Source: Verrucomicrobiota bacterium (GTDB lineage Bacteria; Verrucomicrobiota; Verrucomicrobiia; Limisphaerales; PALSA-1396). Taken from it: 64,000 nt of DNA. Where the stretch lies: positions 216,929 through 280,928 of the forward strand of contig JACQFP010000006.1 in assembly GCA_016200005.1 (NCBI GenBank), in the 5' to 3' direction. This document shows positions 1 to 64,000 of the stretch, piece by piece (the stretch's first letter is position 1; every line of letters starts with the position of its first letter). The translations under genes were made by a program, and so were the position numbers. The notes under the pieces were generated by a model. That model had not been told where the DNA came from. It did no database searches and saw only the letters and a program-made list of their open reading frames with translations.

Positions 1-1
1 G

Positions 2-85
2 GCTTTTCGCGCCCGGCGGAAATTGAGAAAACTGGCGGAGCAGTTCAAGAAGCGAGAGGAAATTTATGAATCGATTCGATCGTAA
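2..85 (+). CDS. 3' end of an upstream gene, possibly an ECF sigma-70 family C-terminus (partial at window edge)
   Basis: Frame is open from the window start to TAA at 83-85. The tail AFRARRKLRKLAEQFKKREEIYESIRS is basic and helical like sigma region 4. It is followed by an overlapping membrane ORF and an LTXXQ protein, a common sigma/anti-sigma/periplasmic-sensor triad. Too short to be sure. Confidence 0.3.
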   Translation, partial: AFRARRKLRKLAEQFKKREEIYESIRS

Positions 86-362
86 CTGGCAGGTGGGTGC
101 CGCCGCGGCGCGCAAAGCGCCCGTGCCGCCGCTGCGCGAAATCCCGTTCGGGTTCGCCACCCGTGTCGTGGCCCTGTGGCGGGCGCAGGCGCGCACGGTT
201 TCGCCGGACGTGATTTGGGAACGGTTGAGTTTGCGCGCGTTGGTTTGTGCCTCGGTTTTGCTTTTGCTGTCGCTGGCCTGGAGCAGCTCGATGTCCGCCG
301 ACGGGCAACTGCTGAAGCCGGCCTTGGAGCACACCGTTGCCGATCTCTTCTGGATGTTATGA
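66..362 (+). CDS. hypothetical single-pass membrane protein, possible anti-sigma factor
   Basis: 98-aa ORF with a hydrophobic segment (LRALVCASVLLLLSLAW). It overlaps the upstream stop region, and its own stop overlaps the next ATG (ATGA at 359-362). Confidence 0.35.
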   Translation: MNRFDRNWQVGAAAARKAPVPPLREIPFGFATRVVALWRAQARTVSPDVIWERLSLRALVCASVLLLLSLAWSSSMSADGQLLKPALEHTVADLFWML

Positions 363-763
363 GTTTGTTGAGGCATTGGAAAATCGCGCTGCTGTTGGTG
401 GCGGTCGTGGTGGTCAGCGGGACGGCGGGCGCGTTGCTGGGAATTTGTTCCACGAAACGGGCGATGCAAAAACGCCATGATCCCACCGAGTGGCACGACA
501 CCGCCATGCGCTATCTGGAATCGAAATTGAAACTGACGCCCGAGCAAAAGGACAAGGTGGAACTGGCCCTGGACCAGGCCGTGGACAAGCTCAAAGCGAC
601 GCGCATTGAAACGATCGCGGCCACGACGAAGACCATTGACGAATTCAGCGCCCAGATCGAAAAGGAACTGACGCCCGAGCAGAAGGAGATTTTTGCCAAG
701 ATCAAGGAGGAGAAAGGCAAAGCCAGCATCGACCTGCTCAAAATCGAACCCAAAAAGAAGTAA
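359..763 (+). CDS. periplasmic LTXXQ-motif protein (Spy/CpxP-like heavy-metal/stress sensor family)
   Basis: Internal ATG at 359 of ORF 176..763 gives MSLLRHWKIALLLVAVVVVSG (signal/anchor). Two LTPEQK motifs sit in a helical, K/E-rich body. Confidence 0.6.
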   Translation: MSLLRHWKIALLLVAVVVVSGTAGALLGICSTKRAMQKRHDPTEWHDTAMRYLESKLKLTPEQKDKVELALDQAVDKLKATRIETIAATTKTIDEFSAQIEKELTPEQKEIFAKIKEEKGKASIDLLKIEPKKK

Positions 764-833
764 GGTTTTGTAACCCGCCGACAATGGCAGCGTTACCATG
801 ACCGTGAGCGTCCAACTTCAACCTTCTCTTCAA

Positions 834-1445
834 ATGAAAAAATATCTTGTTGTTCTCGCCTTCACTCTTTCGATTGTGGCGGCCTTCGCCCAGGAGCAAA
901 TTGACCGCGATCAGGCCCGGAGAATTGCACAACGATTGACCGAATCTTTTGCCAAGCTCGACAATATCCAGTTCAAGATGGAAGCCGACGCCGAAAAGCC
1001 TTCCGCCTTTGCGGCGGGTGGCGGCGGCATCCTGGTGATTCCCGACAAGAAGCTGACCAAGGAATCGATGACGAAAGTCGGTGCGGAAATCCTGCCGCTC
1101 GGCCAGTTATGGATGTTGAACATCGCCCCCGCCCCGGAGGGAAAGGCGACGCCGAAAGACAAGTTGCGACTCGTCACAGTCAACGCGGAAAACGAGGAGC
1201 ACAAGCTTCCCCTCTGCCTGTTGGGCGTGCGCAAAAAGGCGGACACGCTGGAATTGGTCGTGTATGGCAAGGACAAGGAACCGTTGTTGAGCACGCCCTT
1301 GAAAAAATCGCAACTCAATCAGGAACTTCCGGTCGAATTAACCGGCGAACAGACGGGTGATGATTCTGGCGTTCTGACCATCAATGTGCTCGGCAATTAT
1401 CAAGCCACACTCAAAATGGTGAGCAAGCCGGAAGAAGAACTCTAA
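834..1445 (+). CDS. hypothetical secreted protein
   Basis: ATG at 834 gives MKKYLVVLAFTLSIVAAFAQ, a signal peptide. No recognisable catalytic motif. Confidence 0.5.
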   Translation: MKKYLVVLAFTLSIVAAFAQEQIDRDQARRIAQRLTESFAKLDNIQFKMEADAEKPSAFAAGGGGILVIPDKKLTKESMTKVGAEILPLGQLWMLNIAPAPEGKATPKDKLRLVTVNAENEEHKLPLCLLGVRKKADTLELVVYGKDKEPLLSTPLKKSQLNQELPVELTGEQTGDDSGVLTINVLGNYQATLKMVSKPEEEL

Positions 1446-1622
1446 ACGCTCAGCTTCTGGGCGACCGCCTGCGTGAAGCCCCGGGCGGGGTGAGCATCTC
1501 CAAACAGCCGCCATTATCCACGACCAGTGGCGCAACTTCCCGCGGTCCCCGCTGCCCGTCGCGGCAATCATTCCGTCGGCAGCAACGACATAAATGTGGT
1601 CCGGTCATGCCCCGGAAGAAGA

Positions 1623-1700
1623 TGGTCGGAGCGACAGGATTTGAACCTGCGACGTCTTGGTCCCAAACCAAGTGCTCTAGCCAGGCTGAGCTACGCTCCG
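1623..1700 (-). tRNA. tRNA-Pro (anticodon UGG)
   Basis: The reverse complement reads CGGAGCG-TAGCTCAGCCTGGCTAGAGC-A-CTTGG-TTTGGGA-CCAAG-ACGTC-GCAGGTTCAAATCCTGT-CGCTCCG-A-CCA. This is a full cloverleaf with the TGG anticodon in a 7-nt loop and an encoded CCA. Confidence 0.9.
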
Positions 1701-1889
1701 ATGACGGAAGCACAATACCCACAGCCGGAGTGCGCCAGCAACGACAATCTTTTGATTCGACGCGCAAATCGAACGAACGGGGAATGGCGAATACCTGGTC
1801 AGTCTTCGTGGCGAAGTGATTGTCGCACCGTGGTTGATCTGCGCCCAAAAACCTGCGCTTGAAGAAGCGCGATGCCGGATGCAAAACCA

Positions 1890-2852
1890 TCATCGATCAT
1901 CCAACTGCTGCAAGACGGCGCAGAGCGCCGCCAATCGTGGCGTAGCTACTCCGGTCCTTTGGGCGCGGCGGAAAGGTTCGTTGAAGAGACTGTTCAACTC
2001 CAACGGTTGCCCTCTTTCAAAATCAACGAGGGTCGAGGCCTTGTAAGCACCCATCGCGCGGGTGCGGGAAATCTGCGTCTCCGTGGTGCTTTCAGAAATC
2101 GCCAGGCCCAGCTTGTTGGCGGTGTCGATCACCTCCATCATCAATTCGCGAACCAGTTTTTCCCAGCGCGCATCACTCAACAAGTCTTGAGTGGTCAGAC
2201 ACGGGCCGAGCGCGCGTCCACCGGTCACCTGCCCTGTCACCACCGCGTCATAACCGGCGGCGCCGGCCACGCCGAGTCCGTTGAAGGGAATATTCCAGAC
2301 CAGTTTCTCCCAGTGCGCGCGTTCCAGATCCTCGGTCAGTTCACATGGCACACCGGCGCGACAAAACAATGCTGCCAGGTCGTGAGTGCGCGGTTGCGCG
2401 CGGCGTTGAAATTCGCCCAGGACGATCCTCCCATGCGCTGTATGCTGAATCACTCCCGGCTTGAGCCGATTCAGGCAAACGAAACAAAGTCCACCCAGAA
2501 TTTTTTCGCTACCGAACAAGGCCGCCAGTTGTTCTTCGTTGCCCAGACCGTTTTGCAACGTGACGACCGCGGTGGCCCGCCCGATCAGCGGCGGGAGCAG
2601 TCGCGCAAACTGGTCGTTCGCCGTGGTCTTCAATCCAATGAGGACCCAATCGCAGACGCCAATTTCTTCCGGAGCTTTCGCAATTAAGGGCCGAACCTGA
2701 AAGTCTCCATCCGGGCTGTGGATCAACACGCCCTGCCGTTGCACCGCTTCGTAATCCGAACGCAGCAAAAAATGAACCTGCTCTCCGGCGCGACACAGCT
2801 TTGCGCCGTAGTAACTGCCGAGGGCGCCACAACCAACCATGGCGAATTTCAT
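1890..2852 (-). CDS. panE: 2-dehydropantoate 2-reductase (ketopantoate reductase)
   Basis: MKFAMVGCGALGSYYGAKL Rossmann N-terminus and ApbA/PanE-like body. Start chosen at the internal ATG 2852 of ORF 1890..2909. Confidence 0.8.
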   Translation of the reverse strand: MKFAMVGCGALGSYYGAKLCRAGEQVHFLLRSDYEAVQRQGVLIHSPDGDFQVRPLIAKAPEEIGVCDWVLIGLKTTANDQFARLLPPLIGRATAVVTLQNGLGNEEQLAALFGSEKILGGLCFVCLNRLKPGVIQHTAHGRIVLGEFQRRAQPRTHDLAALFCRAGVPCELTEDLERAHWEKLVWNIPFNGLGVAGAAGYDAVVTGQVTGGRALGPCLTTQDLLSDARWEKLVRELMMEVIDTANKLGLAISESTTETQISRTRAMGAYKASTLVDFERGQPLELNSLFNEPFRRAQRTGVATPRLAALCAVLQQLDDR

Positions 2853-2963
2853 GCTGAAGTCGGGGAGCAAGCAGTTGTCGCCCGTGGTTCCAGGTCGCGC
2901 CCTCCCCACGAGGCTCAGGCACGATGTTCAAGCGCGAGACACGTGCCGGCTTCAATCGGCCGA

Positions 2964-2999
2964 AGCAAAAGAGGCACTCCGATGCCATCAGAGTGCCTC
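2964..2999 (-). terminator. rho-independent terminator downstream of the HU gene
   Basis: Perfect 9-bp stem GAGGCACTC (2971-2979) / GAGTGCCTC (2991-2999) with an 11-nt loop. On the minus strand it is followed by a TTTTG run. Confidence 0.55.
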
Positions 3000-3015
3000 A
3001 ATGAAAGCGGAAGAG

Positions 3016-3297
3016 TTAACTCAGGATGGCGTCCTTGGCGGCCTTGGCGACGCGGAACTTCACGACGCGCTTGGCGGGGATCTGAATCTGTTCGCCGGTA
3101 GCCGGGTTGCGTCCGATGCGGGCTTTGCGGTTGACCAACACGAGTTTGCCGATGCCGGGAAGAGTGAAAGTGTTCTTGGCGTTGCGATAGGCCATTTGGG
3201 CGAGTGATTCCAGGATCTGCACTGCCTGCTTCTTGCTCAGGCCGTTCTTCTCAGCGAGTTCTGCTGCGACTTGGGATTTTGAGAGTGCTTTTGACAT
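3016..3297 (-). CDS. hup: HU/IHF family DNA-binding protein
   Basis: 93 aa. LSKKQAVQILESL...FTLPGIGKLVLVNRKARIGRNPATGEQIQIPAKRVVKFR is the classic HU beta-arm sequence. Confidence 0.9.
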   Translation of the reverse strand: MSKALSKSQVAAELAEKNGLSKKQAVQILESLAQMAYRNAKNTFTLPGIGKLVLVNRKARIGRNPATGEQIQIPAKRVVKFRVAKAAKDAILS

Positions 3298-3495
3298 AGT
3301 TTGTTTTCAGTTGATGTTTGGTTAAGTAAAGTCGTTTGACTTGCGCGTATTAAAGCGTTTCACCCCGGCGGCGCAAGGAGAAAATGAAGAAATTCGCGCG
3401 AAGACAATTCTGCCTTCGGGCGCGTAAGGAGGGGCCAACGCCGGCCCCCAACCACAGGCTTGACTTGAACGGCCATTGCCACAACATCCACGTCA

Positions 3496-4503
3496 ATGGC
3501 TCTCTTCACGATTCAGAGCGAATTCCGCTACGATATCACGCGCGTGATTTTCGAAGGCGGCATGGGCGTGGTTTACGAAGCCGAACAACACGGCGCGCGC
3601 AACTTTGTCAAACGCGTCGCCATCAAGGTCATCCGCCAGAATTACGCCAATCAACAATCCTTCATCGAAAATTTCATCGGCGAAGCCAAGCTCGTCGCGG
3701 ACCTCATCCACACCAACATTGCGCAGACCTACCAACTGGGCGAGACGCGCGGCGTTTATTTCATCGCAATGGAACTGATTCGCGGCGCCAACTTGGAACA
3801 GTTCAGCCAGCAACTGGCCGACAAGAAACGCAAGCTGCCCAAAGAACTGGCCGTGTTCATCACCAGTCGCGTGGCGCGTGGACTGGCGTACGCCCACGCC
3901 AAGACGGACAAAGACGGCAAGCATCTGGGCATCGTCCACCGCGACGTCAGTTTCAAAAACATCATGATCGCGTTCGAGGGCGACGTGAAGCTGACCGATT
4001 TCGGCATCGCCAAGGCGCGCGGATTTCTCCAGGACAACGAAGGCGAAGTCGTGGCGGGCAAGGCCGATTTCATGAGCCCGGAGCAGGCCAATTTCCAGAT
4101 CACCGATAAACGCTCCGACATTTTTTCCGCCGGGGTTGTGCTGGCCAATCTCCTGCTCGGTCGGAATATCTTCAAAGGTCCCTCCCCGGAGGAATCCCGC
4201 CAGCGGATCATGAAACAACCCATCCCTGATTTCCGTACGCTCGACGACCGGATCGATGACCGCCTCAATGAGATTCTGCACCGCGCCCTGGCGCGCGAAC
4301 TGGATAAGCGTTACCCGGACGCCGACGAGCTGCTCTACAATCTGGAGCACTACATTTATCATCAAGGGTACGGCCCGACCAACGAGACGCTCGGCAAATT
4401 CATCCGCGAATTGTTCGGCCAGGCCGTTCCCCCGGCCGCCAACGATTCGAAAGGCAGCACCAAGTTGATGGAACACACCGCGCGCCTGGCTGCAAAAAAG
4501 TGA
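3496..4503 (+). CDS. serine/threonine protein kinase
   Basis: Hanks motifs: VAIKVI (VAIK Lys), HRDVSFKNIM (catalytic loop), LTDFGIAKA (DFG), SPEQ. Confidence 0.85.
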   Translation: MALFTIQSEFRYDITRVIFEGGMGVVYEAEQHGARNFVKRVAIKVIRQNYANQQSFIENFIGEAKLVADLIHTNIAQTYQLGETRGVYFIAMELIRGANLEQFSQQLADKKRKLPKELAVFITSRVARGLAYAHAKTDKDGKHLGIVHRDVSFKNIMIAFEGDVKLTDFGIAKARGFLQDNEGEVVAGKADFMSPEQANFQITDKRSDIFSAGVVLANLLLGRNIFKGPSPEESRQRIMKQPIPDFRTLDDRIDDRLNEILHRALARELDKRYPDADELLYNLEHYIYHQGYGPTNETLGKFIRELFGQAVPPAANDSKGSTKLMEHTARLAAKK

Positions 4504-4509
4504 ACTGCC

Positions 4510-5406
4510 ATGAAGGGTTCGCCGCGTTCCGCCATCGTCAAGCTGGGTCTCATCCAATCCGCTGCCTCCACTGACCCGGCTGCCAATCTCAAAAAAACAC
4601 TGGCCGCTGTTCAACGCGCCGCCCGGCAGGGCGCGCAAATCATTTGCACTCAGGAACTGTTTCGTTCCCAATATTTTTGTCAAAGCGAGGATCACCAGAA
4701 CTTCCGCCTGGCCGAACCGATTCCCGGACCGAGCACCGAGGCCTTTCAAAAACTTGCCCGGAAACACAAGATCGTCATCATCGCCTCGCTCTTCGAGAAA
4801 CGCGCCGCCGGCCTCTACCACAATACCGCCGTCATCATCGACGCGGACGGCGCGCTGCTCGGCAGCTATCGTAAGATGCACATTCCCGACGATCCATTGT
4901 TCTACGAAAAATTCTATTTCACACCCGGCGACCTGGGCTTTCGCGCCTGGCAGACCCGGCATGGAAAAATCGGCGTGTTGATCTGCTGGGATCAATGGTA
5001 TCCCGAAGCCGCGCGGCTCACGGCGTTGCAAGGCGCAGAGATTTTATTTTATCCCACGGCCATTGGATGGCATCCAAAAGAGAAAGCGGAATACGGCGTC
5101 CACCAGCATTCCGCCTGGGAACTGATCCAGCGCAGTCACGCCGTTGCCAACGGCTGCTACGTCGCGGTGGCCAACCGGGTCGGGTTGGAAAAGCCGGCCG
5201 GCGGCGAGGGCATCCAGTTCTGGGGACAAAGTTTTGTGGCCGGCACATCAGGCCAGATCCTGGCCAAAGCCAGCCTTGATCGAGAGGAGAACCTGATCGT
5301 TCCCATTGACCTGAACAAAGTAAACGTCACCCGCACCCACTGGCCATTCCTGCGCGACCGGCGCATTGATGCGTATGGCGACCTGACCAAACGACTGATA
5401 GATTAG
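4510..5406 (+). CDS. aguB: carbon-nitrogen hydrolase, N-carbamoylputrescine amidase-like
   Basis: Nitrilase-superfamily E-K-C triad context (CTQELF, YRKMHIPDDP, VLICWDQWYPEAAR). Overall similarity to AguB as I recall it. Confidence 0.8.
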   Translation: MKGSPRSAIVKLGLIQSAASTDPAANLKKTLAAVQRAARQGAQIICTQELFRSQYFCQSEDHQNFRLAEPIPGPSTEAFQKLARKHKIVIIASLFEKRAAGLYHNTAVIIDADGALLGSYRKMHIPDDPLFYEKFYFTPGDLGFRAWQTRHGKIGVLICWDQWYPEAARLTALQGAEILFYPTAIGWHPKEKAEYGVHQHSAWELIQRSHAVANGCYVAVANRVGLEKPAGGEGIQFWGQSFVAGTSGQILAKASLDREENLIVPIDLNKVNVTRTHWPFLRDRRIDAYGDLTKRLID

Positions 5407-5520
5407 AGCAAGTCGTTCATATCGGCTTTTTGGCTGCGTGAGGCATTGGTTTGGCCGATGGGGTGCTTGGAGCGGGCTCCCACTTTGGAGAAGCGCGCGG
5501 GTTGATATTTGTAGAATCCG

Positions 5521-6543
5521 ATGACCGGAAAAAAACTTGTTCTGATCGCGGTGTGCTTTTGGGTTGCCATCGATGCCGGCCACTTTGCGCCGTTCGAGAG
5601 CCGCGCCGCGGAAGGCACACCACGCGGTCCAGAAGGGCACGGGGTGACCACCAACCTGGTCGGCTGGTCAACCAACGGCGCGGCGGTGTTCGCGCTCCTT
5701 CAGTTGTCTTCACCGACCAACACGATCACCAACACCGTCTTTCACCATTACTTTCCGGACTCGCTGAACCACCGGATCTGGACCAACTTCGTTGCCCACA
5801 CGAACGGCAGAGATGCCCGCATCTGGTCTGTGCGGTCACTCCCGGCGGACTGGCCCACGAATGCAACAGCCCGCCGCTGGCCTGCGCCCATCGTACGATG
5901 GAACACGAATGGCTTGATGTGGGACATGAAAGGTCTGACCGCTCTCAGCCCGGTCTGGCAGGAGGCGGGCGCCGGCGGCCAGTCGCCCATCACCGCCTTG
6001 ACGAGGCGGCATGGCTACACTCGCGGGCACGGAACCGGATCACCGGGCTTCATGACCAACCGCACCGGCGAGAAGGTCTGGTTTGTCACCACGAACAATA
6101 CGCTCGTCGAGGCGACGGTGCTACGCTCCGTTGTCAGGACGACGGCGGAAAGCAATCGGGACTACATGATTCTGCTGTTCAACAAGGATCTGCCCGCCTC
6201 CATCGAGCCGCTGCGGGTGGTTGCCTTGACGAACGTGCTTGCGAAATACCCCACCTTCGGCAACGCCCCCCACCCCGTTTTCCGAACGGAACAGTTGGGC
6301 AACGTCAGCGCCGATGTGCCGGGACTTTACCTCAATACCTGGAAGGGCGGCGATTCGGGATCGCCGGACCTGCTGCCGCTACCCGGCGAACTGGTGTTCT
6401 TCGGGGGTCGCTCCACGTCCGGTCCGAGCGCCGAGATGCAGGCCGACATGGACGCCCTTTGCGCAAAGGCAGGGTTGAACAAAGCCAAATACCAACTACA
6501 GTGGGTTGATCTGTCAGGCTATCCGTCCTACACACCCCGCTGA
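5521..6543 (+). CDS. secreted protein with trypsin-like (S1-type) serine protease motifs
   Basis: Signal peptide MTGKKLVLIAVCFWVAIDA. Candidate triad contexts are ITALTRRHGY (His), NRDYMILLFNKDLP (Asp) and WKGGDSGSPDLL (GDSGxP Ser). Confidence 0.5.
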   Translation: MTGKKLVLIAVCFWVAIDAGHFAPFESRAAEGTPRGPEGHGVTTNLVGWSTNGAAVFALLQLSSPTNTITNTVFHHYFPDSLNHRIWTNFVAHTNGRDARIWSVRSLPADWPTNATARRWPAPIVRWNTNGLMWDMKGLTALSPVWQEAGAGGQSPITALTRRHGYTRGHGTGSPGFMTNRTGEKVWFVTTNNTLVEATVLRSVVRTTAESNRDYMILLFNKDLPASIEPLRVVALTNVLAKYPTFGNAPHPVFRTEQLGNVSADVPGLYLNTWKGGDSGSPDLLPLPGELVFFGGRSTSGPSAEMQADMDALCAKAGLNKAKYQLQWVDLSGYPSYTPR

Positions 6544-6626
6544 AGCCACGGAAATCACTGCGGTCAAAATCGTAACGCGATCGACGATTGACCAGCGTTT
6601 CACATGAGGTCAAAATTATTGACGCG

Positions 6627-8111
6627 ATGCGTCTCCCGAATCCAATTCGCTGGTTGGCAACCGCGGTCAGCTTCGTCAGCTTGTTTCTTCTCACAAGCCA
6701 CGCCGCTGGGAACAAACCCAATCGCCCGAACATTCTCTGGCTCATCGCGGAGGATTTTTCTCCCGACCTCGGCTGTTACGGCGCCAAACAAGTCTGGTCG
6801 CCCAACCTCGACCGGCTCGCATCTCAAGGCATGCGCTACACACGGGCGTTCACGACTGCGCCGGTCTGCTCCGCCAGCCGCTCGGCCTTCATCACGGGCA
6901 TGTATCAAACCACCATCGGCGCCCATCATCATCGCTCGCATCGCGACGACGGTTATCGGCTGCCCGACGGCGTGAAGGTGATCAGCGATTGGATGCGCGA
7001 GGCAGGTTACTTCACGGCGAACGTTCGCAAGCTGCCCGCGAGTTGCGGCTTCGACGGCACGGCCAAGACAGATTGGAACTTCACTTATTTTGGAAAGCCT
7101 TTCGATTCGGAGAGTTGGGTGGATCTGAAACCGCGCCAGCCATTCTACGCCCAAATCAATTTTCAGGAGACGCATCGCAAGTTTCACGCGCCCAAACGCG
7201 CCGACCCCGACAAAGTGGACGTGCCGCCGATTTATCCCGATCATCCCGTCACACGCGCCGATTGGGCCGCCTACCTCGATGCCGCCAGCGAACTCGACCG
7301 CAAGATTGGGCTGGTGCTCCAGCAACTTGAGGCCGATGGACTGGCTGACGACACCATCGTGCTCTTCATGGCCGACCACGGCCAATGTCACGTCCGTGGC
7401 AAACAATTTTGCTACGACGACGGCCTGCGCATCCCGCTCATCATCCGCTGGGCGAAACATTTTCCCGCACCCAAACAATTTACAGTCGGCGGCGTGAGCG
7501 ACCAACTCCTCGAGGCCATCGACTTCACGCCAACGTTTCTCGACGTGGCCGGCCACGCGAAGCCCCCCAAGATGCAGGGCCGCATTTTCCTTGGCGACCA
7601 CGCCGAACCGCCGCGCGAGGCCGTCTTCGGCGCACGCGACCGCTGCGACGAGACGATGTTCCGCTTCCGCACCGTGCGCGACGCGCGCTATCGCTACATC
7701 CGCAACTTCATGCCGGAACGGCCGTTCCTGCAAAAGAACGATTACAAAGAGCGCAGTTACCCAGTTTGGAATCTGATCAAGGAACTCGGCGCGGAGGGAA
7801 AACTGACCGAATGGCAGAAGAACTTCTATCTCGCGCCCTCGATGCCGCCGGAAGAACTTTACGACCTGGACGCCGATCCTTGGGCGATGAACAACCTCGC
7901 CGAATCGCCGCAGCCCGATCACATGGCCGCCCTCGAGCGGCTTCGCTCCGTGTTGCAAAAATGGATCGCCGAGTCCAACGACCAAGGACGCTTCGCCGAA
8001 CCGCCCGATGTGACCGCGCGCAAAGGCCTCACCAAACTGGGAGGCAACGCAAGCCAACAAGCCATCATCGACGAAACCGAACCGGGGAAACCAGCCAAGG
8101 AAAAGCCATAA
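6627..8111 (+). CDS. formylglycine-dependent sulfatase (arylsulfatase family)
   Basis: NILWLIAEDFSPDLGCYG, then the CSASRSAFITG (C-x-A-x-R) formylglycine motif. Signal peptide follows the ATG at 6627. Confidence 0.9.
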   Translation: MRLPNPIRWLATAVSFVSLFLLTSHAAGNKPNRPNILWLIAEDFSPDLGCYGAKQVWSPNLDRLASQGMRYTRAFTTAPVCSASRSAFITGMYQTTIGAHHHRSHRDDGYRLPDGVKVISDWMREAGYFTANVRKLPASCGFDGTAKTDWNFTYFGKPFDSESWVDLKPRQPFYAQINFQETHRKFHAPKRADPDKVDVPPIYPDHPVTRADWAAYLDAASELDRKIGLVLQQLEADGLADDTIVLFMADHGQCHVRGKQFCYDDGLRIPLIIRWAKHFPAPKQFTVGGVSDQLLEAIDFTPTFLDVAGHAKPPKMQGRIFLGDHAEPPREAVFGARDRCDETMFRFRTVRDARYRYIRNFMPERPFLQKNDYKERSYPVWNLIKELGAEGKLTEWQKNFYLAPSMPPEELYDLDADPWAMNNLAESPQPDHMAALERLRSVLQKWIAESNDQGRFAEPPDVTARKGLTKLGGNASQQAIIDETEPGKPAKEKP

Positions 8112-8140
8112 GCTTGGCGTGCGTCATCGCCCGCGCTCGC

Positions 8141-9085
8141 TCATCGGCCTTTTCGCAAAACGATGTAGAGATTGTCCGCCAGGTTCATCGTCGCCAGCAT
8201 TCTTTCAGTTGCCGAGTATAGCCACTTGATCGGCTTGAGCCACGGATTCTGTTTGTAAGCCGTCGTCCGTTTCAACAGCCGCGCGCGGTCTTCCTCAGCC
8301 ACTCGCTCTGCTCCTCCCCGAAAATCCTGCGCAATGACCAGCGGATTGAAGTGCGATGAGCCTTGCGCAACGATCTCGAATACCGATTCACACGCCGCAA
8401 ACTTTCTAAGCGTCTGGACTGTGAAGTAATTCACGTGATCGGGCATGAGGTAACGGTATTTTGCGCCCAACAAGCGCACTGCCAGCGACCGCAGATTCGG
8501 CACAAGGACGAAACAATAGCCGCCCGGTTTCAGAAGCGATGCGGCCTTCGTCAAAAACAGTTTCGGTTCAACCAGATGTTCCATCACCGCCCAGAATGTG
8601 ACGGCGTCGAAGCGCGCCGTTCCAAACTCGTGATCCAGGAATAAACCGCGGATAACGTTGATCCCCTTTTGCTCCGCATAATCCAGCGCGTCGCTCGTCA
8701 CGTCCGTCCCCGTCACTTCATAAGTTTGGGAAAACCTGCTCTTGAGTTGAAACAGGAATGCGCCCGTAGAACAACCGACGTCCAACACTTCGCCGCCTGG
8801 ACAAAATCTCCGGAACAGCCGCAACTCCCTTTCGAACCGCACCGGCGCGTAATCACTCTCCAATTTGTCCGGTGCAAGATAGAACGGCGTTCCTAATCGG
8901 TCGTAGAATTTTCCCGAAGCCAGTTCTGCGTCCACGGGATTCGCATAAATCATCGAACAGTCGCGGCAGCGAACCAATTGCAGTGAAGCCTTTTTCAGAA
9001 ACGACACAGCATTGTCCCGTTCGCACAAGGGACACGCTCGGCGGATTTCCGGGTTGGCCATGGCGCGAAGATAGTTAGCCGACAA
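8141..9085 (-). CDS. class I SAM-dependent methyltransferase with N-terminal zinc ribbon
   Basis: CPLCERDN...RCRDCSMIY (4-Cys ribbon) and VLDVGCSTGAF (motif I). The start may be the ATG at 9061. Confidence 0.75.
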   Translation of the reverse strand: MSANYLRAMANPEIRRACPLCERDNAVSFLKKASLQLVRCRDCSMIYANPVDAELASGKFYDRLGTPFYLAPDKLESDYAPVRFERELRLFRRFCPGGEVLDVGCSTGAFLFQLKSRFSQTYEVTGTDVTSDALDYAEQKGINVIRGLFLDHEFGTARFDAVTFWAVMEHLVEPKLFLTKAASLLKPGGYCFVLVPNLRSLAVRLLGAKYRYLMPDHVNYFTVQTLRKFAACESVFEIVAQGSSHFNPLVIAQDFRGGAERVAEEDRARLLKRTTAYKQNPWLKPIKWLYSATERMLATMNLADNLYIVLRKGR

Positions 9086-9143
9086 TTTCTTGTCGAATCC
9101 GCTTTCCGTTTTGATGGACCGGACGGATGGCTAAAAGAATCCG

Positions 9144-9228
9144 CCTGACCGGACCCACCCCAACCCCTCCAAGGAGGGGAGAACTGTTCAGCGCGCGCTG
9201 ACGCAGTTCCCCTCTTGGGAGGGGGTAG
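9144..9228. repeat. double-hairpin palindromic intergenic repeat, family B copy 1
   Basis: CCCACCCCAACCCCTCCAAGGAGGGGAG ... CTCCCCTCTTGGGAGGGGGTAGGGGTGGG. The arms are mutually inverted and each arm is itself a small hairpin. Related copies at 33310, 60560 and 61930. Confidence 0.8.
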
Positions 9229-9289
9229 GGGTGGGTTCCGTCTGCAGAAATGTATTTTGACAGTCGGTTTGGTTTCATAAACTACGCCT

Positions 9290-10222
9290 GTGACTGGCCA
9301 ACATGCTCAACCCGCAACCCTCAACTCTCAACCTCCCGGCTATCGCGGTCGCCTCGCGCCGTCGCCAACCGGCTTCTTGCATCTCGGTCACGCCCGCACC
9401 TTCTGGATTGCGCAGGCACGCGCGCGCTCCACTGGCGGCATACTGGTGTTACGCAACGAAGATATTGACGCCATGCGCTTCAAACTGGAGTTCGTCCCGG
9501 CGATGATCGAGGACCTGCGCTGGTTCGGTTTTGCGTGGCAAGAAGGGCCGGACTGCGGCGGGCCATTTGGTCCGTACAACCAAAGCCAGCGATTTCAATT
9601 CTACCGGGCCGCACTCGACAAACTACGAACCGACGGCTTCATTTACCCCTGCACCTGTTCGCGCAAAGATATTCAATCCGCTGCCCGCGCGCCGCACGCC
9701 AATGATGACGATGAACCAATCTATCCCGGCACCTGCCGCGCGCGAAAAGAGGTCAGAGGCCAGAAGTCAGATTTCGGAGTTCCGATTTCGGACCTCCGAC
9801 TTCCGACCTCCGACCTGCGCTTCAACTGGCGTTTCCGCGTCCCTGATGCCGAAACCATTTCCTTCACGGACGGCCACTACGGTCCGCAACAGTTCATCGC
9901 GGGAAACGATTTCGGCGACTTCGTTGTCTGGCGACACGATGATGTCCCTGCCTACCAACTCTCCGTCGTAGTGGACGATGCCGCCATGAAAATCACCGAA
10001 GTCGTGCGCGGCGCCGACCTGTTGAAATCCACAGCGCGCCAAATCCTCCTCTACCACGCGCTTGGTCTCCACCCACCTGCCTTTTATCATTGCCCGCTGC
10101 TGACCGATGAATCCGGTGCCCGGCTAGCCAAGCGCTACGATGCTCTCAGCCTGCGCAGACTCCGCGAGAGCGGTGGAACACCGGAATCCCTTCGCCAGCG
10201 ATGGCTTCAGTCGTTGCCTTGA
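9290..10222 (+). CDS. gluQ: glutamyl-Q tRNA(Asp) synthetase
   Basis: YRGRLAPSPTGFLHLGHARTFW (HIGH region), truncated GluRS catalytic core, 310 aa. Carries a low-complexity insert at 9750-9816. Confidence 0.8.
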   Translation: MTGQHAQPATLNSQPPGYRGRLAPSPTGFLHLGHARTFWIAQARARSTGGILVLRNEDIDAMRFKLEFVPAMIEDLRWFGFAWQEGPDCGGPFGPYNQSQRFQFYRAALDKLRTDGFIYPCTCSRKDIQSAARAPHANDDDEPIYPGTCRARKEVRGQKSDFGVPISDLRLPTSDLRFNWRFRVPDAETISFTDGHYGPQQFIAGNDFGDFVVWRHDDVPAYQLSVVVDDAAMKITEVVRGADLLKSTARQILLYHALGLHPPAFYHCPLLTDESGARLAKRYDALSLRRLRESGGTPESLRQRWLQSLP

Positions 10223-10226
10223 ATAT

Positions 10227-10424
10227 CGTAGGAGCCGAGGTAACGAGGCTCTGAGTGCTTGCACGAAAAAGCTGTTTGGTGTCCCAGCTTTAGCCGGCAA
10301 GCACGAACAACGCACGCTAAAGCCTGGACACCAAACGGTAAACTCTGCTCCCCGTCGCATTTCCGTACACGCTCTGACCATTCTATCTTCATTCAAAGTG
10401 AGCCTCGTTACCTCGGCTCCTACG
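10227..10424. repeat. 198-bp nested palindromic element (family C arms enclosing a family D hairpin)
   Basis: Perfect 25-bp inverted repeat CGTAGGAGCCGAGGTAACGAGGCTC (10227-10251) / GAGCCTCGTTACCTCGGCTCCTACG (10400-10424). Inner inverted repeat GTTTGGTGTCCCAGCTTTAGC (10274-10294) / GCTAAAGCCTGGACACCAAAC (10316-10336). Confidence 0.85.
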
Positions 10425-10471
10425 AGCGCTGGCGGCTCTGGTCACGGCTGAAACTTTTTCAAAAATCCCGC

Positions 10472-10494
10472 TTGACATCTTTACAACTGTAAAG
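10472..10494 (+). promoter_or_regulatory. candidate BlaI/CopY-type operator (TACAnnTGTA box) overlapping a TTGACA hexamer
   Basis: TTGACA at 10472-10477, followed by the perfect palindrome CTTTACAACTGTAAAG (10479-10494), 30 nt upstream of the BlaI-family repressor ATG. It matches the TACAnnTGTA cop/bla/mec box. Confidence 0.6.
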
Positions 10495-10523
10495 AACTCT
10501 CTACTTCATTAAACCATTTACCT

Positions 10524-10916
10524 ATGCCCAAGCAAACTGTTGAACTGACCGAAGCCGAATGGGCCATCATCAAGGCCGTTTGGGAACACGAACCGTGCGC
10601 CGCTCCCACCATTCAGGAGAAACTGCACAAACATAAGGAGTGGACCTACAGCACAGTTCGCACCTTGATGGACCGGATGGTTGCCAAGGGTTTGTTGACC
10701 GCGGAGAAAATCCGCAACCTGACCTTGTATCGTTCCGCGATCACCCGCGCCCAGGCGCAACGGGGTGAACTCCTTTACGCGCTGAAGCACGCCTTCAACG
10801 GCGCGCTGACACCCATGATGCAATGCCTGTTGGACAATCACGAACTCAGCGCCGATGAACTCGCCGAAATGGAAGCATTGATCAAACAGAAACGGAAGAA
10901 AGGCCGACGCAAATGA
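10524..10916 (+). CDS. BlaI/MecI/CopY family transcriptional repressor
   Basis: 130 aa. Winged-helix N-terminus EAEWAIIKAVWEHEP...TIQEKL...WTYSTVRTLMDRMVAKGLL. Paired with the downstream M56 protein. Confidence 0.85.
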   Translation: MPKQTVELTEAEWAIIKAVWEHEPCAAPTIQEKLHKHKEWTYSTVRTLMDRMVAKGLLTAEKIRNLTLYRSAITRAQAQRGELLYALKHAFNGALTPMMQCLLDNHELSADELAEMEALIKQKRKKGRRK

Positions 10917-10958
10917 CCAAGCAAGAGAACGAACGTCTTCGCGAACCCTGAAATCGAA

Positions 10959-13900
10959 ATGAACTCTTTCATAGAATTCCTAAACCTTTGGGGCGACCGG
11001 TTCATCCAGTTCGCCCTGCCGATGCTCATTCAATCAAGCCTGTTGATTGTTTTTCTGATCGCGCTCGATCTCCTCCTTCGCAAACGCGTTCGCGCCGTTT
11101 TTCGTTACGGTCTATGGATGCTGGTGCTGATCAAATTGATTCTGCCTCCTACCTTCGCTTCACCAACCGGCCTGGGCTACTGGCTGACATTGAAACAACC
11201 TGACAAACCGGTCATCGCTCCTGCACCTGTTCAGGTCACCGTCAGTTACTCTGAAGCCGAACCGATCTACATCCCTTCGATCACTCCTCTGGCCCCGCCC
11301 AAACCGACATTGGCTTGGCCGGCGATGTTTCTGCTAGGTTGGGCAAGTGTTGCGTTCGGCCTCATCGTTTGGCTGGTGTTGCGCGCTCGTTTCGTCGCAA
11401 GAATGTCGGCGCGCGCGAACGACGCTCCTGAATCGCTGCGGGAACTGTTGGAATCATGCCGTAGGCAATTGAAAATCAATCGTCCGCTTCGGCTTAAACT
11501 TTCCTTAGACGCAACCAGTCCCGCCGTTTGCGGACTGTGGCGTCCGACGATTTTGATTCCCGCCCAACTGGAGGCCAAACTGTCCGCGCTCCCGATGCGC
11601 GCCGTGTTGCTTCATGAATTGGCCCACATCAAACGCGGCGACCTCTGGGTCAACTGCGCGCAAACGTTGCTCCAGATTTTCTACTGGTACAATCCTCTGC
11701 TCTGGCTGGCCAACGCGGTCATCCGCCGCGTGCGCGAACAGGCTGTGGACGAAATGGTGATGGTGGAAATGGGACAGGAAGCCGACGCTTACCCGGCCAC
11801 CTTGCTCGAAGTCGCCAAACTTACGTTCACCCGGTCGGTGCTGAGTTTGGGACTGGTCGGCATCATGGAATCCAAGAGCGCGTTAAGGGAGCGGATTGAC
11901 CGAATTATGGATTTCCGCCCACCTCGTAAGACCGGATTGACCTTCACCTCGGCGCTGTGTGTCCTCGCGGTAGGTGCACTGGCTGTACCGATGGGTAAGG
12001 CGCCCCCACCTGTGCCGGTTGCCACGAACCTGATCCGTCGCGAGTACCGAGTTGATAAGCTAACCTTCGCCAAGAATCTCATAAAACGGGGCGGCCTCTC
12101 AGAAATCCGTATCTCTAGCGGAGACTTTGGACGTAGTCGTAACCGCAATGCCTACGATGGACCACTAGTTTCAAGCCGCCCAAATTCCCTTGAAAACCAG
12201 AAAAGCATTCAGGGCGCGCTACGTCGCGTGCTGGCGGATGCGGGTGTGGAAACGCAGCCAACCGAAATTGATATGTGGTTATTTACCAGCGGTGAGGTGT
12301 GGGTGCAAACCACTCCTGAAAAGTTGCCTGCCATAGAACGCGTCCTTGTGGAATTGAATGGTGCGCCTCTGCAGGATGGGTCTCGCCTGTTGTCGCCTGT
12401 CCCGCTACCAGGTGACTTGCCGCTAGTGACAGCTCAAAAGTCGAACGCCGTTTCCGCTCCGAATACAGAAGCGACTGCCACCGATCTCTACACTGGCACA
12501 AACATCAAGGATAAAGTCCCGGTGCTAGGAGACTTGCGTTTGTTCGGCAGATTTTTCCGCAGTGAGTCGGCAATTCAACAACTGGCGACCAATGCGCCGG
12601 CGCGAAAGGATAAGGTTCCGCTTCTGGGTGATTTGCCATTGGTCGCAACTCAAAAGACGACCACGAACTCCGCTCAATGGCCACCGGTGACCGCCAATCC
12701 GTACACGCGCACCAACTTGATTCGTACCGGCAAAGGGCGTCAGGCGATCCTTTCCAAGTTGGATCAAATCCGATTCGACGAAGTTCACTTTGAAGGTGTA
12801 CCGTTGAGCAAAGTCGTCGAAACTCTTGCCATTGAATCGAAGAATCGTGCCCCAGACAAGCGCGGGGTCAGTTTCATCATCAACCCGCACACGGACATTC
12901 AATCCACCGGAGGTATCGACCCGACGACCGGACTTCCTACAACTGTAGTTGAACAAGTGGACATCGGCTCTGTCATTATCCGTATCAACCCGCCACTGCA
13001 GGACGTGCGTCTGGCAGATGTGCTGGACGCCATCGTGAAAGTCGCGGATAAGCCGATCAAGTATTCCATCGAAGACTACGCAATCGTCTTCTCATTGAAG
13101 AAAGGCGAAGAAACTCCGCCGCTCTACACGCGCTTCTTCAGAGTGGAGACGAACACATTCTTCACCAACTTGCGCAAACAAACGGGCCTCTCGGAAACCA
13201 GCAGCTCTGAGGAGAAGCAACTAACCGTGCGGAAATTCTTTACAAATGCGGGCGTGGATTTGGAACCACCCAAGAATATCTTCCTTAACGACCGCCATGG
13301 AATGCTGATGGTTCGCGCTACTCTGCAAGACCTGGACATCGTTGAACGAGCCATGCAAACCTTAAACATCGCGCAACTGCAAATCATGATCGTGGCCAGG
13401 TTCATCGAAGTGGCGGAGAAAGCCGCCGTCGAGTTTTGGAAAACAGTCGGTGGTACGAGTATCGCAAACGGAACTCGGACGGCAGTTCTCACTTCTTCCA
13501 AAAATACTGTGGTGCTTTCGGCATTAGAGGAGTCCGGCAGCCAACTCCTAGGCGCGTCAAAGGTCACAACAATCTCAGGGATGAAGACACATATCTCTAG
13601 CGAGCAACAGACCAAGATTGAGGGGGCTCAAGTCATGGTCGGACAAAGTTGTGATCTTGTTGCAGAGGTTGCCACCAATGGATTTACGGTCAAACTGACA
13701 GCGGAAACCGAAATCAAGGATGTGCCCTTTTCAAACGGAAATCCTTCGAAGCTTGTCCACGCCCGGAAGCTGTCGGGGAAAGCTGTCTTGTACGATCATC
13801 AAACCTTGGTTCTTGGCAGTCCAACGGATGATCAGGGCCGGTCGTCGGAATCTCCCAACGACGGCAAGAAACGCCTGCTTGTGTTCCTTACACTGCATAT

Positions 13901-13985
13901 CGTTGATCCAGCCGGCAACGAGATTCATACGGGCCGCAACCTCCCGTTCCCTGCCGATCAGATTCCGCCGCAACGATTCGAATAA
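10959..13985 (+). CDS. BlaR1-like M56 metallopeptidase fused to a long secretin-related C-terminal region
   Basis: N-terminal TM helices plus HELAHIKRGD (HExxH). Three VPxLGDLxL motifs (KVPVLGDLRLFGRFFR, KVPLLGDLPLV, PLPGDLPLV). The C-terminal segment LQIMIVARFIEV...KKRLLVFLTLHIVDP resembles secretin-domain borders. Confidence 0.75.
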   Translation: MNSFIEFLNLWGDRFIQFALPMLIQSSLLIVFLIALDLLLRKRVRAVFRYGLWMLVLIKLILPPTFASPTGLGYWLTLKQPDKPVIAPAPVQVTVSYSEAEPIYIPSITPLAPPKPTLAWPAMFLLGWASVAFGLIVWLVLRARFVARMSARANDAPESLRELLESCRRQLKINRPLRLKLSLDATSPAVCGLWRPTILIPAQLEAKLSALPMRAVLLHELAHIKRGDLWVNCAQTLLQIFYWYNPLLWLANAVIRRVREQAVDEMVMVEMGQEADAYPATLLEVAKLTFTRSVLSLGLVGIMESKSALRERIDRIMDFRPPRKTGLTFTSALCVLAVGALAVPMGKAPPPVPVATNLIRREYRVDKLTFAKNLIKRGGLSEIRISSGDFGRSRNRNAYDGPLVSSRPNSLENQKSIQGALRRVLADAGVETQPTEIDMWLFTSGEVWVQTTPEKLPAIERVLVELNGAPLQDGSRLLSPVPLPGDLPLVTAQKSNAVSAPNTEATATDLYTGTNIKDKVPVLGDLRLFGRFFRSESAIQQLATNAPARKDKVPLLGDLPLVATQKTTTNSAQWPPVTANPYTRTNLIRTGKGRQAILSKLDQIRFDEVHFEGVPLSKVVETLAIESKNRAPDKRGVSFIINPHTDIQSTGGIDPTTGLPTTVVEQVDIGSVIIRINPPLQDVRLADVLDAIVKVADKPIKYSIEDYAIVFSLKKGEETPPLYTRFFRVETNTFFTNLRKQTGLSETSSSEEKQLTVRKFFTNAGVDLEPPKNIFLNDRHGMLMVRATLQDLDIVERAMQTLNIAQLQIMIVARFIEVAEKAAVEFWKTVGGTSIANGTRTAVLTSSKNTVVLSALEESGSQLLGASKVTTISGMKTHISSEQQTKIEGAQVMVGQSCDLVAEVATNGFTVKLTAETEIKDVPFSNGNPSKLVHARKLSGKAVLYDHQTLVLGSPTDDQGRSSESPNDGKKRLLVFLTLHIVDPAGNEIHTGRNLPFPADQIPPQRFE

Positions 13986-14034
13986 ACTCCCCATTCGTCA
14001 GCGGAGTCGAGGGAGTGTCCGCTGCTTCCAACTT

Positions 14035-14148
14035 TGGACTGCGGTGGCAAGCGGAGCGCGACACCGCTTTTGTTGGGTGCACTGGAAGATGCGGTAACTT
14101 CTCATCATGCGAAAGCGCCATCGCCACTACGCTCTGCTGGCGCAGTCC
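14035..14148. repeat. palindrome-bounded intergenic repeat, family F copy
   Basis: Bounded by TGGACTGCG (14035-14043) / CGCAGTCCA (14140-14148). Its internal GGCAAGCGGAGCGCGACACCGCTTTT motif is related to the arms at 32709-32809. Confidence 0.6.
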
Positions 14149-14218
14149 ATATACTCCCGTTCAAGCGCGCTCACTTACCCGCTTTCCCACTTTCCCACTT
14201 TCTCCTTTTCTCCCTTTC

Positions 14219-14615
14219 TCACCTGCTCCCCGTCCGCCCCTTCCCCGCCACCCACGCCTTCATCCGCGCTTCCAGAATGTCCATTGGCAATGCGCCGTTG
14301 CCGAGGAGTTCGTCGTAGAAGGCGCGTGTGTCAAACTGTTCGCCGAGTCCTTTTTGTATGTAAACGCGGAGTTCCTTCATTTTCAACTGGCCGATTTTGT
14401 AAACTAGCGCCTGTCCCGGCCAGACGACGTAGCGAGCCGGGCACGGTCATCCGCGTGTCGCCCGATGGCGAGCGCGTTTGGAAGAACGACTCGACCGAGG
14501 ACCTGTATTTCATTTGCGTCCAGGCCCGGGTCGGCATCATGGCGGGCAGCACAATTGAAGATGGTTTCCCCGTCGCCAATCCTGTCACCTGGCCTGCTTG
14601 AATCTGCGGCGCCAC
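14219..14615 (-). pseudogene. C-terminal relic of a DUF885-family gene (truncated, probably frameshifted)
   Basis: Minus-strand frame reads ...VVWPGQALVYKIGQLKMKELRVYIQKGLGEQFDTRAFYDELLGNGALPMDILEARMKAWV*, a good DUF885 C-terminus. An in-frame stop lies just upstream, and similarity seems to continue in another frame (SVESFFQT...). There is no room for the ~450-aa N-terminal part before the kinase gene at 14718. Confidence 0.55.
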
Positions 14616-14717
14616 GCATCGCCGCCCCGGCGCGCTTCTCTGCCGCAGGCCACGAACGGAAGATCATCGCTGCATTTCATGCCCGCGTGAATGGCGGCCA
14701 GCAGAATGTCAGTGCGC

Positions 14718-17195
14718 TCATGGCTTCAATCCGCACTTGCGAATGAGCGCCTGAAAGCGTGGGTGGGACCGGATGTCGTCAAACACCGGATCGTTGAGCA
14801 AACCGAAAAGGGATTCGTTTGCTGCAAAGGCCTCCTCCAAGTTGTCCAGCGCCCGATCGTACTCGCGCAAACCGAGATAACCCACGGCGATCAGGCCGTG
14901 CATGGCGTAGCCTTTCTGGAGCCAGGTTTCCATTTCCGCCAGTGCCCTGCGCGCGCGAGCCGGATCGCCGGCGCGGGCGCAGACGTACGCCAGCATGTCA
15001 AGCCCCACGGGACTGTCCTTTTCAAGCTCCCGCACTTTGGTCACCTCGGCAACGGCCTGCCGTGGCTGATCGTTTTTCAGGTAGAGCCAGCCCAAGGTGG
15101 CGTGCAGCATGGGAAAATTGGGAAACACCTGCACCGCCTGCTGGCATTGCGACAACGCTTCTTCGGTCTTGCGCGCGTAAACGAGAGAATAGATCAGATT
15201 GGCCTTGATGATCGGTGACAGTGGATCCAGTTCCTCTGCCCGCCGCAATTCGTGGAGCCCCTCGTCGGTGCGCCCCAATTCCCGCAACATCAAACCGTAC
15301 CAATGATGCACGGTGGCATCGTTGGCATTGATTTGGATGGCCCGCCTGAATTCCTCCTCCGCGCTTTTGAAATCGTAAGCCTGCATTCGCGTATGGGCCA
15401 GCACGCAGTGGGCTTCAACAGATTCAGCGTCCAACTCCAGCGCCTTCACCGCTGCGGCCTTGGCCAGAGGCAGATATTCTCTCTCCGGCCGGAGCGAGTA
15501 TCCGGGCAACACCGCGTACGCACTGGCTAACCCGGCGTGCGCGGCGGCGTAGGTCGGGGCTTTGTCAATCGCCTGCCGAAAGAGCTGCACGGCCTTTTCC
15601 AAATTGTCCTTGCCGCGCTCGTTCCAAAAATGCCGCCCGCGCAAGTAGAGAGTGTGGGCTTCCGGAGCAATCGCTGTCTGGTGTGATGCCGGTTGTGCCC
15701 CGCCAGCAATTTCCACCTGCAGGCGTTCCGCAATGCGGCGCGCGATATCCTCCTGCACAGCGAAGATGTCGTCCACACTGCGGTCGTAAGTTTCCGACCA
15801 CAAGTGGTAACCGTCAGCAACGTTGATCAGTTGCGCGGTGACACGCAACTGCCGGCCGGCTTTCCGCAAACTGCCTTCCAGAATCGTGGTGACGCCAAGG
15901 GCGGCGCCGACCTTGCGCAGGTCCTCCTTCCGGCCCTTGAAGGCGAAGGCGGAATTGCGCGCAACCACTTTCAGTCCGGGCAGGCGCGAAAGCGCCGTCG
16001 TGATTTCTTCCGTCAGGCCGTCACTCAAATACTCGGTGTCCTTCTCCGCGCTGAAGTTGTCGAATGGCAGGACGGCCACGGACTTTTGAGCGAGGGCGGA
16101 GACACTGGAGCTGGTCGGGGTGTCGTTATTCGCCAGTCTTGTCGAGCGCGTGCTTGCCACAAACCAGCCGGCAGCGGCGATTGCCGCGATAACCAGCACG
16201 GTCCCGAGGACCAAGCGCATTACATGACGTGCTTCATGACGGTCGGACTTTGCGGCGAGCTGCCAGAGTTTGGTCGGCTCGGCTCGCGGCTCTTTCGAGG
16301 GAGAGGTCGCCACCGGGGCGGCTGGTTCGACCCCGGGCGCAGAGGCGCGCTCGGATTCATGCCTGAGTTTGTTCAGGTCTTCAGCCAGCGCCTTGGCCGT
16401 GGCGTAACGTTTCGCCGGATCTTTCTCCAGACATTTGAATATTATGCCGTCGAGCGTCGGTGAGAACAGCGGGTTTTCGAGACCCAGTGAATCCGGTTGT
16501 TGATTGATGATCTTGTTGATGGTCTCGCCGACGGTTTTTCCGAGGAACGGCTTTTGCCCAGCCACGAGTTCGTAGAGCACAACGCCCAAGGCAAATACAT
16601 CTGAGCGCCGGTCCAGTTCCCCGCCCAGCGCCTGTTCCGGGCTCATGTAATGCGGCGTGCCAACCAAAAAGCCGGTCTGGGTATCGGCGGTGGAGAGGTT
16701 GGAAACGGCACTCGCGCCGTTCCCAAAACGCTTGGCCAGGCCGAAGTCGAGCACCTTCGCCTGTCCGCGCCGGTCGAGCATGATGTTGGCGGGCTTGATG
16801 TCACGATGCAGGAGGCCCCGGGCATGGGCGGCGTCGAGCGCGTCGGCCACTTGCGCGCCGAGCGCGAGGACTTCACGGATTTTCAGGCGACGCTGCTGCA
16901 GGACCACATCAAGCGTCTGGCCTTCGACGTATTCCATCGCCAGGAAGGGCCGGCCGTCCTCGGTCTCACCAACTTCGTGAATCACGCAAATGTTCGGGTG
17001 GTTGAGAGCAGAAGCAGCCTTGGCTTCGGTGTGGAAACGTTTTCGCTGGTTCTCATTTTTCGCCAGCTCGGCGGACATGAGTTTGAGGGCAACTGACCGT
17101 TCCAGTCGCGTATCCTCCGCGAGCAAGACCTCGCCCATGCCGCCGACCCCAAGGCGGCGCAGAATGCGATAACGGGCGATCATCTGTTCTGCCAT
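14718..17195 (-). CDS. serine/threonine protein kinase with TM segment and C-terminal TPR repeats
   Basis: GVGGMGEV, VALKLM, HRDIKPANIML, VLDFGLAK, SPEQ. Followed by a TM helix and a long TPR-like region. Confidence 0.9.
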   Translation of the reverse strand: MAEQMIARYRILRRLGVGGMGEVLLAEDTRLERSVALKLMSAELAKNENQRKRFHTEAKAASALNHPNICVIHEVGETEDGRPFLAMEYVEGQTLDVVLQQRRLKIREVLALGAQVADALDAAHARGLLHRDIKPANIMLDRRGQAKVLDFGLAKRFGNGASAVSNLSTADTQTGFLVGTPHYMSPEQALGGELDRRSDVFALGVVLYELVAGQKPFLGKTVGETINKIINQQPDSLGLENPLFSPTLDGIIFKCLEKDPAKRYATAKALAEDLNKLRHESERASAPGVEPAAPVATSPSKEPRAEPTKLWQLAAKSDRHEARHVMRLVLGTVLVIAAIAAAGWFVASTRSTRLANNDTPTSSSVSALAQKSVAVLPFDNFSAEKDTEYLSDGLTEEITTALSRLPGLKVVARNSAFAFKGRKEDLRKVGAALGVTTILEGSLRKAGRQLRVTAQLINVADGYHLWSETYDRSVDDIFAVQEDIARRIAERLQVEIAGGAQPASHQTAIAPEAHTLYLRGRHFWNERGKDNLEKAVQLFRQAIDKAPTYAAAHAGLASAYAVLPGYSLRPEREYLPLAKAAAVKALELDAESVEAHCVLAHTRMQAYDFKSAEEEFRRAIQINANDATVHHWYGLMLRELGRTDEGLHELRRAEELDPLSPIIKANLIYSLVYARKTEEALSQCQQAVQVFPNFPMLHATLGWLYLKNDQPRQAVAEVTKVRELEKDSPVGLDMLAYVCARAGDPARARRALAEMETWLQKGYAMHGLIAVGYLGLREYDRALDNLEEAFAANESLFGLLNDPVFDDIRSHPRFQALIRKCGLKP

Positions 17196-17306
17196 GGCCC
17201 GAAGATAGGAAACAGAAGGGACGAATTCAAGACGATTAGGCGGGCGGGCTTGGCTGAGGTCGCGATGTTTTTGACACGAGGAGATTCCACGTAATAGGCT
17301 GGCGGA

Positions 17307-19487
17307 GTGAAATCATTCCTCGTCCTTTTTGCCGCAAGTATCCTCGCTACCGCGAGTTTGAATGCCGTTGAGCAGGTGTCCTCTGCGCCACCGATCGGAC
17401 AGCCGGGTCAATTGGCGCGCTACCGTCACGAAATGGAATCGGGCTTGCGCGGCTCCGTGATAAAAACCTACACGCTCGCACTGGGACCAATCGAACAAAA
17501 GGCGGGCGCAATTCATCAATGGATGTTTTTGCTTGCGACGAAGGCGAACGGAGATCAGTTCCGCGTCTGGCTTCTCAGCGCCGGGTTTCCGCCTCCGACG
17601 CTGAAGGCCGCACAACAAAGAATCGCACGTTACATTTTTCAGGAAGGCGACGCGCAACCCTCGGAATTTAGAAATCGTTTCACGGGTGATGCGGTGTTAC
17701 CGACTCAAGGCGGTTGGCAATACCTGTTGCCCCGTGAAATCGCAAGCGACGCCAGCCAGAAGCAGGTTGAAATCTTCCCGCAACAAACGGCTTACCTTGG
17801 ACATCGTTACAAACTCGAAACGGTGGAAGCGGCGACTAATGCCACGCCTCCGAACGCCAGACGGGTCGAACTTCTCCCGGATGTGCTGATCGGTGTGCCT
17901 TCCAACACCCGCACGAAGAACAACGCGCGCCGTTACGACAATTCCAACTACGAAACGGCGAAACTCACACAAGCAGATTACCAAGAGATGGCCGAGGCCG
18001 GGATTAATTGTGTTCGCGTGGATGCCGAACAGCTTCGTTGGATGGACGGTCTCAATATTTTTTATTGGGGCGTCGGCGGAAACGATGTCCCTTATCCAGA
18101 AAGTCTTTACCGGAGTTGTTATCTCGGCCCGTCCTTGTTCCTCGATGAGCCGGCGGTCACCACCAGAGATTATGTGATCCGCCCGAAATTGGAGAAGGAC
18201 GCGGCCTTTCGGAAGGCGTTGACGCCGCAAACGGTTTTCGAAGCGTTTCAAGAGCACTTTCGCCATGTCGTGCAGGAAGGCGCGCCGACGAGTCTGCTCA
18301 AAGGGTTAAAAGCGCACACTGATGTGGATGTTGGGAATATGCAGTTCGCACAGGAGAATCTTTACAGTTGGGAAACGATGGTCAGCACGGCCGCGTATCA
18401 ATTGTCCCAAGCGCCTCATGTTCCGGCGGCGATGGTTTTCGAACCGCCCGGTCGGGTTGGAACTCTGCGGACGCTGCCCGAGATGAACATGACCTACGGG
18501 TGCCAACTGCCGGTGGACAACCCAAAGAATTTTGCCGACATCATCTACGGTTTCTTGCGCGGCGCGGCGCGAGTGACGGACAAGAGCTGGGGCACGAGCA
18601 TCTACGGTGCGGTGGACCAGGCGGACTCATTTTGGTTTCTGACTCACGCTTACGACCTCGGCGCCACGCGTTTTTTCTTTTGGGACAATGGCCCCACGGC
18701 CAGCGTCACTTACGGTGAATGTCTCGCGCTGGCGCGGAATCTCCAGACACACGCCAGAAACTTTCCGCAGCGAGATTTGCCTCGACTCAATCGTGCGGCT
18801 GAAGTCGCCATTCTCCTGCCGCCGGGCTACAACCTCGGCCATGTGCACCTGGGAAAGGGCAGTCTTTGGGGACTCGGCGAACTCAATTTGGAGCGCGTGA
18901 ACCGGAAAGGCGTAAAGTATCGCGCTGTAATGAGCAACTTTTTCACGGAGATTGAGCGGTGTCTTCGGCTCGGTGTCGCGTTTGATCTGCTTTGGGATTT
19001 GCCCGGGATTCATCCATCGGGATACCGCGAAGTCGTGCGCATTCGAGAAGATGGGAAAGTGGAAGTTGAGCAGGACAGAAAGCGTAGTCTGCTGAACAAA
19101 GCGCGTGTGCCGGCGCGCCCGCCGGGAATCCCACCCGGACTTGCGGTCAAGCTATCGGCCAGGGAAGGAAAAGCGCCGTTGGAAATCACGGCGCGAGCGA
19201 GCGTCGCTGAAAAGTCCGCACCGGTTTTTTACACCTATGGCACGGACACCGAAGGCGTCTATCACAATGCCGTGGTGGCGTGGGAGATTTACGGCCCGGG
19301 TGAGGAAGATTATCGCCACCTTCAACCCGCCGGTCTGAAACCCCGTGTCACGCGAAAGGATTCGAGTTATGATGTGACCGTCAATTTTACACTGAACCGA
19401 CCCGGTCACTACCGGCTTCGCACGGCGACCGTTGACCTAGCCGGGCGCAGCACCGTTACCTGGACGCCCATGGTTGTCGCAGAATGA
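17307..19487 (+). CDS. hypothetical secreted protein (726 aa)
   Basis: GTG start with signal peptide KSFLVLFAASILATASLNA. Long uninterrupted ORF with normal-looking composition. No motif recognised. Confidence 0.6.
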   Translation: MKSFLVLFAASILATASLNAVEQVSSAPPIGQPGQLARYRHEMESGLRGSVIKTYTLALGPIEQKAGAIHQWMFLLATKANGDQFRVWLLSAGFPPPTLKAAQQRIARYIFQEGDAQPSEFRNRFTGDAVLPTQGGWQYLLPREIASDASQKQVEIFPQQTAYLGHRYKLETVEAATNATPPNARRVELLPDVLIGVPSNTRTKNNARRYDNSNYETAKLTQADYQEMAEAGINCVRVDAEQLRWMDGLNIFYWGVGGNDVPYPESLYRSCYLGPSLFLDEPAVTTRDYVIRPKLEKDAAFRKALTPQTVFEAFQEHFRHVVQEGAPTSLLKGLKAHTDVDVGNMQFAQENLYSWETMVSTAAYQLSQAPHVPAAMVFEPPGRVGTLRTLPEMNMTYGCQLPVDNPKNFADIIYGFLRGAARVTDKSWGTSIYGAVDQADSFWFLTHAYDLGATRFFFWDNGPTASVTYGECLALARNLQTHARNFPQRDLPRLNRAAEVAILLPPGYNLGHVHLGKGSLWGLGELNLERVNRKGVKYRAVMSNFFTEIERCLRLGVAFDLLWDLPGIHPSGYREVVRIREDGKVEVEQDRKRSLLNKARVPARPPGIPPGLAVKLSAREGKAPLEITARASVAEKSAPVFYTYGTDTEGVYHNAVVAWEIYGPGEEDYRHLQPAGLKPRVTRKDSSYDVTVNFTLNRPGHYRLRTATVDLAGRSTVTWTPMVVAE

Positions 19488-19563
19488 AATGCGGGAGGAT
19501 CGCTACTTCCGCTCGCCGCCCACCTTGATTATTTCCAACTCCTCCCAGCGCGAATACGGCAAA

Positions 19564-20034
19564 TCAGTCATCTTCTCGAATCAATCGTTGCGCCCTTATC
19601 TCTCCGCGGTTGCAAAAACGACAGTGGCAAAATGGTTTCTTACCTTTTGCGTCAGGGTAATAGCGCCATCCAACGATTCTTGGCGCAGGATAAATCCGAA
19701 AGATTTCTTTGGGCAGAATCTTTCGATCAAATACAACCTCCAGTCCCATTGGGCCAGTGTGATTTGCCACAGTTGCCACCGATTCGGCTGCAGTCATCGA
19801 AAGCTTCTCGCCGTTATACATTCCAACCGAAACCACCTCGTCATCAGGAACACGAAACTGAACACATATCAATGACTTTACTCCAGTGCGCTTCAATTCA
19901 CGCGCCCACTGGTGTGTGACCGAAAAATCCTTCGTGACAGGAATACTGAACACGCCCCTCTTCCCAGCCTTGATGCCATTCCTTTCAATCAACCGCTTAT
20001 TCTTTGCGTCAGCAAGATGTATGAAGGAAGCCAT
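19564..20034 (-). CDS. hypothetical protein with C-terminal CHCRFC motif, lower-GC
   Basis: ATG at 20034 lies 2 nt after the ABC-F stop (TAAtcATG), giving MASFIHLADAKNKRLIERNGIK.... The sequence looks more A/T-rich than its neighbours by eye. Confidence 0.5.
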   Translation of the reverse strand: MASFIHLADAKNKRLIERNGIKAGKRGVFSIPVTKDFSVTHQWARELKRTGVKSLICVQFRVPDDEVVSVGMYNGEKLSMTAAESVATVANHTGPMGLEVVFDRKILPKEIFRIYPAPRIVGWRYYPDAKGKKPFCHCRFCNRGEIRAQRLIREDD

Positions 20035-20036
20035 GA

Positions 20037-21947
20037 TTAGGTAATCGACGAAGCTGACGTCGCCTTGATCGTTTCCAACTCTTCCCACCGCGCATAAAGC
20101 TTCGCAAGCTTTTCCTTTGCGGCGGCGAGGTCGGAGGTGAGTTGGTTGGTTTGCGTCGCGTGCGTGCGATGAAATTCTGGCGAAGCGAACAGCCCTTCGA
20201 TGTGGGCGATCTCTTCGTCAACGGCGTGAATTTGCGCCTCCATGCCTTCAAGTTCGCGCGCTTCCTTGAAGGAGAGTTTGCGCGCCTTCGTTATTTTCGT
20301 AGCCGCCTCCCCTGAGGGTGCGGATGGCTTGTTCAAGGCGACAATGACCGCGCTCTCACGAGACGCGGCTACAACGGAGCGTTGCCTTTTCTCCAGATAA
20401 TAATCGTAGTCGCCGACGCTGTGATGGATTTTGCCGTCGCCTTCAAACGCCAGCACGTCGGTACAAACGCGGTTCAGGAAATAACGGTCGTGACTCACCA
20501 CGCACACCACGCCTGGGAACGCGATCAGCGCTTCTTCCAACACGCGCAATGTCGGCAGATCGAGATCGTTGGTCGGCTCGTCGAGGATAAGAAAGTTGCC
20601 GCCGTTTTTCAAAACGCGCGCCAGCAGCAACCGGCTGCGCTCGCCGCCAGATAGATACTTCACCTGCGTCATGATGCGCTCGTCCGCAAACAGAAACCGC
20701 CTCAGATACGAGCGCACCGAAATCTTACCATCACCGAAGATGACGAACTCCGTGCCGTCGCTGACCTCCTCCAGCGCCGTGCGTTCCTCGCGCAACTGCA
20801 GCCGGCCCTGGTCCACGTAATTGAACTTGGTGAGCTGGCCAACTTTGACCGTGCCTTCAGTGGGTTTGAGTTCAGCGATGATGACCTTGAGCAACGTGGT
20901 TTTGCCGAGGCCATTCTGCCCGCAAACGCCGATGCGCTGGCCGTTCTCGAACGTGAAACTGAATCCGCGAAACAACGTCCGCCCGGCAAGGTCCATGCCG
21001 AGATTGCTCAACTCGACGACGCGATTGCCCAGTTGTGGCGGCGGTGGAATGCAAAGTTCAACGTCTTCCTCGACTGTCGGCCCATCCTGCGCGGCGGTTT
21101 CGTAGTAACGCTCGAAACGGTTCTTCTGTTTGCTGCGCTGCGCGCGCGCGCCCTGACGAACCCACGCGAGTTCCTTTTTCAAAAACATCTGGCGCTTGTG
21201 TTCGATGGTCGCGTCGGCTTCCTGGCGTTCAGCTTTTGCCAGCAGGTAATCGGTGTAGTTGCCGTCGTGTGAGAAAAAGCGACCATCCGACATCTCGACC
21301 ATGCGTTTCGCAACGCGGTCGAGGAAATAGCGATCGTGGGTGACGACCAGATACGTGCCGTGGAACTCGTCGAGAAAGTCCGCAACCCAATCAATGGATT
21401 TCGGATCGAGATGGTTTGTCGGTTCGTCCAGAATCAGAAAGTCAGGCAACGAGACAATCGCACGGCACATCGCCACTCGCCGTTTCTCGCCGCCGGAAAG
21501 CGTGTCAATGCGCCGGTCAGCAGCCGGACAATTCAAGTGCGACATCGCCGTGGCAATGCGCTGATCCAACGACCAACCTTCCAGCGCTTGAATGCGATGT
21601 TCAAGTTCCTCGTGTCGCTTTGAGTCGTGAGGCAGCGATTCAAACTCCGCGATCAAATCGAGCACCGGCTTCGCGCCGTCGCGAATGTTCTCCTCGACCG
21701 ACTTAGCCGCATCGAGCATGAAATCCTGCGGCAGGTAACTGACAACGAGATCGCGCCGTCGCTTGACATTGCCGCTGTCAGGCGATTGCAACCCGGCGAG
21801 GATGCGGAGGAACGTCGTCTTGCCACAACCGTTGCGCCCAACCAGCCCGATGCGATCGCCCTCTTCAATACCGAGCGTGGCGCTGTCGAGAATGGCACGC
21901 TCCCCGTAGCGCACAACGAGGTCAGTGGCGGTGAGGATCGAAGCCAT
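20037..21947 (-). CDS. ABC-F family ATPase (Uup/EttA-type, two ABC domains plus C-terminal coiled coil)
   Basis: Two Walker A motifs (GRNGCGKTT, GQNGLGKTT), two LSGGE signatures and two ILDEPTN Walker B motifs. No TM domain. Confidence 0.9.
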   Translation of the reverse strand: MASILTATDLVVRYGERAILDSATLGIEEGDRIGLVGRNGCGKTTFLRILAGLQSPDSGNVKRRRDLVVSYLPQDFMLDAAKSVEENIRDGAKPVLDLIAEFESLPHDSKRHEELEHRIQALEGWSLDQRIATAMSHLNCPAADRRIDTLSGGEKRRVAMCRAIVSLPDFLILDEPTNHLDPKSIDWVADFLDEFHGTYLVVTHDRYFLDRVAKRMVEMSDGRFFSHDGNYTDYLLAKAERQEADATIEHKRQMFLKKELAWVRQGARAQRSKQKNRFERYYETAAQDGPTVEEDVELCIPPPPQLGNRVVELSNLGMDLAGRTLFRGFSFTFENGQRIGVCGQNGLGKTTLLKVIIAELKPTEGTVKVGQLTKFNYVDQGRLQLREERTALEEVSDGTEFVIFGDGKISVRSYLRRFLFADERIMTQVKYLSGGERSRLLLARVLKNGGNFLILDEPTNDLDLPTLRVLEEALIAFPGVVCVVSHDRYFLNRVCTDVLAFEGDGKIHHSVGDYDYYLEKRQRSVVAASRESAVIVALNKPSAPSGEAATKITKARKLSFKEARELEGMEAQIHAVDEEIAHIEGLFASPEFHRTHATQTNQLTSDLAAAKEKLAKLYARWEELETIKATSASSIT

Positions 21948-21953
21948 GCGAAA

Positions 21954-23663
21954 CTATTCCCTCGCCGTCTGCGCTGGAAGAGCCGAGAGCGGGACAAGCT
22001 TGTTCGTCTCGCTGAAATAATTTGCCGACCACTCGTTCTGAAACAGCGCCACGGGGTTCTTGCCAATGTCGTAGGCGAGCTTTGCGCCGGTCGGCAGCGA
22101 AAGGGCGTCGAGGTCGTCCTCCTTCAGGTCGGGCGGCAGCCAGCGCACGACCGTCCACGGGGCAGATTCAAGGCGTGACACCGCGCCGTATTCGCTTTCG
22201 AGACGGAATTGCACGACTTCGAATTGCAGTGGGCCAACCGCTGCGAGCAACGGCGTTTTCACCGATGAGTTGCGCAGATAAAGCGCCTGGATCACGCCCT
22301 CCTGCAAAAGCTGTTCGAGGCCCTGGCGGAATTGTTTGAACTTCGCGGTGTTCGGATTGTGCAGGTGCGCGAAGGCTTCGGGTGTGAAGCGCGGGATTTC
22401 CTTGTAGAGAATCTTGGGGTCGGTGGTGAGCGTGTCGCCGATGCCGAAGCTGTCGTGGCCGACGAGGCCGATGACGTCGCCGGGCCACGCCTCGTCCACC
22501 GTTTCGCGTTCGTTGCCGAAGAGTTTGTGCGAACTGGAGAGGCGAACTTTCTTCTCGGAGCGCGAGTGATGCACGGTCATGTCGCGCTCGAATTTGCCGG
22601 AGCAGACGCGGACAAACACGATGCGGTCGCGGTGCTTCGGGTCCATGTTCGCCTGAATCTTGAAGATGAACCCGGAGAACGCGGAATGCTCGGGAGGAAT
22701 GTAGCCGCCGACGTGAGGAGGCGGATTGGTTTGTTCACCGTTTCTGCCACCAGGCACGTTCCGCCTCGTCACCTCGGCGGCTACGAGGGCATTTCGCCCT
22801 TTCGGACCCGGCGCGTGTTTCAAGAAACCATCCAAGAGTAACTGCACACCGAAATTATTGAGGGCGCTGCCGAAAAACACCGGCGTGGTTTTGTCCGCCA
22901 GCACCGCGGTGTCATCCCAGTCGTGCCCGGCGTGTTCGAGCATTTCCAGTTCTTCGACCGTGTGATGGAACGTTCCGTCGTCGAGCCGACCGCGGATGAG
23001 TTCGTCATGCAATCCGCCGACCTGCACCGGCGCGCGGTATTGGCCGCCGACCGTGCGCTCGAAGAGGTGCATCTGTTGCGTCTGCCGATCGAACACGCCC
23101 TGGAACTCGAAGCCGTTGCCGATGGGCCAGTTCACGGGGAACGCGCCGATGCCGAGCACGCGCTCCAGTTCATCGAGCAACGCGAGCGGGTCTTTCATCG
23201 GGCGATCGCACTTGTTCATGAATGTGAAGATCGGCACGCCGCGCTGGCGGCAGACCTCGAAGAGCTTGCGCGTCTGCGGCTCGATGCCTTTGGCCGAATC
23301 AATCACCATCACCACCGAATCCACGGCGGTGAGGACGCGATAGGTGTCCTCGGAAAAATCCTTGTGACCCGGCGTGTCGAGCAGGTTGAGGCGGTAACCG
23401 TTGTAATCAAACTGCAAAACCGTGGAGCTGATCGAAATGCCGCGCTTCTTTTCCAGTTCCATCCAGTCGGACGTGGTGGCGCGCTGGTTTTTACGCGCCG
23501 TGACCGAGCCGGCGAGTTGCACCGCGCCGCCGTACAGCAGCAGCTTTTCCGTCAACGTGGTTTTACCCGCGTCCGGATGCGAGATGATGGCGAACGTGCG
23601 CCGCTTCGAGATTTCTTCCGTAATGCTCACAATCGAGCCGCAGAAGGTAGCAGACCGGTGCAT
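21954..23663 (-). CDS. prfC: peptide chain release factor 3
   Basis: RRTFAIISHPDAGKTTLTEKLLLYGG, DTPGHKDF, NKCDR, FKIQANMDPKHRDRIVFVRVCSG. Start set at ATG 23663 (a GTG slightly downstream is possible). Contains an 84-bp in-frame repeat. Confidence 0.9.
   Translation of the reverse strand: MHRSATFCGSIVSITEEISKRRTFAIISHPDAGKTTLTEKLLLYGGAVQLAGSVTARKNQRATTSDWMELEKKRGISISSTVLQFDYNGYRLNLLDTPGHKDFSEDTYRVLTAVDSVVMVIDSAKGIEPQTRKLFEVCRQRGVPIFTFMNKCDRPMKDPLALLDELERVLGIGAFPVNWPIGNGFEFQGVFDRQTQQMHLFERTVGGQYRAPVQVGGLHDELIRGRLDDGTFHHTVEELEMLEHAGHDWDDTAVLADKTTPVFFGSALNNFGVQLLLDGFLKHAPGPKGRNALVAAEVTRRNVPGGRNGEQTNPPPHVGGYIPPEHSAFSGFIFKIQANMDPKHRDRIVFVRVCSGKFERDMTVHHSRSEKKVRLSSSHKLFGNERETVDEAWPGDVIGLVGHDSFGIGDTLTTDPKILYKEIPRFTPEAFAHLHNPNTAKFKQFRQGLEQLLQEGVIQALYLRNSSVKTPLLAAVGPLQFEVVQFRLESEYGAVSRLESAPWTVVRWLPPDLKEDDLDALSLPTGAKLAYDIGKNPVALFQNEWSANYFSETNKLVPLSALPAQTARE
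22701..22784. repeat. family C palindromic element inserted in-frame in prfC
   Basis: GTAGCCGCCGACGTGAGGAGGCGGA (22701-22725) and TCCGCCTCGTCACCTCGGCGGCTAC (22760-22784) are inverted repeats (23/25 match). At 84 bp (28 codons) it is translated as VAAEVTRRNVPGGRNGEQTNPPPHVGGY. Confidence 0.85.
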
Positions 23664-23736
23664 CACGACCAAGCAAGATTGGCCGCGGATCGAGATGCTC
23701 CGGGAAATCGGTAGGCACTTCCGTTCTCGCCGCGGA

Positions 23737-24927
23737 TCATTCGTTCTCAACCTGCAACACTTTGGGCAGCACAAAGCACGACCAGACCAGCACGCCGGCA
23801 ATCCAGATGACCGCGCCCCAATTGTAATGAGAAACCGTGATCTTCGGCCAGAAATCTCCGCTGATACGCGTCGCCATACCCAGGAGCATCAAGGCCACGG
23901 CGACCAGCATCCACCGGTTTCGTCCGCGCAACTTTTCCAGATTGCCGCTATGTCCGAACACGACGCGAGTCGCGACCGTAAATGTGACCACCGCAAAACC
24001 GCCAATCAAAGTCAGGTGCAGCAAGCTGACCCGAAAGGAGGGCCAAAGCGTAATTGCGACAAACCCGCTGACCAAGGCGGCGAATGCAATGCGCAAAGAC
24101 GCCCCGAGCGCATTGCTGAGCTTTGGTGCCTGGCGAAACGGAAATTCAAACGCCAGATAAACCAAAGTCGTCGCAAAACGGACCGCATGCGCCGTGCGAA
24201 ACCATCCTTCCACCTCCATGAAGAATGAAGCCACGATCAAACCACCGGCGACGAGGGCCAATGCCGCCTTCTTCTTCCACGCCGCTGCGGGCGCCATGCT
24301 TTCAGGAAAATCGTGCGGGCTGGGCAGCCCAAAAAATCGCGGCAGAATGAACGGGCCGATGCCGAGGATTGGAAGCAGAACGAATCCTTGATAACATAAC
24401 AGCCGTTGCAGACTGACCCAGTACGCGCCCGCCTCGTCTCCCCCAGGTTGAAACACCGCCAGCAAAGTTCCCGCGGCGACGCACAAGAAGGCCAGACCGA
24501 CCAGCACAAATCCGGGTGGTGGCGTGTCCTTACGATGGCTTGCCCGCCTAAATATCAGGACGGCGAAGAAACTGAGCAGCGCGAGAAATAAGCTGTCGCC
24601 CCAAATAATCTTCTGCATTGCGAAAGCGACAACCATGGACAGATGCAGCCCCAGGAGCAGCAGCACATTTCGAAGCCCAAGCGGCGGCGCCGACAGCATG
24701 CGGGGCATGGCCGTTCCCAGAAATCCAAACATAAATCCGCCAAAAAGCCCGTAGGCCATGATGCGGGCGTGTGCCTGGCCCGGGTAAAGGCTGATTAGTC
24801 CGCCAAAATGCAGTGGCCAAAGACTGACGCCAACGATTCCCGCCAGCACTCCTTCGGGGAAGAAAAGGCGGAACGGTTCTTTGCCGACGTCGCTCCATGT
24901 AATCTGTTTTGCCTGGTTCACATCCAT
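23737..24927 (-). CDS. nnrS: NnrS family membrane protein
   Basis: Polytopic membrane protein (~12 TM) with the N-terminal EPFRLFFPEG motif typical of NnrS. Confidence 0.75.
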   Translation of the reverse strand: MDVNQAKQITWSDVGKEPFRLFFPEGVLAGIVGVSLWPLHFGGLISLYPGQAHARIMAYGLFGGFMFGFLGTAMPRMLSAPPLGLRNVLLLLGLHLSMVVAFAMQKIIWGDSLFLALLSFFAVLIFRRASHRKDTPPPGFVLVGLAFLCVAAGTLLAVFQPGGDEAGAYWVSLQRLLCYQGFVLLPILGIGPFILPRFFGLPSPHDFPESMAPAAAWKKKAALALVAGGLIVASFFMEVEGWFRTAHAVRFATTLVYLAFEFPFRQAPKLSNALGASLRIAFAALVSGFVAITLWPSFRVSLLHLTLIGGFAVVTFTVATRVVFGHSGNLEKLRGRNRWMLVAVALMLLGMATRISGDFWPKITVSHYNWGAVIWIAGVLVWSCFVLPKVLQVENE

Positions 24928-25239
24928 ATTCTTGCTTACAGTCTTGATGACGCTGCTGCTATTCCCAAGTTCAAATCACGCGCCCTCAACGCTCCCTTTG
25001 CCGGGGGCGAAACCTTTTTCCAGGAAAGACATATGTTTGGCTGCGGGGCGCGCAAAAGACGTGCAAAGGTTACACGCAGAAACTTCGTTCGGAACACGGT
25101 AAAACGTCCAGTTCTGCAACGCCCGGATCAGCACTTCCTGAATCACGTCTCCGGCGAAGCGAACGTATTCGACCACTCGGGAGGATTCCGGCGCCTGCCC
25201 CTTCTCGGGTGCGATTCGTTTTGCTTCGATTCCGTGGCT

Positions 25240-25536
25240 TCAACCTCCAGCCATCGCCCCGACAATCAGAAACGGTTCCGCGCCATTGACGACTTCTTCG
25301 GGCAACTTCGTCTCTGGTGATTCGAGCGACAGGTCTTCTTTGCAGGCGAAAAACCTGATGAATGGCCGGCGCTTCAACGTGTCGTGGTCGCGGATTGTGC
25401 CTCGCAGCACCGGATACTGGACTTCGAGCGCATCGAGCACCGAGCGCAGCGTGACCGGATTCTCGACTTCAAGCTCAACCTCGCCATCCAGGTGCGCCAG
25501 GTTGCGCAGATGATATGGAAGCACCACGCGAATCAT
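25240..25536 (-). CDS. MoaD/ThiS-like ubiquitin-fold protein ending in Gly-Gly
   Basis: 98 aa from ATG 25536: [24 protein letters not shown]...IVGAMAGG*. Beta-grasp size with a C-terminal GG. Confidence 0.6.
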
Positions 25537-25675
25537 GAGAAAAGTTCCAAGCTCCAACATCCAAGCTCCAGAGAAATACCAAGCGCCAAATACCAAAGCA
25601 AACAAGCGCCAGCAGGTGATTCGGTGGTGGGTGCCCGGTGCTTCCCTGGAGCTTGGTGCTTGGGATTTGATGCTT

Positions 25676-26845
25676 TCATTTCAGCGTTTGCACTTCCACC
25701 GAATAAACCGCCGGCAGATTCTGCACGACGGGCTTCCACGAGTTGCCGCTGTTCGCCGAGCAATAGACCTGCCCGCCCGTTGTGCCAAAATACACACCGC
25801 ACTTATCGAGCGAATCCACCGCCATCGCGTCGCGCAGCACGTTCATGTAACAATCCTTTTGCGGCAGTCCTTTCGTGAGCGCTTCCCATTCGTTGCCACC
25901 GGTCTTGCTGCGATACACGCGCAGTTTTCCGTCAGGCGGATAATGCAGCGAATCGCTCGTGATCGGCACGACGTAAATCGTCTCCGGTTCATGCGCGTGA
26001 ACATCAATCGGGAAGCCAAAATCCGTTGGCAAGTTTCCGCTTACCTCGGTCCATTGGTCGCCGGCGTTGTCAGTGCGGAGTACGTCCCAATGCTTCTGCA
26101 TGAACAAAACGTCTGGGCGCGACGGATGCATGGCGATGCGATGCACGCAATGGCCGACTTCCGCATCCGGGTCGGGGAGTTCGTATTGAGACTTCAGGCC
26201 GCGATTGATGGGCTTCCACGTTTTGCCACCGTCGTTAGTTCGGAAAGCGCCCGCTGCCGAGATGGCGATGTAAATGCGGTTGGGATCCTTCGGGTCGAGC
26301 AGGATGGTGTGCAACCCCATGCCACCCGCTCCGGGTTGCCAGAGGTGTCCTTTGGCTTTGCGCAAGTCGGGAAGTTCCTTCCACGTTTTACCGCCGTCAG
26401 TGGTTTTGAAGATCGCCGCGTCCTCCGCGCCGGCAATGGCCGTGTCCGGGTCGGTCAGCGACGGCTCAATATGCCAGATGCGCTTGAACTCCCACGGGTG
26501 CTGGGATCCGTCGTAAAACTTGTGCGTGCCCACCTCGCCCTCGTAGAGGAACATGTTGCTCTTGCCGCCCTTGGGAAAACCATCCGGCCCCATCAAATCC
26601 TCGAGTTTCGTTCCGGGTGGATTCCACGTTTTGCCACCGTCGTCCGAGCGCTGGATTAACTGGCCGAACCAACCGCTCGTCTGCGATGCGTAGATGCGGT
26701 TTGGATCCACAGGCGAGCCTTTAAGATGATACATCTCCCAGCCCGCGAAATGCGGCCCGCTGACTTCCCAATTCTGGCGCTTGCCGTCGGCGGTCAGAAT
26801 GAACGCGCCCTTCTTCGTGCCGACCAGTAATCGAACTTTGCTCAT
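25676..26845 (-). CDS. BNR/Asp-box beta-propeller protein (sialidase-like fold, no signal peptide)
   Basis: Repeated S/TxDxGxTW Asp-boxes ([32 protein letters not shown]). Confidence 0.75.
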
Positions 26846-26854
26846 GGTAGTCTC

Positions 26855-27256
26855 CTATTTTGATTTGTGTTTTGTAGATTTAATCAATTTGCCCCTGGCG
26901 TCATAGACGCGCCACTCGCCGACCTTTTGGTTTTTAGCGAATCTGCCCTCGTCATATAACGCGCCGTTTGGATGGTAACGTTTCCAGACGCCCGATTTCA
27001 TTTCCGCTACGAACGAACCCGTTTGCAGCAGTTTGCCATTCTCGCGATACCATTTCCATGCGCCGGTCATTTTTCCATTAACGAATTTGCCCGCGGCCCG
27101 CAATTGTCCGTTGCGCAGATAATACTTCCACGTGCCGACTTTCGCGCCATCGCGATACTTACCGATACAAGCCAGCGAACCGTCCTTGTAATGCTCCTTG
27201 AATACGCCGCTCTTCAAGCTGCCGTCGGCGTCGCTAGCGCTTTGGTCCAACTTCAT
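26855..27256 (-). CDS. MORN-variant repeat protein (YwqK-like)
   Basis: Repeats GTWKYYLRNGQL, GAWKWYRENGKL, GVWKRYHPNGAL, GEWRVYDARGKL. Start at ATG 27256, just downstream of the DoxX stop. Confidence 0.7.
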   Translation of the reverse strand: MKLDQSASDADGSLKSGVFKEHYKDGSLACIGKYRDGAKVGTWKYYLRNGQLRAAGKFVNGKMTGAWKWYRENGKLLQTGSFVAEMKSGVWKRYHPNGALYDEGRFAKNQKVGEWRVYDARGKLIKSTKHKSK

Positions 27257-27278
27257 CGGCAACGGTCGCACAGGCAGT

Positions 27279-27737
27279 TCATTTCGCGCCCGGCGTCGTC
27301 CGCAAGGCGAGCATCGGACGGAACGTGCCACGATAGGCCCAAGCAAGGTAAAGTTCCAAAACCAGGACGACAACGCCCGGAGCGATGGTTGCTGGCGCGA
27401 GGAAAATGTGGAACGTGACGATGCCGACGATAATCGGTGCGATGAGGGCCAGCGCCAGCGGCACGAAGCGATTCAATAACAGCAGCACGCCGACGAGCAA
27501 CTGCGTGCCCATTACCAAGCGCATCATATAACCCGTTTTCATCAATGCTCCGGCGAAGGCGGCCGCGCCTTCAGGCATTGGATCCTTCGGTTGCGGAATG
27601 AAGTTCACAAAACCGTTCAACCCAAAAACGAAAAACATCAGGCCCATCAGCACTCGCGCAATGGCCGGAAGATAACGGGTAAAAAACTTTGATTCGCCGG
27701 TTTTGGTTTCGGCCGCCTGTGGTGCGATGTCGGTCAT
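27279..27737 (-). CDS. DoxX family membrane protein
   Basis: 152 aa with four hydrophobic helices and a DoxX-like pattern (ARVLMGLMFFVFGLNGF). Confidence 0.65.
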   Translation of the reverse strand: MTDIAPQAAETKTGESKFFTRYLPAIARVLMGLMFFVFGLNGFVNFIPQPKDPMPEGAAAFAGALMKTGYMMRLVMGTQLLVGVLLLLNRFVPLALALIAPIIVGIVTFHIFLAPATIAPGVVVLVLELYLAWAYRGTFRPMLALRTTPGAK

Positions 27738-27813
27738 TGTTTTTCCTTTCAGTTTTTCGCCAGATGCCTGGCTAGTTGCTCGAATCTTCCCATCCAGCCC
27801 CGTTTCATTCCGT

Positions 27814-27842
27814 CGCGCGGCGCGCCCGAGGCGCGCCGCGCG
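27814..27842. repeat. perfect all-G/C 13-bp hairpin
   Basis: CGCGCGGCGCGCC-cga-GGCGCGCCGCGCG, located between the YciI-family stop and the DoxX start. No U-tract on either strand. Confidence 0.8.
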
Positions 27843-27892
27843 GGATCAACATTCATCTAGGATAAAGTTTCCTGGTCCCGGAGTGAACCTGT

Positions 27893-28297
27893 TCAGGCGT
27901 GGGCAAGTTGCTTCTCGGCTCGAGCTTCCGCAGCGACGGGACATTCGCCCGCCACGGGACGCACTTCCACACGAATGCCATACGCCAAACCGGGACATTG
28001 CTGGGCGATGGCCACGGCCTCATCCAGCGTGTTGACCTTGAGCAGAAAGTAACCGCCGATCGCTTCCTTCGATTCGGCAAAAGGACCGTCGGATAATACG
28101 CGTCCGTTTTTGCCGGAAACAATCCGGCCTTCCGGTTCGAGCGGGTTTCCAGAGACGCATTTGCCTTCGTCCTTGAGTTGGTTGAACCACGCCATCCAGC
28201 GGTCGGCGACCTGTTGTATTTGTTCGGGCGAAAGGCCTTTGTGCCAGTCGGTGCCGCGGAAGATCAGCATGTAGCCATTTTGCGATTGTGTGCTCAT
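27893..28297 (-). CDS. YciI-family (DGPF domain) protein
   Basis: 134 aa. YMLIFRG...SDGPFAESKEAIGGYFLLKVNTLDEAVAIAQQCP is typical of the YCII superfamily. Confidence 0.75.
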   Translation of the reverse strand: MSTQSQNGYMLIFRGTDWHKGLSPEQIQQVADRWMAWFNQLKDEGKCVSGNPLEPEGRIVSGKNGRVLSDGPFAESKEAIGGYFLLKVNTLDEAVAIAQQCPGLAYGIRVEVRPVAGECPVAAEARAEKQLAHA

Positions 28298-28371
28298 AAT
28301 TTTCTTTTTTTGTTGGTTGATTGTTTTGTTTGTTCATTAATCCGACGAACGAACGCGCGTCGTCAGGACAA

Positions 28372-28761
28372 TTATTTTGCCTTTGGATTCATTTCCCAGA
28401 TGGCGAACTCGTTGTTCTCAGTGTCCCGGCAAATGGCGAAGTAACCCATCTGCGGCACGGCGGTCTTGGGTCTGTAGATGCGACCGCCGAGTTTTTCGAC
28501 CCTCGCCATGAACTTGGTCACCGATGGCACCAGAATGTAGTTGGTGATCGTGTGGGCCTGGTGCATGCGCTTCATCAGCCCACCATCTGGCGAAGCATCT
28601 GCACCGCCGGTGTCAATGTGCTGGTAATCCGGCATCCCAGGAAACGGATTGATCTTCCAGCCGAACAGTGTGTTGTAGAACTTCTTCGCGCGCTGGATGT
28701 CGTCGGCCGGGATTTCAAACCAGACGATGTTCGCAGCCGTTCTTTTCTTCGATTTGCTCAT
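28372..28761 (-). CDS. VOC/glyoxalase family protein
   Basis: IVWFEIPADDIQRAKKFYNTLFGW...GYFAICRDTENNEFAIWE. Start at ATG 28761. Confidence 0.75.
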   Translation of the reverse strand: MSKSKKRTAANIVWFEIPADDIQRAKKFYNTLFGWKINPFPGMPDYQHIDTGGADASPDGGLMKRMHQAHTITNYILVPSVTKFMARVEKLGGRIYRPKTAVPQMGYFAICRDTENNEFAIWEMNPKAK

Positions 28762-29011
28762 GTTTTGCCTTTCTATTGATACGTGTTGATTTTGTTCTGT
28801 CCATGATACAACGAATGAGCAGGTGCATTCGAGACAATGTCGCCCAAAAATTTTGACCAGCCAGGCAGTCTCGTCAACTTCTCTTTCTCCGTTTCTTCCT
28901 TTTTGATCCACCAGGGCTTTGTTGCGGAGGCGACAGGAGTTCAGCTTGCGAATAAGACATTGAATCTGTCATTTACGAGCAAGCCGCTTGATGCTACGGT
29001 TCTGCCGCCCC

Positions 29012-29827
29012 ATGACACTCAAACCGACCAGCACAAACGGAAGCGACCGGCGCGGCTTCACGTTGATTGAATTGCTGGTGGTCATTGCCATCATTGCGAT
29101 CCTTGCCGGATTATTGCTGCCCGCTCTGGCCAAGGCAAAATACAGCGGCCAGCGCGCCGCGTGCTTGAACAACATCAAGCAGCAATACCTGAGTCAAATC
29201 ATGTATGCGGACGACGCCAGCGGAAAGTTTCCTTATCACGAGGATCTCAGCCCGGATTACCACCGCACTAGCATCACGGGCAAGCGCAGCATCGTGGATG
29301 CGATGCGCGGCACTTATGTCAAGAACACGCGCATCCTCATCTGCCCCATTACCGCGAACGGCGTCGGCAAGACGTGGTTGAATTATGCCAACCCGGCCAG
29401 TTTCGCGGACAAGACCACTACGGATTACGGCGGATGGGACACCACGGCATCTTACGTTTTCACGCCCTACATGTGGTTTGCGAATTTCACTGCCACTCCC
29501 GCAATGAAATTTCTCAATTCCCAGGGCGCGGTGAGCGCCAATCCCGAGGACAATGAACCTGCGTGGCCGACGAAGACCTCCGAACTGGACAGTCGCCGGG
29601 CGTTCATCACGCATCGCGTCAGCGACACTCCGGGCACCGCTCTGTGGGACCTCGGGCATCTCGGCAGTTTCGGCGGAGGCACGCAAACCAAACCGCTTTG
29701 GTCCTGGGCCCTCACACCGGATCAACCCGTATGTCAAGCTGACGGCAGCGTCATCATCCGTCAAAAGACCCAAATCCGGGCGCGCGCCTTGGGCGGGCCG
29801 AGTCCCGACACGAAGTATTATTATTGA
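29012..29827 (+). CDS. prepilin-type N-terminal cleavage/methylation domain protein
   Basis: [31 protein letters not shown], the classic type IV pilin-like leader as seen in PVC-group DUF1559-like proteins. Confidence 0.85.
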
Positions 29828-29841
29828 AACTTTAGCGGGCC

Positions 29842-29911
29842 GTGGCAGCCGACGTGAGTCGGCTCTGACTTTCGGCGAATTCAGATGAAGCGGACTGACG
29901 TCCGCTGCTAC
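29842..29911. repeat. family C palindromic intergenic element
   Basis: GTGGCAGCCGACGTGAGTCGGCT (29842-29864) pairs with AGCGGACTGACGTCCGCTGCTAC (29889-29911) as an imperfect inverted repeat. It shares the GTAGSAGCCGA...TCGGCTSCTAC consensus with 10227, 10400 and 22701. Confidence 0.7.
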
Positions 29912-29967
29912 GAGATGAATAAGCGGCTCATGACTGTTCGTCTGCTCTTCAGGCAACTCTAAATGAT

Positions 29968-31323
29968 ATGAAAACACAAATCCTCCGAACCTCACGGCGC
30001 AGCTTTATCCGCCGCACGACGACGACCGTCGCCACCTTTTCCATCCTGCCGAGCTATGTGCTCGGGCTGCGAGGGCAGACCCCACCCAACAGCAAACTCA
30101 ACCTGGCCTTCATCGGCGTGGGCGGGCGCGGCGGCGACAACCTCAATGAACTCGCCCGGGCGGGGGAGAACGTCGTCGCACTTTGCGACGTTGATTCCCA
30201 GCGCCTCGCCACTGCGGGCAAGAGATTTCCCGACGCAAAACAATTTCAGGATTTCCGCCGCATGTTCGATCAGATAGGCAAGTCAATCGACGCGGTGGCC
30301 GTCTCCACGCCCGACCACACACATGCCGTGGCCGCCATCCGGGCGCTGAAGATGGGCAAACATGTCTATTGTGAAAAGCCGCTGGCCCATTCCATCCACG
30401 AAGTGCGCGCGCTGATGAAGGCCGCCCAAGAGCACAAAGTAGTCACCCAGCTTGGCAATCAAGGACACTCCACCGTTTCCATCCGCGTCTGTTGCGAATG
30501 GATTCGGGACGGCGCCATCGGCAACGTTCACACCATCCACGCCGGTTGCAACGCGGTGAACTCCGGCATCGACCAACTGCCTCAGCTCAAGGAACAACAC
30601 CCCGTCCCTTCGACGCTCGACTGGGACCTCTGGCTGGGGCCGGCGCAGAAACGGCCTTATCATCCGGCTTACCTGCCCGCCGCCTGGCGCGGTTGGGTGC
30701 CGTTCGGCAATGGGACCATAGGAGACTGGACCTGCCACGTCGTCGATCCCGTCTTTTGGGCGCTGGACCTCGGTGCGCCGAAGACGATTCAAGCAAAGGT
30801 GAAGGATTACGATTTCAAAACGCAAGGCGACGCCTATCCCAAAGGCGACAGCATCACGTTTGAATTTCCCGCCAAAGGCAAACGCGGGCCGGTCACTTTG
30901 CACTGGTACAGCGGCACCGAGCGGATTCCGCGTCCGCCGGAATTTGAGGCTGACGACAAGGACATCGACACCGGCGCGGCGGTGATTGGCGACAAAGGCA
31001 CGATGGTCTATGGCTCACACGGCGCCAGCAAGGTGCACCTGATCCCGCAGGCCAAAATGGACGCCTACAAGCGACCGGAGCCGACCATCCCGCGCGCCCG
31101 GGAGCATCATCGGGACTGGTTGGAGGCGATCAAGAACGGCACCAAGGCCGGATCAGATTTCTCTTACGGCGGACCGCTCACAGAAATCGCGTTGCTGGGC
31201 GTCATCGCGATCAAGCTGGCCGGCACGAAGCTCGAGTGGGATGCGACGCGGATGCGCTTCACGAATTCCCGCGAAGCCAATCAATACATCAACCCGCCCT
31301 ATCGGTCGGGTTGGAGTTTGTGA
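29968..31323 (+). CDS. Gfo/Idh/MocA family oxidoreductase with Tat-type signal
   Basis: SRRSFIRRTTTTVATF (twin-arginine), NLAFIGVGGRGG Rossmann motif, EKPLAHS. Confidence 0.85.
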   Translation: MKTQILRTSRRSFIRRTTTTVATFSILPSYVLGLRGQTPPNSKLNLAFIGVGGRGGDNLNELARAGENVVALCDVDSQRLATAGKRFPDAKQFQDFRRMFDQIGKSIDAVAVSTPDHTHAVAAIRALKMGKHVYCEKPLAHSIHEVRALMKAAQEHKVVTQLGNQGHSTVSIRVCCEWIRDGAIGNVHTIHAGCNAVNSGIDQLPQLKEQHPVPSTLDWDLWLGPAQKRPYHPAYLPAAWRGWVPFGNGTIGDWTCHVVDPVFWALDLGAPKTIQAKVKDYDFKTQGDAYPKGDSITFEFPAKGKRGPVTLHWYSGTERIPRPPEFEADDKDIDTGAAVIGDKGTMVYGSHGASKVHLIPQAKMDAYKRPEPTIPRAREHHRDWLEAIKNGTKAGSDFSYGGPLTEIALLGVIAIKLAGTKLEWDATRMRFTNSREANQYINPPYRSGWSL

Positions 31324-31522
31324 ACTTGAACCTCTGAACGCACGAAAATGCGCTTATTGCTCGGCGCGAGCCGATTCAGCAGCGTCCCATCGCCCGCGCC
31401 TAGCCGATGATCATGAGGTCGAAGTGCCGTGTATCGCGGGAGTAGGTCTTGTCGAAATTGACAACCTTACAAGACCAAACCTTTGCTTGGATTTATTGGG
31501 AGGTTGGATAATTTGGCACAGC

Positions 31523-32623
31523 ATGTTCTCGTCATTCAAGAAGCGTCAAACCTCACCCGAACTTACTTTCAAAGCGCGGGTGGAGCGATTCTGGGAGTGG
31601 TATGCAGAGGTCGCTGAAAGATTTTACCGCACGATCGAGAATGGCAAATGTTCTGACCTGGCTGCTGAAGTGAGTAACAATGTCGATGACATTTTGCCGG
31701 GGTTCGCTTGGGTATTCGGACCAGGCGCAGGAGGAGTCGGTCATTCTTTCACCTTGTCTGGTGAAGGCGTGCTACACCGTCAATTGCTCGCCATTCACTG
31801 CGTGAGCCGCGCTCCAAAGCTCAACGGCTGGACGTTTTATCCAGCACGCCAACCTGGTTCGATTGAAGGAGTCCAAATGGAAATCGGGAGGCACAAGTTT
31901 GACCCGATGGAATTCTGGCTCACTCCCACGATCAATAACGAGGCGGAGAAAGTGGATATCACGGTTTGGCATCCCTTGTTCGAGCGCCTCCGTGAAGAAG
32001 GTGAGCGCTTGGGTACTTTGTTCCTGTTCCTTGATGAAGTTCTCGGCGAATTCGGGACGGGCCAGTGGATTGGCGAGATCAAACTCAACGATCCGCGGCT
32101 TTCCGATGCGATCCCTCTGAAGGAGCTTCACGAGTTTATCAAGAAGGTCGAATCTGAGACGGGGTGGAAGAAGTTGCCTCCGGGCCAGGAAGGCGTCGTG
32201 TATAGGTGCGAAGAGCAGCATGATCGGTTCCCTCGCGGCGACGTTGTCGTTGGAAAAACAACCCACATAGAACTCATCAACGAATACCTTGAGGCCAAAG
32301 GAGAACTCCAGGATCCACTCGCAGGCACTGGCGCGGACTACATTTTTGTGTCGTTTGATGTCCATCTCCTGCCGGAAGGAGAACAAAGTGCGGCTCGTGG
32401 GACAATCGAAGATGCCTTGGAAGACGCACTCAAAGCTGCATATAGCGGTCGGTTGCTTGGAGGCGCCCACGGAAGGAAGTCTGCCTACATCGACTTGTTG
32501 ATTTTTGACGGGACGAGCAGTCTCGAAATTGTGCAGCGAGTCCTGCATGAAAAGAAATTGCCTGCAGGAACGGCTATCAACTTTTTCGCTAAGGAGAAGA
32601 CGGCGCAAAGAATTATCCTCTGA
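31523..32623 (+). CDS. hypothetical protein (366 aa)
   Basis: ATG at 31523 (MFSSFKKRQ...). Coding-like composition, no motif recognised. The upstream part of ORF 31241.. overlaps the previous gene and is Arg-rich, so it was rejected. Confidence 0.5.
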   Translation: MFSSFKKRQTSPELTFKARVERFWEWYAEVAERFYRTIENGKCSDLAAEVSNNVDDILPGFAWVFGPGAGGVGHSFTLSGEGVLHRQLLAIHCVSRAPKLNGWTFYPARQPGSIEGVQMEIGRHKFDPMEFWLTPTINNEAEKVDITVWHPLFERLREEGERLGTLFLFLDEVLGEFGTGQWIGEIKLNDPRLSDAIPLKELHEFIKKVESETGWKKLPPGQEGVVYRCEEQHDRFPRGDVVVGKTTHIELINEYLEAKGELQDPLAGTGADYIFVSFDVHLLPEGEQSAARGTIEDALEDALKAAYSGRLLGGAHGRKSAYIDLLIFDGTSSLEIVQRVLHEKKLPAGTAINFFAKEKTAQRIIL

Positions 32624-32708
32624 ATAGGGAAGACACATGGAGCCTTGGAATGTGCTCAACGTTACAGACACGCGCACCAGTGAGCGTCTCCGCAAGGCAC
32701 ATGGTCTG

Positions 32709-32809
32709 AAAGCGGTGCTGAAGCCACCGCACTCCAAACGCTGGCGCGCTTGCCGGGTGTCCTCGAACTTCGCGAAGCGTCTGGACTGCGGCGTGTTCAC
32801 CGCCGCTTT
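32709..32809. repeat. family F palindromic intergenic element
   Basis: AAAGCGGTGCTGAAGCCACCGCACTCCA (32709-32736) and TGGACTGCGGCGTGTTCACCGCCGCTTT (32782-32809) form an imperfect inverted repeat. Confidence 0.7.
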
Positions 32810-32842
32810 TCCCGTATCGTGGCCTTGGTCGCTGTGGGTGAA

Positions 32843-33283
32843 TCAACTCGGCTGCACCTGTTCGCTGAACTTTCTGAAAAACTCGTCCATCATCTTTTTG
32901 GCGGTGGCTTCGATGAGGCGTGAACCAATGGCCGCAATCAACCCGCCCACCTGCGCGTCGGCGTCGCAATGCAGTTCAGTTTGATTTCCTTTTTCCGCAA
33001 GCTTGATCTGTGCGGTGCCCTTGACGAATCCCGGCCCGCCTTTGCCTTCAATGATCAAGGTGAATGACTCCGGCGGTTTCTGTTCCTTGAGCTGTACTTT
33101 GCCGATGTAATTGCCCTTCAGTCCGGCGACGCCGATTTTCAGATGGGCATCGTAACTTTCCGCGCTGGTCTTGACCATTTTTTCACAGCCATCGATGCAG
33201 CGCTGTAAAATGTCGGGGTCGATGAGCGAGGAGAAAACTTTGTCGCGAGACGCGGCGATTTGGTACGTGGCGGTCAATTTCAT
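32843..33283 (-). CDS. CoxG-like SRPBCC family protein
   Basis: MKLTATYQIAASRDKVFSSLIDPDILQRCIDGCE...AQVGGLIAAIGSRLIEATAKKMMDEFF, typical carbon monoxide dehydrogenase subunit G family. Confidence 0.8.
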   Translation of the reverse strand: MKLTATYQIAASRDKVFSSLIDPDILQRCIDGCEKMVKTSAESYDAHLKIGVAGLKGNYIGKVQLKEQKPPESFTLIIEGKGGPGFVKGTAQIKLAEKGNQTELHCDADAQVGGLIAAIGSRLIEATAKKMMDEFFRKFSEQVQPS

Positions 33284-33309
33284 ATTCTTCAAACCTGTTG
33301 CCGAAAGTA

Positions 33310-33388
33310 ACCCACCCCCAGCCCCTCCCAAGAGGGGAGCGGCGCACGGTGGATTGTTCCCCTCCCGGGAGGGGTCAGGGGTGGGTAG
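33310..33388. repeat. family B double-hairpin repeat, copy 2
   Basis: CCCACCCCCAGCCCCTCCCAAGAGGGGAG...TTCCCCTCCCGGGAGGGGTCAGGGGTGGG, between coxG-like and coxM-like genes. Confidence 0.8.
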
Positions 33389-33496
33389 GTTGGCAGCAAG
33401 ATCATGGGAGAGGGTGGCCGAAGGTCGGGTAAGGGGATCGCTATTTTTCTATCCGGAATTCTTTTATGGCAATCACTTCAAAATGTTAGGACCGTA

Positions 33497-34339
33497 TCAA
33501 CGGCTGGCCGCCAGTGCCAGCGCGCGCCGGGTGTTCAGTTGGGCCAGGTGCAGCCGGAAGGCGGACGATGCATGAATGTCATTCAGCGGCTCGACTCCTT
33601 GCGCGGCTTTCCTGGCCGCTTTCTCAATCGTCTCCGTCGTGAGCGTCGCGCCGCGTAACTTGCTCTCGACCGACTTGGCGCGATACGGCTTGGGGGCGAT
33701 GCCCGTCACACCCACACGAACAGTCTTGTTGGTTTTGTCCACGACTGCCGCGACGCCCGCGATGGCAAAGCCGCTGGCTTTCTGCGCGAATTTTACATAC
33801 GCAACGGATTTGGGAGTCAGCGGCACTTGAATTTCAAAAAGAATCTCATTGGGCTGCACCGTGGACTGCATCATCTCGACAAAAAAATTTGCGGCTTTGA
33901 CCATGCGACTGCCATTCGGGCCGGCGAGGTGCAACTCGGCTTCCAGCGCGAGAATCGCCGCGGGCCAGTCCGCGGCTGGATCGGCGTGAACGAGACTGCC
34001 GCCAATGGTGCCCTTGTTGCGCACCTGAACATCACCAATGTGCGCCGCCACTTCGGGCAACAACGGGCATTGGTCGCGCAGCAACGACGACGATTCGAGT
34101 TCATAGTGCGTGGTCATCGCCCCGATGGCGATCTTCCCGTCCTGTTCGCGAATGTAGTTGAGGTCAGCAATTCGGCTGATATCGATGACCGTCTTTGGTT
34201 GCGCTAGTCGCAGTTTCATCGCTGGAATCAAACTGTGACCTCCGGCCAACACTTTCGCGTCTTCACCGTGCTGGGCCAGCAAGCCGACCGCTTCGTCGAG
34301 CGTCCCGGGTCGCAAGTAATCGAAGGCTGCGGGAATCAT
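33497..34339 (-). CDS. molybdo-hydroxylase FAD-binding medium subunit (CoxM/XdhB-like)
   Basis: FDYLRPGTLDEAVGLLAQHGEDAKVLAGGHSLIPAMKLR, the FAD_binding_5 type N-terminus. Confidence 0.85.
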   Translation of the reverse strand: MIPAAFDYLRPGTLDEAVGLLAQHGEDAKVLAGGHSLIPAMKLRLAQPKTVIDISRIADLNYIREQDGKIAIGAMTTHYELESSSLLRDQCPLLPEVAAHIGDVQVRNKGTIGGSLVHADPAADWPAAILALEAELHLAGPNGSRMVKAANFFVEMMQSTVQPNEILFEIQVPLTPKSVAYVKFAQKASGFAIAGVAAVVDKTNKTVRVGVTGIAPKPYRAKSVESKLRGATLTTETIEKAARKAAQGVEPLNDIHASSAFRLHLAQLNTRRALALAASR

Positions 34340-34373
34340 GGTGCGGAGTTACAGGGTTGCATGGTTACTTGGG

Positions 34374-36716
34374 TTACAAAGGGAGAGACGCTGATGAAAT
34401 CGCGTTCCATACTTTTTCCGGCGTCAGCGGCAGATCGAGATGCCGGACGCCGAGCGGCGAAAGCGCGTCGATGACGGCGTTGGCAATCGCCGGAGTCGCG
34501 CCGATGGTGCCAGCTTCGCCCACGCCTTTGATGCCCATCGGATTGCTCGGCGACGGCGTGACGGTGCTGCCCATCAGGTATTCCGGGATGTCGCGGGCGC
34601 GCGGCATGGCGTAGTCCATGAATTCGCCGGTGAGTAACTGGCCATTCTCGTCATAGACCGTGCGCTCGAACAAAACCTGGCCCAGCGAATGAGCAATACC
34701 GCCCTGCACCTGCCCTTCAACCAGCAATGGATTCACCTGCGGGCCGCAATCGTCCACCGTCACGTACTTCACAATCTTCACCTCACCGGTGTCGCGTTCC
34801 ACTTCAACAGCGACAATGTGCGTGCCAAAAGGAAAAGTGCAATTTGGCGGCTCGAAGAAACTGGATGCTTCAAGGCCAGGCTCGAAATTTTTCGGCAGAT
34901 TTTTCGCAACGTAAGCTTCAGCCGCCAGTTGCGCCCACGTCAGCGCTTTCTTGGGTCTGCCCTTCACAAAGAATTTCCCGTCGCGAAATTCAACTCGTTT
35001 CGCTGAAGCACCGAGCAGATGCGCAGCAAGAATTTTCGCCTTGGCGATGATCTTGTCGATGCACATGACGATGGCCGTCCCGCCCACGACCGTTGCGCGG
35101 CTGCCGTAAGTGTCGCGACCATAATGAGCCACAGCCGTGTCGCCACGCATGACGACGACGTCTTCGATGAGCACGCCGAGTTTGTCCGCGGCGATTTGAG
35201 CGAAGCTGGTTTCCTGTCCCTGTCCGTGCGGCGAGACGCCCGTGATGACGGTGACCTTGCCGGAAATCTCCATGCGCACGCAGCCCCATTCCCAACCGCC
35301 CGCGGCCATCATCTTCGACGGTCCGAGCGCGCAGATTTCGACATACGTGGAAAGGCCGACGCCAAAAAGTTTGCCGGCTTTGCGCGCCGTCTCGCGTTGC
35401 TTGAGCAGCTTGTCCCAGTTGGCCATCTTCTGCGCCTTCCGCAGCGCGCCCTGGTAATTGCCGCTGTCGTAGGTCAGACCGGTGGCGGTGTTGAAAGGAA
35501 ACTCGCTTGGCTTCGGAAAATTCTTCAGCCGCACCTTCACGGGGTCGAGACCAAGTTCATCGGCGATGATGTCCATGAGCCGTTCGACGAGGTAGGTCGC
35601 CTCCGGTCGGCCCGCGCCGCGATACGCGTCGGTGGCCATCTTGTGCGTGTAAACCCCGGTCACATCCATGCGCGCCGCCTTGAGTTTGTAACAACCGGCG
35701 AGCATCAGACCCGTCAACGTCGGAATGGCGGGCGTCAGCAGTTGCAAATACGAGCCGAGGTCGGCGATGGTGCGGGCTTTGATGGCGAGCAAGGTGCCAT
35801 CTTTTTTCACCGCCACTTCGTAATCGCCAATCTGGTCGCGGCCATGAATCGTGGCCGAGGCGTTTTCGCGGCGGCTTTCAATCCACTTGATCGGCGCACG
35901 GAGTCTCATGGCGAGGTGCGAGCAAAGCGCTTCTTCGGCGTATAGGTTTAGTTTCGAGCCAAACCCGCCGCCCACTTCTGGTGCAACGATGCGGATTTTA
36001 TTTTCCGCCACACCGATCATGCCGGGCAAGAGCGTGCGCACCAGATGCGGAATCTGCGTGGAAGTCCAGAGCGTGAGCGTGCCTTCGCCGGCGTGAAATG
36101 ACGCAACGCAGCCGCGCGGCTCGATGGCCATCGGCGTGAGCCGCTGATGAACCATCCGCTGTTTGATGACGCGATCGGCCTGCTTGAACGCGGCGTCAAG
36201 ATCGCCATTGGCCAGCGACCAGGTAAAGGCGACGTTGTTGCCGAATTCCGGATGCGTGAGCGGCGAATCTTTCGCGAGTGCTTTTTCGGGATCGCTGACC
36301 ACCGGCAACGGATCGTAGTCAACGTCGATCAAATCCAGCGCGTCGCAGGCCGCGTAACGATCGGCCGCGATCACCACGGCCACCGGATGTCCGACGAAAT
36401 AAACGCGGTCGCCAGCCAGCACGGTGTGTTTCGGCGCTTTCAAGTCAGGAAACGTGGAAGAGCACGGCACGACACCGCATTTGTCATTCACGTCGGCACC
36501 AGTGAATACGCCAACGACACCTGGGAGGGCTTTCGCGCCATCGGTCTTGATCCGGTTGATCATGGCGTGGGCGTACGGGCTGCGCAGAATGGCGGCGTGC
36601 AGCAGGCCTGACATTTTGAGGTCGTCCACATAGGTGGCGATGCCCTTGATGAGGCGCGGGTCTTCGACACGCTTCATCGCGCGACCGAAGTAGCCGTTGG
36701 ATTTCGCCGCTTTCAT
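34374..36716 (-). CDS. molybdopterin-binding large subunit (form II CoxL-like / xanthine dehydrogenase family)
   Basis: Start at ATG 36716 (MKAAKSNGYFGRAMKRVEDPRLIKG). Active-site loop AYRGAGR (form II type, not the AYxCSFR of bona fide CO dehydrogenases). Confidence 0.85.
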   Translation of the reverse strand: MKAAKSNGYFGRAMKRVEDPRLIKGIATYVDDLKMSGLLHAAILRSPYAHAMINRIKTDGAKALPGVVGVFTGADVNDKCGVVPCSSTFPDLKAPKHTVLAGDRVYFVGHPVAVVIAADRYAACDALDLIDVDYDPLPVVSDPEKALAKDSPLTHPEFGNNVAFTWSLANGDLDAAFKQADRVIKQRMVHQRLTPMAIEPRGCVASFHAGEGTLTLWTSTQIPHLVRTLLPGMIGVAENKIRIVAPEVGGGFGSKLNLYAEEALCSHLAMRLRAPIKWIESRRENASATIHGRDQIGDYEVAVKKDGTLLAIKARTIADLGSYLQLLTPAIPTLTGLMLAGCYKLKAARMDVTGVYTHKMATDAYRGAGRPEATYLVERLMDIIADELGLDPVKVRLKNFPKPSEFPFNTATGLTYDSGNYQGALRKAQKMANWDKLLKQRETARKAGKLFGVGLSTYVEICALGPSKMMAAGGWEWGCVRMEISGKVTVITGVSPHGQGQETSFAQIAADKLGVLIEDVVVMRGDTAVAHYGRDTYGSRATVVGGTAIVMCIDKIIAKAKILAAHLLGASAKRVEFRDGKFFVKGRPKKALTWAQLAAEAYVAKNLPKNFEPGLEASSFFEPPNCTFPFGTHIVAVEVERDTGEVKIVKYVTVDDCGPQVNPLLVEGQVQGGIAHSLGQVLFERTVYDENGQLLTGEFMDYAMPRARDIPEYLMGSTVTPSPSNPMGIKGVGEAGTIGATPAIANAVIDALSPLGVRHLDLPLTPEKVWNAISSASLPL

Positions 36717-37261
36717 GGTGGCGGGTGATTGGTGATCGGTGATGGGGGGTCGGTGATCGGTGACTCGGCGAGCAACGCGTCGGAACACGACAGGTCATCG
36801 TCGTTCACGCGGTAAGGGACAGAGTCTTCCCGCAAACCGAGGTTTGCGCCGGTTTTGCTTTCGCGCAGATAGCGGATATAGCCGTTAATCAGACGCAACA
36901 CGCTGGCCGCTTCCGCTTTGAGTCCTGCAACCTCGGCCGGGGTCAGATAGCCCTCGTCCTCGCAAGTGTTGAGGTCGTCAACAAGTTCCGACACCGAGCC
37001 TCTGGCGATCAGCACGAAACGGATATTGTCCGCGTAATGATACCGGCCATGCCCTTCAGCAACGTTATTGGTGACGGACAACGCGGCCTTGCGCATTTGC
37101 GGATTCAACACAAACTTCTCCGTGTCCAGCAACGACTTCGCGACACGGTACATCTTCTTTCGAAACTCTCGTGCCGTCCGATAAAGTTCCAAATCTTCAA
37201 ATGAGCCGTATCTTGTCGTTGTCTGTTCCATAACCATTTCAGTGTGTCGTAGGTTCACCAA
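36713..37261 (-). CDS. four-helix-bundle protein (23S rRNA intervening-sequence protein family)
   Basis: FEDLELYRTAREFRKKMYRV...QMRKAALSVTNNVAEGHGRYHYADNIRFVLIARGSVSELVDDL. Its C-terminal tail is encoded by GATCGGTGA-type repeats, and its stop overlaps the coxL-like ATG (ATGA). Confidence 0.8.
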   Translation of the reverse strand: MVNLRHTEMVMEQTTTRYGSFEDLELYRTAREFRKKMYRVAKSLLDTEKFVLNPQMRKAALSVTNNVAEGHGRYHYADNIRFVLIARGSVSELVDDLNTCEDEGYLTPAEVAGLKAEAASVLRLINGYIRYLRESKTGANLGLREDSVPYRVNDDDLSCSDALLAESPITDPPSPITNHPPP

Positions 37262-37282
37262 TCACAAATTAGCGATTACCGA

Positions 37283-37762
37283 TCACTTCTCCACCCGCGC
37301 CATTTTCTTCGCCGCGTATTCGATTGCATCAACAATGTGCGAATAGCCGGTGCACCGACAGAGGTTGCCTTCAATCCCATGGGCAATTTCATCGCGCGTG
37401 GGTTTGGGATTGCGTTGGAGCAATTGGACGCCGCTCAGAATCATGCCGGGCGTGCAATAACCGCACTGCAACCCGTGACATTCCCAGAAACCTTCCTGGA
37501 CCGGGTGCAACTGGCCGTTGCGGGCGAGTCCCTCGATGGTGGTGATCTGCGAACCATCCGCTTGAACGGCCAGAAGGGTGCATGACTTCACGGCTTGGCC
37601 ATCCATCAACACGGTGCAGGCGCCGCAGATGCTGGTTTCGCAGCCGATGTGAGTGCCGGTCAGGTTGCAGTGATCGCGCAGAAAATGGACCAGCAGCAGG
37701 CGGGGTTCGACTTCGTGCTGATGCTGAACTCCGTTGACGGTGATGTTGACAAGACTTTTCAT
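37283..37762 (-). CDS. (2Fe-2S)-binding small subunit (CoxS-like)
   Basis: [12 protein letters not shown] and CGYCTPG cluster motifs. Confidence 0.9.
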
Positions 37763-37918
37763 GAAAACGCATCCACGTTGATTGCCCGTCGTCAGGTAAC
37801 GGGCTGACTATAATCCTGCGCCCCGGCGTTGCAACGGGAAAAATTGCGCGCGACGCGCAGAAATATCCCCTTGCCAAATCGAGCCGGACGATTTTCAATA
37901 TCCGGGGTTCAGGGAGTT

Positions 37919-37994
<76 letters not shown>

Positions 37995-38145
37995 CTTCAA
38001 CCTCCGTTCACTTTTCATCCACTCGTCGACTATTGACAGCTTGGCAGGTCAATCCGGCCGTGTAGTTTCCTCGGTGTGCGTCTGCGCGAGTCTCTTTTCA
38101 AATGTTGCGTCTGCCACGCTTTGAAATACCATCGGTGCCAGACTC

Positions 38146-40281
38146 ATGATTTGGATCGCCCCATCCGAAAAGGACACCGACAACGCCGCACTCGAAAAAC
38201 GCCTCTGGGACGCCGCTGACCAGTTCCGCGCCAACTCCGGCCTCAAGTCCCAGGAATACTCCGCGCCCGTCCTCGGCCTCATCTTCCTGCGCTTCGCCGA
38301 GGTTCGCTTCGCTGCCCAGCGCGCCAAGCTGGAGAAAGCCAGCGCCTCCGCCCGCCGTGGATCACGGCTGGATGAACCCGCCGCCTATCACGCCGAGGGC
38401 ATCCTCTATCTGCCCGCCGAAGCGCGGTTCGATTACCTGCTCAACCGCCCCGAAGCCGAGAACATCGGCGCGAAGGTCAATGCCGCCATGCGCGACATCG
38501 AGAAGCACAACCCGCAACTCGCTGGCGTCCTGCCCAAGACCTACAACCTCTTCACCAGCACCCTGCTCAAGGAACTACTCAAGAAAGTCTCCGAGATTCC
38601 CGCCTCGCTGGACTACGACGCCTTCGGGCGCATCTACGAATACTTCCTCGGCGAGTTCGCCATGAGCGAGGGTCAGGGCGGCGGCGAATTTTACACCCCC
38701 AGCAGCATCGTCCGCCTCCTCACCGAAGTGATTGAACCCTATCACGGGCGCATCCTCGACCCCGCGTGCGGTTCGGGCGGCATGTTCGTCTCCTCCGCGC
38801 GCTTCGTCTCCGAGCACAAGCGGCAAGCTGCCGCTGGCAAATCTTCTCCCTCGCCCCTCGGAGGGGAGAGGGCCGGGGTGAGGGGTGAAAACTATTCCGG
38901 TGATCCATCCAAAGAACTCTCCATCCACGGCGTCGAGAAAACCGACGAAACCGGCCGCCTCTGCCGCCTGAACCTCGCCGTCCACGGCCTCGAAGGCGAA
39001 ATCAAACACGGCGGCAACATCAACAGCTACTACGACGACCCGCACGACGCCACCGGCCGCTTCGACTTCGTCCTCGCCAACCCGCCGTTCAACGTCAACG
39101 CCGTGGACAAGGAGCGGTTGAAAGACATGGTCGGCCCAGGCCGCCGCTTCCCCTTCGGCCTGCCGCGCACTGACAACGCCAATTACCTCTGGATTCAACT
39201 CTTCTATTCTTCGTTGAAGAATGGGGAGGCCGGAACTTCCGGCGGGCGGGCCGGCTTCGTCATGGCCAACTCCGCCTCCGACGCCCGCTCCTCCGAACAG
39301 GAACTCCGCCGCCAGCTCATCGAAAGCCGCGCCGTGGACGTGATGGTCGCCGTCGGCCCGAACCTCTTCTACACCGTCACGCTCCCCTGCACCCTCTGGT
39401 TCTTCGACAAGGGCAAGGGCAAAAGTGGGCGCACCGACTCGGTGCTGTTCATTGATGCCCGCCACATCTACCGGCAGGTGGACCGCGCGCACCGCGAATG
39501 GACGCCCGCGCAGATTGGCTTCCTCGCCAACCTCGTCCGCCTCTATCGCGGCGAAGCCCTCGACTTCACATTGGGTGGCGAAGAAGCGAAGGCCAAAATC
39601 CTTGAAGTGTTCGCCACCCAACCCTCACCCCATCCCTCTCCCAACGGGAGAGGGGGCTACAAGTTTGCCGGATTGGTCGAACGTGGTCGGGAATTGCGAA
39701 AGAAGCAGACGCCAGCCGAGGCGGTCCTGTGGGAAGTGTTGCGTGACCGGCAGTTTGAAAATCTGAAATTCCGGCGGCAACATCAGGCGGGCGATTACCT
39801 CGTGGATTTCTTCTGCCACGAACACAGCCTCGTCGTGGAGGCTGACGGCGACGTTCACGATGCTGGCTATCAGAAGAAGCACGACAAGAAGCGCGATGCA
39901 TGGCTGCGAGGACAGGGGTTCACGGTCCTGCGTTTTCGCAACGAGGACATCTTGAACGATCTTGAATCGGTGCTCGGGAAAATCGCCGCCGCTCTCCCTT
40001 CTCCCGCTGGGAGAAGGGCCGGGGATGAGGGTGACTGCAAGGTCGCGTATCGCGATGTTGCAGGCTTATGCCGCGCCGCCACGCTCAAGGAAATCGAAGC
40101 GCAAGGCTGGTCGCTCAACCCCGGCCGCTACGTCGGCGTGGCCGCCGGCGAAGCCGTGAGCGACGAGGACTTCAAGGAACAACTCGAAACGCTGAACGAG
40201 GAACTCGAAACCCTCAACGCCCAAGCGCGCGACCTCGAACAAACCATCGCCGGCAACGTGGCGGAGATTCTGGAGGCGTGA
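38146..40281 (+). CDS. hsdM: Type I restriction-modification methyltransferase subunit HsdM, carrying two in-frame insertions
   Basis: HsdM_N ([13 protein letters not shown]), AdoMet motif [11 protein letters not shown], catalytic ANPPFN, C-terminal [25 protein letters not shown]. At 711 aa it is longer than I expect for HsdM. Inserts at 38844-38887 and 39622-40031. Confidence 0.9.
38844..38887. repeat. family A ([11 protein letters not shown]) hairpin element inserted in-frame in hsdM
   Basis: TTCTCCCTCGCCCCTCGGAGGGGAGAGGGCCGGGGTGAGGGGTG, with inner stem CCCTCGCCCCTC/GAGGGGAGAGGG plus the right outer arm GGGGTGAGGGG. Translated as [16 protein letters not shown] between motif I and the rest of the methylase core. 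Confidence 0.75.
39622..40031 (+). mobile_element. inverted-repeat-bounded DUF559 (Vsr-like endonuclease domain) cassette inserted in-frame in hsdM
   Basis: Left end CCCTCACCCCATCCCTCTCCC (39622-39642), right end GGGAGAAGGGCCGGGGATGAGGG (40009-40031), imperfectly inverted. The interior encodes [58 protein letters not shown]...[17 protein letters not shown]. Boundaries are +/- a few nt. Confidence 0.7.
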
Positions 40282-40283
40282 CG

Positions 40284-41512
<1,229 letters not shown>

Positions 41513-41516
<4 letters not shown>

Positions 41517-44062
41517 ATCCGAAATCCAGTCCGCTTGGTTCAATCTGGCGAAAGTGGGATTTGCACTTTCACACGCCGGCTTCTTACGACTACGGTCACA
41601 AAGGCGCGACCAACCAGGAAATCGTTGACGGGCTACTCAAGGCCGGCATTGAGGTCGTTGCCATCACCGACCATCACCGAATCGACACGGCACGAGTCTT
41701 AGAACTTCAGAAGCTGGGAGGCGAAGACCTTACGGTGCTGCCAGGGATCGAGTTGAGGTCAGAGTTGGGCGGCAGCGACTCGGTTCACTTCATCGGCATC
41801 TTTCCTGAAGACTCCGATCTAGTGGACCTGTGGACGAAGTTGTCCGGCAAGCTCAATATCACTGAAGCAGAGGTGGCCAAGCGCGGAGACGACACGATCT
41901 ATTGTCCGTTCGTCGAAACGGCAAATGTGATACACGAACTAGGCGGCTTGGTGACCGTGCATGCTGGAAAGAAATCGAATTCTATTGAGGGCCTCAAGAA
42001 CACCGACTACATCAAACAGATTATCAAAAAGGATTTGGTCAGGGAGTGCATTGACATCTACGAGGTCGGCGATGCCACCGACATCCAAAGTTACCTTGAA
42101 AAGGTGTTCCCGCACCTTGACCGGCCAATCCCGCTGATTCTGTGCTCGGACAATCATGACATTCGGGGCTATTCGACGAAGTGCCCGCTTTGGATTAAGG
42201 GAGACAAGTCATTCGAGGCGCTGCGACAAACACTTTTTGAGCCGTCGTGTCGCGTTGGTGTTACACCGGATAAACCGCTGAAGCCGCTGTTGCGGGTGGA
42301 CCGCGTCACCTTGGATTTTCCTGCTGAAACCGAGCTGGTTTCGGAGTTTAACGGGGAAGAACGTCGCGACGCATTCTGCTTCAGAGGAAAGGCTGCGGTG
42401 GTTTTTAGTCCGTATCTCACTTGTTTGATCGGGGGAAGAGGTTCAGGCAAGAGCACTCTGCTAAATCTGATTCATGAGAAACTTGAGCGGGGACAGAACA
42501 AGTTTTTCGCTGCAAATCATCTTGCCCCACAGCCAGACGCTTCAGTCGCCACCTGTGTTCAGATTGACGGTGACACCGCAAAGAAGGTTGTCGAGTTCTT
42601 GCAGCAAAACGAAATCGAGGGCTTCGCCACCGACCCCTGGCGTTTCACGGAAGCCGTCTTTTCTAGGCTCGTGAAGCGGGACGAGGAGGGCAAACTCAAC
42701 GCGGTTAACGCTGAGTTGGCCGCCGCGTTATCCGCAACGGCTGAACAGGCGAAGCGATTACAGGAGCACACCGATTTGGTGTCACGGCTCGCAGATGCGG
42801 AGAAGGAATTAGTATCCAAGAAGGCGTTGATTGCCTCGTTCCAGAACGAAGAATACAAACGCATCAACGACGAGATGGGTAAGTTAAGCCAAGAACTCCA
42901 AGGCTTGCGAATCTGGAGGGAACGGCTTGAAGCGCTGAAGAACGACCTCAACAATTTGCCGGAACATCACAGCCATCCGATATCCGAGAACCCTAACGGC
43001 TACGAAAAAGAATTTCTGCGAATACTTGGTGTCGTCCAAGGCGCTGTGCAGCCACCTCAACCAAGTGCGGAGATGGCTGCGGCTGCCAGTCGAGAGGCTG
43101 ACTTAAACGGCCAAGTTGCCGCACTGAAAGAAAAACTCGACGCATTCCTCAGAGGGCGAGGGCTTTCGCAGGAGAATCTTGCCGATGTGGGAAAGGCAAA
43201 TCAAAGAGCTGCGCAACTGGAGCATGAGCTGCCCTCACTCAAGGCAAGAACCCAAACACTCGCCGCGCAAATCTCGGCCTTCCGGGCGCGGCGAGACTTG
43301 CCAGAAAAATACTCTGGCGCGGTCCAAGCGCTCCTCGCTCCGATTAACAATGCACTCAGGAATCTGAGCAAAGAAGTTAAACAAATCGAGTTGCACTATG
43401 AATTTGATTACGGCGCGTGTCGCCAGACGCTGATTGAACACATTCAGGATGTGTTGGGCGATGCAGGCGTCCGGATTGACCACGTCGAAAGCATGTTGCA
43501 GGACGTTGACCTGTTCCGTTTGGACAGCCGAGAAAAGTTCCTTCAAAGAATCTCGGACGCACACAAAACCGGTAAGGCCATCCGCGAGTGCTACTCGATT
43601 CCGCTGCGGTTCGACCTTCTGCGCATCGAAGTTGAACGGCAGTTGCTCGAAGTTGGAGGCTTTGGCCGTTTCCGAGTGCTTTATGACAAGAAGCCAGTCG
43701 AAAACACATCGTTCGGCCAGCGATGCACCGCGGCCATCGTCGTGCTGTTGATACTAGGGAATACACCAATCGTGATCGACGAGCCAGAAGCGCACTTGGA
43801 CAGCGCGCTCATTGCGAATTACCTGGTCGAGCTCGTGAAGAGCAAGAAGGTCAACCGCCAGATTATTTTCGCGACCCACAATGCAAACTTCGTGGTCAAC
43901 GGTGACGCCGAGCTGATCCACATTTTGGAGATGGGGGACGACAAGCAATCCAAAATCGTGAGCACAACTATCGAAGACCTGTCCCACCGCTCCGAGTTGC
44001 TTCGCCTCGAAGGTGGGCCAGAAGCTTTCTTGAAGCGCGAACACCGTTACGGCATCGCATAG
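41513..44062 (+). CDS. PHP-domain phosphoesterase fused to a Rad50/SMC-like ABC ATPase with coiled-coil insert (candidate R-M-embedded defence effector)
   Basis: PHP ligand motifs DLHFHT, ITDHH, GIE, VHAG, SDNHD in aa 1-250. Walker A GGRGSGKST (aa 307-315), ~230 aa of helical/heptad-like sequence, SFGQR, Walker B IVIDEPEAHLD (aa 753-763), FATHN. The ATG overlaps the hsdS stop (ATGA). Confidence 0.8.
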
Positions 44063-44072
44063 AACCCAAGCC

Positions 44073-44936
44073 ATGCCCCACGCCTACACCGAAGACCAGC
44101 TTGTCGAGCAGCCCGCCATCGGGTTGTTCGCGGAGCTTGGCTGGGCCGTGGCAGTGCCACCTCCCAATGCCGGCGTGGCCGGCGAGCCGCGTGACGCCGG
44201 GTTGCTCGGGCGCGAGACGAAGGGCGAGGTGGTATTGGTGTCCCGGTTGCGCGCGGCGTTGGAGCGGCTCAATCCCGCGCTGCCGCCCGAGGCCATCACC
44301 GCCGCCGTGGACGAATTGACCCGCGACCGTTCGGCCATGAGCCTGGAGGCGGCGAATCGCGAGGTGTATCGGTTGTTGAAGGAGGGGATTCCCGTTTCCG
44401 TGCTGGATGCGGAATCGACACCTCACCCCGGCCCTCTCCCCGGTCGAGGCGGAGAGGGTGCGAGCCGCACGGGAAATCACGGTGCGCTGGGGACAGCACG
44501 CCCTACCAAGGGAGGTCAGACCAGTGTCCGGGTGCGGGTGATTGATTGGGAGCATCCGGCGAACAATGGTTTCCTGCTGGTCAGCCAGTTCAGCGTCACG
44601 GGCGCGCTCTACACCTGCCGCCCGGATTTGGTCGGCTTCGTCAACGGCCTGCCGCTGGTGGTCATCGAGCTGAAGCAGCCCGGCGTGCCAGCGCGTGCGG
44701 CGTTCGACGAGAACCTGACGCACTACAAGGCGGAAATACCGCAGCTCTTTTGGTTCAACGCGCTGCTCATCGCCTCGAACGGCACGGAGAGTTGTCAGTC
44801 ACCTGTCTTCAAGCGGCGATTCTTTGGCTCGCCAAGAAACCCGACCGGCCATCCACTGTGCCTTCTTCCACTACGCACGCCGGAATCGCGTTGCGATTTT
44901 GCAGAACTCGATGCGCGATTTCTTCCATCGTCGTGA
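44073..44936 (+). pseudogene. hsdR: truncated Type I restriction subunit HsdR (N-terminal nuclease domain only)
   Basis: MPHAYTEDQLVEQPAIGLFAELGW..., with the PD-(D/E)xK core RPDLVGFVNGLPLVVIELK. Family-like sequence stops after ...LLIASNGTES (aa 240, nt ~44792). The remaining 47 codons are antisense to arnD. No helicase motifs were seen anywhere downstream. Confidence 0.8.
44421..44464. repeat. family A hairpin element inserted in-frame in hsdR remnant
   Basis: CCTCACCCCGGCCCTCTCCCCGGTCGAGGCGGAGAGGGTGCGAG, with left outer arm, inner stem CCCTCTCC/GGAGAGGG and a degenerate right arm. Translated as PHPGPLPGRGGEGAS. Confidence 0.7.
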
Positions 44937-45726
44937 AGGTAACGCCCGTTTGCTTCGCTGCCGTCACGAGTTGTTCGAACAGTTCTGCCTTCTGCATCCC
45001 TTCAATTTCGGCGTGAATGGTCAGGACATTCGGTAACTCCGACCTGAGCAAGCCAAGATAGTGAGCGACGATGGAGTTTTCCGGGAAATCAGGACGGCCA
45101 AGCAATTCGTCCAGCGTCGGCAGCGTCGTTGGAATTTGTAACGTCCGAAAAGTTTTCCCGTTCACTTGCGGAAAGAATGGAAATGCGCCCCGGCAGTCGC
45201 TGCCGTAGAGAAGTTGCTGTTCGTCATAGACCTGAAAACTGCTGGCGTTGGCCTGCCAGCCCGCTGCGCCTGCTGCCTGCGGATGCTCGCCGAAGATGCG
45301 TTCAAACTCCGCGACGGCGCGACCGAACTCTGCGCGCGTTTCTTCCAGCGAAAGGCGATGGAGATAATCCTGCCAGCGGAAATGGTCATAACAATGAATG
45401 CCGGCAGCGAATCCATCGGCTTTGACGGCGCGCAAAACGGATTCGTTGCGTTTCCCGATCTGCGGTGCGGGCAGGAGTGTGCCGGAGAGGAGCGTGCGCC
45501 AGCCGTAAAGTTGGGTGACGCGGGTGCGGGTGACTTTTTTTAGGAAGCCCGGACGGAAGACCCGTCGAATCGCCTTGCCGGTGTTGTCCGGGCCAAGGCT
45601 AAACAGAAACGTGGCGGGCACGGAATGGCGTTTGAGGATGGCGACGAGCGCGGGAACGCCTTCGCGCGTGCCGCGGTCGGTATCGACATCGATCTTGATG
45701 ATGAGTTGAGGCGCTTCGGACTTCAT
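44809..45726 (-). CDS. arnD: polysaccharide deacetylase family, ArnD-like deformylase
   Basis: LIIKIDVDTDRGTREGVPALVAILKRHSVPATFLFSLGPDNTG. The start ATG shares one nt with the upstream stop (TGATG). Last gene of the arn-type operon. Confidence 0.8.
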   Translation of the reverse strand: MKSEAPQLIIKIDVDTDRGTREGVPALVAILKRHSVPATFLFSLGPDNTGKAIRRVFRPGFLKKVTRTRVTQLYGWRTLLSGTLLPAPQIGKRNESVLRAVKADGFAAGIHCYDHFRWQDYLHRLSLEETRAEFGRAVAEFERIFGEHPQAAGAAGWQANASSFQVYDEQQLLYGSDCRGAFPFFPQVNGKTFRTLQIPTTLPTLDELLGRPDFPENSIVAHYLGLLRSELPNVLTIHAEIEGMQKAELFEQLVTAAKQTGVTFTTMEEIAHRVLQNRNAIPACVVEEGTVDGRSGFLASQRIAA

Positions 45727-46778
45727 CAACGCGTCTGCATTTTGTTCAGCTCGTAGTTTGTATTTCGCAGATGATAGTCGAGTGTCAACTTGAGGGCGGT
45801 GCGCAGGTCGGTGGTGGGTTTCCAGCCGAGATGTTTTTCGGCTTCCTTGATGGAGGGCACGCGATGGGCGATGTCCTGGTACGCTTCGCCGTAGTATTCG
45901 CGTGAATCGACGTCAATCAGTTGAATCTTTTCCGCGTTGTCACGGTATTCCTCGTAGTCTTTCAGCAGCTCGATGATGAGTTGAGCCATCTCCTTGATTG
46001 AATAGTTCATGTAGGGATTGCCGATGTTGAAGATGCGCTGTGAGGCGGCCTGGTCTTTGTTCTCGATGATGCGCACCAGGCAATCCACGCCGTCGTCGAT
46101 GAACGTGAACGAGCGTTTCTGCTGGCCGCCATCCACCAGTTTGATCGGCAGCCCATTGATGATGTTGTGAATGAATTGTGTGACAACGCGCGAACTGCCT
46201 TCCTTCGGCTCGTTGATGTCGTCCAGCTTCGGCCCGATGAAGTTGAAGGGGCGGAACAGAGTGTAGTCGAGGTTCTCCTTGTCGCCGTAAGCGAAGATGA
46301 TGCGGTCGAGGAGTTGTTTGATGCAGGCGTAAATCCAGCGTTGCTTGGGAATCGGGCCGAGGACGAAATTGGTCGTGTATTCGTCGAACTCCTTGTCCAT
46401 CGACATGCCGTAGATTTCGGAGGTGGAGGGAAAGATCAGGCGCTTCTTGTATTTCACGCACTTGCGGATGATTTCCAGGTTCGCCTCGAAATCCAGTTCG
46501 AAAACGCGGATCGGGTCGCTCACGTAAAGTCCGGGCGTGGCGATGGCGACCAGCGGAATGACGACGTCGCATTTCTTGAGATGGTATTCGATCCATTCGC
46601 GGTTGATGGTGATGTCGCCTTCAAAGAAATGAAAACGCTCATGGCCGAGGCAATGCGTGAGTTTGTTGGTGGCCATGTCCATGCCGAAAACCTCCCAGTC
46701 TTTGGTGGTGAGAATATTCCAGGCAAGGCTGTTGCCGATGAAGCCGTTGACGCCGAGGATGAGAATTTTTTGGCTCAA
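45726..46778 (-). CDS. arnA: UDP-glucuronate decarboxylase (ArnA C-terminal dehydrogenase domain as a separate gene)
   Basis: SQKILILGVNGFIGNSL Rossmann motif, SDR body with STSEIYG...Y..aK pattern. The only plausible start is TTG at 46778, overlapping the formyltransferase stop (TTGA). The upstream part of ORF 45726..47039 is Arg/Gly-rich out-of-frame sequence. Confidence 0.75.
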   Translation of the reverse strand: MSQKILILGVNGFIGNSLAWNILTTKDWEVFGMDMATNKLTHCLGHERFHFFEGDITINREWIEYHLKKCDVVIPLVAIATPGLYVSDPIRVFELDFEANLEIIRKCVKYKKRLIFPSTSEIYGMSMDKEFDEYTTNFVLGPIPKQRWIYACIKQLLDRIIFAYGDKENLDYTLFRPFNFIGPKLDDINEPKEGSSRVVTQFIHNIINGLPIKLVDGGQQKRSFTFIDDGVDCLVRIIENKDQAASQRIFNIGNPYMNYSIKEMAQLIIELLKDYEEYRDNAEKIQLIDVDSREYYGEAYQDIAHRVPSIKEAEKHLGWKPTTDLRTALKLTLDYHLRNTNYELNKMQTR

Positions 46779-47749
46779 GATGTTTTCAAGGTTAAGGGTT
46801 TGGATTGCTCGCCGACCGCGGAAAGAACCTGGCCGACCTCGAATTGCGGCGGCGCGATCTGTTGTGCCGGTTGCTGCGGGTTCACCCATTGGCAATCGGT
46901 GATCTGCAAAATGCCGTCCCCGGTCGCAATGGCAAACGGATTGAGGCTGATGACTTGTCCGGGAACCACGTCGCCTGCGCCTCTCGAAGAGAACCCCGGC
47001 GGCTGGACCCGCCAGATCATCAGCCGCGCATCGCCGCAATCAGTGAACGCACCGGGGTAAGGCCGCGTGACGGCGCGAATCAGGTTGAAGATGTTGATTA
47101 CGGGCTGGTGCCAGTCAATCCGGCCATCCTCCGGTTTGCGCGCGCCGAAATAAGTCGCTTGAGTTTCGTCCTGTGGATGACGCGGCGCGTGGCCGGTGAG
47201 AATCGCGTTCAATTGTCGCTCCAACACCTTCAACGCCGCCGCTTGAACTTTCTTCATCACTTCAATGGCGGTTTCCTCCGGTCCGATGGCAACCGCTTCC
47301 TGATCCACTATGGCTCCGGCATCCGCGCGTTGCACCATGTGATGAAGTGTGGCGCCGATCTGGCTCTCACCGTTGAGCACGGCCCAGTTGACGGGAGCTT
47401 TGCCGCGATATTTCGGCAGCAGAGAGCCGTGCATGTTGAAAGCGCCGAGCGGTGCGAGGTTCAACAACCGCATGGGAATCATGTTCCGATAGTAGAAGGA
47501 AAAGATGACGTCGGGTCGAAGGGTCTGAAGTTGCTCTTCTGTTTCCGGCGTTTTCAAAGAATCGGGCGTGAAAACCGGAACGTCATGTTCCCGCGCCAAG
47601 CCCGCGACTGATCGAAACCAAAGATTCTCGTCCGGTTTGTCTTCGTGAGTGAACACAGCGACCACGCGCGTCTTGCGGCGCAGCAACAGCTCCAGGCATT
47701 CATAGCCCACCTCGCTGTAACCGAAAACAATGACGCGCGGCTCAGTCAT
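46775..47749 (-). CDS. arnA: UDP-4-amino-4-deoxy-L-arabinose formyltransferase (ArnA N-terminal domain as a separate gene)
   Basis: MHGSLLPKYRGKAPVNWAVLNGE and the fmt-like fold. 324 aa. Confidence 0.8.
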   Translation of the reverse strand: MTEPRVIVFGYSEVGYECLELLLRRKTRVVAVFTHEDKPDENLWFRSVAGLAREHDVPVFTPDSLKTPETEEQLQTLRPDVIFSFYYRNMIPMRLLNLAPLGAFNMHGSLLPKYRGKAPVNWAVLNGESQIGATLHHMVQRADAGAIVDQEAVAIGPEETAIEVMKKVQAAALKVLERQLNAILTGHAPRHPQDETQATYFGARKPEDGRIDWHQPVINIFNLIRAVTRPYPGAFTDCGDARLMIWRVQPPGFSSRGAGDVVPGQVISLNPFAIATGDGILQITDCQWVNPQQPAQQIAPPQFEVGQVLSAVGEQSKPLTLKTS

Positions 47750-48689
47750 CGAGTTGCTCCAGAATTTCCCTGGTCACGTAACGGGGTCGTTGTTGCACTG
47801 ATTGATACGTGCGCCCGACGTACTCGCCGATCAGTCCGATGCCGACCATCGCCACGCTGATGAGGAAGAAAAGAATTGCGAACAACGTGAACACGCCGAA
47901 GGTTTCGCGGTCGAGATTGAGCACCAGCCGACGGTAAAGCAGCACGGCCACCAGACTCAGGCTGCCCGCCGAGCAGAGCATGCTGAAGAGCGTGAACAGT
48001 TGCAGCGGCGTCGTGGTAAAGCCGGTGATCAGATCGAAGTTCAGCCGGATGAGTTTGTAATAACTGTATTTCGATTCGCCCGCGGCGCGCGCATCGTGTT
48101 CGACTTCGACTTCGCCGGGCCGCGCGGCGAATTTGTAGGCGAGCGCGGGAATGAACAGTGACCGTTCGCCGGTCTGCACAATTGCCTGCACCACCGCGCG
48201 CCGATACGCCCGCAACATGCAACCTTGATCAGTCATCTTGATGTCCGTGGTCAGTTCGCGAACAAAGTTGATGAGCTTCGAACTGAGCTTTCGTCCCACG
48301 GTGTCCTTGCGGCTTTTGCGAAATCCGCCGACGACATCGAATCCTTCCTCCACTTTGGCGAGCAGTTTGGGAATTTCCTCCGGCGGATTCTGCAGGTCGG
48401 CGTCCAGCGTGACAACGATGTCACCTCGTGCGCGCTCAAACGCCGCCATGATGGCGGTGTGCTGTCCGAAGTTGCCGTTGAAGTCGATCACGCGAACTTC
48501 TTTGGGCCGCCGTCGGTGAAGATCGCGGAGGATTTCCATCGAGCGATCCGCGCTGCCGTCGTTGGTGAAGATGATTTCAAACGGTTTGCCGACGGAATCC
48601 AGCACCTTCGTAAGCCGCGTGAAGAGAGATTCGAGATTCTCTTCTTCATTGAACACCGGGATGACGACCGAGAGATAAATCGCTTTCAT
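47742..48689 (-). CDS. arnC: undecaprenyl-phosphate 4-deoxy-4-formamido-L-arabinose transferase (GT2)
   Basis: LSVVIPVFNEEENL, TNDGSADRS, LDADLQNPPEEIP, plus two C-terminal TM helices. Confidence 0.8.
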   Translation of the reverse strand: MKAIYLSVVIPVFNEEENLESLFTRLTKVLDSVGKPFEIIFTNDGSADRSMEILRDLHRRRPKEVRVIDFNGNFGQHTAIMAAFERARGDIVVTLDADLQNPPEEIPKLLAKVEEGFDVVGGFRKSRKDTVGRKLSSKLINFVRELTTDIKMTDQGCMLRAYRRAVVQAIVQTGERSLFIPALAYKFAARPGEVEVEHDARAAGESKYSYYKLIRLNFDLITGFTTTPLQLFTLFSMLCSAGSLSLVAVLLYRRLVLNLDRETFGVFTLFAILFFLISVAMVGIGLIGEYVGRTYQSVQQRPRYVTREILEQLDD

Positions 48690-48692
48690 GGC

Positions 48693-49904
48693 TCAGGCGC
48701 GTTTGAAAATGGCGGCCATCGCGGCAATGACCCGGTCCTGGTCGGCTTCCGTCATCGTCGGAAACAATGGCAGGCTGACCACGCGGTCAGAAATCGCCTC
48801 CGCGTTCGGAAAATCGCCACGTTGATAACCGAACTTCTCCCGGTAGTAAGGACTCAAATGAACCGCTTGATAATGCAGGCCGGTGCCGATGTTGTGCTCT
48901 TTCAACGCGGCCATGAATCCGTCGCGGTCCACGCCGGCGGCGTCGGGATTGATCAACGGCGCGAACAGATGCCAGGCGTGACGGTGTTCGTAGGAAACCT
49001 TGCCCGGCAAGGTCAACTCCGGCCAGCCGGCGAGTTTCTCATAATAACGATGAACCAGTTCCGTGCGCCGCTCGATGAAACCGTCCAGCGCGGGAAGTTG
49101 GTGGATGCCCAGGGCGGCCTGAATGTCCATGAAGTTGAATTTGTAACCGGGCAAAACAATCTCGTAATGCGGGCTGCCAGATTTGCCAAACCGCGCCCAC
49201 GCTTCGCGATCAATCCCGTGGAAGCGCAGCAACAGGATGCGCTTCTCCATGTTGGCGTCGGTGGTGGTGATGCAACCGCCTTCGCCCGTGGTCATGTTCT
49301 TGTTGGGGTGAAAACTGAAGACCTGCGTGTCGCCAAAACTTCCAATGCGCCGCCCTTTGTATTCCGTGCCAATGGCGTGGGCGGCGTCTTCGATGACGCG
49401 GAGACGATGTTTCTTGGCAATGGCGTAAACGGAATCCAAATCCACGGGCAGACCGGCGAAGTGAACCGGCATGATCGCGCGTGTGCGCGGAGTGATTGCG
49501 GCCTCCAAACGCGAGACATCCATGTTGTAAGTGTCTGGCTCAACATCCACCAGCACCGGTTTGCCGCCAGCGAGCACAATCGAATTCATCGTGGCCGCAA
49601 AAGTCATCGCCGTCGTGATGACTTCATCGCCCGGTTGCAAATCCAGCGAGAGCAGCGCCATCAACAGGCCGGCCGTCGCCGAGGAGCATGTCAACGCGCA
49701 CGGCGCGCGCAAATAGTCCTGCAACATCTTCTCGAACTGTTTGGTGCGCGGGCCGGTGGTGATCCAACCCGATTCCAAACAGGCGACAACCTCAGCGATG
49801 GCCGCCGGACTGATCGTCGGTTTCGAAAAGGGCAGGAAAGCGTCGTTCGTTATTACGCTCTGGCTCGATTGAATTGGCGGTTTGTCCGGCGCGACGGTTT
49901 TCAT
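48693..49904 (-). CDS. arnB: UDP-4-amino-4-deoxy-L-arabinose--oxoglutarate aminotransferase (DegT/DnrJ/EryC1 family)
   Basis: DegT-family sequence with the PLP-lysine context FSFHPNKNMTTGEGG. Confidence 0.8.
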   Translation of the reverse strand: MKTVAPDKPPIQSSQSVITNDAFLPFSKPTISPAAIAEVVACLESGWITTGPRTKQFEKMLQDYLRAPCALTCSSATAGLLMALLSLDLQPGDEVITTAMTFAATMNSIVLAGGKPVLVDVEPDTYNMDVSRLEAAITPRTRAIMPVHFAGLPVDLDSVYAIAKKHRLRVIEDAAHAIGTEYKGRRIGSFGDTQVFSFHPNKNMTTGEGGCITTTDANMEKRILLLRFHGIDREAWARFGKSGSPHYEIVLPGYKFNFMDIQAALGIHQLPALDGFIERRTELVHRYYEKLAGWPELTLPGKVSYEHRHAWHLFAPLINPDAAGVDRDGFMAALKEHNIGTGLHYQAVHLSPYYREKFGYQRGDFPNAEAISDRVVSLPLFPTMTEADQDRVIAAMAAIFKRA

Positions 49905-51652
49905 GGTTTGACCGGCTGCGGATTGTAGGCGTCGGGCTGGTTGCTGAGGAGCACAAAATCATCGTCCTTCATGATTTCGATCGGGCGCCAACTGGGATTC
50001 ATTGCGGCAAACGCCCGATAATGGCGCCAGCTTGTCAGCGCGTAAACGCGTTGATTACCTTGCCAGAGTTCGACGAACTGGTGCGCGTTCACGTAACGGT
50101 CGGAATGGCTCTCCAGTTGCAATCCGAAGCGCTGTTCGTCAGGTTCGAAGCTGACTACTCCGATCAACCTTTCCAGATACGGAGGCACGTCCTGACAGTA
50201 TTCGCGCAGGTTGAAGACCAATGTATCCGGCGCGAGTCTGGGCTTCAGAAACTTGCAGAGTTCCCGGGCGGAGGGACGATGCAACGCGGCGGCCAGCGGA
50301 TTGAACACCAGACAGATTCCAGCCGCCGCCAGCATCAGGACAACCAACCCGCGCGGTGAAGTCCGGCGCCGGCTGAAACGGAAAACCAAAATGGCGCTGA
50401 TGGCCAATATCCCGATCAACACGCCAAACCACGGCAGCGCAGCCGGGCGGATCGTATCAGGCCGCGAACGCAGAATGAAGGGCGTGGCCGCGGCGAGCAA
50501 GGCGGCGATGATCGCATAGCCAACGTAACCCGCTTTGAGTGAAACCCGGCCGGGATCACCCCACGCCGCCGACAAATATCTTCCCACCAACAGCGCCAGC
50601 GCCGGATACACCGGCAGAATGTAAGGAATCAACTTGGATTGGGACGTGGAAAAAAACAGCAGCACAAACGCAATCCAGATGATGAAGAAATAAACTTCCG
50701 GCTGCTCGTGTCGCTTTTTCCATCCGCCTTGCAATGATTGCTTGATGGCCTGGGGCAAAAAAGCGACCCACGGAAACAGGCCGGCCGGCAGCACCACCAG
50801 GAAAAACCAGATCGGTTCCTCGCGCCGGTCCACCGCCGTGAGATAGCGCAACACCTGCTGACGCATGAAGTAGTACCAGAGAAAACCCTGCCCTTCCTCC
50901 TTGGTGGAAAAGAATCCGGCGCTGTGTTCGCGGGCGGGCGTGGCCAGCGCTGCCAGCACATGCCAGGGCACCGCGACCAGCAAAAAAAGCGGGATGCCAA
51001 TCCACAGATAAAGCGGGAAAATGGATTTCCATCGCCACAAGAGCAGTGTCCAAAGAAAGATGATCGCCCCTGGAATCGCCAGACCAATGAGTCCTTTGGT
51101 CAGTGTCGCCACCGCCATGCACAGATAAAAGCCCGACAGCAGTCGTCGCCGCGTCGGTCCGGGCGGTTCGCGTACGCCAAGAATGAAACAACAGAGCGCG
51201 CCGCTGATGAACACGGACACCGCCATGTCCAGAAGAATGATCTGGCTCAAACCGAAAAAGAGCAGACTCGTGCCCAGCACAATGGCGGAAAAAATGCCCG
51301 CCGTCCTGCCGTAAAGTCTCCGCCCTGTGGCATAGATCGTGAGACAGCCGAGAATTCCCAACGCCGCCGGCCAGAACCGCAACGTGGCTTCGTGCATGCC
51401 GCCCGCCTTGAGCGCCAGTGCTTCGAGCCAGTAAAAGAACGGCGGCTTTTCAAAATACAAGACCCCGTTCAGGCGTGGCGTGACCCAATCGCCACTGGCG
51501 ACCATCTCGCGCGGGATTTCCGCGTAGCGTCCCTCGTCAGGATTGCTGAACGGTCGCAGACCGATCATCGAAAAGTAGATCAAGCCCAGACCGAGAGTCA
51601 GCAGCGCCACATCTTTGGAAATGTCTCGCGCTTTTGATTTATCGTTGCTCAT
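49901..51652 (-). CDS. arnT: GT39/GT83-type glycosyltransferase, ArnT-like 4-amino-4-deoxy-L-arabinose transferase
   Basis: Polytopic membrane protein with N-terminal RPFSNPDEGRYAEIPREMVASGDWVTPRLNGVLYFEKPPFFYW. Start uncertain (ATG 51652 chosen; the ORF extends to 51754). Confidence 0.75.
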   Translation of the reverse strand: MSNDKSKARDISKDVALLTLGLGLIYFSMIGLRPFSNPDEGRYAEIPREMVASGDWVTPRLNGVLYFEKPPFFYWLEALALKAGGMHEATLRFWPAALGILGCLTIYATGRRLYGRTAGIFSAIVLGTSLLFFGLSQIILLDMAVSVFISGALCCFILGVREPPGPTRRRLLSGFYLCMAVATLTKGLIGLAIPGAIIFLWTLLLWRWKSIFPLYLWIGIPLFLLVAVPWHVLAALATPAREHSAGFFSTKEEGQGFLWYYFMRQQVLRYLTAVDRREEPIWFFLVVLPAGLFPWVAFLPQAIKQSLQGGWKKRHEQPEVYFFIIWIAFVLLFFSTSQSKLIPYILPVYPALALLVGRYLSAAWGDPGRVSLKAGYVGYAIIAALLAAATPFILRSRPDTIRPAALPWFGVLIGILAISAILVFRFSRRRTSPRGLVVLMLAAAGICLVFNPLAAALHRPSARELCKFLKPRLAPDTLVFNLREYCQDVPPYLERLIGVVSFEPDEQRFGLQLESHSDRYVNAHQFVELWQGNQRVYALTSWRHYRAFAAMNPSWRPIEIMKDDDFVLLSNQPDAYNPQPVKP

Positions 51653-51957
51653 GCCCGGCGCAGTAAAACGTGGAACAAGCCCGCTCGCAATTGCAATTAA
51701 CTCGTCAGTCATTGGCGGCACAGGGCAATGTCCGTGGAGCAATCGAGTCACCAAGATTGTGCCGTCAGTTGACGGCTACATAATGGAGTTAAGATTTCCA
51801 AAAAACTTTTTCACAAGTTCCGGGCAAGTTTGCTTCAATTCGGCACCCCGGAGGTTTGCAGGCGTCTGTGCGAGCTTTTTGTTTCGCAGTTTCGTAGTGC
51901 GTAAAGTAAAGGGGTCGGTTCTGAATGGCCCTTAGATAAGGCCCATAAAGTAAAGTA

Positions 51958-52988
51958 AAGGGGTCGGTTCTTGGTATTGACAACTGTTGATGGGCGGTTC
52001 ACTCTCCCATCCATGGCGCGCAAGTTACGAGTGGAATATCCGGGGGCGATTTATCATGTGATGAATCGCGGCGACCGGCGTGAGGAGATTTTCAAGGATG
52101 ACCCGGATCGGGAGCGCTTTCTGGAAGCGCTCGGCGAGGTGTGCAAGAAGACCGGCTGGCAGGTTCATGCGTTGTGCTTGATGGAGAATCATTTTCATCT
52201 GGTGGTAGAGACGCCGCAGGGCAATTTGGTGGCGGGCATGAAATGGTTTCTGGGCACTTACACTTCGCGGTTCAATCGTCGTCACAAGTTGTTCGGGCAT
52301 CTGTTCAGCGGTCGTTACAAGGCGTTGGTGGTGGATGGCAGTGGCAGCGGGTATTTGAAGACGGTCTGTGATTACGTGCACTTGAATCCGGCGCGGGCGA
52401 AATTGTTGTCAGCGGACGAATCGTTGAGAAGTTATCGTTGGAGCAGTTGGCCGGAATACTTGAAGCGGCCCGGCAATCGCTGGCCGTGGTTGCGGGTGGA
52501 TCGCTTGCTGGGTGAGTATCGGATTCCCGAGGACAACGCGGCGGGGCGGCGGCACTTGGAACAGGAACTGGAAGCGCGGCGCCAGGCGGAATCGGGAGCG
52601 GATTACAGAGCGATTCGACGGGGCTGGTGTCTGGGTGAGAAAGCCTTTCGCGAGGGATTGCTGGAGCAAATGAGCGAGCGCTTGGGCGCGGAGCACTACG
52701 GAGAGGAGCGGTTGGAGACGGGGACGGAGAAGGCGGAACGGATTATCCGCGAGGAATTGAAACAACGGCGCTGGAAGGAACGAGATCTGGCGAAGCGGGC
52801 CAAGGGTGATGTTGAGAAGGTAAAACTGGCCGGACGATTGCGTGAAGAAACGACGGTGACGGTGAAGTGGATTGCGGAGCGGCTTGAGATGGGGACGGCG
52901 GGTTACGTGAACAACCGGCTGTATCGCTGGCGCAAAGGAACGTTGCCTAAGTGAGCATGGAGTGACTGATACCAAGAACCGACCCCTT
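51958..52988 (+). mobile_element. REP-flanked RAYT unit (IS200/IS605-like Y1 transposase bounded by a perfect 20-bp inverted repeat)
   Basis: AAGGGGTCGGTTCTTGGTAT at 51958-51977 and its exact reverse complement at 52969-52988. An extra partial direct copy AGTAAAGGGGTCGGTTCT lies at 51905-51922. Confidence 0.8.
52013..52954 (+). CDS. REP-associated tyrosine transposase (RAYT, Y1_Tnp/IS200-like) with charged C-terminal extension
   Basis: YPGAIYHVMNRG, LCLMENHFHLVVETP (HuH motif), FSGRYKALVV (catalytic Tyr context). Start at ATG 52013. Confidence 0.85.
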   Translation: MARKLRVEYPGAIYHVMNRGDRREEIFKDDPDRERFLEALGEVCKKTGWQVHALCLMENHFHLVVETPQGNLVAGMKWFLGTYTSRFNRRHKLFGHLFSGRYKALVVDGSGSGYLKTVCDYVHLNPARAKLLSADESLRSYRWSSWPEYLKRPGNRWPWLRVDRLLGEYRIPEDNAAGRRHLEQELEARRQAESGADYRAIRRGWCLGEKAFREGLLEQMSERLGAEHYGEERLETGTEKAERIIREELKQRRWKERDLAKRAKGDVEKVKLAGRLREETTVTVKWIAERLEMGTAGYVNNRLYRWRKGTLPK

Positions 52989-53058
52989 CGCTGTCGAGTT
53001 GCTGCTCACAAAAACCGGATTGCACTTCGGGCTGCGCTCGACCATAACTCTGCCCAAG

Positions 53059-54702
53059 TTAGCCAAGGTCTGTTCGGCTGCCGTCAACGGCATCGAGGCT
53101 TATCCGATCGAAGTCTTTCGTCGCGTGGCGTCGGAGCGCGTCCTTGACGGCTTCCGTGCCACCGGTCGTTTTTTCGGGAAGCTTCGCGCCCGCTTTGAGC
53201 AGCAACTCGACGGTCGTGGCGTAGTCTCCCGTCCGGCAATACCAGCCATGTTCCGAGCCGTGAATGGCCCATCCCAGTGGCGTGCTATGGAAGTCTGCAT
53301 CGGTCAGTTCGAGCGGCGGTTCGTAACGAAGGATCTCGCGGGTCAACTCCGCATTCCCATGAAACGCCGCCCAGTGCAGCGGCGTGGCACGATGCTGGCC
53401 GAGCGAGTCCACGGGCAGACCCGCAGTGAGCATCACGCGGACGGCGGCGAGATTGTTGTTCCGCGCAGCGTGAGCGACCTGGCGATGATAGGCGTCGGAC
53501 AAATCGGCGACGAGGTCAGGCTCTTGGGCGAGCAAGGATTTCACCGCGGTTTCGTCAACGGCCCAGCAAGCAGCAAGCAGTCTCACGTCGGCGGGACTGC
53601 GTTCCATCAATAAACGGAAGACGTCGTCGTGACCGAATTGCTTGGCGACGTCGTGCGGCGACACGTACCAACCGAGCGCCCATTGATAAATCGTTCCACC
53701 GGCCTTTTTGTTGATCATGGGAAAATATTCGTCGCTCACGCGCACGTGAATGCAGCCGGGATCGGAGTCCAGATGTTTGCGAACGAGGTCCGCGTCGCCC
53801 AGCGCTGCGGCCATGAGGATGTCGGTCTTGCAGCCGCGCTGAATCAAGTAACGCGCGATCTCCTGACGGTCGCCCACCATCCATTGTGCCGGTGTGGAAT
53901 CGTGGTCGATGTCGCGGGCGTCAATGTCTGCGCCGTGATCCAGCAACCACTTCGCGATTTCGACCGTGCTGGCAAAATGTAGCGGCGTCTGTCCATCGCC
54001 GCCTCGCGCATTCACTAGCGACGGATTGGCCGAGATGAGTTCACGGACCTTCTCGTTCATGCCGAGGCGTGCGGCGGCGTGCACATCCACGACGGCGCCG
54101 CGCTGTATTGCGTACGCGGCCAGGTCAGGTTTCGCGCCGTGCAAGAGCCCGAATCCGCCGGCCCACCACCGGCTCTTCGCATTGATGTCCGCCCCGGCTT
54201 CGAGCAACACGTCCAGCATCTCGCGGCTGCGCACCTGCGTGATCACCGGCGCGTCGAAGGCCGCCACGGGTTCGTTGATCTTTGCCTTCATCGCGGGAAA
54301 ACGTTCGAGTAACTGGCGGAACATGGTTGCGTCATTGTCTATAAATGCTTTCTTGAACAGTTCAACCGGGTCGTCTGCTTTGAGTGTGATGGAGTCCACA
54401 TGCTCCTTGAGCTTCATCCAACTGGCGAAACCGTATTCGCGAGCGATGACAAGTTGCGCGTCGTGAAGGCGGAAGCCTTTTCCCCTCACCCGACCTTCGG
54501 TCACCCTCTCCCCATCCGATGGGGAGAGGGATGGGGTGAGGGGCGTTCTTGGTGATTTGACCGACGAACCACCAAAGTCGGGATGAAGCTCGCGCATGCG
54601 ATTCACCGCCGCCGGCTCGCCGGCGAGATATTTTTTGAGGAGGTCTTTGGCCTGGTTCTTGAGTTGTTCAAGATTGGGCCGCGAAGGAAGCGACTTTGAC
54701 AT
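53059..54702 (-). CDS. ankyrin repeat protein
   Basis: Multiple TPLHxA/G..G...vv..LL..GAD repeats (e.g. GQTPLHFASTVEIAKWLLDHGADIDA, ATPLHWAAFHGNAELTREIL). Contains an in-frame family A repeat near the N-terminus. Confidence 0.85.
   Translation of the reverse strand: MSKSLPSRPNLEQLKNQAKDLLKKYLAGEPAAVNRMRELHPDFGGSSVKSPRTPLTPSLSPSDGERVTEGRVRGKGFRLHDAQLVIAREYGFASWMKLKEHVDSITLKADDPVELFKKAFIDNDATMFRQLLERFPAMKAKINEPVAAFDAPVITQVRSREMLDVLLEAGADINAKSRWWAGGFGLLHGAKPDLAAYAIQRGAVVDVHAAARLGMNEKVRELISANPSLVNARGGDGQTPLHFASTVEIAKWLLDHGADIDARDIDHDSTPAQWMVGDRQEIARYLIQRGCKTDILMAAALGDADLVRKHLDSDPGCIHVRVSDEYFPMINKKAGGTIYQWALGWYVSPHDVAKQFGHDDVFRLLMERSPADVRLLAACWAVDETAVKSLLAQEPDLVADLSDAYHRQVAHAARNNNLAAVRVMLTAGLPVDSLGQHRATPLHWAAFHGNAELTREILRYEPPLELTDADFHSTPLGWAIHGSEHGWYCRTGDYATTVELLLKAGAKLPEKTTGGTEAVKDALRRHATKDFDRISLDAVDGSRTDLG
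54482..54543. repeat. complete two-armed family A element inserted in-frame in the ankyrin gene
   Basis: CCCCTCACCC-gaccttcggtca-CCCTCTCCCCA-tccga-TGGGGAGAGGG-a-TGGGGTGAGGGG, with nested outer and inner inverted repeats. Translated on the minus strand as TPLTPSLSPSDGERVTEGRVRGKG. Confidence 0.8.
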
Positions 54703-54938
54703 ATAACCTTTCTGCTATCGCCTGTGGTCCGCGGGCAGGCAGCATCAAGGTTACGGTTGCACCGAGACTGGTAGGTAGGCTCAGCCCTTTCCGCGGACCC
54801 GGATGCGTCCTGAACGCAAATCAAGTCAGCCAGAATTGCATTTGCTTGTCAACTGACAGCCATTCGCATTTGAGTTTTTCTGGAGGGTGCGCGGTCTCAG
54901 TTACCAGTTACGCTACTGAACCACGTTACTCGTTGATA

Positions 54939-56201
54939 TCACTTTGTGATCGCGTCGTAGATGGGTCCTTTGACCACCGTTTCCAGCATCATGGAAAAGG
55001 GCAAAGACTGCTCCATCGTGACGACCACCAAATCATCTTTGGGCGAGGTCCAATAATGTGTGCTAGCCATGCCGCCCCAGCCGTATTCCCCCACCCGGCC
55101 CGACGGCGCGTCATCTGTGGACTCGACGCGCACGGAAAAGCCAAGTCCAAAGCCAACGTCGGCGCGCTTCCCCACGCTGATGGCAATGGGAATGAGCGCG
55201 GGCGGCAACTGGTTGTGCGTCATCAACGCCACCGTTTCGGACTTCAAAACCCGCACGCCTTGAAGTTCGCCTCCCTGCGCAATCATTTGCAGGAAACGCA
55301 TGTAGTCGCGTGTCGTGGACACCATGCCGCCACCGCCGGACAAGAGTTTGGGTTTGGTGAGGTAGGGGCTGGCGGTCTGCGTCTCGGCGGGTTTGAGAGT
55401 GCCGTTGCCATCGGAGTTGTAAATGGCTGCCAGGCGATCCGCTCTTTCGCGCGGCACGTAAAAACCGGTATCCTTCATGTCCAGCGGTTCCAAGAGGCGC
55501 TGTTGTAGGAACGCGTCAAACGTCATGCCCGAAGCGACCTCGATCACCCGACCGAGCACATCGATGGCAACGCTATACACCCACTTCGTGCCGGGGTCGT
55601 AGAGAAGCGGAAGTTTTCCCAATTTCTCACACATGGCCTTGAGGTCTTCGTTTGGATTCAAAACTTTGGCTTCACGGTAAAGCCTGTCCACGGGCGTGTC
55701 GCCGAAAGCGCCATAGGTCAAACCGGCAGTGTGCCGCATCAAATCGCGGATGGTCGGTTCGTGCGTCGGCGCGACGTTACCTGCTCCGTTCCACACTTTG
55801 AGACTCTTGAAATCGGGCACGTATTTGGACACCGGATCGTTGAGCTTGATCTTGCCTTCGTCATAAAGGATCAAGGCGGCGGCCGTGGTGAGCGCCTTGC
55901 TCATGGAGTAAATGCGGAAGATGGCGTCCGGGCGCATCGGTTTGTCTGCCTCCAGGTCCATCTTCCCGAACGTTTTGGAGTAAACCACTTTTCCATGCCG
56001 GGCGATCATCACCGTTGTACCGGCCAGTTTCTTTTGCTGGATCAGGTCTTCAATCACCTTGTCCACCTTTTCCAATTTCGCGGATGATATGCCAACGCTC
56101 TCGGGCGCGACGGAAGGCAGTTCACGAGCGGCGAGGGCGAGGGCGAAGCAAAGGCTGACCAGAAAACAAACCGACTTCAGGAAAGATGTTGGCGTGTGCA
56201 T
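54939..56201 (-). CDS. serine hydrolase, beta-lactamase/class C esterase family
   Basis: Signal peptide plus the SMSKALT (S-x-x-K) nucleophile motif. Confidence 0.8.
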   Translation of the reverse strand: MHTPTSFLKSVCFLVSLCFALALAARELPSVAPESVGISSAKLEKVDKVIEDLIQQKKLAGTTVMIARHGKVVYSKTFGKMDLEADKPMRPDAIFRIYSMSKALTTAAALILYDEGKIKLNDPVSKYVPDFKSLKVWNGAGNVAPTHEPTIRDLMRHTAGLTYGAFGDTPVDRLYREAKVLNPNEDLKAMCEKLGKLPLLYDPGTKWVYSVAIDVLGRVIEVASGMTFDAFLQQRLLEPLDMKDTGFYVPRERADRLAAIYNSDGNGTLKPAETQTASPYLTKPKLLSGGGGMVSTTRDYMRFLQMIAQGGELQGVRVLKSETVALMTHNQLPPALIPIAISVGKRADVGFGLGFSVRVESTDDAPSGRVGEYGWGGMASTHYWTSPKDDLVVVTMEQSLPFSMMLETVVKGPIYDAITK

Positions 56202-56298
56202 GTCGGCAAGGGTAGTGACGGGCTGCGCTGAGTTTCAAGTGTGATTTTTCCCGCTCTGCGTCGCACGGCGCAACTCGACATTGTCACCAACCACGAAA

Positions 56299-56362
56299 GC
56301 ACCCTAAAGGGTGGACACCGAACCGTCGCGGCCCTGTTTGGTGTCCACCCTTTAGGGTGTGC
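56299..56362. repeat. family D hairpin (GGTGTCCACCCTTTAGGGTG type)
   Basis: CACCCTAAAGGGTGGACACC (56300-56319) and its exact complement GGTGTCCACCCTTTAGGGTG (56340-56359). Related to the inner arms at 10274-10336. Confidence 0.8.
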
Positions 56363-56462
56363 CGGCGGCAGCAAGCAGGGTAGCAGTGTCAAGATGCGCT
56401 CCGTACCGTGCTTTCAACGGCGCCATTGTGTGTCCCATGTCGTTTGCGATACCATCGCCGAC

Positions 56463-58847
56463 ATGAAAGCCCGTGTGGTTTGCTATCTCGTCACGCTGCT
56501 GGCTCTGGGCATGGGATCATCACGAACTCCGGCGCTTGAGCCGATCCCGGATAAACTGGTTGTGCTGACCTTCGATGACTCCGTGGCGTCGCAATACTCG
56601 GTGGTGCGGCCCATCTTGAAGCGTTACGGATTCGGCGCCACGTTCTTCATCACCGAGGGTTTTTCCTTTCCCACCAACAAACGCGATTACATGACGTGGG
56701 AACAGATCAGGGAACTGCATCAGGACGGATTCGAGATCGGCAATCATACGCGCGATCACCTCGGTGTTTCGGACCGGACGCTTGGGCAATTGCGTGAACA
56801 GATCGAAGCCATCAACGCGCGCTGCGCCGAGCATGGCATTCCGCGGCCCGTCAGTTTCGCTTATCCGGGAAACGCCATCACACCGGGTGCGCTGCCAATT
56901 CTCAAGGAACTCGGCTTCCGTTTTGCCCGGCGCGGCGGCGCGCCGGAGCATCCGTATGCATGGGGACGCGGCTTCGCCTACGAACCGGGCTTGGACCATC
57001 CGTTGTTGATTCCATCGGCGGGCGATGCGCGGCCCGACTGGACGCTCGATGATTTCAAGCGAGGGGTGGACCAGGCGCGCGCTGGCCGGATCGCGGTCAT
57101 GCAATTCCATGGCGTGCCGGATAATGAGCATCCGTGGGTAAACTCGCGGCCAGAGCGTTTCGAGGAATACATGCGCTACTTGAAGACCAACGACTTCAAA
57201 GTCATCGCGCTTCGCGACCTGGCCCGCTACGTCGATCCGGATCGGGCACCGGCTGACCCGTTGGCGATTGTCGAAAAGCGAAAGGCTGGGCGCAAGGAGG
57301 TGGTCGTCGAGGGAGAGGTTGTGGACGCAGCGGGCGGGAAACTGCTCCCGGCGAGAGTTTACATTCGTGGCGGCGACGGCACCTGGTATTTTCCGAAGTC
57401 CGCTTCCTCAGCCGGCACCGCGATTCGTTACGAGCGACGCAATGGCGCCAACCCAAATGCAGTGGAGATGCACACCACACTTTCGGCGCATCCGTTTCAA
57501 ATCGAACTGCTGCCCGGCCGTTACACCTTTACCTTTGAGCATGGGAAGGAATATTTTCCCGAAACTCGCGAGGTGGTCGTTGAGCGTGGATTGCCGAAGC
57601 TCACGTTTCGACTGCGCCGGTGGGTGAACATGGCTGAGGAGGGTTGGTTTTCCGGCGACACGCACAATCACCGCGATCCGGCTGAGTTACCCAACACGAT
57701 GCTGGCCGAGGATGTGAATGTCGCCCTGCCGATGGTGGACTGGACGACGAGTTCAACCATAGCGCCGAGCGCGAGCGGACGCGGCTTTCAGGGAAACTTT
57801 GGCGATGCACCAGTGCCGATCGACGCTACCCATGTTTGGAATCCACGAAATACCGAGTATGAGATTTTTCAAACCGGGAGAAGCAACCACATGCTGGGCG
57901 CACTGCTGATCTTGAATCATCGGACGCGTTTTGATGAACCGGTGTTGCCGGTGGGGCGCATTGCCGAGAAAGCGCGGGCCGAAGGCGCGTTGCTCGACCT
58001 CGAGAAGCACAATTGGCCGTGGTCCATCGCCCTCGTGCCATTGCTCAAAGTTGATCTGTTCGAACTCGCCAACAATCATCACTGGGAAACGGAGTACGCG
58101 GTGAGGAATTGGGCCGTGCCGGCGCCAGCGTGGATGGGGTTGTCCAATTCAGGCACGGGCACGGAACGCGATTGGACGCTCTACGGTTTTCAGACCTACT
58201 ACGCGCTGTTGAACTGTGGGTTTCGATTGCGCCCCTCTGCCGGCACGGCCAACGGCGTCCATCCGGTGCCCCTCGGTTTCAGCCGGGTGTACGTTCATCT
58301 TGACGAGCCGTTCACTTACGATGCCTGGATGCGCGGACTCGCAGCGGGCCGCAGTTTCGTGACCACCGGCCCGATGGTGTTTGCGAAAGTCGATGACCAG
58401 TGGCCGGGAGCCACATTTCAGGCGACCAACCAGGCGAAGGATTACCGACTCGACTGCACCGTGCGGAGCAAGCAACCACTGGAAACCGTTGAACTGATCG
58501 TGAACGGCCTCGTGACCCAGCGCTTCGAACCGCAGAACAAGAAAACCGAAGTTGGCTCGTTCGCGACAGAGATAACGACCAGCTTCAGTCCCAAGACAAC
58601 GTCTTGGCTGGCGTGGCGCTGCTTTGAAACGAGGCTCGCCGGCCGTTTCCGTTTTGCTCATACAGCGCCGTGGTATTTCGAAGTTACAGGCCAACCGCTT
58701 CAGCCGCGCCGGGTGGAAACGGACTGGCTGGTGGCGCGCGTGAAGGAAGAGATCGCTCGAAGCCGGGGTATCGCGCCGGAAGGATTGATCGAGGATTACC
58801 AACGCGCGCTCAAGATGTATGAGAAAATTGCAGCGATGGCGCGATAG
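56463..58847 (+). CDS. polysaccharide deacetylase (NodB-like) domain fused to a CehA/McbA-like metallohydrolase region
   Basis: ATG at 56463 with signal peptide. VVLTFDDSVASQY...GNHTRDH (NodB motifs). A later WFSGDTHNHRD metal-binding motif. Confidence 0.7.
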   Translation: MKARVVCYLVTLLALGMGSSRTPALEPIPDKLVVLTFDDSVASQYSVVRPILKRYGFGATFFITEGFSFPTNKRDYMTWEQIRELHQDGFEIGNHTRDHLGVSDRTLGQLREQIEAINARCAEHGIPRPVSFAYPGNAITPGALPILKELGFRFARRGGAPEHPYAWGRGFAYEPGLDHPLLIPSAGDARPDWTLDDFKRGVDQARAGRIAVMQFHGVPDNEHPWVNSRPERFEEYMRYLKTNDFKVIALRDLARYVDPDRAPADPLAIVEKRKAGRKEVVVEGEVVDAAGGKLLPARVYIRGGDGTWYFPKSASSAGTAIRYERRNGANPNAVEMHTTLSAHPFQIELLPGRYTFTFEHGKEYFPETREVVVERGLPKLTFRLRRWVNMAEEGWFSGDTHNHRDPAELPNTMLAEDVNVALPMVDWTTSSTIAPSASGRGFQGNFGDAPVPIDATHVWNPRNTEYEIFQTGRSNHMLGALLILNHRTRFDEPVLPVGRIAEKARAEGALLDLEKHNWPWSIALVPLLKVDLFELANNHHWETEYAVRNWAVPAPAWMGLSNSGTGTERDWTLYGFQTYYALLNCGFRLRPSAGTANGVHPVPLGFSRVYVHLDEPFTYDAWMRGLAAGRSFVTTGPMVFAKVDDQWPGATFQATNQAKDYRLDCTVRSKQPLETVELIVNGLVTQRFEPQNKKTEVGSFATEITTSFSPKTTSWLAWRCFETRLAGRFRFAHTAPWYFEVTGQPLQPRRVETDWLVARVKEEIARSRGIAPEGLIEDYQRALKMYEKIAAMAR

Positions 58848-58904
58848 ACGGCCGCTTGAACGAAGAACTGGACAAGCCGGGCTGGAGGGTGGCAGTGTAG
58901 TCAA

Positions 58905-59375
58905 ATGGGAAAGTTCATTCTAGGTTTCGTCTTGGGAGCCGTCATAGCAAGCATAGTTACAGCCGTATTCTTGACTCGACAATTTGTCGACTCAGAGCGA
59001 CTCATCCAACAAGGGGATTTGGCGAAAGAAATAACTGAGGCGTTCGATGCCTACAAAAACCAAGACGCTTTGATCGCTAAATGGGAGTTGAACCGGCTTT
59101 TGCCCAGCCTTCACAAAGCGGCAGAGCTCGAAATCGAAGACAATGACCGGATCAGTTTCTATCTATTGTTGACTCACGGCCGCCTTTCAAAATTGTATTT
59201 CTCGCAGAATGACGATGAGAACGCTTCACGACATGCGGCGTTGGCTATTTCTGCAGGGAACAGCGTTTCGTTGATCCACACTGGAGCGACGACAATTCAA
59301 CTCTACGAGGTGTTGGAGAAATTCGATACACAAGGTTCATCCGAAATGAAAATTCCTAAAGGAGAAACCCGCTAA
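58905..59375 (+). CDS. hypothetical membrane-anchored protein, A/T-richer than surroundings
   Basis: MGKFILGFVLGAVIASIVTAVFL TM anchor. Composition is visibly less GC-rich. No motif recognised. Confidence 0.45.
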   Translation: MGKFILGFVLGAVIASIVTAVFLTRQFVDSERLIQQGDLAKEITEAFDAYKNQDALIAKWELNRLLPSLHKAAELEIEDNDRISFYLLLTHGRLSKLYFSQNDDENASRHAALAISAGNSVSLIHTGATTIQLYEVLEKFDTQGSSEMKIPKGETR

Positions 59376-59480
59376 GAGCAAAGCCCAGTAAACTTATCTC
59401 AACATAAAGTGGACAATGCTATTCCTGGATGTGCTGGGCTGACTGAATGAAGGTAACCTGAACCTCTAAAAATTCACTGA

Positions 59481-60227
59481 TCACTTCAGCAGCGACATTA
59501 AACTGTCCTGCATGGCGTCGGCCCAAATCTGATAACCGTTGGCGTTGGGATGCAGATAGTCCGGCATCACTTCCTTGGACATCGTTCCGTCCGGCTCCAA
59601 AAACTTGTCGCCGATGTCGAGATACTTCACGAGTTTGCCGTCGTCCAACCTGGCGATGCTGGAATTGATCTCTTTGATTTTGACGCGATTGGGGGTGTTG
59701 GGTTGGGCGTCGCGTGGGAAAATACCCAGCAGCAGAATTTTGCTTTGCGGAAGGCGAGTCCGAAACTCCTTTACGATGGCCATGATGCCTTCGACGATTT
59801 CAGGAGCGGAATTACTGCGGGTGTTGTTCGTGCCGATCATCAGGACGATCACCCTGGGTTTGATGCCGTCCAGCTCGCCATTCTGCAACCGCCACAACAC
59901 ATACCGCCACAACACATGCTCGGTGCGGTCGGCGGAAATGCCAAAGTCCGCCGCCTTGAGCGGGACGTAACGTTCCTGCCAGAGTTTTTGGTTGCGCCAG
60001 CCGTCGGTGATGGAATCGCCGACGAACAGCACATCGATGCCGCCCTCTTTGGCTTGCGCTACGAATCCTTCGTGTCGTTTGAGCCAGCCGGCCTCGCGCG
60101 GAACGGGTTTGATGGCCGTGTTGCCTGCCGGACTGGTTTGTGGGTCGGCGGCGCACGTTGTCCGTGCGACGAGTGTGCAAAGTGCGAAGGTGACTAAAAA
60201 CGAGCGAGCGGCTAAAGATTTTTGCAT
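59481..60227 (-). CDS. SGNH/GDSL hydrolase (PAF acetylhydrolase IB-like)
   Basis: Signal peptide, VLFVGDSITDGW (block I Ser), GTNN (block III), DYLHPN (block V). Contains a 15-bp tandem duplication. Confidence 0.8.
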   Translation of the reverse strand: MQKSLAARSFLVTFALCTLVARTTCAADPQTSPAGNTAIKPVPREAGWLKRHEGFVAQAKEGGIDVLFVGDSITDGWRNQKLWQERYVPLKAADFGISADRTEHVLWRYVLWRLQNGELDGIKPRVIVLMIGTNNTRSNSAPEIVEGIMAIVKEFRTRLPQSKILLLGIFPRDAQPNTPNRVKIKEINSSIARLDDGKLVKYLDIGDKFLEPDGTMSKEVMPDYLHPNANGYQIWADAMQDSLMSLLK

Positions 60228-60559
60228 ATGGCTTTTGTAGCGTGAAGTTTGACAGAGATCAACTTGTCTGTTGGATGCGTTGGAGTTCACGCTTCAGCGT
60301 GTCAGGACGACGTTAGCATCGTGGTGACGAGGCTAAACTATGCAGTTGAATACACCCATTTCCATGAACCTTGTAGCGCAGCCGTCCCGGCTGCGAGTTC
60401 GTGCGGCGTCTCGCCGCTCGGAAAAACACGGAGCGGGACGCCCCGTGAACTCGCAGGCGAGGACGCCCGCGCTACGACCGCAGTCCGAGTTCAGAGATTC
60501 AAGGCGCGAATTGTTTCGGGGAGTTCTCACCCGGGCGCGCCCCATCGACCTGCTGCCAG

Positions 60560-60640
60560 CCCACCCACCCCGGACCCCTCCCAGGAGGGGAACAATCCCA
60601 CGTGCGTTGCTCCCCTCCTGGGAGGGGCTGGGGGTGGGTT
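60560..60640. repeat. family B double-hairpin repeat, copy 3 (with extended flanks 60489-60700)
   Basis: CCCACCCACCCCGGACCCCTCCCAGGAGGGGAA...CTCCCCTCCTGGGAGGGGCTGGGGGTGGG. The left flank GTTCAGAGATTCAAGGCGCGAATTGTTTCGGGGAGTTCTCACC... is repeated in inverted form at 62038-62105. Confidence 0.8.
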
Positions 60641-60757
60641 CAGGGCTTAACGCACGACATCGTCATTCGGGGAATTCTCCCATCCGATGGGGAGGCATGA
60701 ACACGAACCGCTTTTTCTCCTCCTCATCCGCCTGAATTCTGTCATACACATCCATGT

Positions 60758-61858
60758 GTGAAAGAAGCGGAATCCAGTTATCTCGCGACTGCCCTTCATC
60801 CAAGTCTTGGCGACGAACCGGCCAACGGGCGGATTGTTGTCAGCCGCTGGACGCTGCGGTTCGAGTCCGAGGCCGGGAATGTCGAGCTGCCCATAGCGGG
60901 GCTGCAAATCGAGTTCAGCGAGGAGGCGGATCGAGTTTTCTTTTCGCACCCCGATCACCCCGACTGGACCATCTACACTTATGATCTGCACATTTTGGAA
61001 CACCATGCGCTGGCGCAAAACACGCAGGTTCGAAATCAAATCAAGGAGGTGCAGGCGCGCGGGGCTGGCCGAAAGGCGCTGATCATCACCGCGAGTTTCC
61101 TGGTCTGCTTCGGCATTGCGGCGGCACTGGTGTCCTGGCTCAGCGGTTGGATGGTTCGTACGCTGGTCGCCAAGGTGCCCGTCGAATGGGAGGCCGACCT
61201 TGGTAATTCACTGTTCGAAGAAATCAAGACCGAGGATAAAACGTCGGGCGCTACGAAGCCGGCGGCGGAACTGAAAGCATTGACCGACCGGCTGGCTCGC
61301 GCCCTGCCGGATACGAACCGCACGTTTCAAATCCACCTCCTCGATGTTCCCATCCCCAATGCCTTCGCGTTGCCGGGCGGACACTTGATGGTGAACACCG
61401 GCTTGTTGGAGGTCGTGAAAGGTCCGGAAGAATTGGCCGGCGTGCTCGCGCACGAAATGGCCCACGTCACGCAACGCCATGGTTTCCGCAAGATCATCTC
61501 CGCCATGGGACCGTTTCTGCTCGCGCGGCTGTTGACTGGAAATAATCGCGGCTTGTTGGGCGTCATCGGCAACAGTTCCGGTGTCTTGGTCGGGCAAACC
61601 TATTCCCGCGCGTATGAAAACGAGGCGGATGATGTCGGCTGGCAATATCTCGTGAATGCCAACATCGATCCGCGGGGAATGATCAGGGCGTTGCAGGCGT
61701 TGAAAGCCGAGGAAGACAAACTCAAATTGAGCCACACGAATCTGCGCGGGTTCAGTTCGCATCCTCCCACCGAGGCGCGAATTCGGCGGCTGGAAGCCAA
61801 GTGGGAGAAATTGAAACGGAAGACCGGCTTTGTGCAGTTTGATCCGCCCGGCCCATGA
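60758..61858 (+). CDS. M48 family zinc metallopeptidase
   Basis: HEMAHVTQRH (HExxH) and a downstream ENEAD glutamate. One TM segment. GTG start assumed. Confidence 0.8.
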   Translation: MKEAESSYLATALHPSLGDEPANGRIVVSRWTLRFESEAGNVELPIAGLQIEFSEEADRVFFSHPDHPDWTIYTYDLHILEHHALAQNTQVRNQIKEVQARGAGRKALIITASFLVCFGIAAALVSWLSGWMVRTLVAKVPVEWEADLGNSLFEEIKTEDKTSGATKPAAELKALTDRLARALPDTNRTFQIHLLDVPIPNAFALPGGHLMVNTGLLEVVKGPEELAGVLAHEMAHVTQRHGFRKIISAMGPFLLARLLTGNNRGLLGVIGNSSGVLVGQTYSRAYENEADDVGWQYLVNANIDPRGMIRALQALKAEEDKLKLSHTNLRGFSSHPPTEARIRRLEAKWEKLKRKTGFVQFDPPGP

Positions 61859-61929
61859 GTGGTCGGCTGTGACAACGGGGAGAGAATTCCCCGAAAGAAG
61901 ATTCCACGATTCCACGCATTAAACCCGTG

Positions 61930-62035
61930 AACCCGCCGCCAGCCCCTCCCAGGTGGGGAGCGGCCCGCCTGCTTCGCGGTGGGCAGGCGCACGGTCGCTT
62001 GCTTCCCTCTTGGGAGGGGTCAGGGGTGGGTTGGG
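61930..62035. repeat. family B double-hairpin repeat, copy 4 (with extended flanks 61868-62105)
   Basis: CCGCCGCCAGCCCCTCCCAGGTGGGGAG...TTCCCTCTTGGGAGGGGTCAGGGGTGGG. Flanked on both sides by GAGAATTCCCCGAAAG motifs. Confidence 0.75.
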
Positions 62036-62201
62036 TTGGCAGCAGGTCCATGGGGAGCGCCGGGGTGAGAATTCCCCGAAAGATTCGCGCATTGAACCCC
62101 TGAACTGCCCGGACAAATTTATGTTGCATATGCAACATGAAACTGTCCGAGCGGTTCATGGAGAGGGGGCGTTCAACACCGTCGTTCCGGCTCGGACCTG
62201 A

Positions 62202-63269
62202 TCAATTCTTTTCCGGCTCGAACAGTTTCCGATGCCGTTCGGCTTTCGGCAGTTTGCCCGTAACGCGGACTTCCCGATAAAACTTTTCGAGGTTGCCGTG
62301 GTTCTGTTGTAAAAGCTTTTGGAATGCCGGGACGAGATCATAGTAGGTGGCCACGGTGTTGAGTTGCGCGTTGTTGAGCGGTTGCGAGAACCAGTTGTCA
62401 TAATTGCCGACCCCGCCCCACTGCGCTTTGAGTCGCTCGTAGTTGCGGCGCAGTCGCCCCAGGATGTCTTCCCTTTGTCGCCGTCGCTCGGCTAACGAGT
62501 GCAGGATGTTCGTGGCGCAGCCCGAGCTTTCTTTGTCGTAAAATGATCCAAGCTCGCGCCGGGTCGCTTGAACCAAGCGCACGAATTGTTCGTTACGTTC
62601 AATCGCGAGTTGATAGTCTCCCAACGCCGCCGCATCCCCCGAGGCCAGCAGCCAGCGTCGCACGCCCTCTTGTCCCACCGTCGTGGCAAATGCTTCGTTG
62701 AAATCCGTGTCGCCGTGGATAAATTCCCGTTGGTGCGCCAGTTCATGAAAAATGGTCTCCGCCAGCTCCGCTTCGCTGTGATTGATGAACGTGTTTAGGA
62801 CGGGGTCTTTGAACCAACCCAGCGTGGAGTAGGCTTCCACTCCTTCCACGTAAACATCAAACCCTTTTCCCGCCAGGCTGTCCCCGTAGTGTCGGGCGTC
62901 GTGTTCCGAAAAATAGCCGCGATACTTGAGGCTGCCGACCACCGGATACCACCACGTTTTGGGCGTCAACGAGAATTCCGGCGCGGCATGAACGTTCCAA
63001 ACCACGTAGCGGCGATGGAGATCGACGTAGCTCCGGTAATGACCGTTGGCCGGCAGTTTGAGTTCCGACTCTGCAAACTCACGCAGCTTGAGGACCACTT
63101 GGAATTTTTCCTTGAGTGACGCTGGCGTCTGCGGATCGGCAATCAACTCGCTCATGGGCCGCCGATGTTTCAGAACCTGGTATTGACCCTGGACCGCCTG
63201 CTTATAGTAGTTGGCGGTCTGGCAACCCGTAAGCCCTGCCGCCAACATGAGCAAAAATACGCGCGTCAC
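62202..63269 (-). CDS. putative lipoprotein zinc aminopeptidase (DUF2265-type)
   Basis: Lipobox LAAGLTGC and HELAHQ zinc motif. Overall resemblance to the predicted-aminopeptidase family. Confidence 0.65.
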   Translation of the reverse strand: MTRVFLLMLAAGLTGCQTANYYKQAVQGQYQVLKHRRPMSELIADPQTPASLKEKFQVVLKLREFAESELKLPANGHYRSYVDLHRRYVVWNVHAAPEFSLTPKTWWYPVVGSLKYRGYFSEHDARHYGDSLAGKGFDVYVEGVEAYSTLGWFKDPVLNTFINHSEAELAETIFHELAHQREFIHGDTDFNEAFATTVGQEGVRRWLLASGDAAALGDYQLAIERNEQFVRLVQATRRELGSFYDKESSGCATNILHSLAERRRQREDILGRLRRNYERLKAQWGGVGNYDNWFSQPLNNAQLNTVATYYDLVPAFQKLLQQNHGNLEKFYREVRVTGKLPKAERHRKLFEPEKN

Positions 63270-63349
63270 TTCAGAACATTAGAATGTTGCCGCGACTGGG
63301 TCGAGGATAACCAATCCGACGATTCAAAATCGCGCCCTGCGGGAAAGGG

Positions 63350-64000
63350 TTAGAACGGGAGCGCGATTCCGGCGAACAGGACAGGGTTGCGTTTCGCATC
63401 CAGTCCGATATGCAGGTAACCGCCGTTCTTGAACTGCTTGTAGAGTTTAACCACGAGTCCTTTTTGATCGTCGCGCTGACCGAACTCGTAGGAGGTGCCG
63501 ACGTCGAAAGAGATTCCGTGGGTCAGCGGCACGGACAATGCCAGCTCGACCCTCTGTTCCGCGAACAGGTGATAATAGTAGCGCGCATTGGCCAGCAGAA
63601 ATACCCGGTCGCCGTCCTTGAAAGCCATACTCACGAATGCGTAGGGACTCGTCCTGAATGGACGGACGCCGTAGTTCACGCTGCGGCTGGCCGACAACTG
63701 CTGCCACCAGGAGCGTTCCGCAGCCCGGTAAGACGGGTCGAGCGGAGACACCGCTTCCTCGTGAACATTGCCCAATGAGTTCAGGAGCAGATCGGTCACG
63801 AACGTTTGATGATCCTTGAGCCACACCATGAACGGAAGCTCGAGCACGGTTTCCCGGAAACTGTCCACAACCGCCCTTGAAAGCGAATGGCGGGCTGCGT
63901 CGGGAATGCGCTCGCGGAGTTGCTGGGAGTCTCGGTCCGCCAGTTTCAGGCTCCAATTCAAGGCGTTAAACGGTCGAAAATCATCAGCAAATTGTTCCTC
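63350..64000 (-). CDS. hypothetical protein, possible outer-membrane beta-barrel (5' end beyond window)
   Basis: The frame stays open upstream of the listed start to the window edge. The C-terminus ...NPVLFAGIALPF* ends in Phe, and the preceding sequence has alternating beta-strand-like patterns. Confidence 0.45.
   Translation of the reverse strand, partial: EEQFADDFRPFNALNWSLKLADRDSQQLRERIPDAARHSLSRAVVDSFRETVLELPFMVWLKDHQTFVTDLLLNSLGNVHEEAVSPLDPSYRAAERSWWQQLSASRSVNYGVRPFRTSPYAFVSMAFKDGDRVFLLANARYYYHLFAEQRVELALSVPLTHGISFDVGTSYEFGQRDDQKGLVVKLYKQFKNGGYLHIGLDAKRNPVLFAGIALPF

Follow-up and report, generated by a model that had tools for sequence, protein, structure and literature searches.

Introduction

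How does a hairpin-forming repeat come to lie in frame within the gene of a translation factor, and what keeps it there? This question is raised by prfC, the gene of release factor 3 (RF3), in a 64,000-nucleotide stretch of a Verrucomicrobiota contig (the window hereafter), whose host is a soil verrucomicrobium of a Pedosphaera-like lineage. The gene (21954–23630, minus strand, GTG start) encodes 558 aa with intact GTPase and RF3 domains, and its product is 100% identical to a database protein, P0001, from a Verrucomicrobia MAG. A preliminary description assigned the insert to a palindromic "family C", here called the GCCGA-type GTAG family; the families found in relatives are called GTTYGG-type, GACAGGCG-type and GGCACAGGC-type, likewise after their arm cores. 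The core of that description, a dispersed palindromic repeat in frame in prfC, is right, and its overall interpretation is partly supported. Its label of an essential-type gene is doubtful, since RF3 is dispensable in E. coli.

We consider, with a probability of about 0.8, that a mobile REPIN-like GTAG doublet inserted in the RF3 linker, persisted there as a tolerated loop and was later overwritten by other families. The alternatives are weighed below where the evidence bears on them.

Anatomy of the element in prfC

The element is a GTAG REP doublet of 84 bp (22701–22784, minus strand). It amounts to exactly 28 codons, corresponding to residues 283–310 of the 558-aa RF3 and to the predicted peptide VAAEVTRRNVPGGRNGEQTNPPPHVGGY. 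In agreement with the preliminary description on the inverted repeat, the reading frame and the length, we have recovered two arms of 25 nt each, 34 nt apart, with 23 of 25 positions (92%) complementary. The 5' arm of the sense strand (22760–22784, minus strand) is GTAGCCGCCGAGGTGACGAGGCGGA, which consists of GTAG, a 5-bp stem, a tandem G.A and a G:C pair closing a GTGA loop. The second arm (22701–22725, plus strand), GTAGCCGCCGACGTGAGGAGGCGGA, carries the C:G allele at positions 12:17, and the spacer lies between them at 22726–22759 on the minus strand.

Each arm is GTAG plus a small hairpin of its own (CCGCC, GA, S, GTGA, S, GA, GGCGG), and each folds alone. At positions 12 and 17, the two mismatches between the arms amount to a swap from C:G to G:C in the pair that closes the intra-arm tetraloop; judged from the sequence, they are a compensatory swap and no sign of decay. 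Since the intra-arm hairpin is kept by this swap, the unit is better described as a doublet of REPs than as one long, simple palindrome. The arm pattern occurs at only two sites in the window, where none is expected according to 100 dinucleotide shuffles. An Rfam scan of the window at the gathering score gave two tRNAs only, with no match for the prfC insert.

The sense-strand RNA of the insert is predicted to form a single long hairpin (-56.3 kcal/mol, z = -6.9), and none of 200 shuffles folds equally well. A local effect of the insert on mRNA structure is therefore plausible as far as the folding model goes. This predicted stability speaks for a different explanation, in which the insert is kept for its nucleic-acid form, i.e., as an mRNA hairpin that pauses ribosomes or sets the stability of prfC mRNA, or as REP stem-loops bound by a protein. 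The orthologous copy L208 adds to it with a compensatory change from G:C to A:T at arm positions 12:17. On the other hand, the arm-to-arm helix keeps its two mismatches and falls to 17 of 25 matches in L208, and with the further evidence given below we regard this explanation as unlikely.

Position of the insert in RF3

The insert lies in the linker that joins the G domain of RF3 to domain II. Measured from the end of the final helix of the G domain to the FSGFxFKIQANMDP strand, this linker has 14–25 aa, mostly 18, in about 70 RF3s from other phyla among the matches listed. These RF3s come from a contig scan whose listed matches are mostly from distant phyla, and they were used solely as an outgroup for linker length. 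The linker is accordingly shorter elsewhere, E. coli included, as stated in the preliminary description, and the distant taxa carry no homologous insert, palindromic or otherwise. In a solved RF3 structure (7siq), query residues 3–281 and 308–521 align to chain residues 12–290 and 292–502. Since chain residues 290 and 292 flank the insert, it has no counterpart in the structure and replaces nothing.

In an AF2 model of the window RF3 (pLDDT 68, pTM 0.61, TM about 0.6 to RF3 structures), residues 284–307 are given as coil and have a pLDDT below 50, while the flanks on both sides are well modelled. This is the second of two models; the first was set aside as too poor (pLDDT 54.8). The mapping thus places the insert in the interdomain linker as a predicted disordered coil.

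Related copies in the window

Three GTAG-type doublets lie within the 64-kb window, of which two follow a stop codon closely, at a distance of 6 and 15 nt. The first of these two (10228–10423; stem GAGCC/GGCTC) starts 6 nt past the stop of the ORF at 9290–10222 and has a 146-nt spacer between 25-nt arms. A palindrome is nested in this spacer at 10274–10336, namely a GTTYGGTGTCC-plus-hairpin repeat of the family that fills the RF3 slot of the relative L001. The other, a GTGG/GTAG doublet with fully paired 7-bp stems (29842–29911), lies 15 nt past the stop of the ORF at 28988–29827; its stems at 29842 and 29911 are AGCCGAC/GTCGGCT and AGCGGAC/GTCCGCT, in the same architecture as the prfC arms. 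All six units in the window show GTAG or GTGG followed by a hairpin. The preliminary description had listed these intergenic copies as having the same arm consensus. They are indeed present, with arms at 10228–10252/10399–10423 and 29842–29866/29887–29911, but they are related to the prfC arms rather than the same sequence (72–76% identity in a base-by-base count), and their stems differ compensatorily. A 13-nt match to the arm core at 38711 was rejected as a chance match inside a methylase-like ORF.

Other repeats are also found in the window. GTTYGGTGTCC-plus-hairpin repeats occur at 56300–56359, where two units face inward. A further palindromic family, ACCCACCCC...CCCCTCCCAGGAGGGGA plus complement, has four intergenic copies (9147–9242, 33310–33386, 60563–60639 and 61930–62032), and the repeat-rich stretch of 60.3–62.2 kb holds two more inverted repeats, at 60388–60459 and at 62098–62161 (27-nt arms; 35-nt overlapping palindrome).

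The dispersed GCCGA-type family

We have scanned metagenomes with GTAGNNGCCGASGTRASGAGGC and obtained at least 120 loci. The loci listed contain at least 165 exact units, at least 90 outward-facing doublets and 64 unpaired single units. Their doublet spacers measure 8–152 nt, with no relation between the spacers of different copies, and the stems fall into three subfamilies, the two arms of one doublet nearly always belonging to the same one.

The hairpin within the arm is maintained across these copies. At positions 12:17, where the search pattern permitted all four combinations, the 165 exact units listed have C:G in 113, G:C in 48, G:G in 4 and C:C in none. In the 119 distinct arms listed, the same pair is C:G in 65 and G:C in 37, together 87%, and the stem covaries at 6:23 (A:T 61, C:G 34), at 8:21 (C:G 102, A:T 7) and also at 9:20, with the tandem G.A/A.G and the GTRA loop conserved. 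No excess of mixed arm alleles within doublets is found: 34 are observed against about 32 expected in our own calculation from the allele frequencies.

Short, palindromic, non-coding when taken alone and present in many copies, such elements could be conventional MITEs, which represent the terminal inverted repeats of a DDE transposon. We find this hardly credible. A fixed-length target-site duplication is absent from the 88 doublets listed, of which 72 show no duplication at all and the remainder 1–3 nt direct repeats, as by chance. Moreover, the arms carry a GTAG tag with an internal hairpin and also occur singly (the 64 unpaired units), and the spacers are unrelated between copies. The base that precedes GTAG is a pyrimidine in 77% of the cases listed.

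The family is also found in frame in other genes: in HypF (between two domains), valyl-tRNA synthetase ValS, an SNF2 helicase, an Lhr helicase (two copies), an Eco57I-type methylase, a class III aminotransferase and URO-D. An ORF of an FtsX-type permease (L185, 9209–12664) has three palindromic inserts in frame, two GCCGA-type and one GTTYGG-type. Of the possible frames, the in-frame GCCGA-type inserts use only the two that lack TAG.

As a separate observation, many doublets with spacers of 43–44 nt have four tandem 7-nt units between their arms (e.g., GAAATCC, CGGACTT). Examples are L114 2490–2583, L131 1577, L172 687, L174 899 and L135 617, among others, and such a spacer in valS is read as EKSEIRNPKSE.

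Occupancy and probable turnover of the RF3 slot in relatives

The preliminary description regarded the insertion as unusual, which does not hold for this lineage. At least 8 extra residues are present at the linker site in 231 of the 239 RF3s from two verrucomicrobial classes, the same family is in frame in the other genes named above, and such inserts were published in 2013 (PMC3733652). No other site in the 239 proteins shows an internal insertion of 8 or more residues. In the 120 close RF3s (84–93% identical), the insert occupies exactly the same slot in 111; 8 have an 18-aa linker and one, P0113, keeps a 20-aa remnant.

At least four unrelated palindromic families fill this slot in close relatives, where they form near-perfect DNA hairpins of different sequence: GTAGCCGCCGASGTGACGAGGCGGA in the window and L004, GTTCGGAGTCCCGCCTTCAGGCGGC in L001 (GTTYGG-type), GTAGGACAGGCGTCGCGCCTGTCTC in L002 (GACAGGCG-type) and GTAGTGGCACAGGCTTCCAGCCTGTG in L006. 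Composite forms exist as well. In L007, a left GTTYGG arm is followed by another palindrome, and in P0056 and P0075 a second palindrome of the L007 type is nested between both GTTYGG arms. In the clade of L005, with about 20 proteins, a 43-aa linker is retained and the hairpin fold is lost. The GTTYGG and GACAGGCG families are also found outside prfC, within a pooled 2 Mb of loci, and there is little evidence for the GGCACAGGC family. In the 10–20 kb that flank the prfC of a relative, its own slot family hardly occurs again.

The gene tree does not predict which family fills the slot, since sister prfC genes carry different insert families. In a neighbour-joining tree of 9 taxa, built on codons with the insert excluded, three pairs are seen: L004 (GCCGA-type) and L002 (GACAGGCG-type), with a bootstrap support of 100%; the window and L001 (GTTYGG-type), with 82%; and L006 and L007, with 84%. 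Monophyly of the insert-bearing forms receives 14% support in this tree, which places the insert-free forms neither as basal nor otherwise. All insert-bearing alleles have the flanks GPKGR...FI.PE in common, whereas the insert-free alleles differ (PKSRVMGGIEISPE). Such common flanks make repeated independent hits on a naive site less likely than replacement in place.

These observations bear on two of the alternatives. If the insert were kept for its nucleic-acid form, any strong palindrome could substitute for another, which would explain both the replacement of families and the free spacer, and its retention in 111 of 120 close homologues would fit. That a whole clade such as that of L005 lost palindromy and kept the 43-aa linker, and that insert-free RF3s exist among close relatives, is hard to reconcile with it. 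The second alternative is an adaptive peptide, where a longer flexible interdomain linker tunes the dynamics of RF3 on the ribosome and the repeats are only raw material. It could draw on the fact that this is the sole expanded site, in 231 of 239 RF3s, and that decayed inserts hold the 43-aa length in about 20 sequences. Nevertheless, the inserted sequences are unrelated between families, with 12 to about 50 extra residues, and insert-free and nearly deleted (P0113) forms persist; we hold this alternative to be very unlikely.

Translational bypassing and intein-like removal were also considered and rejected, as every insert is in frame and stop-free in a database that, by a bias of its own, holds full-length predicted proteins only.

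In the Opitutae (P0121–P0240), nearly all RF3 linkers, from residue ~276 onward, have 26–69 aa and are very variable, at the same site. Some hold short tandem motifs, e.g., KSQIADLKS and NPKSKIEN. At the DNA level, the Opitutae linkers of L016, L018 and L021 are expanded and are not significantly palindromic now.

Conservation of the arms and drift of the spacer

Five prfC copies are of the GCCGA type (window, L004, L208, L209 and L210), all with 84 nt and a 34-nt spacer. This identical layout indicates descent from one insertion. Their arms are 88.8% identical, while the spacer, constant in length, is only about half identical in sequence (49.7%). At four-fold sites, the identity is 87% in the arms (81/93) and 65% gene-wide (1510/2320), with a Fisher p of 3e-6 that is inflated since the pairs share history. 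The three GACAGGCG-type copies give a similar picture, with arms identical at 24–26 of 25–26 positions versus 65–69% at four-fold sites gene-wide. In the prfC arms, nonsynonymous differences are as common as synonymous ones and the third positions are the conserved ones, so the constraint does not act on the peptide, which counts further against an adaptive peptide.

Pure neutrality does not predict such conserved arms, and this counts against our preferred explanation. Arms conserved beyond synonymous expectation in two families are what a role of the nucleic acid would give. The arms are, however, invariant across lineages rather than covarying, and REPINs in general combine conserved arms with a loose spacer (bioRxiv 10.1101/2021.07.10.451892). 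The conservation at one locus across species could be due to selection, to homogenisation by other copies or to re-insertion.

A stronger version takes the RF3 linker as a maintained landing pad, where sequence-specific purifying selection acts on the arms as DNA or RNA, through a REP-recognising protein or a translation-timing hairpin. If so, the families would replace one another since each supplies that function. We give this reading a small chance.

Candidate mobilising enzyme

The window has a single candidate for the mobilising enzyme, a RAYT-like Y1 (HUH) transposase gene of 313 aa (52013–52954, plus strand; Pfam Y1_Tnp, E = 1e-15). Within NCBIfam, it scores best against the model of REP-associated tyrosine transposases, with 48.7 bits, below the cut-off of 80 bits. 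The gene is flanked by repeats of its own, AAAGGGGTCGGTTCT, at 51908–51922, 51957–51971 and 52975–52989, two direct and one inverted, which do not belong to the GCCGA-type family. These flanks and the score below the cut-off do not tie the Y1 gene to the GCCGA family, which counts against our preferred explanation. No other copies of AAAGGGGTCGGTTCT occur in the window or the fetched loci. In about 120 repeat-bearing loci listed, no intact homologue of the Y1 gene is found, the sole match being a short fragment in L197. The Y1 protein, within the region 51908–52989, also continues for ~180 residues past its Y1 domain, as a long C-terminal extension.

Origin of the insert and its significance

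Based on the above analyses, the history of the insert may be outlined as follows. In an ancestor of this verrucomicrobial lineage, an inverted GTAG REP doublet would have entered the coding sequence of the prfC linker, probably mobilised by a Y1/RAYT-type transposase via single-stranded hairpins. It would then be translated, as we assume, as 28 extra residues. It could persist because its length is a multiple of three, the frame used has no stop, and only a disordered surface loop is added; the inserted peptide itself is probably neutral. The linker of the G domain and domain II may be the only site in RF3 that tolerates insertions, or a site that is targeted. Turnover would follow when other palindromic elements insert into the resident one, as the nested forms suggest, and subsequent partial deletions would result in a slot with another family, with a decayed remnant or with no more than an extended linker. 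We infer this route of nested insertion and deletion from the composite alleles.

REP dimers in frame in genes of verrucomicrobia are already on record, also for RF3, and a single further case adds little. The interest lies in one codon slot that offers a natural series of fresh, nested, decayed, nearly deleted and empty (ancestral) states in proteins of 84–93% identity. Such a series makes measurable how selfish palindromes create and remodel a linker, how fast they turn over, and whether the arms are kept up by selection or by homogenisation. In addition, peptides that derive from the repeat, such as VAAEVTRR...PPPHVGGY, will turn up in many proteins of these genomes that are otherwise unrelated, where they can be mistaken for homology.

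Comparison with known systems

The family matches the GTAG REPs and REPINs in its tag, the adjoining stem-loop, the inverted doublets with a looser spacer and the absence of target-site duplication. REPINs mobilised by RAYTs are likewise built from two inverted REPs around a spacer of lower conservation, show long vertical persistence and make no target-site duplications (Bertels and Rainey 2011, PMC3116915; bioRxiv 10.1101/2021.07.10.451892). They are, however, described as almost exclusively extragenic, whereas the doublet of the window is intragenic and no cognate RAYT flanked by its family has been found. The arrangement of the Y1 gene resembles the 'TIRtron' of PMC3733652 rather than a REP-flanked gene.

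Rickettsia palindromic elements resemble the prfC insert as palindromic repeats in frame in functional protein genes. They differ in being CGTC-tagged and in belonging to an obligate intracellular alphaproteobacterium (per PMC3733652), and they have no sequence relation to the window family. An identity with them was rejected, as our units start with GTAG and not with CGTC.

The closest precedent is the work of Di Nocera, De Gregorio and Rocco in 2013, who found GTAG REPs in the PVC group (PMC3733652). In that study, intragenic GTAG REP dimers of Opitutus terrae are in frame and encode 20–30 aa, different REPs occupy about the same site in recB of two Xanthomonas species, and the suggestion is made that such inserts occupy flexible linkers or loops. 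A GTAG-17 dimer at residues 304–318 of the O. terrae RF3 (Oter_2700, 583 aa) is among the entries of its Additional file 3. In Opitutaceae RF3s of 542–557 aa, the linker starts at residue 276–277, and if a 26-aa longer N-terminus is assumed for Oter_2700, residues 304–318 fall in the same linker. By this residue arithmetic, the matches not including the O. terrae RF3 itself, its dimer would lie in the same linker as the insert of the window. The O. terrae REPs share with the window family the GTAG tag, the short stem-loop, the inverted dimers with variable spacers and, as far as the two extragenic copies in the window go, a position adjoining the 3' ends of ORFs. On the other hand, their peptides VGPALAAG and GTGVPPV do not match ours, and the lineage is Opitutae rather than Pedosphaera-like. 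The 2013 study does not deal with the occupancy of the RF3 site across a clade, with one family taking the place of another there, or with arms that stay conserved between species; the clade-wide occupancy, the replacement of families, the nested intermediates and the conservation of the arms at the nucleotide level are new here.

Follow-up and report, generated by a model that had tools for sequence, protein, structure and literature searches.

A candidate IVS-type gene cassette between inverted short-repeat arrays at the coxS-coxL junction of a cox-like operon

A gene for a PF05635 protein with an Avd-like fold lies between inverted arrays of short repeats in the 64-kb window, the whole stretch of DNA analysed in this work. 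We consider it probable, though well short of certain, that gene and arrays form an intervening sequence (IVS)-type intercistronic cassette, which was inserted with its gene in sense orientation and at the exact point where a coxS-like stop codon meets a coxL-like start codon.

Results

Host operon and cassette anatomy

The operon is encoded on the minus strand. It comprises genes for a coxS-like [2Fe-2S] small subunit (37283-37762; Pfam Fer2_2, 4.1e-33), a coxL-like molybdopterin large subunit (34374-36716; Pfam MoCoBD_1/2 and Ald_Xan_dh_C, with all NCBIfam matches below their equivalog cutoffs) and a coxM-like FAD subunit (33497-34339; Pfam FAD_binding_5 and CO_deh_flav_C), and it ends with a coxG-like gene (32843-33331; Pfam COXG). 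In the scan of window ORFs from about 30.0 to 44.1 kb, the genes other than those of the cox operon were HsdM/HsdS, an AAA ATPase and an oxidoreductase. The sole sigma-70-like promoter match near the operon was found upstream of coxS (37807-37834, minus strand), a consensus match of low confidence. Against TIGR02416 (CO dehydrogenase large subunit) the coxL-like protein scored 695.8 bits, under the cutoff of 991.15, and it contains the motif AYRGAGR, which we take to be of form II type. Judged by these matches, the host enzyme is a cox-like molybdo-hydroxylase that falls outside form I aerobic CO dehydrogenase as defined by a CoxL equivalog score or active-site signature.

The gap from the coxS-like stop to the coxL-like ATG spans about 566 bp (36717-37282, minus strand) and holds a four-helix-bundle (4HB) protein gene, so the separation of coxS from coxL given in a preliminary description of this DNA is present in the sequence, with the genes on the minus strand. 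The gene occupies positions 36713-37231 (minus strand) and encodes 172 aa from the ATG at 37231, with an alternative ATG at 37237. The 182-aa ORF described previously is the mechanical ORF from the TTG at 37261; the orthologues P0001 and P0002 start at the ATG at 37231.

The upstream arm (37255-37286, minus strand), delimited by motif matches and inverted pairs, reads GTGATCGGTAATCGCTAATTTGTGATTGGTGA and consists of degenerate GTGATYG/GTAATYG heptamer units; a short leader (37232-37254, minus strand), read from the sequence, connects it to the 4HB start codon. The downstream arm (36724-36768, minus strand) was detected by Tandem Repeats Finder as 6.3 copies of GGTGATC, the complement unit, which appears as GATCACC/AATCACC on the coding strand. 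The array polarity is thus (GTGATYG)n upstream of the 4HB gene and its complement downstream. The repeat search returned perfect inverted pairs of 11 nt (36725-36735/37255-37265) and 9 nt (36753-36761/37278-37286), in agreement with the earlier observation that the cassette ends are inverted repeats. In addition, the 11-mer GTGATYGGTGA has four exact matches in the 64 kb, every one at the cassette ends, where 0.10 were expected, and this count was reached by none of 100 shuffles. The arms are interrupted, and their gapped inverted-repeat score is 22, where the 99th percentile of controls is 27; they stand out by motif clustering and predicted long-range helices, not as one long perfect palindrome.

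Both boundaries of the cassette coincide with codons of the host genes. The coxS-like stop TGA (37285-37283) is the first TGA within the upstream arm, and the coxS-like C-terminus is equal in length to that of relatives without a cassette. At the other end the downstream array is translated, as proposed before: the 4HB reading frame ends in ESPITDPPSPITNHPPP followed by the stop codon, and the arm read as protein is the C-terminal tail SPITDPPSPITNH. The 4HB stop (36715-36713) overlaps the coxL ATG, which begins at 36716, in the previously noted ATGA (36713-36716, minus strand). This overlap was also found in the loci L001 and L002, whose orthologues have the unit type of the window upstream arm in different copy numbers. 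TGA flanks the cassette on both sides, but the two trinucleotides are the coxS stop and part of the ATGA overlap.

A scan for sigma-70-like promoters or terminators within the cassette, which is a weak test for this phylum, returned none; no Rfam family matched in 36400-37600, and no second copy of the cassette was present in the 64-kb window. GTTRAA-type arrays occurred there at chance level. A strict scan for further short-period arrays returned two only, so the window is not crowded with elements of this type. Other short-repeat hairpins, built from unrelated units, were seen at 9748-9823 and 25540-25660.

The four-helix-bundle protein

The 4HB ORF exceeded the curated cutoffs of PF05635 (E=4.5e-27; 94.8 bits, cutoff 33.8; model positions 1-106 covered in full) and TIGR02436 (87.6 bits, cutoff 24), and by these profiles its product is a member of the family named '23S rRNA IVS protein' or 'S23p'. 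A phmmer comparison with PDB 2GSC gave E=4e-12. The AF2 model (monomer, 175 residues; pLDDT 77, core >90, tail <50) has predicted helices at 18-36, 45-63, 69-96 and 101-130, and the C-terminal 45 residues are predicted to be disordered. Foldseek target TM values were 0.91-0.94 for 2gsc, 0.82-0.89 for 2rld and 0.80-0.85 for the Avd structures 4dwl, 8ube and 8ub7; homology of PF05635 to Avd has already been noted (PMC10053308). As modelled, the protein is an up-down four-helix bundle like 2GSC and 2RLD. Profile and fold searches revealed no recognisable catalytic domain in the 120-170-aa helical bundle. In comparison with the L002 orthologue, dN/dS was 0.15 (core 0.09), and by this measure the protein evolves under purifying selection.

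Repeat arrays at related 4HB genes

The flanks of 71 distinct related 4HB genes were compared with controls. The preliminary description was to be given up if the repeats proved absent at other 4HB copies; they were present, with inverted-repeat scores above the control 99th percentile in 87% of the 71 genes and a median score of 43.5, vs 17 in controls (Mann-Whitney p=1e-44). Each arm consists of 7-9-nt units in tandem, and the polarity is fixed: the X..X' configuration was found around a 4HB gene in 45 cases and without a gene in 10, and the reverse configuration once. Neighbouring genes were mostly co-oriented with the 4HB gene (upstream 42/50, downstream 44/53), the stop of the upstream gene lay from -38 to +18 nt relative to the first unit, and the downstream ATG followed the last unit by 0-13 nt in 25 of 36 cases. 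Cassettes of the same subfamily occupy stop-to-start gaps in sdhA/B, cox, kdsB/pyrG, pdhA/B, cysH/D and nuoB/C, and more distant 4HB members occur in CRISPR-cas operons (cmr2/cmr3, cas6/cas4) and inside 23S rRNA.

Inverted arrays were also present in three of four distant 4HB genes of acidobacterial loci (L016, L053 and, weakly, L025), at five of six plasmid-borne 4HB genes from Gemmatimonadota, Cyanobacteriota and Azospirillum 23S rRNA and, as short-repeat arrays, around the second L002 4HB paralogue; at L073 and L168 the arrays were direct, not inverted. One of these loci, L166, is a bona fide Azospirillum 23S rRNA with an IVS of the same build, its arms consisting of 7-nt tandem units, which bears out the link to rRNA IVSs drawn earlier for this family. 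Altogether, these comparisons show that most related 4HB genes, and family members from five phyla, share the architecture of gene plus unit arrays. The searchable literature yielded no account of operon-borne 4HB cassettes flanked by repeat arrays.

The arm units share the conserved core motifs GTTRAA, GTTRCA and GTGATY, and unit type tracks the protein phylogeny: the nearest neighbour has the same type in 64 of 66 cases, a figure matched by none of 1000 permutations. We rejected an origin of the units by copying of the local target (e.g. an ancestral GTGA stop/start overlap) because unit type follows protein phylogeny; the L143 paralogues, which share arms at different junctions, and the empty sites, which contain no precursor, also rule it out. 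An always-translated, stop-free downstream arm was likewise rejected as a general property. It is found with AATCACC and TTCAAC only; a TAA occurs in units of the TTTAAC and TGTAAC types, and the first downstream unit frequently contains the 4HB stop. The translated tail is therefore a by-product.

Presence, duplication and decay

The nearest relatives are Verrucomicrobiota/Limisphaerales MAGs. In nine of the closest named Verrucomicrobia MAGs (coxL 77-85% identical), coxS and coxL overlap or lie at most 24 nt apart, and the 4HB gene is absent. Adjacent coxS and coxL genes were found in L004, L021, L009, L060, L006, L012, L010, L015 and L063, and a cassette at this junction only in the window, L001 and L002/L003. 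The comparison of cox-like operons that had been called for thus showed that the 4HB gene is not conserved between coxS and coxL. In the L002 comparison, dS was 0.94 for the 4HB gene vs 0.99-1.04 for coxL and coxS. The insertion at coxS/coxL is, on this evidence, lineage-specific and old: closest named relatives have no cassette, and the dS of the orthologues equals that of the flanking genes. About 17 of 91 loci carried a 4HB gene in a cox-like operon, at coxS/coxL or coxL/coxM, a share inflated by a metagenome sample picked by similarity to the window 4HB protein. A neighbour-joining tree placed copies from unrelated operons among the coxL/coxM cassettes, which appeared polyphyletic; we do not rely on this pattern because the tree is based on 115 aligned residues and carries no support values.

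In L143, one operon contains two copies of the cassette and a gene-less hairpin. The two 4HB paralogues are 74% identical across 567 nt, the homology stops at the outer arm ends, and from one paralogue to the other the arms have diverged no more than the coding sequence. Arms and gene, as this comparison indicates, duplicate and are inherited as a single unit. Clean filled and empty sites were provided by L165 and L169, where the empty orthologous site is a 3-nt spacer with no hairpin; neither of these two pairs showed an obvious target-site duplication. The cassettes examined encode the 4HB protein alone, with no transposase, integrase or HUH gene in or beside them, and no near-identical dispersed copies were observed among the loci compared. 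The gene had previously been called mobile. This holds in the evolutionary sense of gain and loss at orthologous junctions, duplication in L143 and filled/empty pairs, but does not extend to current activity or a mechanism.

Gene-less hairpins with the unit types of 4HB cassettes were found, for example, at coxS/coxL in L007 and L008 and at coxM/coxG in L060. L008 is a deletion derivative in which 32 codons of the 4HB gene are left between the arms, and these residual codons indicate that hairpins arise from cassettes by deletion. Cassettes thus decay by losing internal sequence, and hairpins without a gene or solo arms are what is left. In the window itself, a solo downstream-type array extends from the coxL stop to the coxM ATG (34343-34378, minus strand) and reads TTGTAACC CAAGTAACC ATGCAACC CTGTAAC; it is unique in the window, with 0.005 expected. 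The coxL tail, ...SLPL followed by the stop codon and TTGTAACC, resembles the 4HB tail of L087/L099, ...TSLPL followed by the stop codon and TTGTAACC, and L087/L099 carry a full GTTACA-type cassette at coxL/coxM. In our reading, the solo array at the coxL/coxM junction of the window is what a second cassette, since lost, has left behind.

Predicted RNA pairing of the arms

The predicted MFE and centroid folds both close the cassette by three long-range helices of 8, 9 and 11 bp. The predicted 5' strand of the outermost helix is GCGGGTGG in the 3' end of coxS (37291-37298, minus strand), which pairs with 36721-36728, and about 35 bp are expected between the cassette ends in the ensemble. The duplex energy of the arms was -53.5 kcal/mol, vs -33.8 ± 4.6 for shuffles; ranked among genomic controls, it came only to the 5th percentile. 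Most family members have a stronger stem than the window cassette, and the fold of the L002 cassette was no better than shuffles (z=-0.53). We saw no sign of selection for sense-RNA pairing in 74 loci, where arm mismatches were G:U-compatible in 88 cases vs 105 A:C, and at the variable R/Y position of GTTRAA units the two arms change independently of each other (71 vs 71). With no G:U excess and independent R/Y variation, motif arrays or homogenisation at the DNA level explain the arms at least as well as an RNA stem does.

Discussion

In the cassette reading favoured here, the element would have no promoter of its own and would be transcribed as part of the operon mRNA. Pairing of the arms would loop out the cassette and leave the coxS stop (37285-37283) and the coxL AUG (36716-36714) a few nucleotides apart at the base of the stem, a geometry that would imitate the ancestral GTGA/ATGA stop-start overlap. 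Ribosomes ending coxS, or those that translate the 4HB tail across the downstream arm as far as the ATGA, would then open the stem and allow handover to coxL. From the ATGA overlap and this stem geometry, it is plausible that operon coupling is preserved despite the insertion. The near-perfect arms of 25-100 bp in family members may be dsRNA of the type that is cut from 23S rRNA by RNase III, and cutting at such arms would release the 4HB mRNA and split the operon transcript. By analogy with Avd, the 4HB protein is probably a pentameric nucleic-acid-binding scaffold, and it may bind its own repeat arms.

A less likely possibility, to which we nevertheless give real weight, is that the arms act on DNA, either as terminal inverted repeats or arrays of binding sites that a recombination or transposition machinery recognises, or as single-stranded DNA hairpins like the ends of REPIN/RAYT and IS200/IS605 elements. 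The 4HB protein would then be the specificity or accessory factor of the element, and RNA pairing and coupling would be side effects. G:U mismatches that are not in excess over A:C agree with such a role, as do the conserved core motif (GTTRAA, GTTRCA, GTGATY) with its strictly fixed polarity, the covariation of unit type with the 4HB protein, and the L143 arms, which are at least as conserved as coding sequence and at whose ends the homology stops exactly. The gene-less hairpins look like non-autonomous derivatives, and repeated insertion into 3-nt stop/start spacers is hard to obtain by random insertion and selection alone. However, no transposase, integrase or HUH gene was found in or beside the cassettes, the 120-170-aa bundle has no recognisable catalytic domain, both clean filled/empty sites are devoid of a clear target-site duplication and near-identical dispersed copies were not observed. 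The strong co-orientation with host transcription argues, moreover, that expression matters, and possibly RNA too.

We consider it very unlikely that the 4HB protein specifically serves the molybdo-hydroxylase, for instance as its chaperone or regulator, that it is retained as such an accessory factor and that the repeats beside it are incidental microsatellites. Purifying selection, co-inheritance with the operon and the roughly 17 of 91 loci in cox-like operons would suit such a factor, but the last figure is inflated by the similarity-based sample. The nearest named relatives have the operon without the gene, and others carry it at another junction, interspersed in the neighbour-joining tree with copies from unrelated operons. 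The same subfamily is found in sdh, nuo, pdh, kdsB-pyrG and cys operons, and distant members in CRISPR-cas operons and 23S rRNA, while flank scores and polarity indicate that the repeats are not incidental.

Equally improbable, in our estimate, is the landing of a 4HB gene in a pre-existing REP-like or terminator hairpin of short repeats, by which hairpins would be an independent host feature and their association with 4HB genes secondary. The arms and gene of the L143 paralogues form one homologous block, L008 retains 32 4HB codons between its arms, unit type follows 4HB phylogeny, and the empty sites of L165 and L169 are 3-nt spacers without a hairpin. These results outweigh the occurrence of gene-less hairpins with matching unit types at the same kinds of junction (coxS/coxL in L007 and L008, coxM/coxG in L060) and of hairpins with unrelated units elsewhere in the window (9748-9823 and 25540-25660).

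Hardly any credence is due to a role as the Avd component of a diversity-generating retroelement, suggested by the fold similarity (target TM 0.80-0.85) and by weak PF22296 bAvd-like matches in relatives: the window 4HB protein misses PF22296 even at E<=1, no reverse transcriptase was found in the Pfam-scanned ORFs at about 30.0-44.1 kb and no RVT domain in called genes up to 10 kb either side of the L002 cassette, and no template/variable-repeat pair occurs at 30-44 kb, where the sole direct repeat of at least 35 nt (40 nt, 70%) links unrelated genes. This reading is effectively refuted for the window locus, and the 64-kb window leaves room for a trans-acting reverse transcriptase elsewhere in the genome.

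The cassette reading has its closest precedent in the 23S rRNA IVSs with an S23p ORF of Leptospira and Coxiella (Warrier et al. 2016, PMC4990558; Ralph & McClelland 1993 cited there), one of which, carrying this ORF and closed by a 28-bp terminal stem, is reported to be excised by RNase III (PMC4990558). The window cassette shares with them an ORF of one protein family, complementary termini that close a stem-loop in the predicted fold, a sporadic distribution and a suspected horizontal origin. In contrast to these IVSs, it lies between genes of a protein-coding operon (Fer2_2 and MoCoBD) instead of in helix 25 or 45 of 23S rRNA, its downstream arm is translated, and its stop overlaps the start of the next gene. 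Neither tandem-repeat arms nor an operon-junction habit of IVS-type elements was described in the searchable papers.

Likeness to Avd of diversity-generating retroelements (PDB 4DWL, 8UBE) lies in the four-helix-bundle fold; sequence identity is about 15%, and the window cassette differs by having no adjacent reverse transcriptase or template/variable repeats. As in MITEs and other internally deleted non-autonomous transposons, full-length and hairpin forms have common ends, with L008 and its 32 codons as an intermediate, but the cassette has no transposase, clear target-site duplication or high-copy near-identical family. REPINs and RAYT genes, reportedly described by Nunvar in 2010 and by Bertels and Rainey in 2011, also combine a gene flanked by inverted short repeats with many gene-less hairpin derivatives in intergenic DNA. 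They differ in having a Y1/HUH transposase instead of a 4HB protein and single palindromes instead of 7-9-nt tandem arrays, whereas 4HB cassettes form many gene-carrying copies per genome with their own unit type per subfamily. Cyanobacterial STRR heptamers are said to have been reported by Mazel in 1990. The over-represented heptamers GGGAATC of Xanthomonas and GGGGAYT of Nostoc (Rehm et al. 2015, PMC4692102) resemble the arms as intergenic tandem 7-mers between co-oriented genes, near the upstream ORF, often in convergent pairs capable of forming stem-loops; they were interpreted as G-quadruplex formers, without a link to 4HB genes (PMC4692102).

A broader proposal, which we hold to be speculative and on balance rather unlikely, is that PF05635 proteins are the specificity factor of unrecognised, phylum-spanning, hairpin-ended mobile cassettes that home to operon stop/start junctions and rRNA helices, perhaps via an RNA or single-strand intermediate with a trans-acting enzyme (e.g. 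a reverse transcriptase; cf. the Avd homology). Decayed arms would then be the source of intergenic heptamer/octamer arrays (STRR, GGGAATC pairs) and of rRNA IVSs.

For about 30 years it has been an open question where rRNA IVSs come from and whether they are mobile (PMC4990558). This would become testable if IVSs were one form of a cassette that is widespread at operon junctions and has defined ends, filled and empty sites and decay products. The cassettes also offer an origin for convergent-pair intergenic tandem 7-9-mers, earlier discussed only as G-quadruplex or slippage products (PMC4692102). '23S rRNA IVP' domains have been catalogued as CRISPR-associated (PMC10910872); since 4HB genes lie at cmr2/cmr3 and cas6/cas4 just as they do in sdh, nuo and cox operons, this association may be hitch-hiking, a caution for guilt-by-association genomics. 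Finally, the cassettes alter the operons in which they reside by adding stop codons, dsRNA stems and disordered C-terminal tails, and the coxL C-terminus of the window is apparently chimeric; these changes matter for annotation and for host-gene expression.

A four-helix-bundle gene cassette between coxS and coxL

The cox-like operon is encoded on the minus strand and consists of coxS-like (37762-37283, Fer2_2), coxL-like (ATG at 36716, to 34374), coxM-like (34339-33497) and coxG-like (33331-32843) genes; the host enzyme is a cox-like molybdo-hydroxylase whose score lies under the NCBIfam CO-dehydrogenase cutoff. As the preliminary description had stated, profile matches and gene order revealed that coxS and coxL are separated by a minus-strand ORF of the four-helix-bundle (4HB) family PF05635/TIGR02436, with both profiles above cutoff. 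The length of 182 aa given there corresponds to a mechanical TTG ORF; the start is likely ATG 37231, as in the orthologues, resulting in a protein of 172 aa. The inverted repeats reported to bound the cassette were recovered by repeat search as perfect pairs of 11 nt and 9 nt at its ends. The upstream arm, GTGATCGGTAATCGCTAATTTGTGATTGGTGA (37286-37255, minus strand), provides in its first unit the coxS stop codon TGA (37285-37283), and the downstream arm (36724-36768, minus strand) contains 6.3 copies of a 7-mer according to Tandem Repeats Finder. The motif GTGATYGGTGA has four exact matches in the 64 kb, confined to the two cassette ends (0.10 expected), a number reached in 0 of 100 shuffles. 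The proposed translation of repeat DNA as the C-terminal tail of the 4HB protein and the overlap of the cassette stop with the coxL ATG also held: the final 45 nt of the ORF (coding strand) are TCACCGATCACCGACCCCCCATCACCGATCACCAATCACC, encoding the tail ...SPITDPPSPITNH, and the 4HB frame runs through the downstream arm without a stop as far as the ATGA where the ORF end overlaps the coxL start. The cassette is in sense orientation and fills the intercistronic gap exactly.

To establish the history of this junction, relatives were found by a genome scan with CoxL, the nearest named ones being Verrucomicrobia/Limisphaerales MAGs with CoxL 77-85% identical. Nine comparison MAGs (L004, L021, L009, L060, L006, L012, L010, L015 and L063) carry no 4HB gene at coxS|coxL, and in them coxS and coxL overlap or lie ≤24 nt apart; the ancestral junction looks like the GTGA stop/start overlap seen in L021 and L012. 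Among the relatives compared, only loci L001 and L002/L003 carry the cassette at this site besides the window, with 4HB proteins 92% and 74% identical to that of the window, respectively (CoxL 88% in L002/L003). These cassettes maintain the unit type and the ATGA overlap, with different unit numbers. The gene is not conserved at this position, and by this comparison the window cassette is an insertion between coxS and coxL. Between the window and L002, dS values were similar for 4HB, coxS and coxL (0.94, 1.04 and 0.99) and dN/dS values were low (0.15, 0.15 and 0.09, respectively; 0.09 for the 4HB core), indicating that the cassette has been co-inherited since the split and that its protein is constrained.

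Repeat arms are a general feature of 4HB genes

A metagenome scan yielded 80 further loci with 4HB proteins 49-63% identical. Complementarity was scored between 160 nt upstream and 220 nt downstream of the conserved 4HB core. The median flank score was 43.5 for 4HB genes (n=72), vs 17 for geometry-matched random controls (n=2019; 99th percentile 27) and 17 for gene-boundary controls in two ORF-size classes (n=2104 and 974; 99th percentile 27-28). Repeat arms, anticipated in the preliminary description, were thus present at most copies, with 85-87% of 71 distinct 4HB genes above the control 99th percentile (Mann-Whitney p=1e-44). Arms consist of units of 7-9 nt repeated in tandem, the types seen being CGTTGAAG/CGTTAAAT, GTTAAATSA, GGTTACATG, AGTTAAAA and, in the window clade, GGTGATT. 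The arms keep a constant polarity: the configuration (GTTRAA-like)n...(complement)n occurs 45 times around a 4HB gene and 10 times without a gene, and the reverse arrangement once. Neighbours are mostly co-oriented (42/50 upstream, 44/53 downstream), the stop of the upstream gene lies -38 to +18 nt from the first unit, and in 25 of 36 cases the next start codon follows the final unit by 0-13 nt. The sites are internal junctions of core operons, including sdhA/sdhB, coxL|coxM, kdsB|pyrG, pdhA|pdhB, cysH|cysD, nuoB|nuoC and ECF-sigma|kinase.

Distant family members mostly show the matching build with unrelated units. Inverted arms were found in three of four acidobacterial copies (L016, L053 and, weakly, L025), a second L002 paralogue, Gemmatirosa, two Nostoc plasmids and Picosynechococcus (cmr2|cmr3); the exceptions L073 and L168 (cas6|cas4) have direct arrays. 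The link to 23S rRNA intervening sequences (IVS) was substantiated by L166, a genuine Azospirillum 23S rRNA (Rfam LSU, 2548 bits), whose IVS is a 4HB ORF between GAGGACG/GAGGACA 7-mer arms (fold z-score -9.3). In cyanobacterial plasmids, 4HB genes lie between cas10/cmr2 and cmr3 (L167, 1489-1845) and between cas6 and cas4 (L168, 1492-1851), the latter with CTAAAAG x16 upstream and CCAAAAG downstream. '23S rRNA IVP' domains have been reported as CRISPR-associated (PMC10910872), an association that may reflect hitch-hiking.

Duplication and decay of the cassette

Sequence comparisons indicate that the arms and the 4HB gene together are a unit that moves and decays. The nuo operon of L143 contains two full cassettes, one at nuoB|nuoC (315-875) and one behind the large gene that follows (2935-3496). 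They share 74% identity across 567 nt, and their homology includes both arms to their outer ends and goes no further; between the two cassettes, a gene-less hairpin of shared unit type occupies nuoC|nuoD (1549-1666). Unit type tracks protein phylogeny, with the nearest neighbour of equal type in 64 of 66 cases, matched by 0 of 1000 permutations. In a pair of orthologous operons on Nostoc plasmids (85-94% nt identity), adjacent junctions are occupied by unrelated cassettes in a reciprocal filled/empty pattern; the insertions lie exactly within 3-nt stop-to-ATG spacers, and no obvious target duplication was found at these sites.

Other lineages carry the cassette at coxL|coxM: L005, L007 and 12 metagenome loci (L086, L087, L097, L099, L119, L121, L122, L127, L135, L142, L149 and L157), some with CoxL 88-89% identical to that of the window. 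L008 has at this junction an internally deleted element, with 32 4HB codons fused to the downstream arm, and gene-less hairpins with cassette unit types occupy coxS|coxL in L007 and L008 and coxM|coxG in L060. The coxL|coxM junction of the window itself shows a solo downstream-type array (34378-34343, minus strand; TTGTAACC CAAGTAACC ATGCAACC CTGTAAC), unique in the window (0.005 expected). Its coxL ends in ...SLPL* followed by TTGTAACC, and the 4HB genes of L087 and L099 end in ...TSLPL* followed by TTGTAACC. From these approximately 20 aligned bases we infer that the array would be what a second, since lost cassette left behind, and that this cassette donated the last coxL codons.

In L007 (~9780-9990), the downstream arm at coxL|coxM has grown to >20 copies of ATTCAACG, with approximately 8 units upstream; these arrays behave like unstable microsatellites. 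The coxL|coxM spacer of L015 (181 nt, 9509 to 9690) has a gene-less hairpin of another unit family (CACAGATGA / CCACGGATGAA ... CCGTGTCCATCTGTTTTCATTCGTGG), which recalls the AATGACGA arms flanking the second 4HB paralogue of L002.

Other repeats and islands in the window

A 75-nt hairpin at 9748-9823 (plus strand; 7-nt units AGAGGTC AGAGGCC AGAAGTC ... GACCTCC GACTTCC GACCTCC) lies in frame within a GluQ/tRNA-synt_1c-type ORF (Pfam; 9290-10222), where it is read as ...EVRGQKSDFGVPISDLRLPTSDLR.... Similar units, GGAGTCA/GAAGTCA, form the arms of the 4HB cassette of Nostoc punctiforme, and the hairpin may represent a gene-less remnant of a cassette, tolerated in coding sequence. CTCAACC x4 occurs at the start of the same ORF (9306-9333). 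The intergenic hairpin at 25540-25660 (TTCCAAGCTCCAACATCCAAGCTCCAG ... CTGGAGCTTGGTGCTTGGGA; CCAAGCT/CCAAGCG-type units) has no gene in its loop and a unit family unlike that of the coxS|coxL cassette, and no inverted partner was found for the CTTTCCCA/CTTTCTCC 8-mer short-period array at 14172-14229. The GC-rich palindromes CCCCTC-N4-GAGGGG, paired ~37-60 nt apart (17 matches in the window vs 0.29 expected; 9164-9224, 33322-33374, 60575-60627 and 61943-62019), form a REP-like family with no relationship to the heptamer arms; the coxM|coxG spacer contains one pair, and copies inside ORFs are read as ...PLLGGEG.../...PSP..GRG....

Between the cox-like operon and an hsdM/hsdS block lies tRNA-Phe (GAA) (37919-37994, plus strand). 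The block (38146-44062, plus strand) comprises hsdM, hsdS and a gene for an 849-aa AAA_15/AAA_21 (AbiEii-like) ATPase, and together with the tRNA looks like a tRNA-adjacent defence island. HsdM (38146-40281, plus strand; type I R-M methylase, HsdM_N and N6_Mtase) contains at residues 512-617 (~nt 39679-39996) an in-frame DUF559/Vsr-like endonuclease domain (E=1.7e-35), flanked by two GC-rich coding segments. In L002, DUF559 occurs as a separate gene lying between two operon copies, and in these genomes DUF559 may represent another small gene that hitch-hikes.

Relation to known systems and proposed function

Among known elements, the window cassette comes closest to the 23S rRNA IVS that carries an ORF; ORF family and closing stem are shared, and the location differs. 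REPIN/RAYT and MITE systems likewise have gene-bearing and gene-less hairpin forms, but the cassette lacks a transposase. Heptamer arrays in convergent arrangement between genes of equal orientation are known in Xanthomonas and Nostoc (PMC4692102), described without connection to 4HB genes. Full-text literature searches, in a collection covering some of the journals, turned up no account of operon-borne 4HB cassettes flanked by repeat arrays.

Both MFE and centroid structures close the cassette with three predicted long-range helices (37298-37291 with 36728-36721, 37286-37278 with 36740-36732, and 37265-37255 with 36763-36753), and the predicted ensemble holds ~35 base pairs between the cassette ends. 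The predicted stem base brings the coxS stop and the coxL AUG within a few nt. The paired arms would loop the cassette out, so that translational coupling of the flanking cistrons would survive, and ribosomes that terminate coxS or translate the 4HB tail may unmask the coxL start. Where relatives have arms of 25-100 bp, their stem would be dsRNA of the kind that RNase III excises from 23S rRNA (PMC4990558). Alternatively, the arms could act on DNA, as binding-site arrays or ssDNA hairpins for a putative mobilising activity. Arm mismatches show no G:U excess (88 G:U vs 105 A:C), the window arms are weak relative to the family and the L002 cassette fold is unremarkable; therefore, this DNA-level role is a serious rival. 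Looping-out in RNA and action on DNA are not mutually exclusive.

The best solved-structure match of the window 4HB protein was XCC0516 (2GSC, E=4e-12). Its AlphaFold model has four helices, with the repeat-encoded tail predicted as disordered, and Foldseek ranked 2GSC and 2RLD first, followed by Avd, the accessory variability determinant of diversity-generating retroelements, at target TM 0.80-0.85. No reverse transcriptase was found among the scanned ORFs of about 30.0-44.1 kb in the window or among the called genes within 10 kb of the L002 cassette, and no template/variable repeat pair at 30-44 kb of the window. The locus is effectively not such a retroelement. On the basis of the homology to Avd, we favour a role of the 4HB protein as a nucleic-acid-binding scaffold, whose ligand would possibly be its own arms.

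Follow-up and report, generated by a model that had tools for sequence, protein, structure and literature searches.

The BoxC-type element at positions 38844–38887 of the analysed window (a 64,000-nucleotide stretch of Verrucomicrobiota DNA) probably represents, with a likelihood of roughly 0.6, the form without nuclease of a cassette system in which DUF559 is flanked by hairpins and which inserts in frame into tolerant loops of Type I restriction-modification (R-M) genes. The evidence comes from the element itself, from a complete cassette in the same gene, from the allelic states of HsdM orthologues, and from the distribution of hairpins and DUF559 genes across genomes.

The element and its position in hsdM

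The host gene and the parts of the element are as follows.

38146–40281, plus strand: hsdM ORF, intact, 711 aa, hosting three repeat copies and a DUF559 domain
38844–38887, plus strand: BoxC/TMECO-type one-armed element, its letters as quoted in the initial annotation
38848–38857: 5′ arm of the element, CCCTCGCCCC
38858–38862: loop of the element, TCGGA
38863–38872: 3′ arm of the element, GGGGAGAGGG, with one G·A mismatch in the stem
38873–38874: spacer of the element, CC
38875–38885: G-box of the element, GGGGTGAGGGG
38824–38901, plus strand: net in-frame indel of 78 nt (26 codons) versus empty orthologues, comprising the element and a diverged flanking patch

The 711-aa translation is identical to the NCBI Verrucomicrobia MAG protein P0001 and matches the Pfam families HsdM_N (residues 16–147), N6_Mtase (156–463) and DUF559 (512–617). 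It contains DPACGSGG (AdoMet motif I) and ANPPFN (NPPF motif IV), and hsdS adjoins the gene at 40284–41516 (Pfam). Judged by these domains, motifs and neighbour, the host gene is that of the Type I R-M methylase subunit HsdM. The initial annotation had described the element as a hairpin read through in frame in this gene; both the letters and the intact ORF confirm that it is real and is so read. The absence of a stop, to which that annotation also pointed, is true but unremarkable, being expected because five of the six frames of the element are open.

The element was found to lie after ...FVSEHK and before ELSIHGVEK, in the loop that joins the motif I helix to strand β2. On alignment with PDB 3khk, the indel region falls at a gap in a variable loop, which places the site outside the conserved catalytic core proper, to which it had first been assigned. 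The indel appears as an insertion block after residue 226 in the orthologue alignment and in a DNA comparison with the empty allele P0039. The proposed in-frame insertion thus stands as an indel relative to 83 of 120 orthologues, but the unit is the net 78 nt and not the 44-nt hairpin, whose length by itself is not divisible by three whereas that of the patch is. An AlphaFold (AF2) model of the whole HsdM is of low quality (mean pLDDT 61) and was used qualitatively only, the inserts appearing as low-confidence linkers (residues 232–250, pLDDT below 50) and DUF559 as a folded unit (pLDDT about 80–90).

The DNA fold of this copy (−10.3 kcal/mol, z = −0.6) is ordinary for its composition. Hairpin energy was dropped as evidence for it, since shuffles fold equally well, and it is thus by recurrence that the element is distinguished. 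An Rfam scan of the window returned two tRNAs only, and no RNA family at the element.

Identity as a BoxC/PIT/TMECO repeat

Aligned with TMECO nos. 1 and 18 (PMC4666352, Table 1), the element shares 34 of 36 positions with E. coli TMECO no. 18. Its blocks follow the BoxC order: a C-rich block, a loop of 3–6 nt, a complementary G-rich block, a loop of 2–3 nt, and a second G-rich block (GGGGTGAGGG). The comparison of nucleotides assigns it to the pan-bacterial BoxC/PIT/TMECO repeat, in which a hairpin with C-rich and G-rich arms is joined by a second G-box, and not, as first supposed, to a private "family A". Holder et al. (2015, PMC4666352) reported this intrastrand-triplex motif from E. coli and over 260 further genomes, and the same repeat has been named "cHPG2" (bioRxiv 10.1101/032615). 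The likeness extends to the three-block build, to a near-identical sequence including the conserved G·A stem mismatch and the CC spacer of "type B mm", and to a dispersed, multi-copy distribution in which inverted pairs occur. In contrast, the repeat was described as of unknown function, always intergenic in E. coli, and linked neither to mobile elements nor to a protein partner (PMC4666352), whereas the present copies are translated as in-frame parts of genes and lie systematically beside DUF559 nuclease genes.

A search of the 64-kb window for the G-box plus spacer, allowing up to 3 mismatches, gave 6 matches versus 0.28 expected, a number reached in 0 of 100 shuffles. Five loci of the repeat are listed in the window, two of them outside hsdM being:

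44420–44458, minus strand: repeat copy in frame in the truncated hsdR ORF 44073–44936, whose HSDR_N Pfam match is split in two stretches
54483–54542, unstranded: repeat copy with two arms (C-box, spacer mini-hairpin, hairpin, G-box) within the minus-strand ankyrin-repeat ORF 53059–54702, read in frame

The two-armed copy has a DNA fold of −27.8 kcal/mol (z = −6.8). The element in hsdM has the right G-box only, the left C-box being absent, and is thus one-armed. Far from being intergenic, the copies at 38844, 44420 and 54483 are all inside ORFs, as are 46 of 121 BoxC copies in other genomes, which are spanned by open frames. With the left stem included, the motif was found in at least 120 stretches from Proteobacteria, Cyanobacteria, Verrucomicrobia, Planctomycetes, Acidobacteria, Chloroflexi and Actinobacteria. 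Solo copies occur in frame in the unrelated genes for Mfd, LigA, an ABC transporter, an IcmF-like mutase, GlnE and a radical SAM protein; outside HsdM, solo copies use all open frames.

These data also bear on whether the sequence is a repeat at all. An ordinary host low-complexity linker with chance hairpin potential would suit a loop that varies naturally, the loop of PDB 3khk being longer here, but such a linker is refuted by the near-identity of its nucleotides to E. coli BoxC, by the excess of copies in the window and by the absence of the sequence from 83 of 120 orthologues; its probability is negligible.

The DUF559 cassette in the same gene

Further downstream, hsdM contains a complete cassette.

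39622–39654, minus strand: left end, C-box CCCTCACCCC, AT, hairpin CCCTCTCCC-AACG-GGAGAGGG; translated in frame; fold z = −2.85
39679–39996, plus strand: DUF559 (Vsr-like PD-(D/E)xK) nuclease domain, embedded in frame; Pfam E = 1.7e-35
39997–40031, plus strand: right end, hairpin CCTTCTCCC-GCT-GGGAGAAGG, then G, CC and G-box GGGGATGAGGG; translated; fold z = −2.17

The element is 88% complementary across 24 nt to the left end (39619–39642) and aligns directly with the right end (39990–40033), which bears out the original assignment of element and cassette ends to one repeat family. The nuclease domain matches PDB 3hrl (E = 2.3e-17), and the DUF559 profile weakly reaches the homing endonuclease 3r3p ("Mobile intron protein"; E = 0.005). 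Against L130, its dN/dS is 0.017. Across embedded copies, the median dN/dS is 0.16 and the catalytic D/E/H are invariant, a substitution pattern by which the embedded nuclease is under purifying selection.

Empty, short and full alleles of HsdM

The 120 HsdM orthologues compared have 74–95% backbone identity and come from metagenome assemblies, in which misassembly of repeats can occur. After residue 226, 83 of them have an empty site, which reads HK(K)NPAAEL, 19 have a short form and 3 another state. In the remaining 15, a complete hairpin-flanked DUF559 cassette lies at the exact site of the element. A similar empty/short/full polymorphism was observed after residues 425 and 493, so that three HsdM loops are either vacant, occupied by a single or double hairpin, or occupied by an entire DUF559 cassette between hairpins, with all allele states intermixed among backbones about 95% identical. 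The nuclease ORF is present or absent at fixed sites of homologous hsdM genes.

The right junction of the element (Y-S-G-D) is common to full-cassette DNA at the same site. At the site of the window's own cassette, P0027 has an identical left junction and keeps both hairpins, with only the nuclease ORF gone, and it retains the AAA of the DUF559 C-terminal helix; this allele is clearly a true internal-deletion derivative of the cassette. Furthermore, the HsdM-embedded copies share one reading register (G[GD]EG 79, GVRG 8, PSPxPSP 19, other open frames 0), which argues for descent from frame-constrained cassettes; the element reads its G-box in the rarer GVRG register.

The window and P0075 are 85% identical overall and 92–99% identical over 38461–39090, around the element. 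The 630 nt flanking the element are 97% identical to an empty allele and 86% to a full-cassette allele, and the element may thus have come as a short patch instead of by in-place deletion. Nearest-neighbour mapping of the backbones did not polarise gain versus loss, because the alleles are star-like and mosaic. The mosaic alleles point to recombination around the element. The initial suggestion of a deleted derivative of the cassette accordingly gains from the 15 orthologues with a full cassette at the site and from the P0027 deletion allele, but the flanks of the element itself are nearest to empty alleles.

The strongest competitor, a possible but rather unlikely one, is that BoxC spreads alone, by replication slippage, template switching or a factor in trans; the element would never have been in a cassette, and the DUF559 cassettes would be later invaders landing on BoxC hairpins through homology on both sides. 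The empty-like backbone around the element would fit this course, as would the in-frame solo copies in Mfd, LigA, GlnE and other unrelated genes, and solo elements with two arms have about 21 nt homologous to either end of a cassette. No DUF559 gene was found near 117 of 120 BoxC loci from genomes; most copies are thus solo and could spread by another route. However, solo spread is at odds with the HsdM-embedded copies, which are all in the cassette's reading register, with the YSGD junction held in common with full-cassette alleles, and with P0027, whose remnant of the DUF559 C-terminus is not expected at a never-occupied site.

Hairpins and DUF559 genes across genomes

Hairpins were found on both sides of 73 of 80 related DUF559 cassettes, at a density of 7.3 per kb near the domain versus 0.13 per kb further away (a 55-fold enrichment), in a locus scan that used the narrow DUF559 alignment A3 and is biased towards relatives of this cassette. 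The broad alignment A2 was too divergent for such a scan, and a word-indexed search with the 108-aa domain gave only 27 proteins. The bias of A3 is partly offset by a search of 50%-identity representatives, in which DUF559 is fused mostly with Methylase_S, N6_Mtase, Eco57I, MmeI and HSDR_N, and by a plasmid sample. Lineage-specific hairpins lie within 150 nt of 10 of 12 distant DUF559 genes from other phyla. In E. coli, the DUF559 gene ycjD has its end inside such a hairpin, with TMECO no. 9 located some 170 nt downstream.

With respect to location, 74 of 79 cassettes are in frame inside R-M genes (42 HsdM, 27 HsdR, 5 HsdS), an enrichment that could come partly from insertion tolerance and co-transfer and not from targeting. 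Two side lines were abandoned. The idea that a free DUF559 protein starts at an internal TTG is unconvincing because only 38 of 79 cassettes have TTG as the conserved Leu codon, and E. coli alleles without ycjD are uninformative as an "empty site" because another island (TetR/RND) occupies the locus.

A literature search found no paper linking BoxC-type hairpins with DUF559. To our knowledge, no biochemical link between the two has been described, and DUF559 is neither a known transposase nor a family for which transposase or homing activity has been demonstrated. DUF559 has been placed together with Vsr and 3r3p, an intron homing endonuclease (PMC3424549), and a DUF559 protein from Caulobacter has been shown to induce DNA damage in vivo (PMC12907096).

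The association also bears on the improbable alternative that structure is the function: triplex, G-quadruplex or hairpin potential would modulate or vary hsdM through pausing of transcription, translation or replication, or through local rearrangement, and the DUF559 link would be incidental. In isolation, a TMECO oligonucleotide folds into a stable triplex in vitro, and variation among E. coli strains is higher at TMECO loci (PMC4666352); the HsdM loops are hypervariable. However, no triplex was found in duplex DNA or in vivo (PMC4666352), earlier work detected neither promoter nor terminator activity, the copy in hsdM folds no better than shuffles, and the enrichment of hairpins beside DUF559 would be left unexplained.

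Comparison with known mobile systems

The element had been called MITE-like. Classical IS-derived MITEs are likewise short non-coding derivatives with the ends of a longer coding element; the ends of the element are held in common with DUF559 cassettes, DUF559 being a candidate enzyme only, and the two-armed copy at 54483–54542 has terminal inverted repeats. Unlike MITEs, the element is one-armed, with the right G-box only. In the flanks of 60 cassettes, no target-site duplication was detected (longest shared word 3.37 versus 3.28 in shuffled pairings), and a possible NPAA/DPxx duplication after residue 226 is identical at only 6 of 12 positions. Because no target-site duplication was detected and DUF559 is no known transposase, the term is an analogy and does not denote membership.

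Rickettsia palindromic elements and other in-frame intragenic MITEs (reviewed in PMC10969869) are similarly short palindromes that add a peptide at tolerant surface sites of unrelated genes. They differ in that the BoxC-type sequence is unrelated, about 40 nt versus about 100–150 bp, G/C-only and cross-phylum, and in that they have no known autonomous partner, whereas here the DUF559 cassette is the coding "full-length" form.

REP/REPIN–RAYT systems are alike in the inverted hairpins flanking a single gene, the dispersed solo and paired copies, and the lack of target-site duplication. This arrangement, and a Y1_Tnp ORF about 1.5 kb from the two-armed copy in the window, would suit mobilisation of a REP-like sequence by a RAYT, an IS200-like Y1 transposase of the kind encoded at 51971–52954. 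However, that ORF is bounded by its own unrelated perfect 20-nt inverted repeat, AAGGGGTCGGTTCTTGGTAT, not BoxC; what the hairpins flank is a gene for a Vsr-like PD-(D/E)xK nuclease instead of an HUH Y1 transposase; the cassettes occur in multiple copies, read in frame within host genes; and BoxC hairpins flank DUF559 genes across the lineages sampled, in the cassettes and nearby the distant genes alike. Mobilisation by RAYT is disfavoured as highly improbable.

Homing endonuclease genes with their cycle of invasion, decay and loss, notably the Vsr-like I-Bth0305I family (PDB 3r3p), resemble the present system in the same fold class, the presence or absence of a nuclease ORF at fixed sites, mosaic alleles with co-conversion-like tracts, and coexisting degenerate and empty states. 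Unlike them, the cassette is bounded by repeats found elsewhere in the genome. Pfam and Rfam scans found no intein or intron family at the cassette, which is translated through; with no intron or intein to excise it, the cassette is retained in the host product as an additional domain, joined by linkers that the hairpins encode.

Proposed mechanism and significance

In the cassette-derived reading, HsdM loop alleles would cycle between an empty state, the full cassette (C-box, hairpin, DUF559, hairpin, G-box) and short remnants with one or two hairpins. The short forms may arise by deletion between near-identical hairpins and pass between alleles, with a short flanking patch, by homologous recombination. 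The element at 38844–38887 would descend from a full cassette, and DUF559 may cut at or near the hairpins and drive spread by repair, in a homing-like manner. The element would persist because the length of the patch is divisible by three, because G/C-only sequence is almost stop-free, and because it encodes a Pro/Ser/Gly-rich linker in a naturally varying loop.

More broadly, it can be proposed, tentatively and at slightly less than even odds, that DUF559 genes and BoxC-type hairpins form one unrecognised pan-bacterial class of selfish elements, in which a Vsr-like nuclease sits between inverted hairpins. Solo BoxC/PIT/TMECO copies would be remnants, landing pads or trans-mobilised partners, and one large lineage would have specialised in in-frame colonisation of R-M genes (hsdM, hsdS, hsdR and MmeI/Eco57I-type). 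In those genes the hairpins would also serve as flexible linkers, allowing the host protein to survive with no splicing at all.

After about 30 years, we know of no origin, partner or function for BoxC/PIT/TMECO, a sequence kept almost base for base from E. coli to Verrucomicrobia. The DUF559 nuclease, including E. coli YcjD, is a concrete candidate partner for these repeats. The repeat itself is known; its setting is new, and it is tolerated within proteins of many phyla. The locus points to a splicing-free form of gene invasion, in which a nuclease domain would be carried into the loops of R-M proteins on hairpin-encoded linkers. It is relevant to the diversification of R-M systems, to how "fused" methylase-endonuclease proteins are annotated, and to the hidden source of the Pro/Ser/Gly-rich inserts that bacterial proteins carry.

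The BoxC element within hsdM

38146..40281, hsdM ORF, intact, 711 aa, with Pfam HsdM_N, N6_Mtase, and DUF559 domains
38844-38887, hairpin element in frame within hsdM: 10-bp stem CCCTCGCCCC / GGGGAGAGGG with one G.A mismatch, 5-nt loop, CC spacer, and G-box GGGGTGAGGGG

The 44 bases quoted in the initial annotation are present at 38844-38887, in an hsdM gene followed by hsdS, an AAA/PHP ORF, and a truncated hsdR. The stop-free read-through noted there is real but not notable: five of the six frames of this copy lack stops, and its hairpin energy as a solo copy (one without a nuclease) is no better than that of shuffled sequence (z = -0.6), so that hairpin and read-through are both unremarkable on their own. 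What marks out the copy is its recurrence and context. The G-box with its spacer occurs six times in the window (0.28 expected), and the proposed kinship with the ends of the DUF559 cassette—a hairpin-bounded nuclease domain ~750 bp downstream in the same gene—is borne out, with the left end 88% complementary over 24 nt and the right end aligning directly.

The element is the BoxC repeat of Escherichia coli, later described anew as the PIT element and then given the name TMECO; differences between E. coli TMECO no. 18 and the window's copy are confined to the loop. A scan for GGGAGAGGGNNGGGGTGAGGG in one genome per species gave at least 120 stretches, with matches listed from Proteobacteria, Cyanobacteria, Verrucomicrobia, Planctomycetes, Acidobacteria, Chloroflexi, Actinobacteria, and others; nearly all of these matches include the complementary left stem too. 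TMECO has 23 copies in MG1655 and has been found in >260 genomes; its isolated strand forms a triplex not detectable in vivo, BoxC/TMECO has no promoter or terminator activity, and the element was described as "always located intergenically", without association to mobile elements and tied only to local genomic variability (Holder et al., 2015, PMC4666352). A preprint names the G-rich half cHPG2 (bioRxiv 10.1101/032615).

A DUF559 gene lies near only 3 of the 120 BoxC loci among the matches listed, flanked on both sides in two of them; thus, most copies are solo. Such copies are under-represented in coding sequence: open frames span 46/121 of them versus 265/360 random segments. They do occur in frame within real genes, including Mfd, LigA, an ABC transporter, an IcmF-like mutase, HsdR, the LpdA linker, GlnE, and a YgiQ-type radical SAM protein, and are then usually at domain boundaries. 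In-frame palindromic repeats are already known in Rickettsia.

A sister repeat family has three copies in the window, all intergenic (9152-9236, 33310-33385 plus 33406-33436, and 61935-62030), with the layout of an emptied cassette: ACCCACCCC, two hairpins (the first CCCCTCC..GGAGGGG) separated by 20-50 nt of filler, and AGGGGTGGGT. The 33406-33436 segment also has a variant of the G-box with a spacer hairpin, as in the copy in an ankyrin ORF (54483-54542).

Insertion sites and alleles of HsdM

The window's HsdM is identical to an NCBI Verrucomicrobia MAG protein, and a protein search returned thousands of close relatives, the best 120 of which were aligned (backbone identity 74-95%); the basal form has 539 aa. 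The indel suspected earlier is confirmed by this alignment: the site after residue 226 is empty (HK(K)NPAAEL) in 83 of the best 120 relatives, and holds short hairpin-coded peptides in 19, other short inserts in 3, and a complete DUF559 domain in 15, the last flanked by peptides such as PSP..GEG. The site is an indel hotspot, at which the window's insert amounts to a net 78 nt (38824-38901) relative to empty orthologues. The same insert classes occur in the loops after residues 425 and 493, the latter housing the window's own cassette, and further solo hairpins follow residues 62-67 and 303. As for the supposed interruption of the catalytic core, the insert does come shortly after motif I, but the alignment with PDB 3khk places the gap opposite it in the loop that joins the post-motif-I helix to strand beta-2. 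A low-confidence AlphaFold model leaves residues 232-250, 492-505, and 619-631 unstructured and shows DUF559, with confidence, as a unit of its own.

The loops after residues 425 and 493 also hold peptides of the types LNSQPSTLNSP, NRKSKIVN, IRNPQSAIRN, and GRVTPCAPSA...EPYQ, so that in-frame reading in these organisms extends to at least three further repeat families. An LNSQPSTLNSP-type peptide is also found at the start of the window ORF 9290-10222 (9305-9335).

Origin of the element from an internally deleted cassette, as first proposed, is supported in part. After residue 226, allele P0075 carries the same element as the window, P0049 a homologous element with indels, and P0002 a two-armed element (a box on both sides) with a spacer mini-hairpin, and P0006 and P0015 carry full cassettes: C-box, hairpin, DUF559, hairpin, CC, and G-box. 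The right junction ..TAYTCCGGYGATCC (peptide YSGD) is common to these two and the window's copy, and is missing from empty alleles. At the site of the window's cassette, after residue 493, P0027 has that cassette's left junction and both hairpins, with only GGC-GCGGCGGCGAAT between them, a remnant that still codes for the Ala-Ala-Ala from the C-terminal helix of DUF559; in P0027, the nuclease ORF has been removed by a clean internal deletion. Furthermore, all HsdM-embedded copies use one register (G[GD]EG 79, GVRG 8, PSPxPSP 19, other open frames 0), which fits descent from cassettes of fixed frame, whereas solo copies in non-HsdM genes use all open frames. Against direct descent in place, the 630 nt around the window's copy are closest to the empty allele P0039 (97% identity), followed by P0075 (96%) and a full-cassette allele (86%). 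P0075 is 85% identical to the window overall and 92-99% across 38461-39090. The HsdM alleles are mosaics, and the element moves with a short flanking patch via homologous recombination.

Association of DUF559 with hairpins

A metagenome scan with the DUF559 of the window's cassette retrieved 80 loci (52-97% identity). Of these, 73 have pyrimidine/purine hairpins within 150 nt of the domain on each side, 7 have them on a single side, and 0 lack them, with a density of 7.3 per kb near DUF559 versus 0.13 per kb further off. Long open frames enclose nearly all of these cassettes, with HsdM (42), HsdR (27), and HsdS (5) as hosts, each at several insertion positions. No target-site duplication was found at the cassette ends in the flank comparison. 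Purifying selection acts on the embedded nuclease (median dN/dS 0.16; 0.017 between the window and locus L130), and the catalytic D, E, and H of DUF559 are invariant.

An exhaustive HMMER search yielded 24,730 representative clusters with DUF559. Of the 150 best clusters, 70 reach 250 aa or more, with Methylase_S (25), N6_Mtase (13), Eco57I (9), MmeI_Mtase (8), and HSDR_N (5) as other domains, and single cases of UvrC, RecG, CobW, SpoU, a poly(A)-polymerase head domain (PolyA_pol), and a tRNA-ligase anticodon-binding domain. The link between DUF559 and hairpins is general: within 150 nt of 10 of 12 distant DUF559 genes (37-54% identity; from Synechocystis, Deinococcus, Sinorhizobium, Azospirillum, Qipengyuania, Sphingomonas, Photobacterium, Picosynechococcus, Methylobacterium, and others), there are C-rich/G-rich hairpin-plus-box elements whose sequences depend on the lineage. 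Stand-alone DUF559 proteins frequently have hairpin-coded tails; the 3′ end of E. coli ycjD (..NRRSPSP*) lies in a degenerate hairpin, and TMECO no. 9 follows ~170 nt downstream.

Several further layouts were observed. In MG1655 (1351040-1351410), the hairpin at the ycjD 3′ end is separated from TMECO no. 9 by a partial duplicate of that end (..ETVLENIRQGLNR..); of 5426 complete E. coli genomes, only 3378 have ycjD itself. On plasmids of Synechocystis and Picosynechococcus, hairpin-flanked DUF559 adjoins DUF1156 genes, and in the latter also DUF499; the Synechocystis DUF559 has a short DUF1156 ORF on one side and a long unannotated ORF on the other, an arrangement that might represent a split gene. 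At the Variovorax and Sinorhizobium loci (L010 and L214), the G-boxes face inward, toward the DUF559 gene, opposite to the window's outward arrangement. The five inverted TMECO pairs of E. coli share this inward layout only 16-30 nt apart, and might therefore be emptied cassettes.

Neighborhood of hsdM

34374-36788, CoxL/CoxS-like molybdenum hydroxylase, large-subunit gene
36713-37261, minus strand, 23S-rRNA-intervening-sequence-type four-helix-bundle protein ORF
37283-37762, small-subunit gene of the hydroxylase
37919-37991, tRNA gene, ~150 nt upstream of hsdM
41513-44062, ORF of 849 aa, PHP-like N-terminus and AAA_21/AAA_15 ATPase, between hsdS and hsdR
44073-44936, truncated hsdR, 287 aa, HSDR_N only
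51971-52954, IS200-like Y1 transposase (RAYT-like) ORF

As hsdR has been cut to 287 aa and abuts an Arn-type operon of opposite strand, restriction by the R-M system has probably been lost. Next to its BoxC copy, the hsdR ORF has another stretch coded by a repeat (..GALGTARPTKG..). The R-M island adjoins a tRNA, and orthologous hsdM genes have quite different neighborhoods. In other alleles, RhuM, Bro-N, GmrSD, or AIPR genes occupy the hsdS-hsdR interval, which looks like a variable defense-gene slot inside the operon. The four-helix-bundle ORF, from a gene family itself suspected to be mobile, is wedged between the two hydroxylase genes. A perfect inverted repeat of 20 nt, AAGGGGTCGGTTCTTGGTAT, bounds the Y1 transposase ORF, with a half-copy further upstream (repeat positions 51909, 51958-51977, and 52969-52988); ORF and repeat form a separate repeat/enzyme pair unrelated to BoxC.

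A candidate nuclease and a proposed homing-like cycle

DUF559 is a Vsr-like PD-(D/E)xK nuclease (3hrl match, E = 1e-37), and its profile reaches the intron homing endonuclease 3r3p (E = 0.005), with which it was grouped previously (Steczkiewicz et al., 2012, PMC3424549). A Caulobacter DUF559 protein triggers an SOS response in a methylase mutant (PMC12907096), indicating that DUF559 proteins can damage DNA in vivo. The 14-fold enrichment of DUF559 genes among predicted inversion targets (PMC9881135) is expected for genes bounded by inverted repeats.

The element itself is already known; no paper linking BoxC/PIT/TMECO to DUF559 or describing in-frame cassettes was found in the open-access literature, and the coding context and candidate nuclease partner appear to be new. 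We favor a homing-like cycle, in which a hairpin-bounded nuclease cassette would invade a tolerant loop, spread between alleles through recombination, and lose the nuclease by deletion between the hairpins, with decay or re-invasion to follow; we infer that DUF559 might cut the hairpins. The hairpins also code for the flexible linkers by which the host protein would tolerate the insert.
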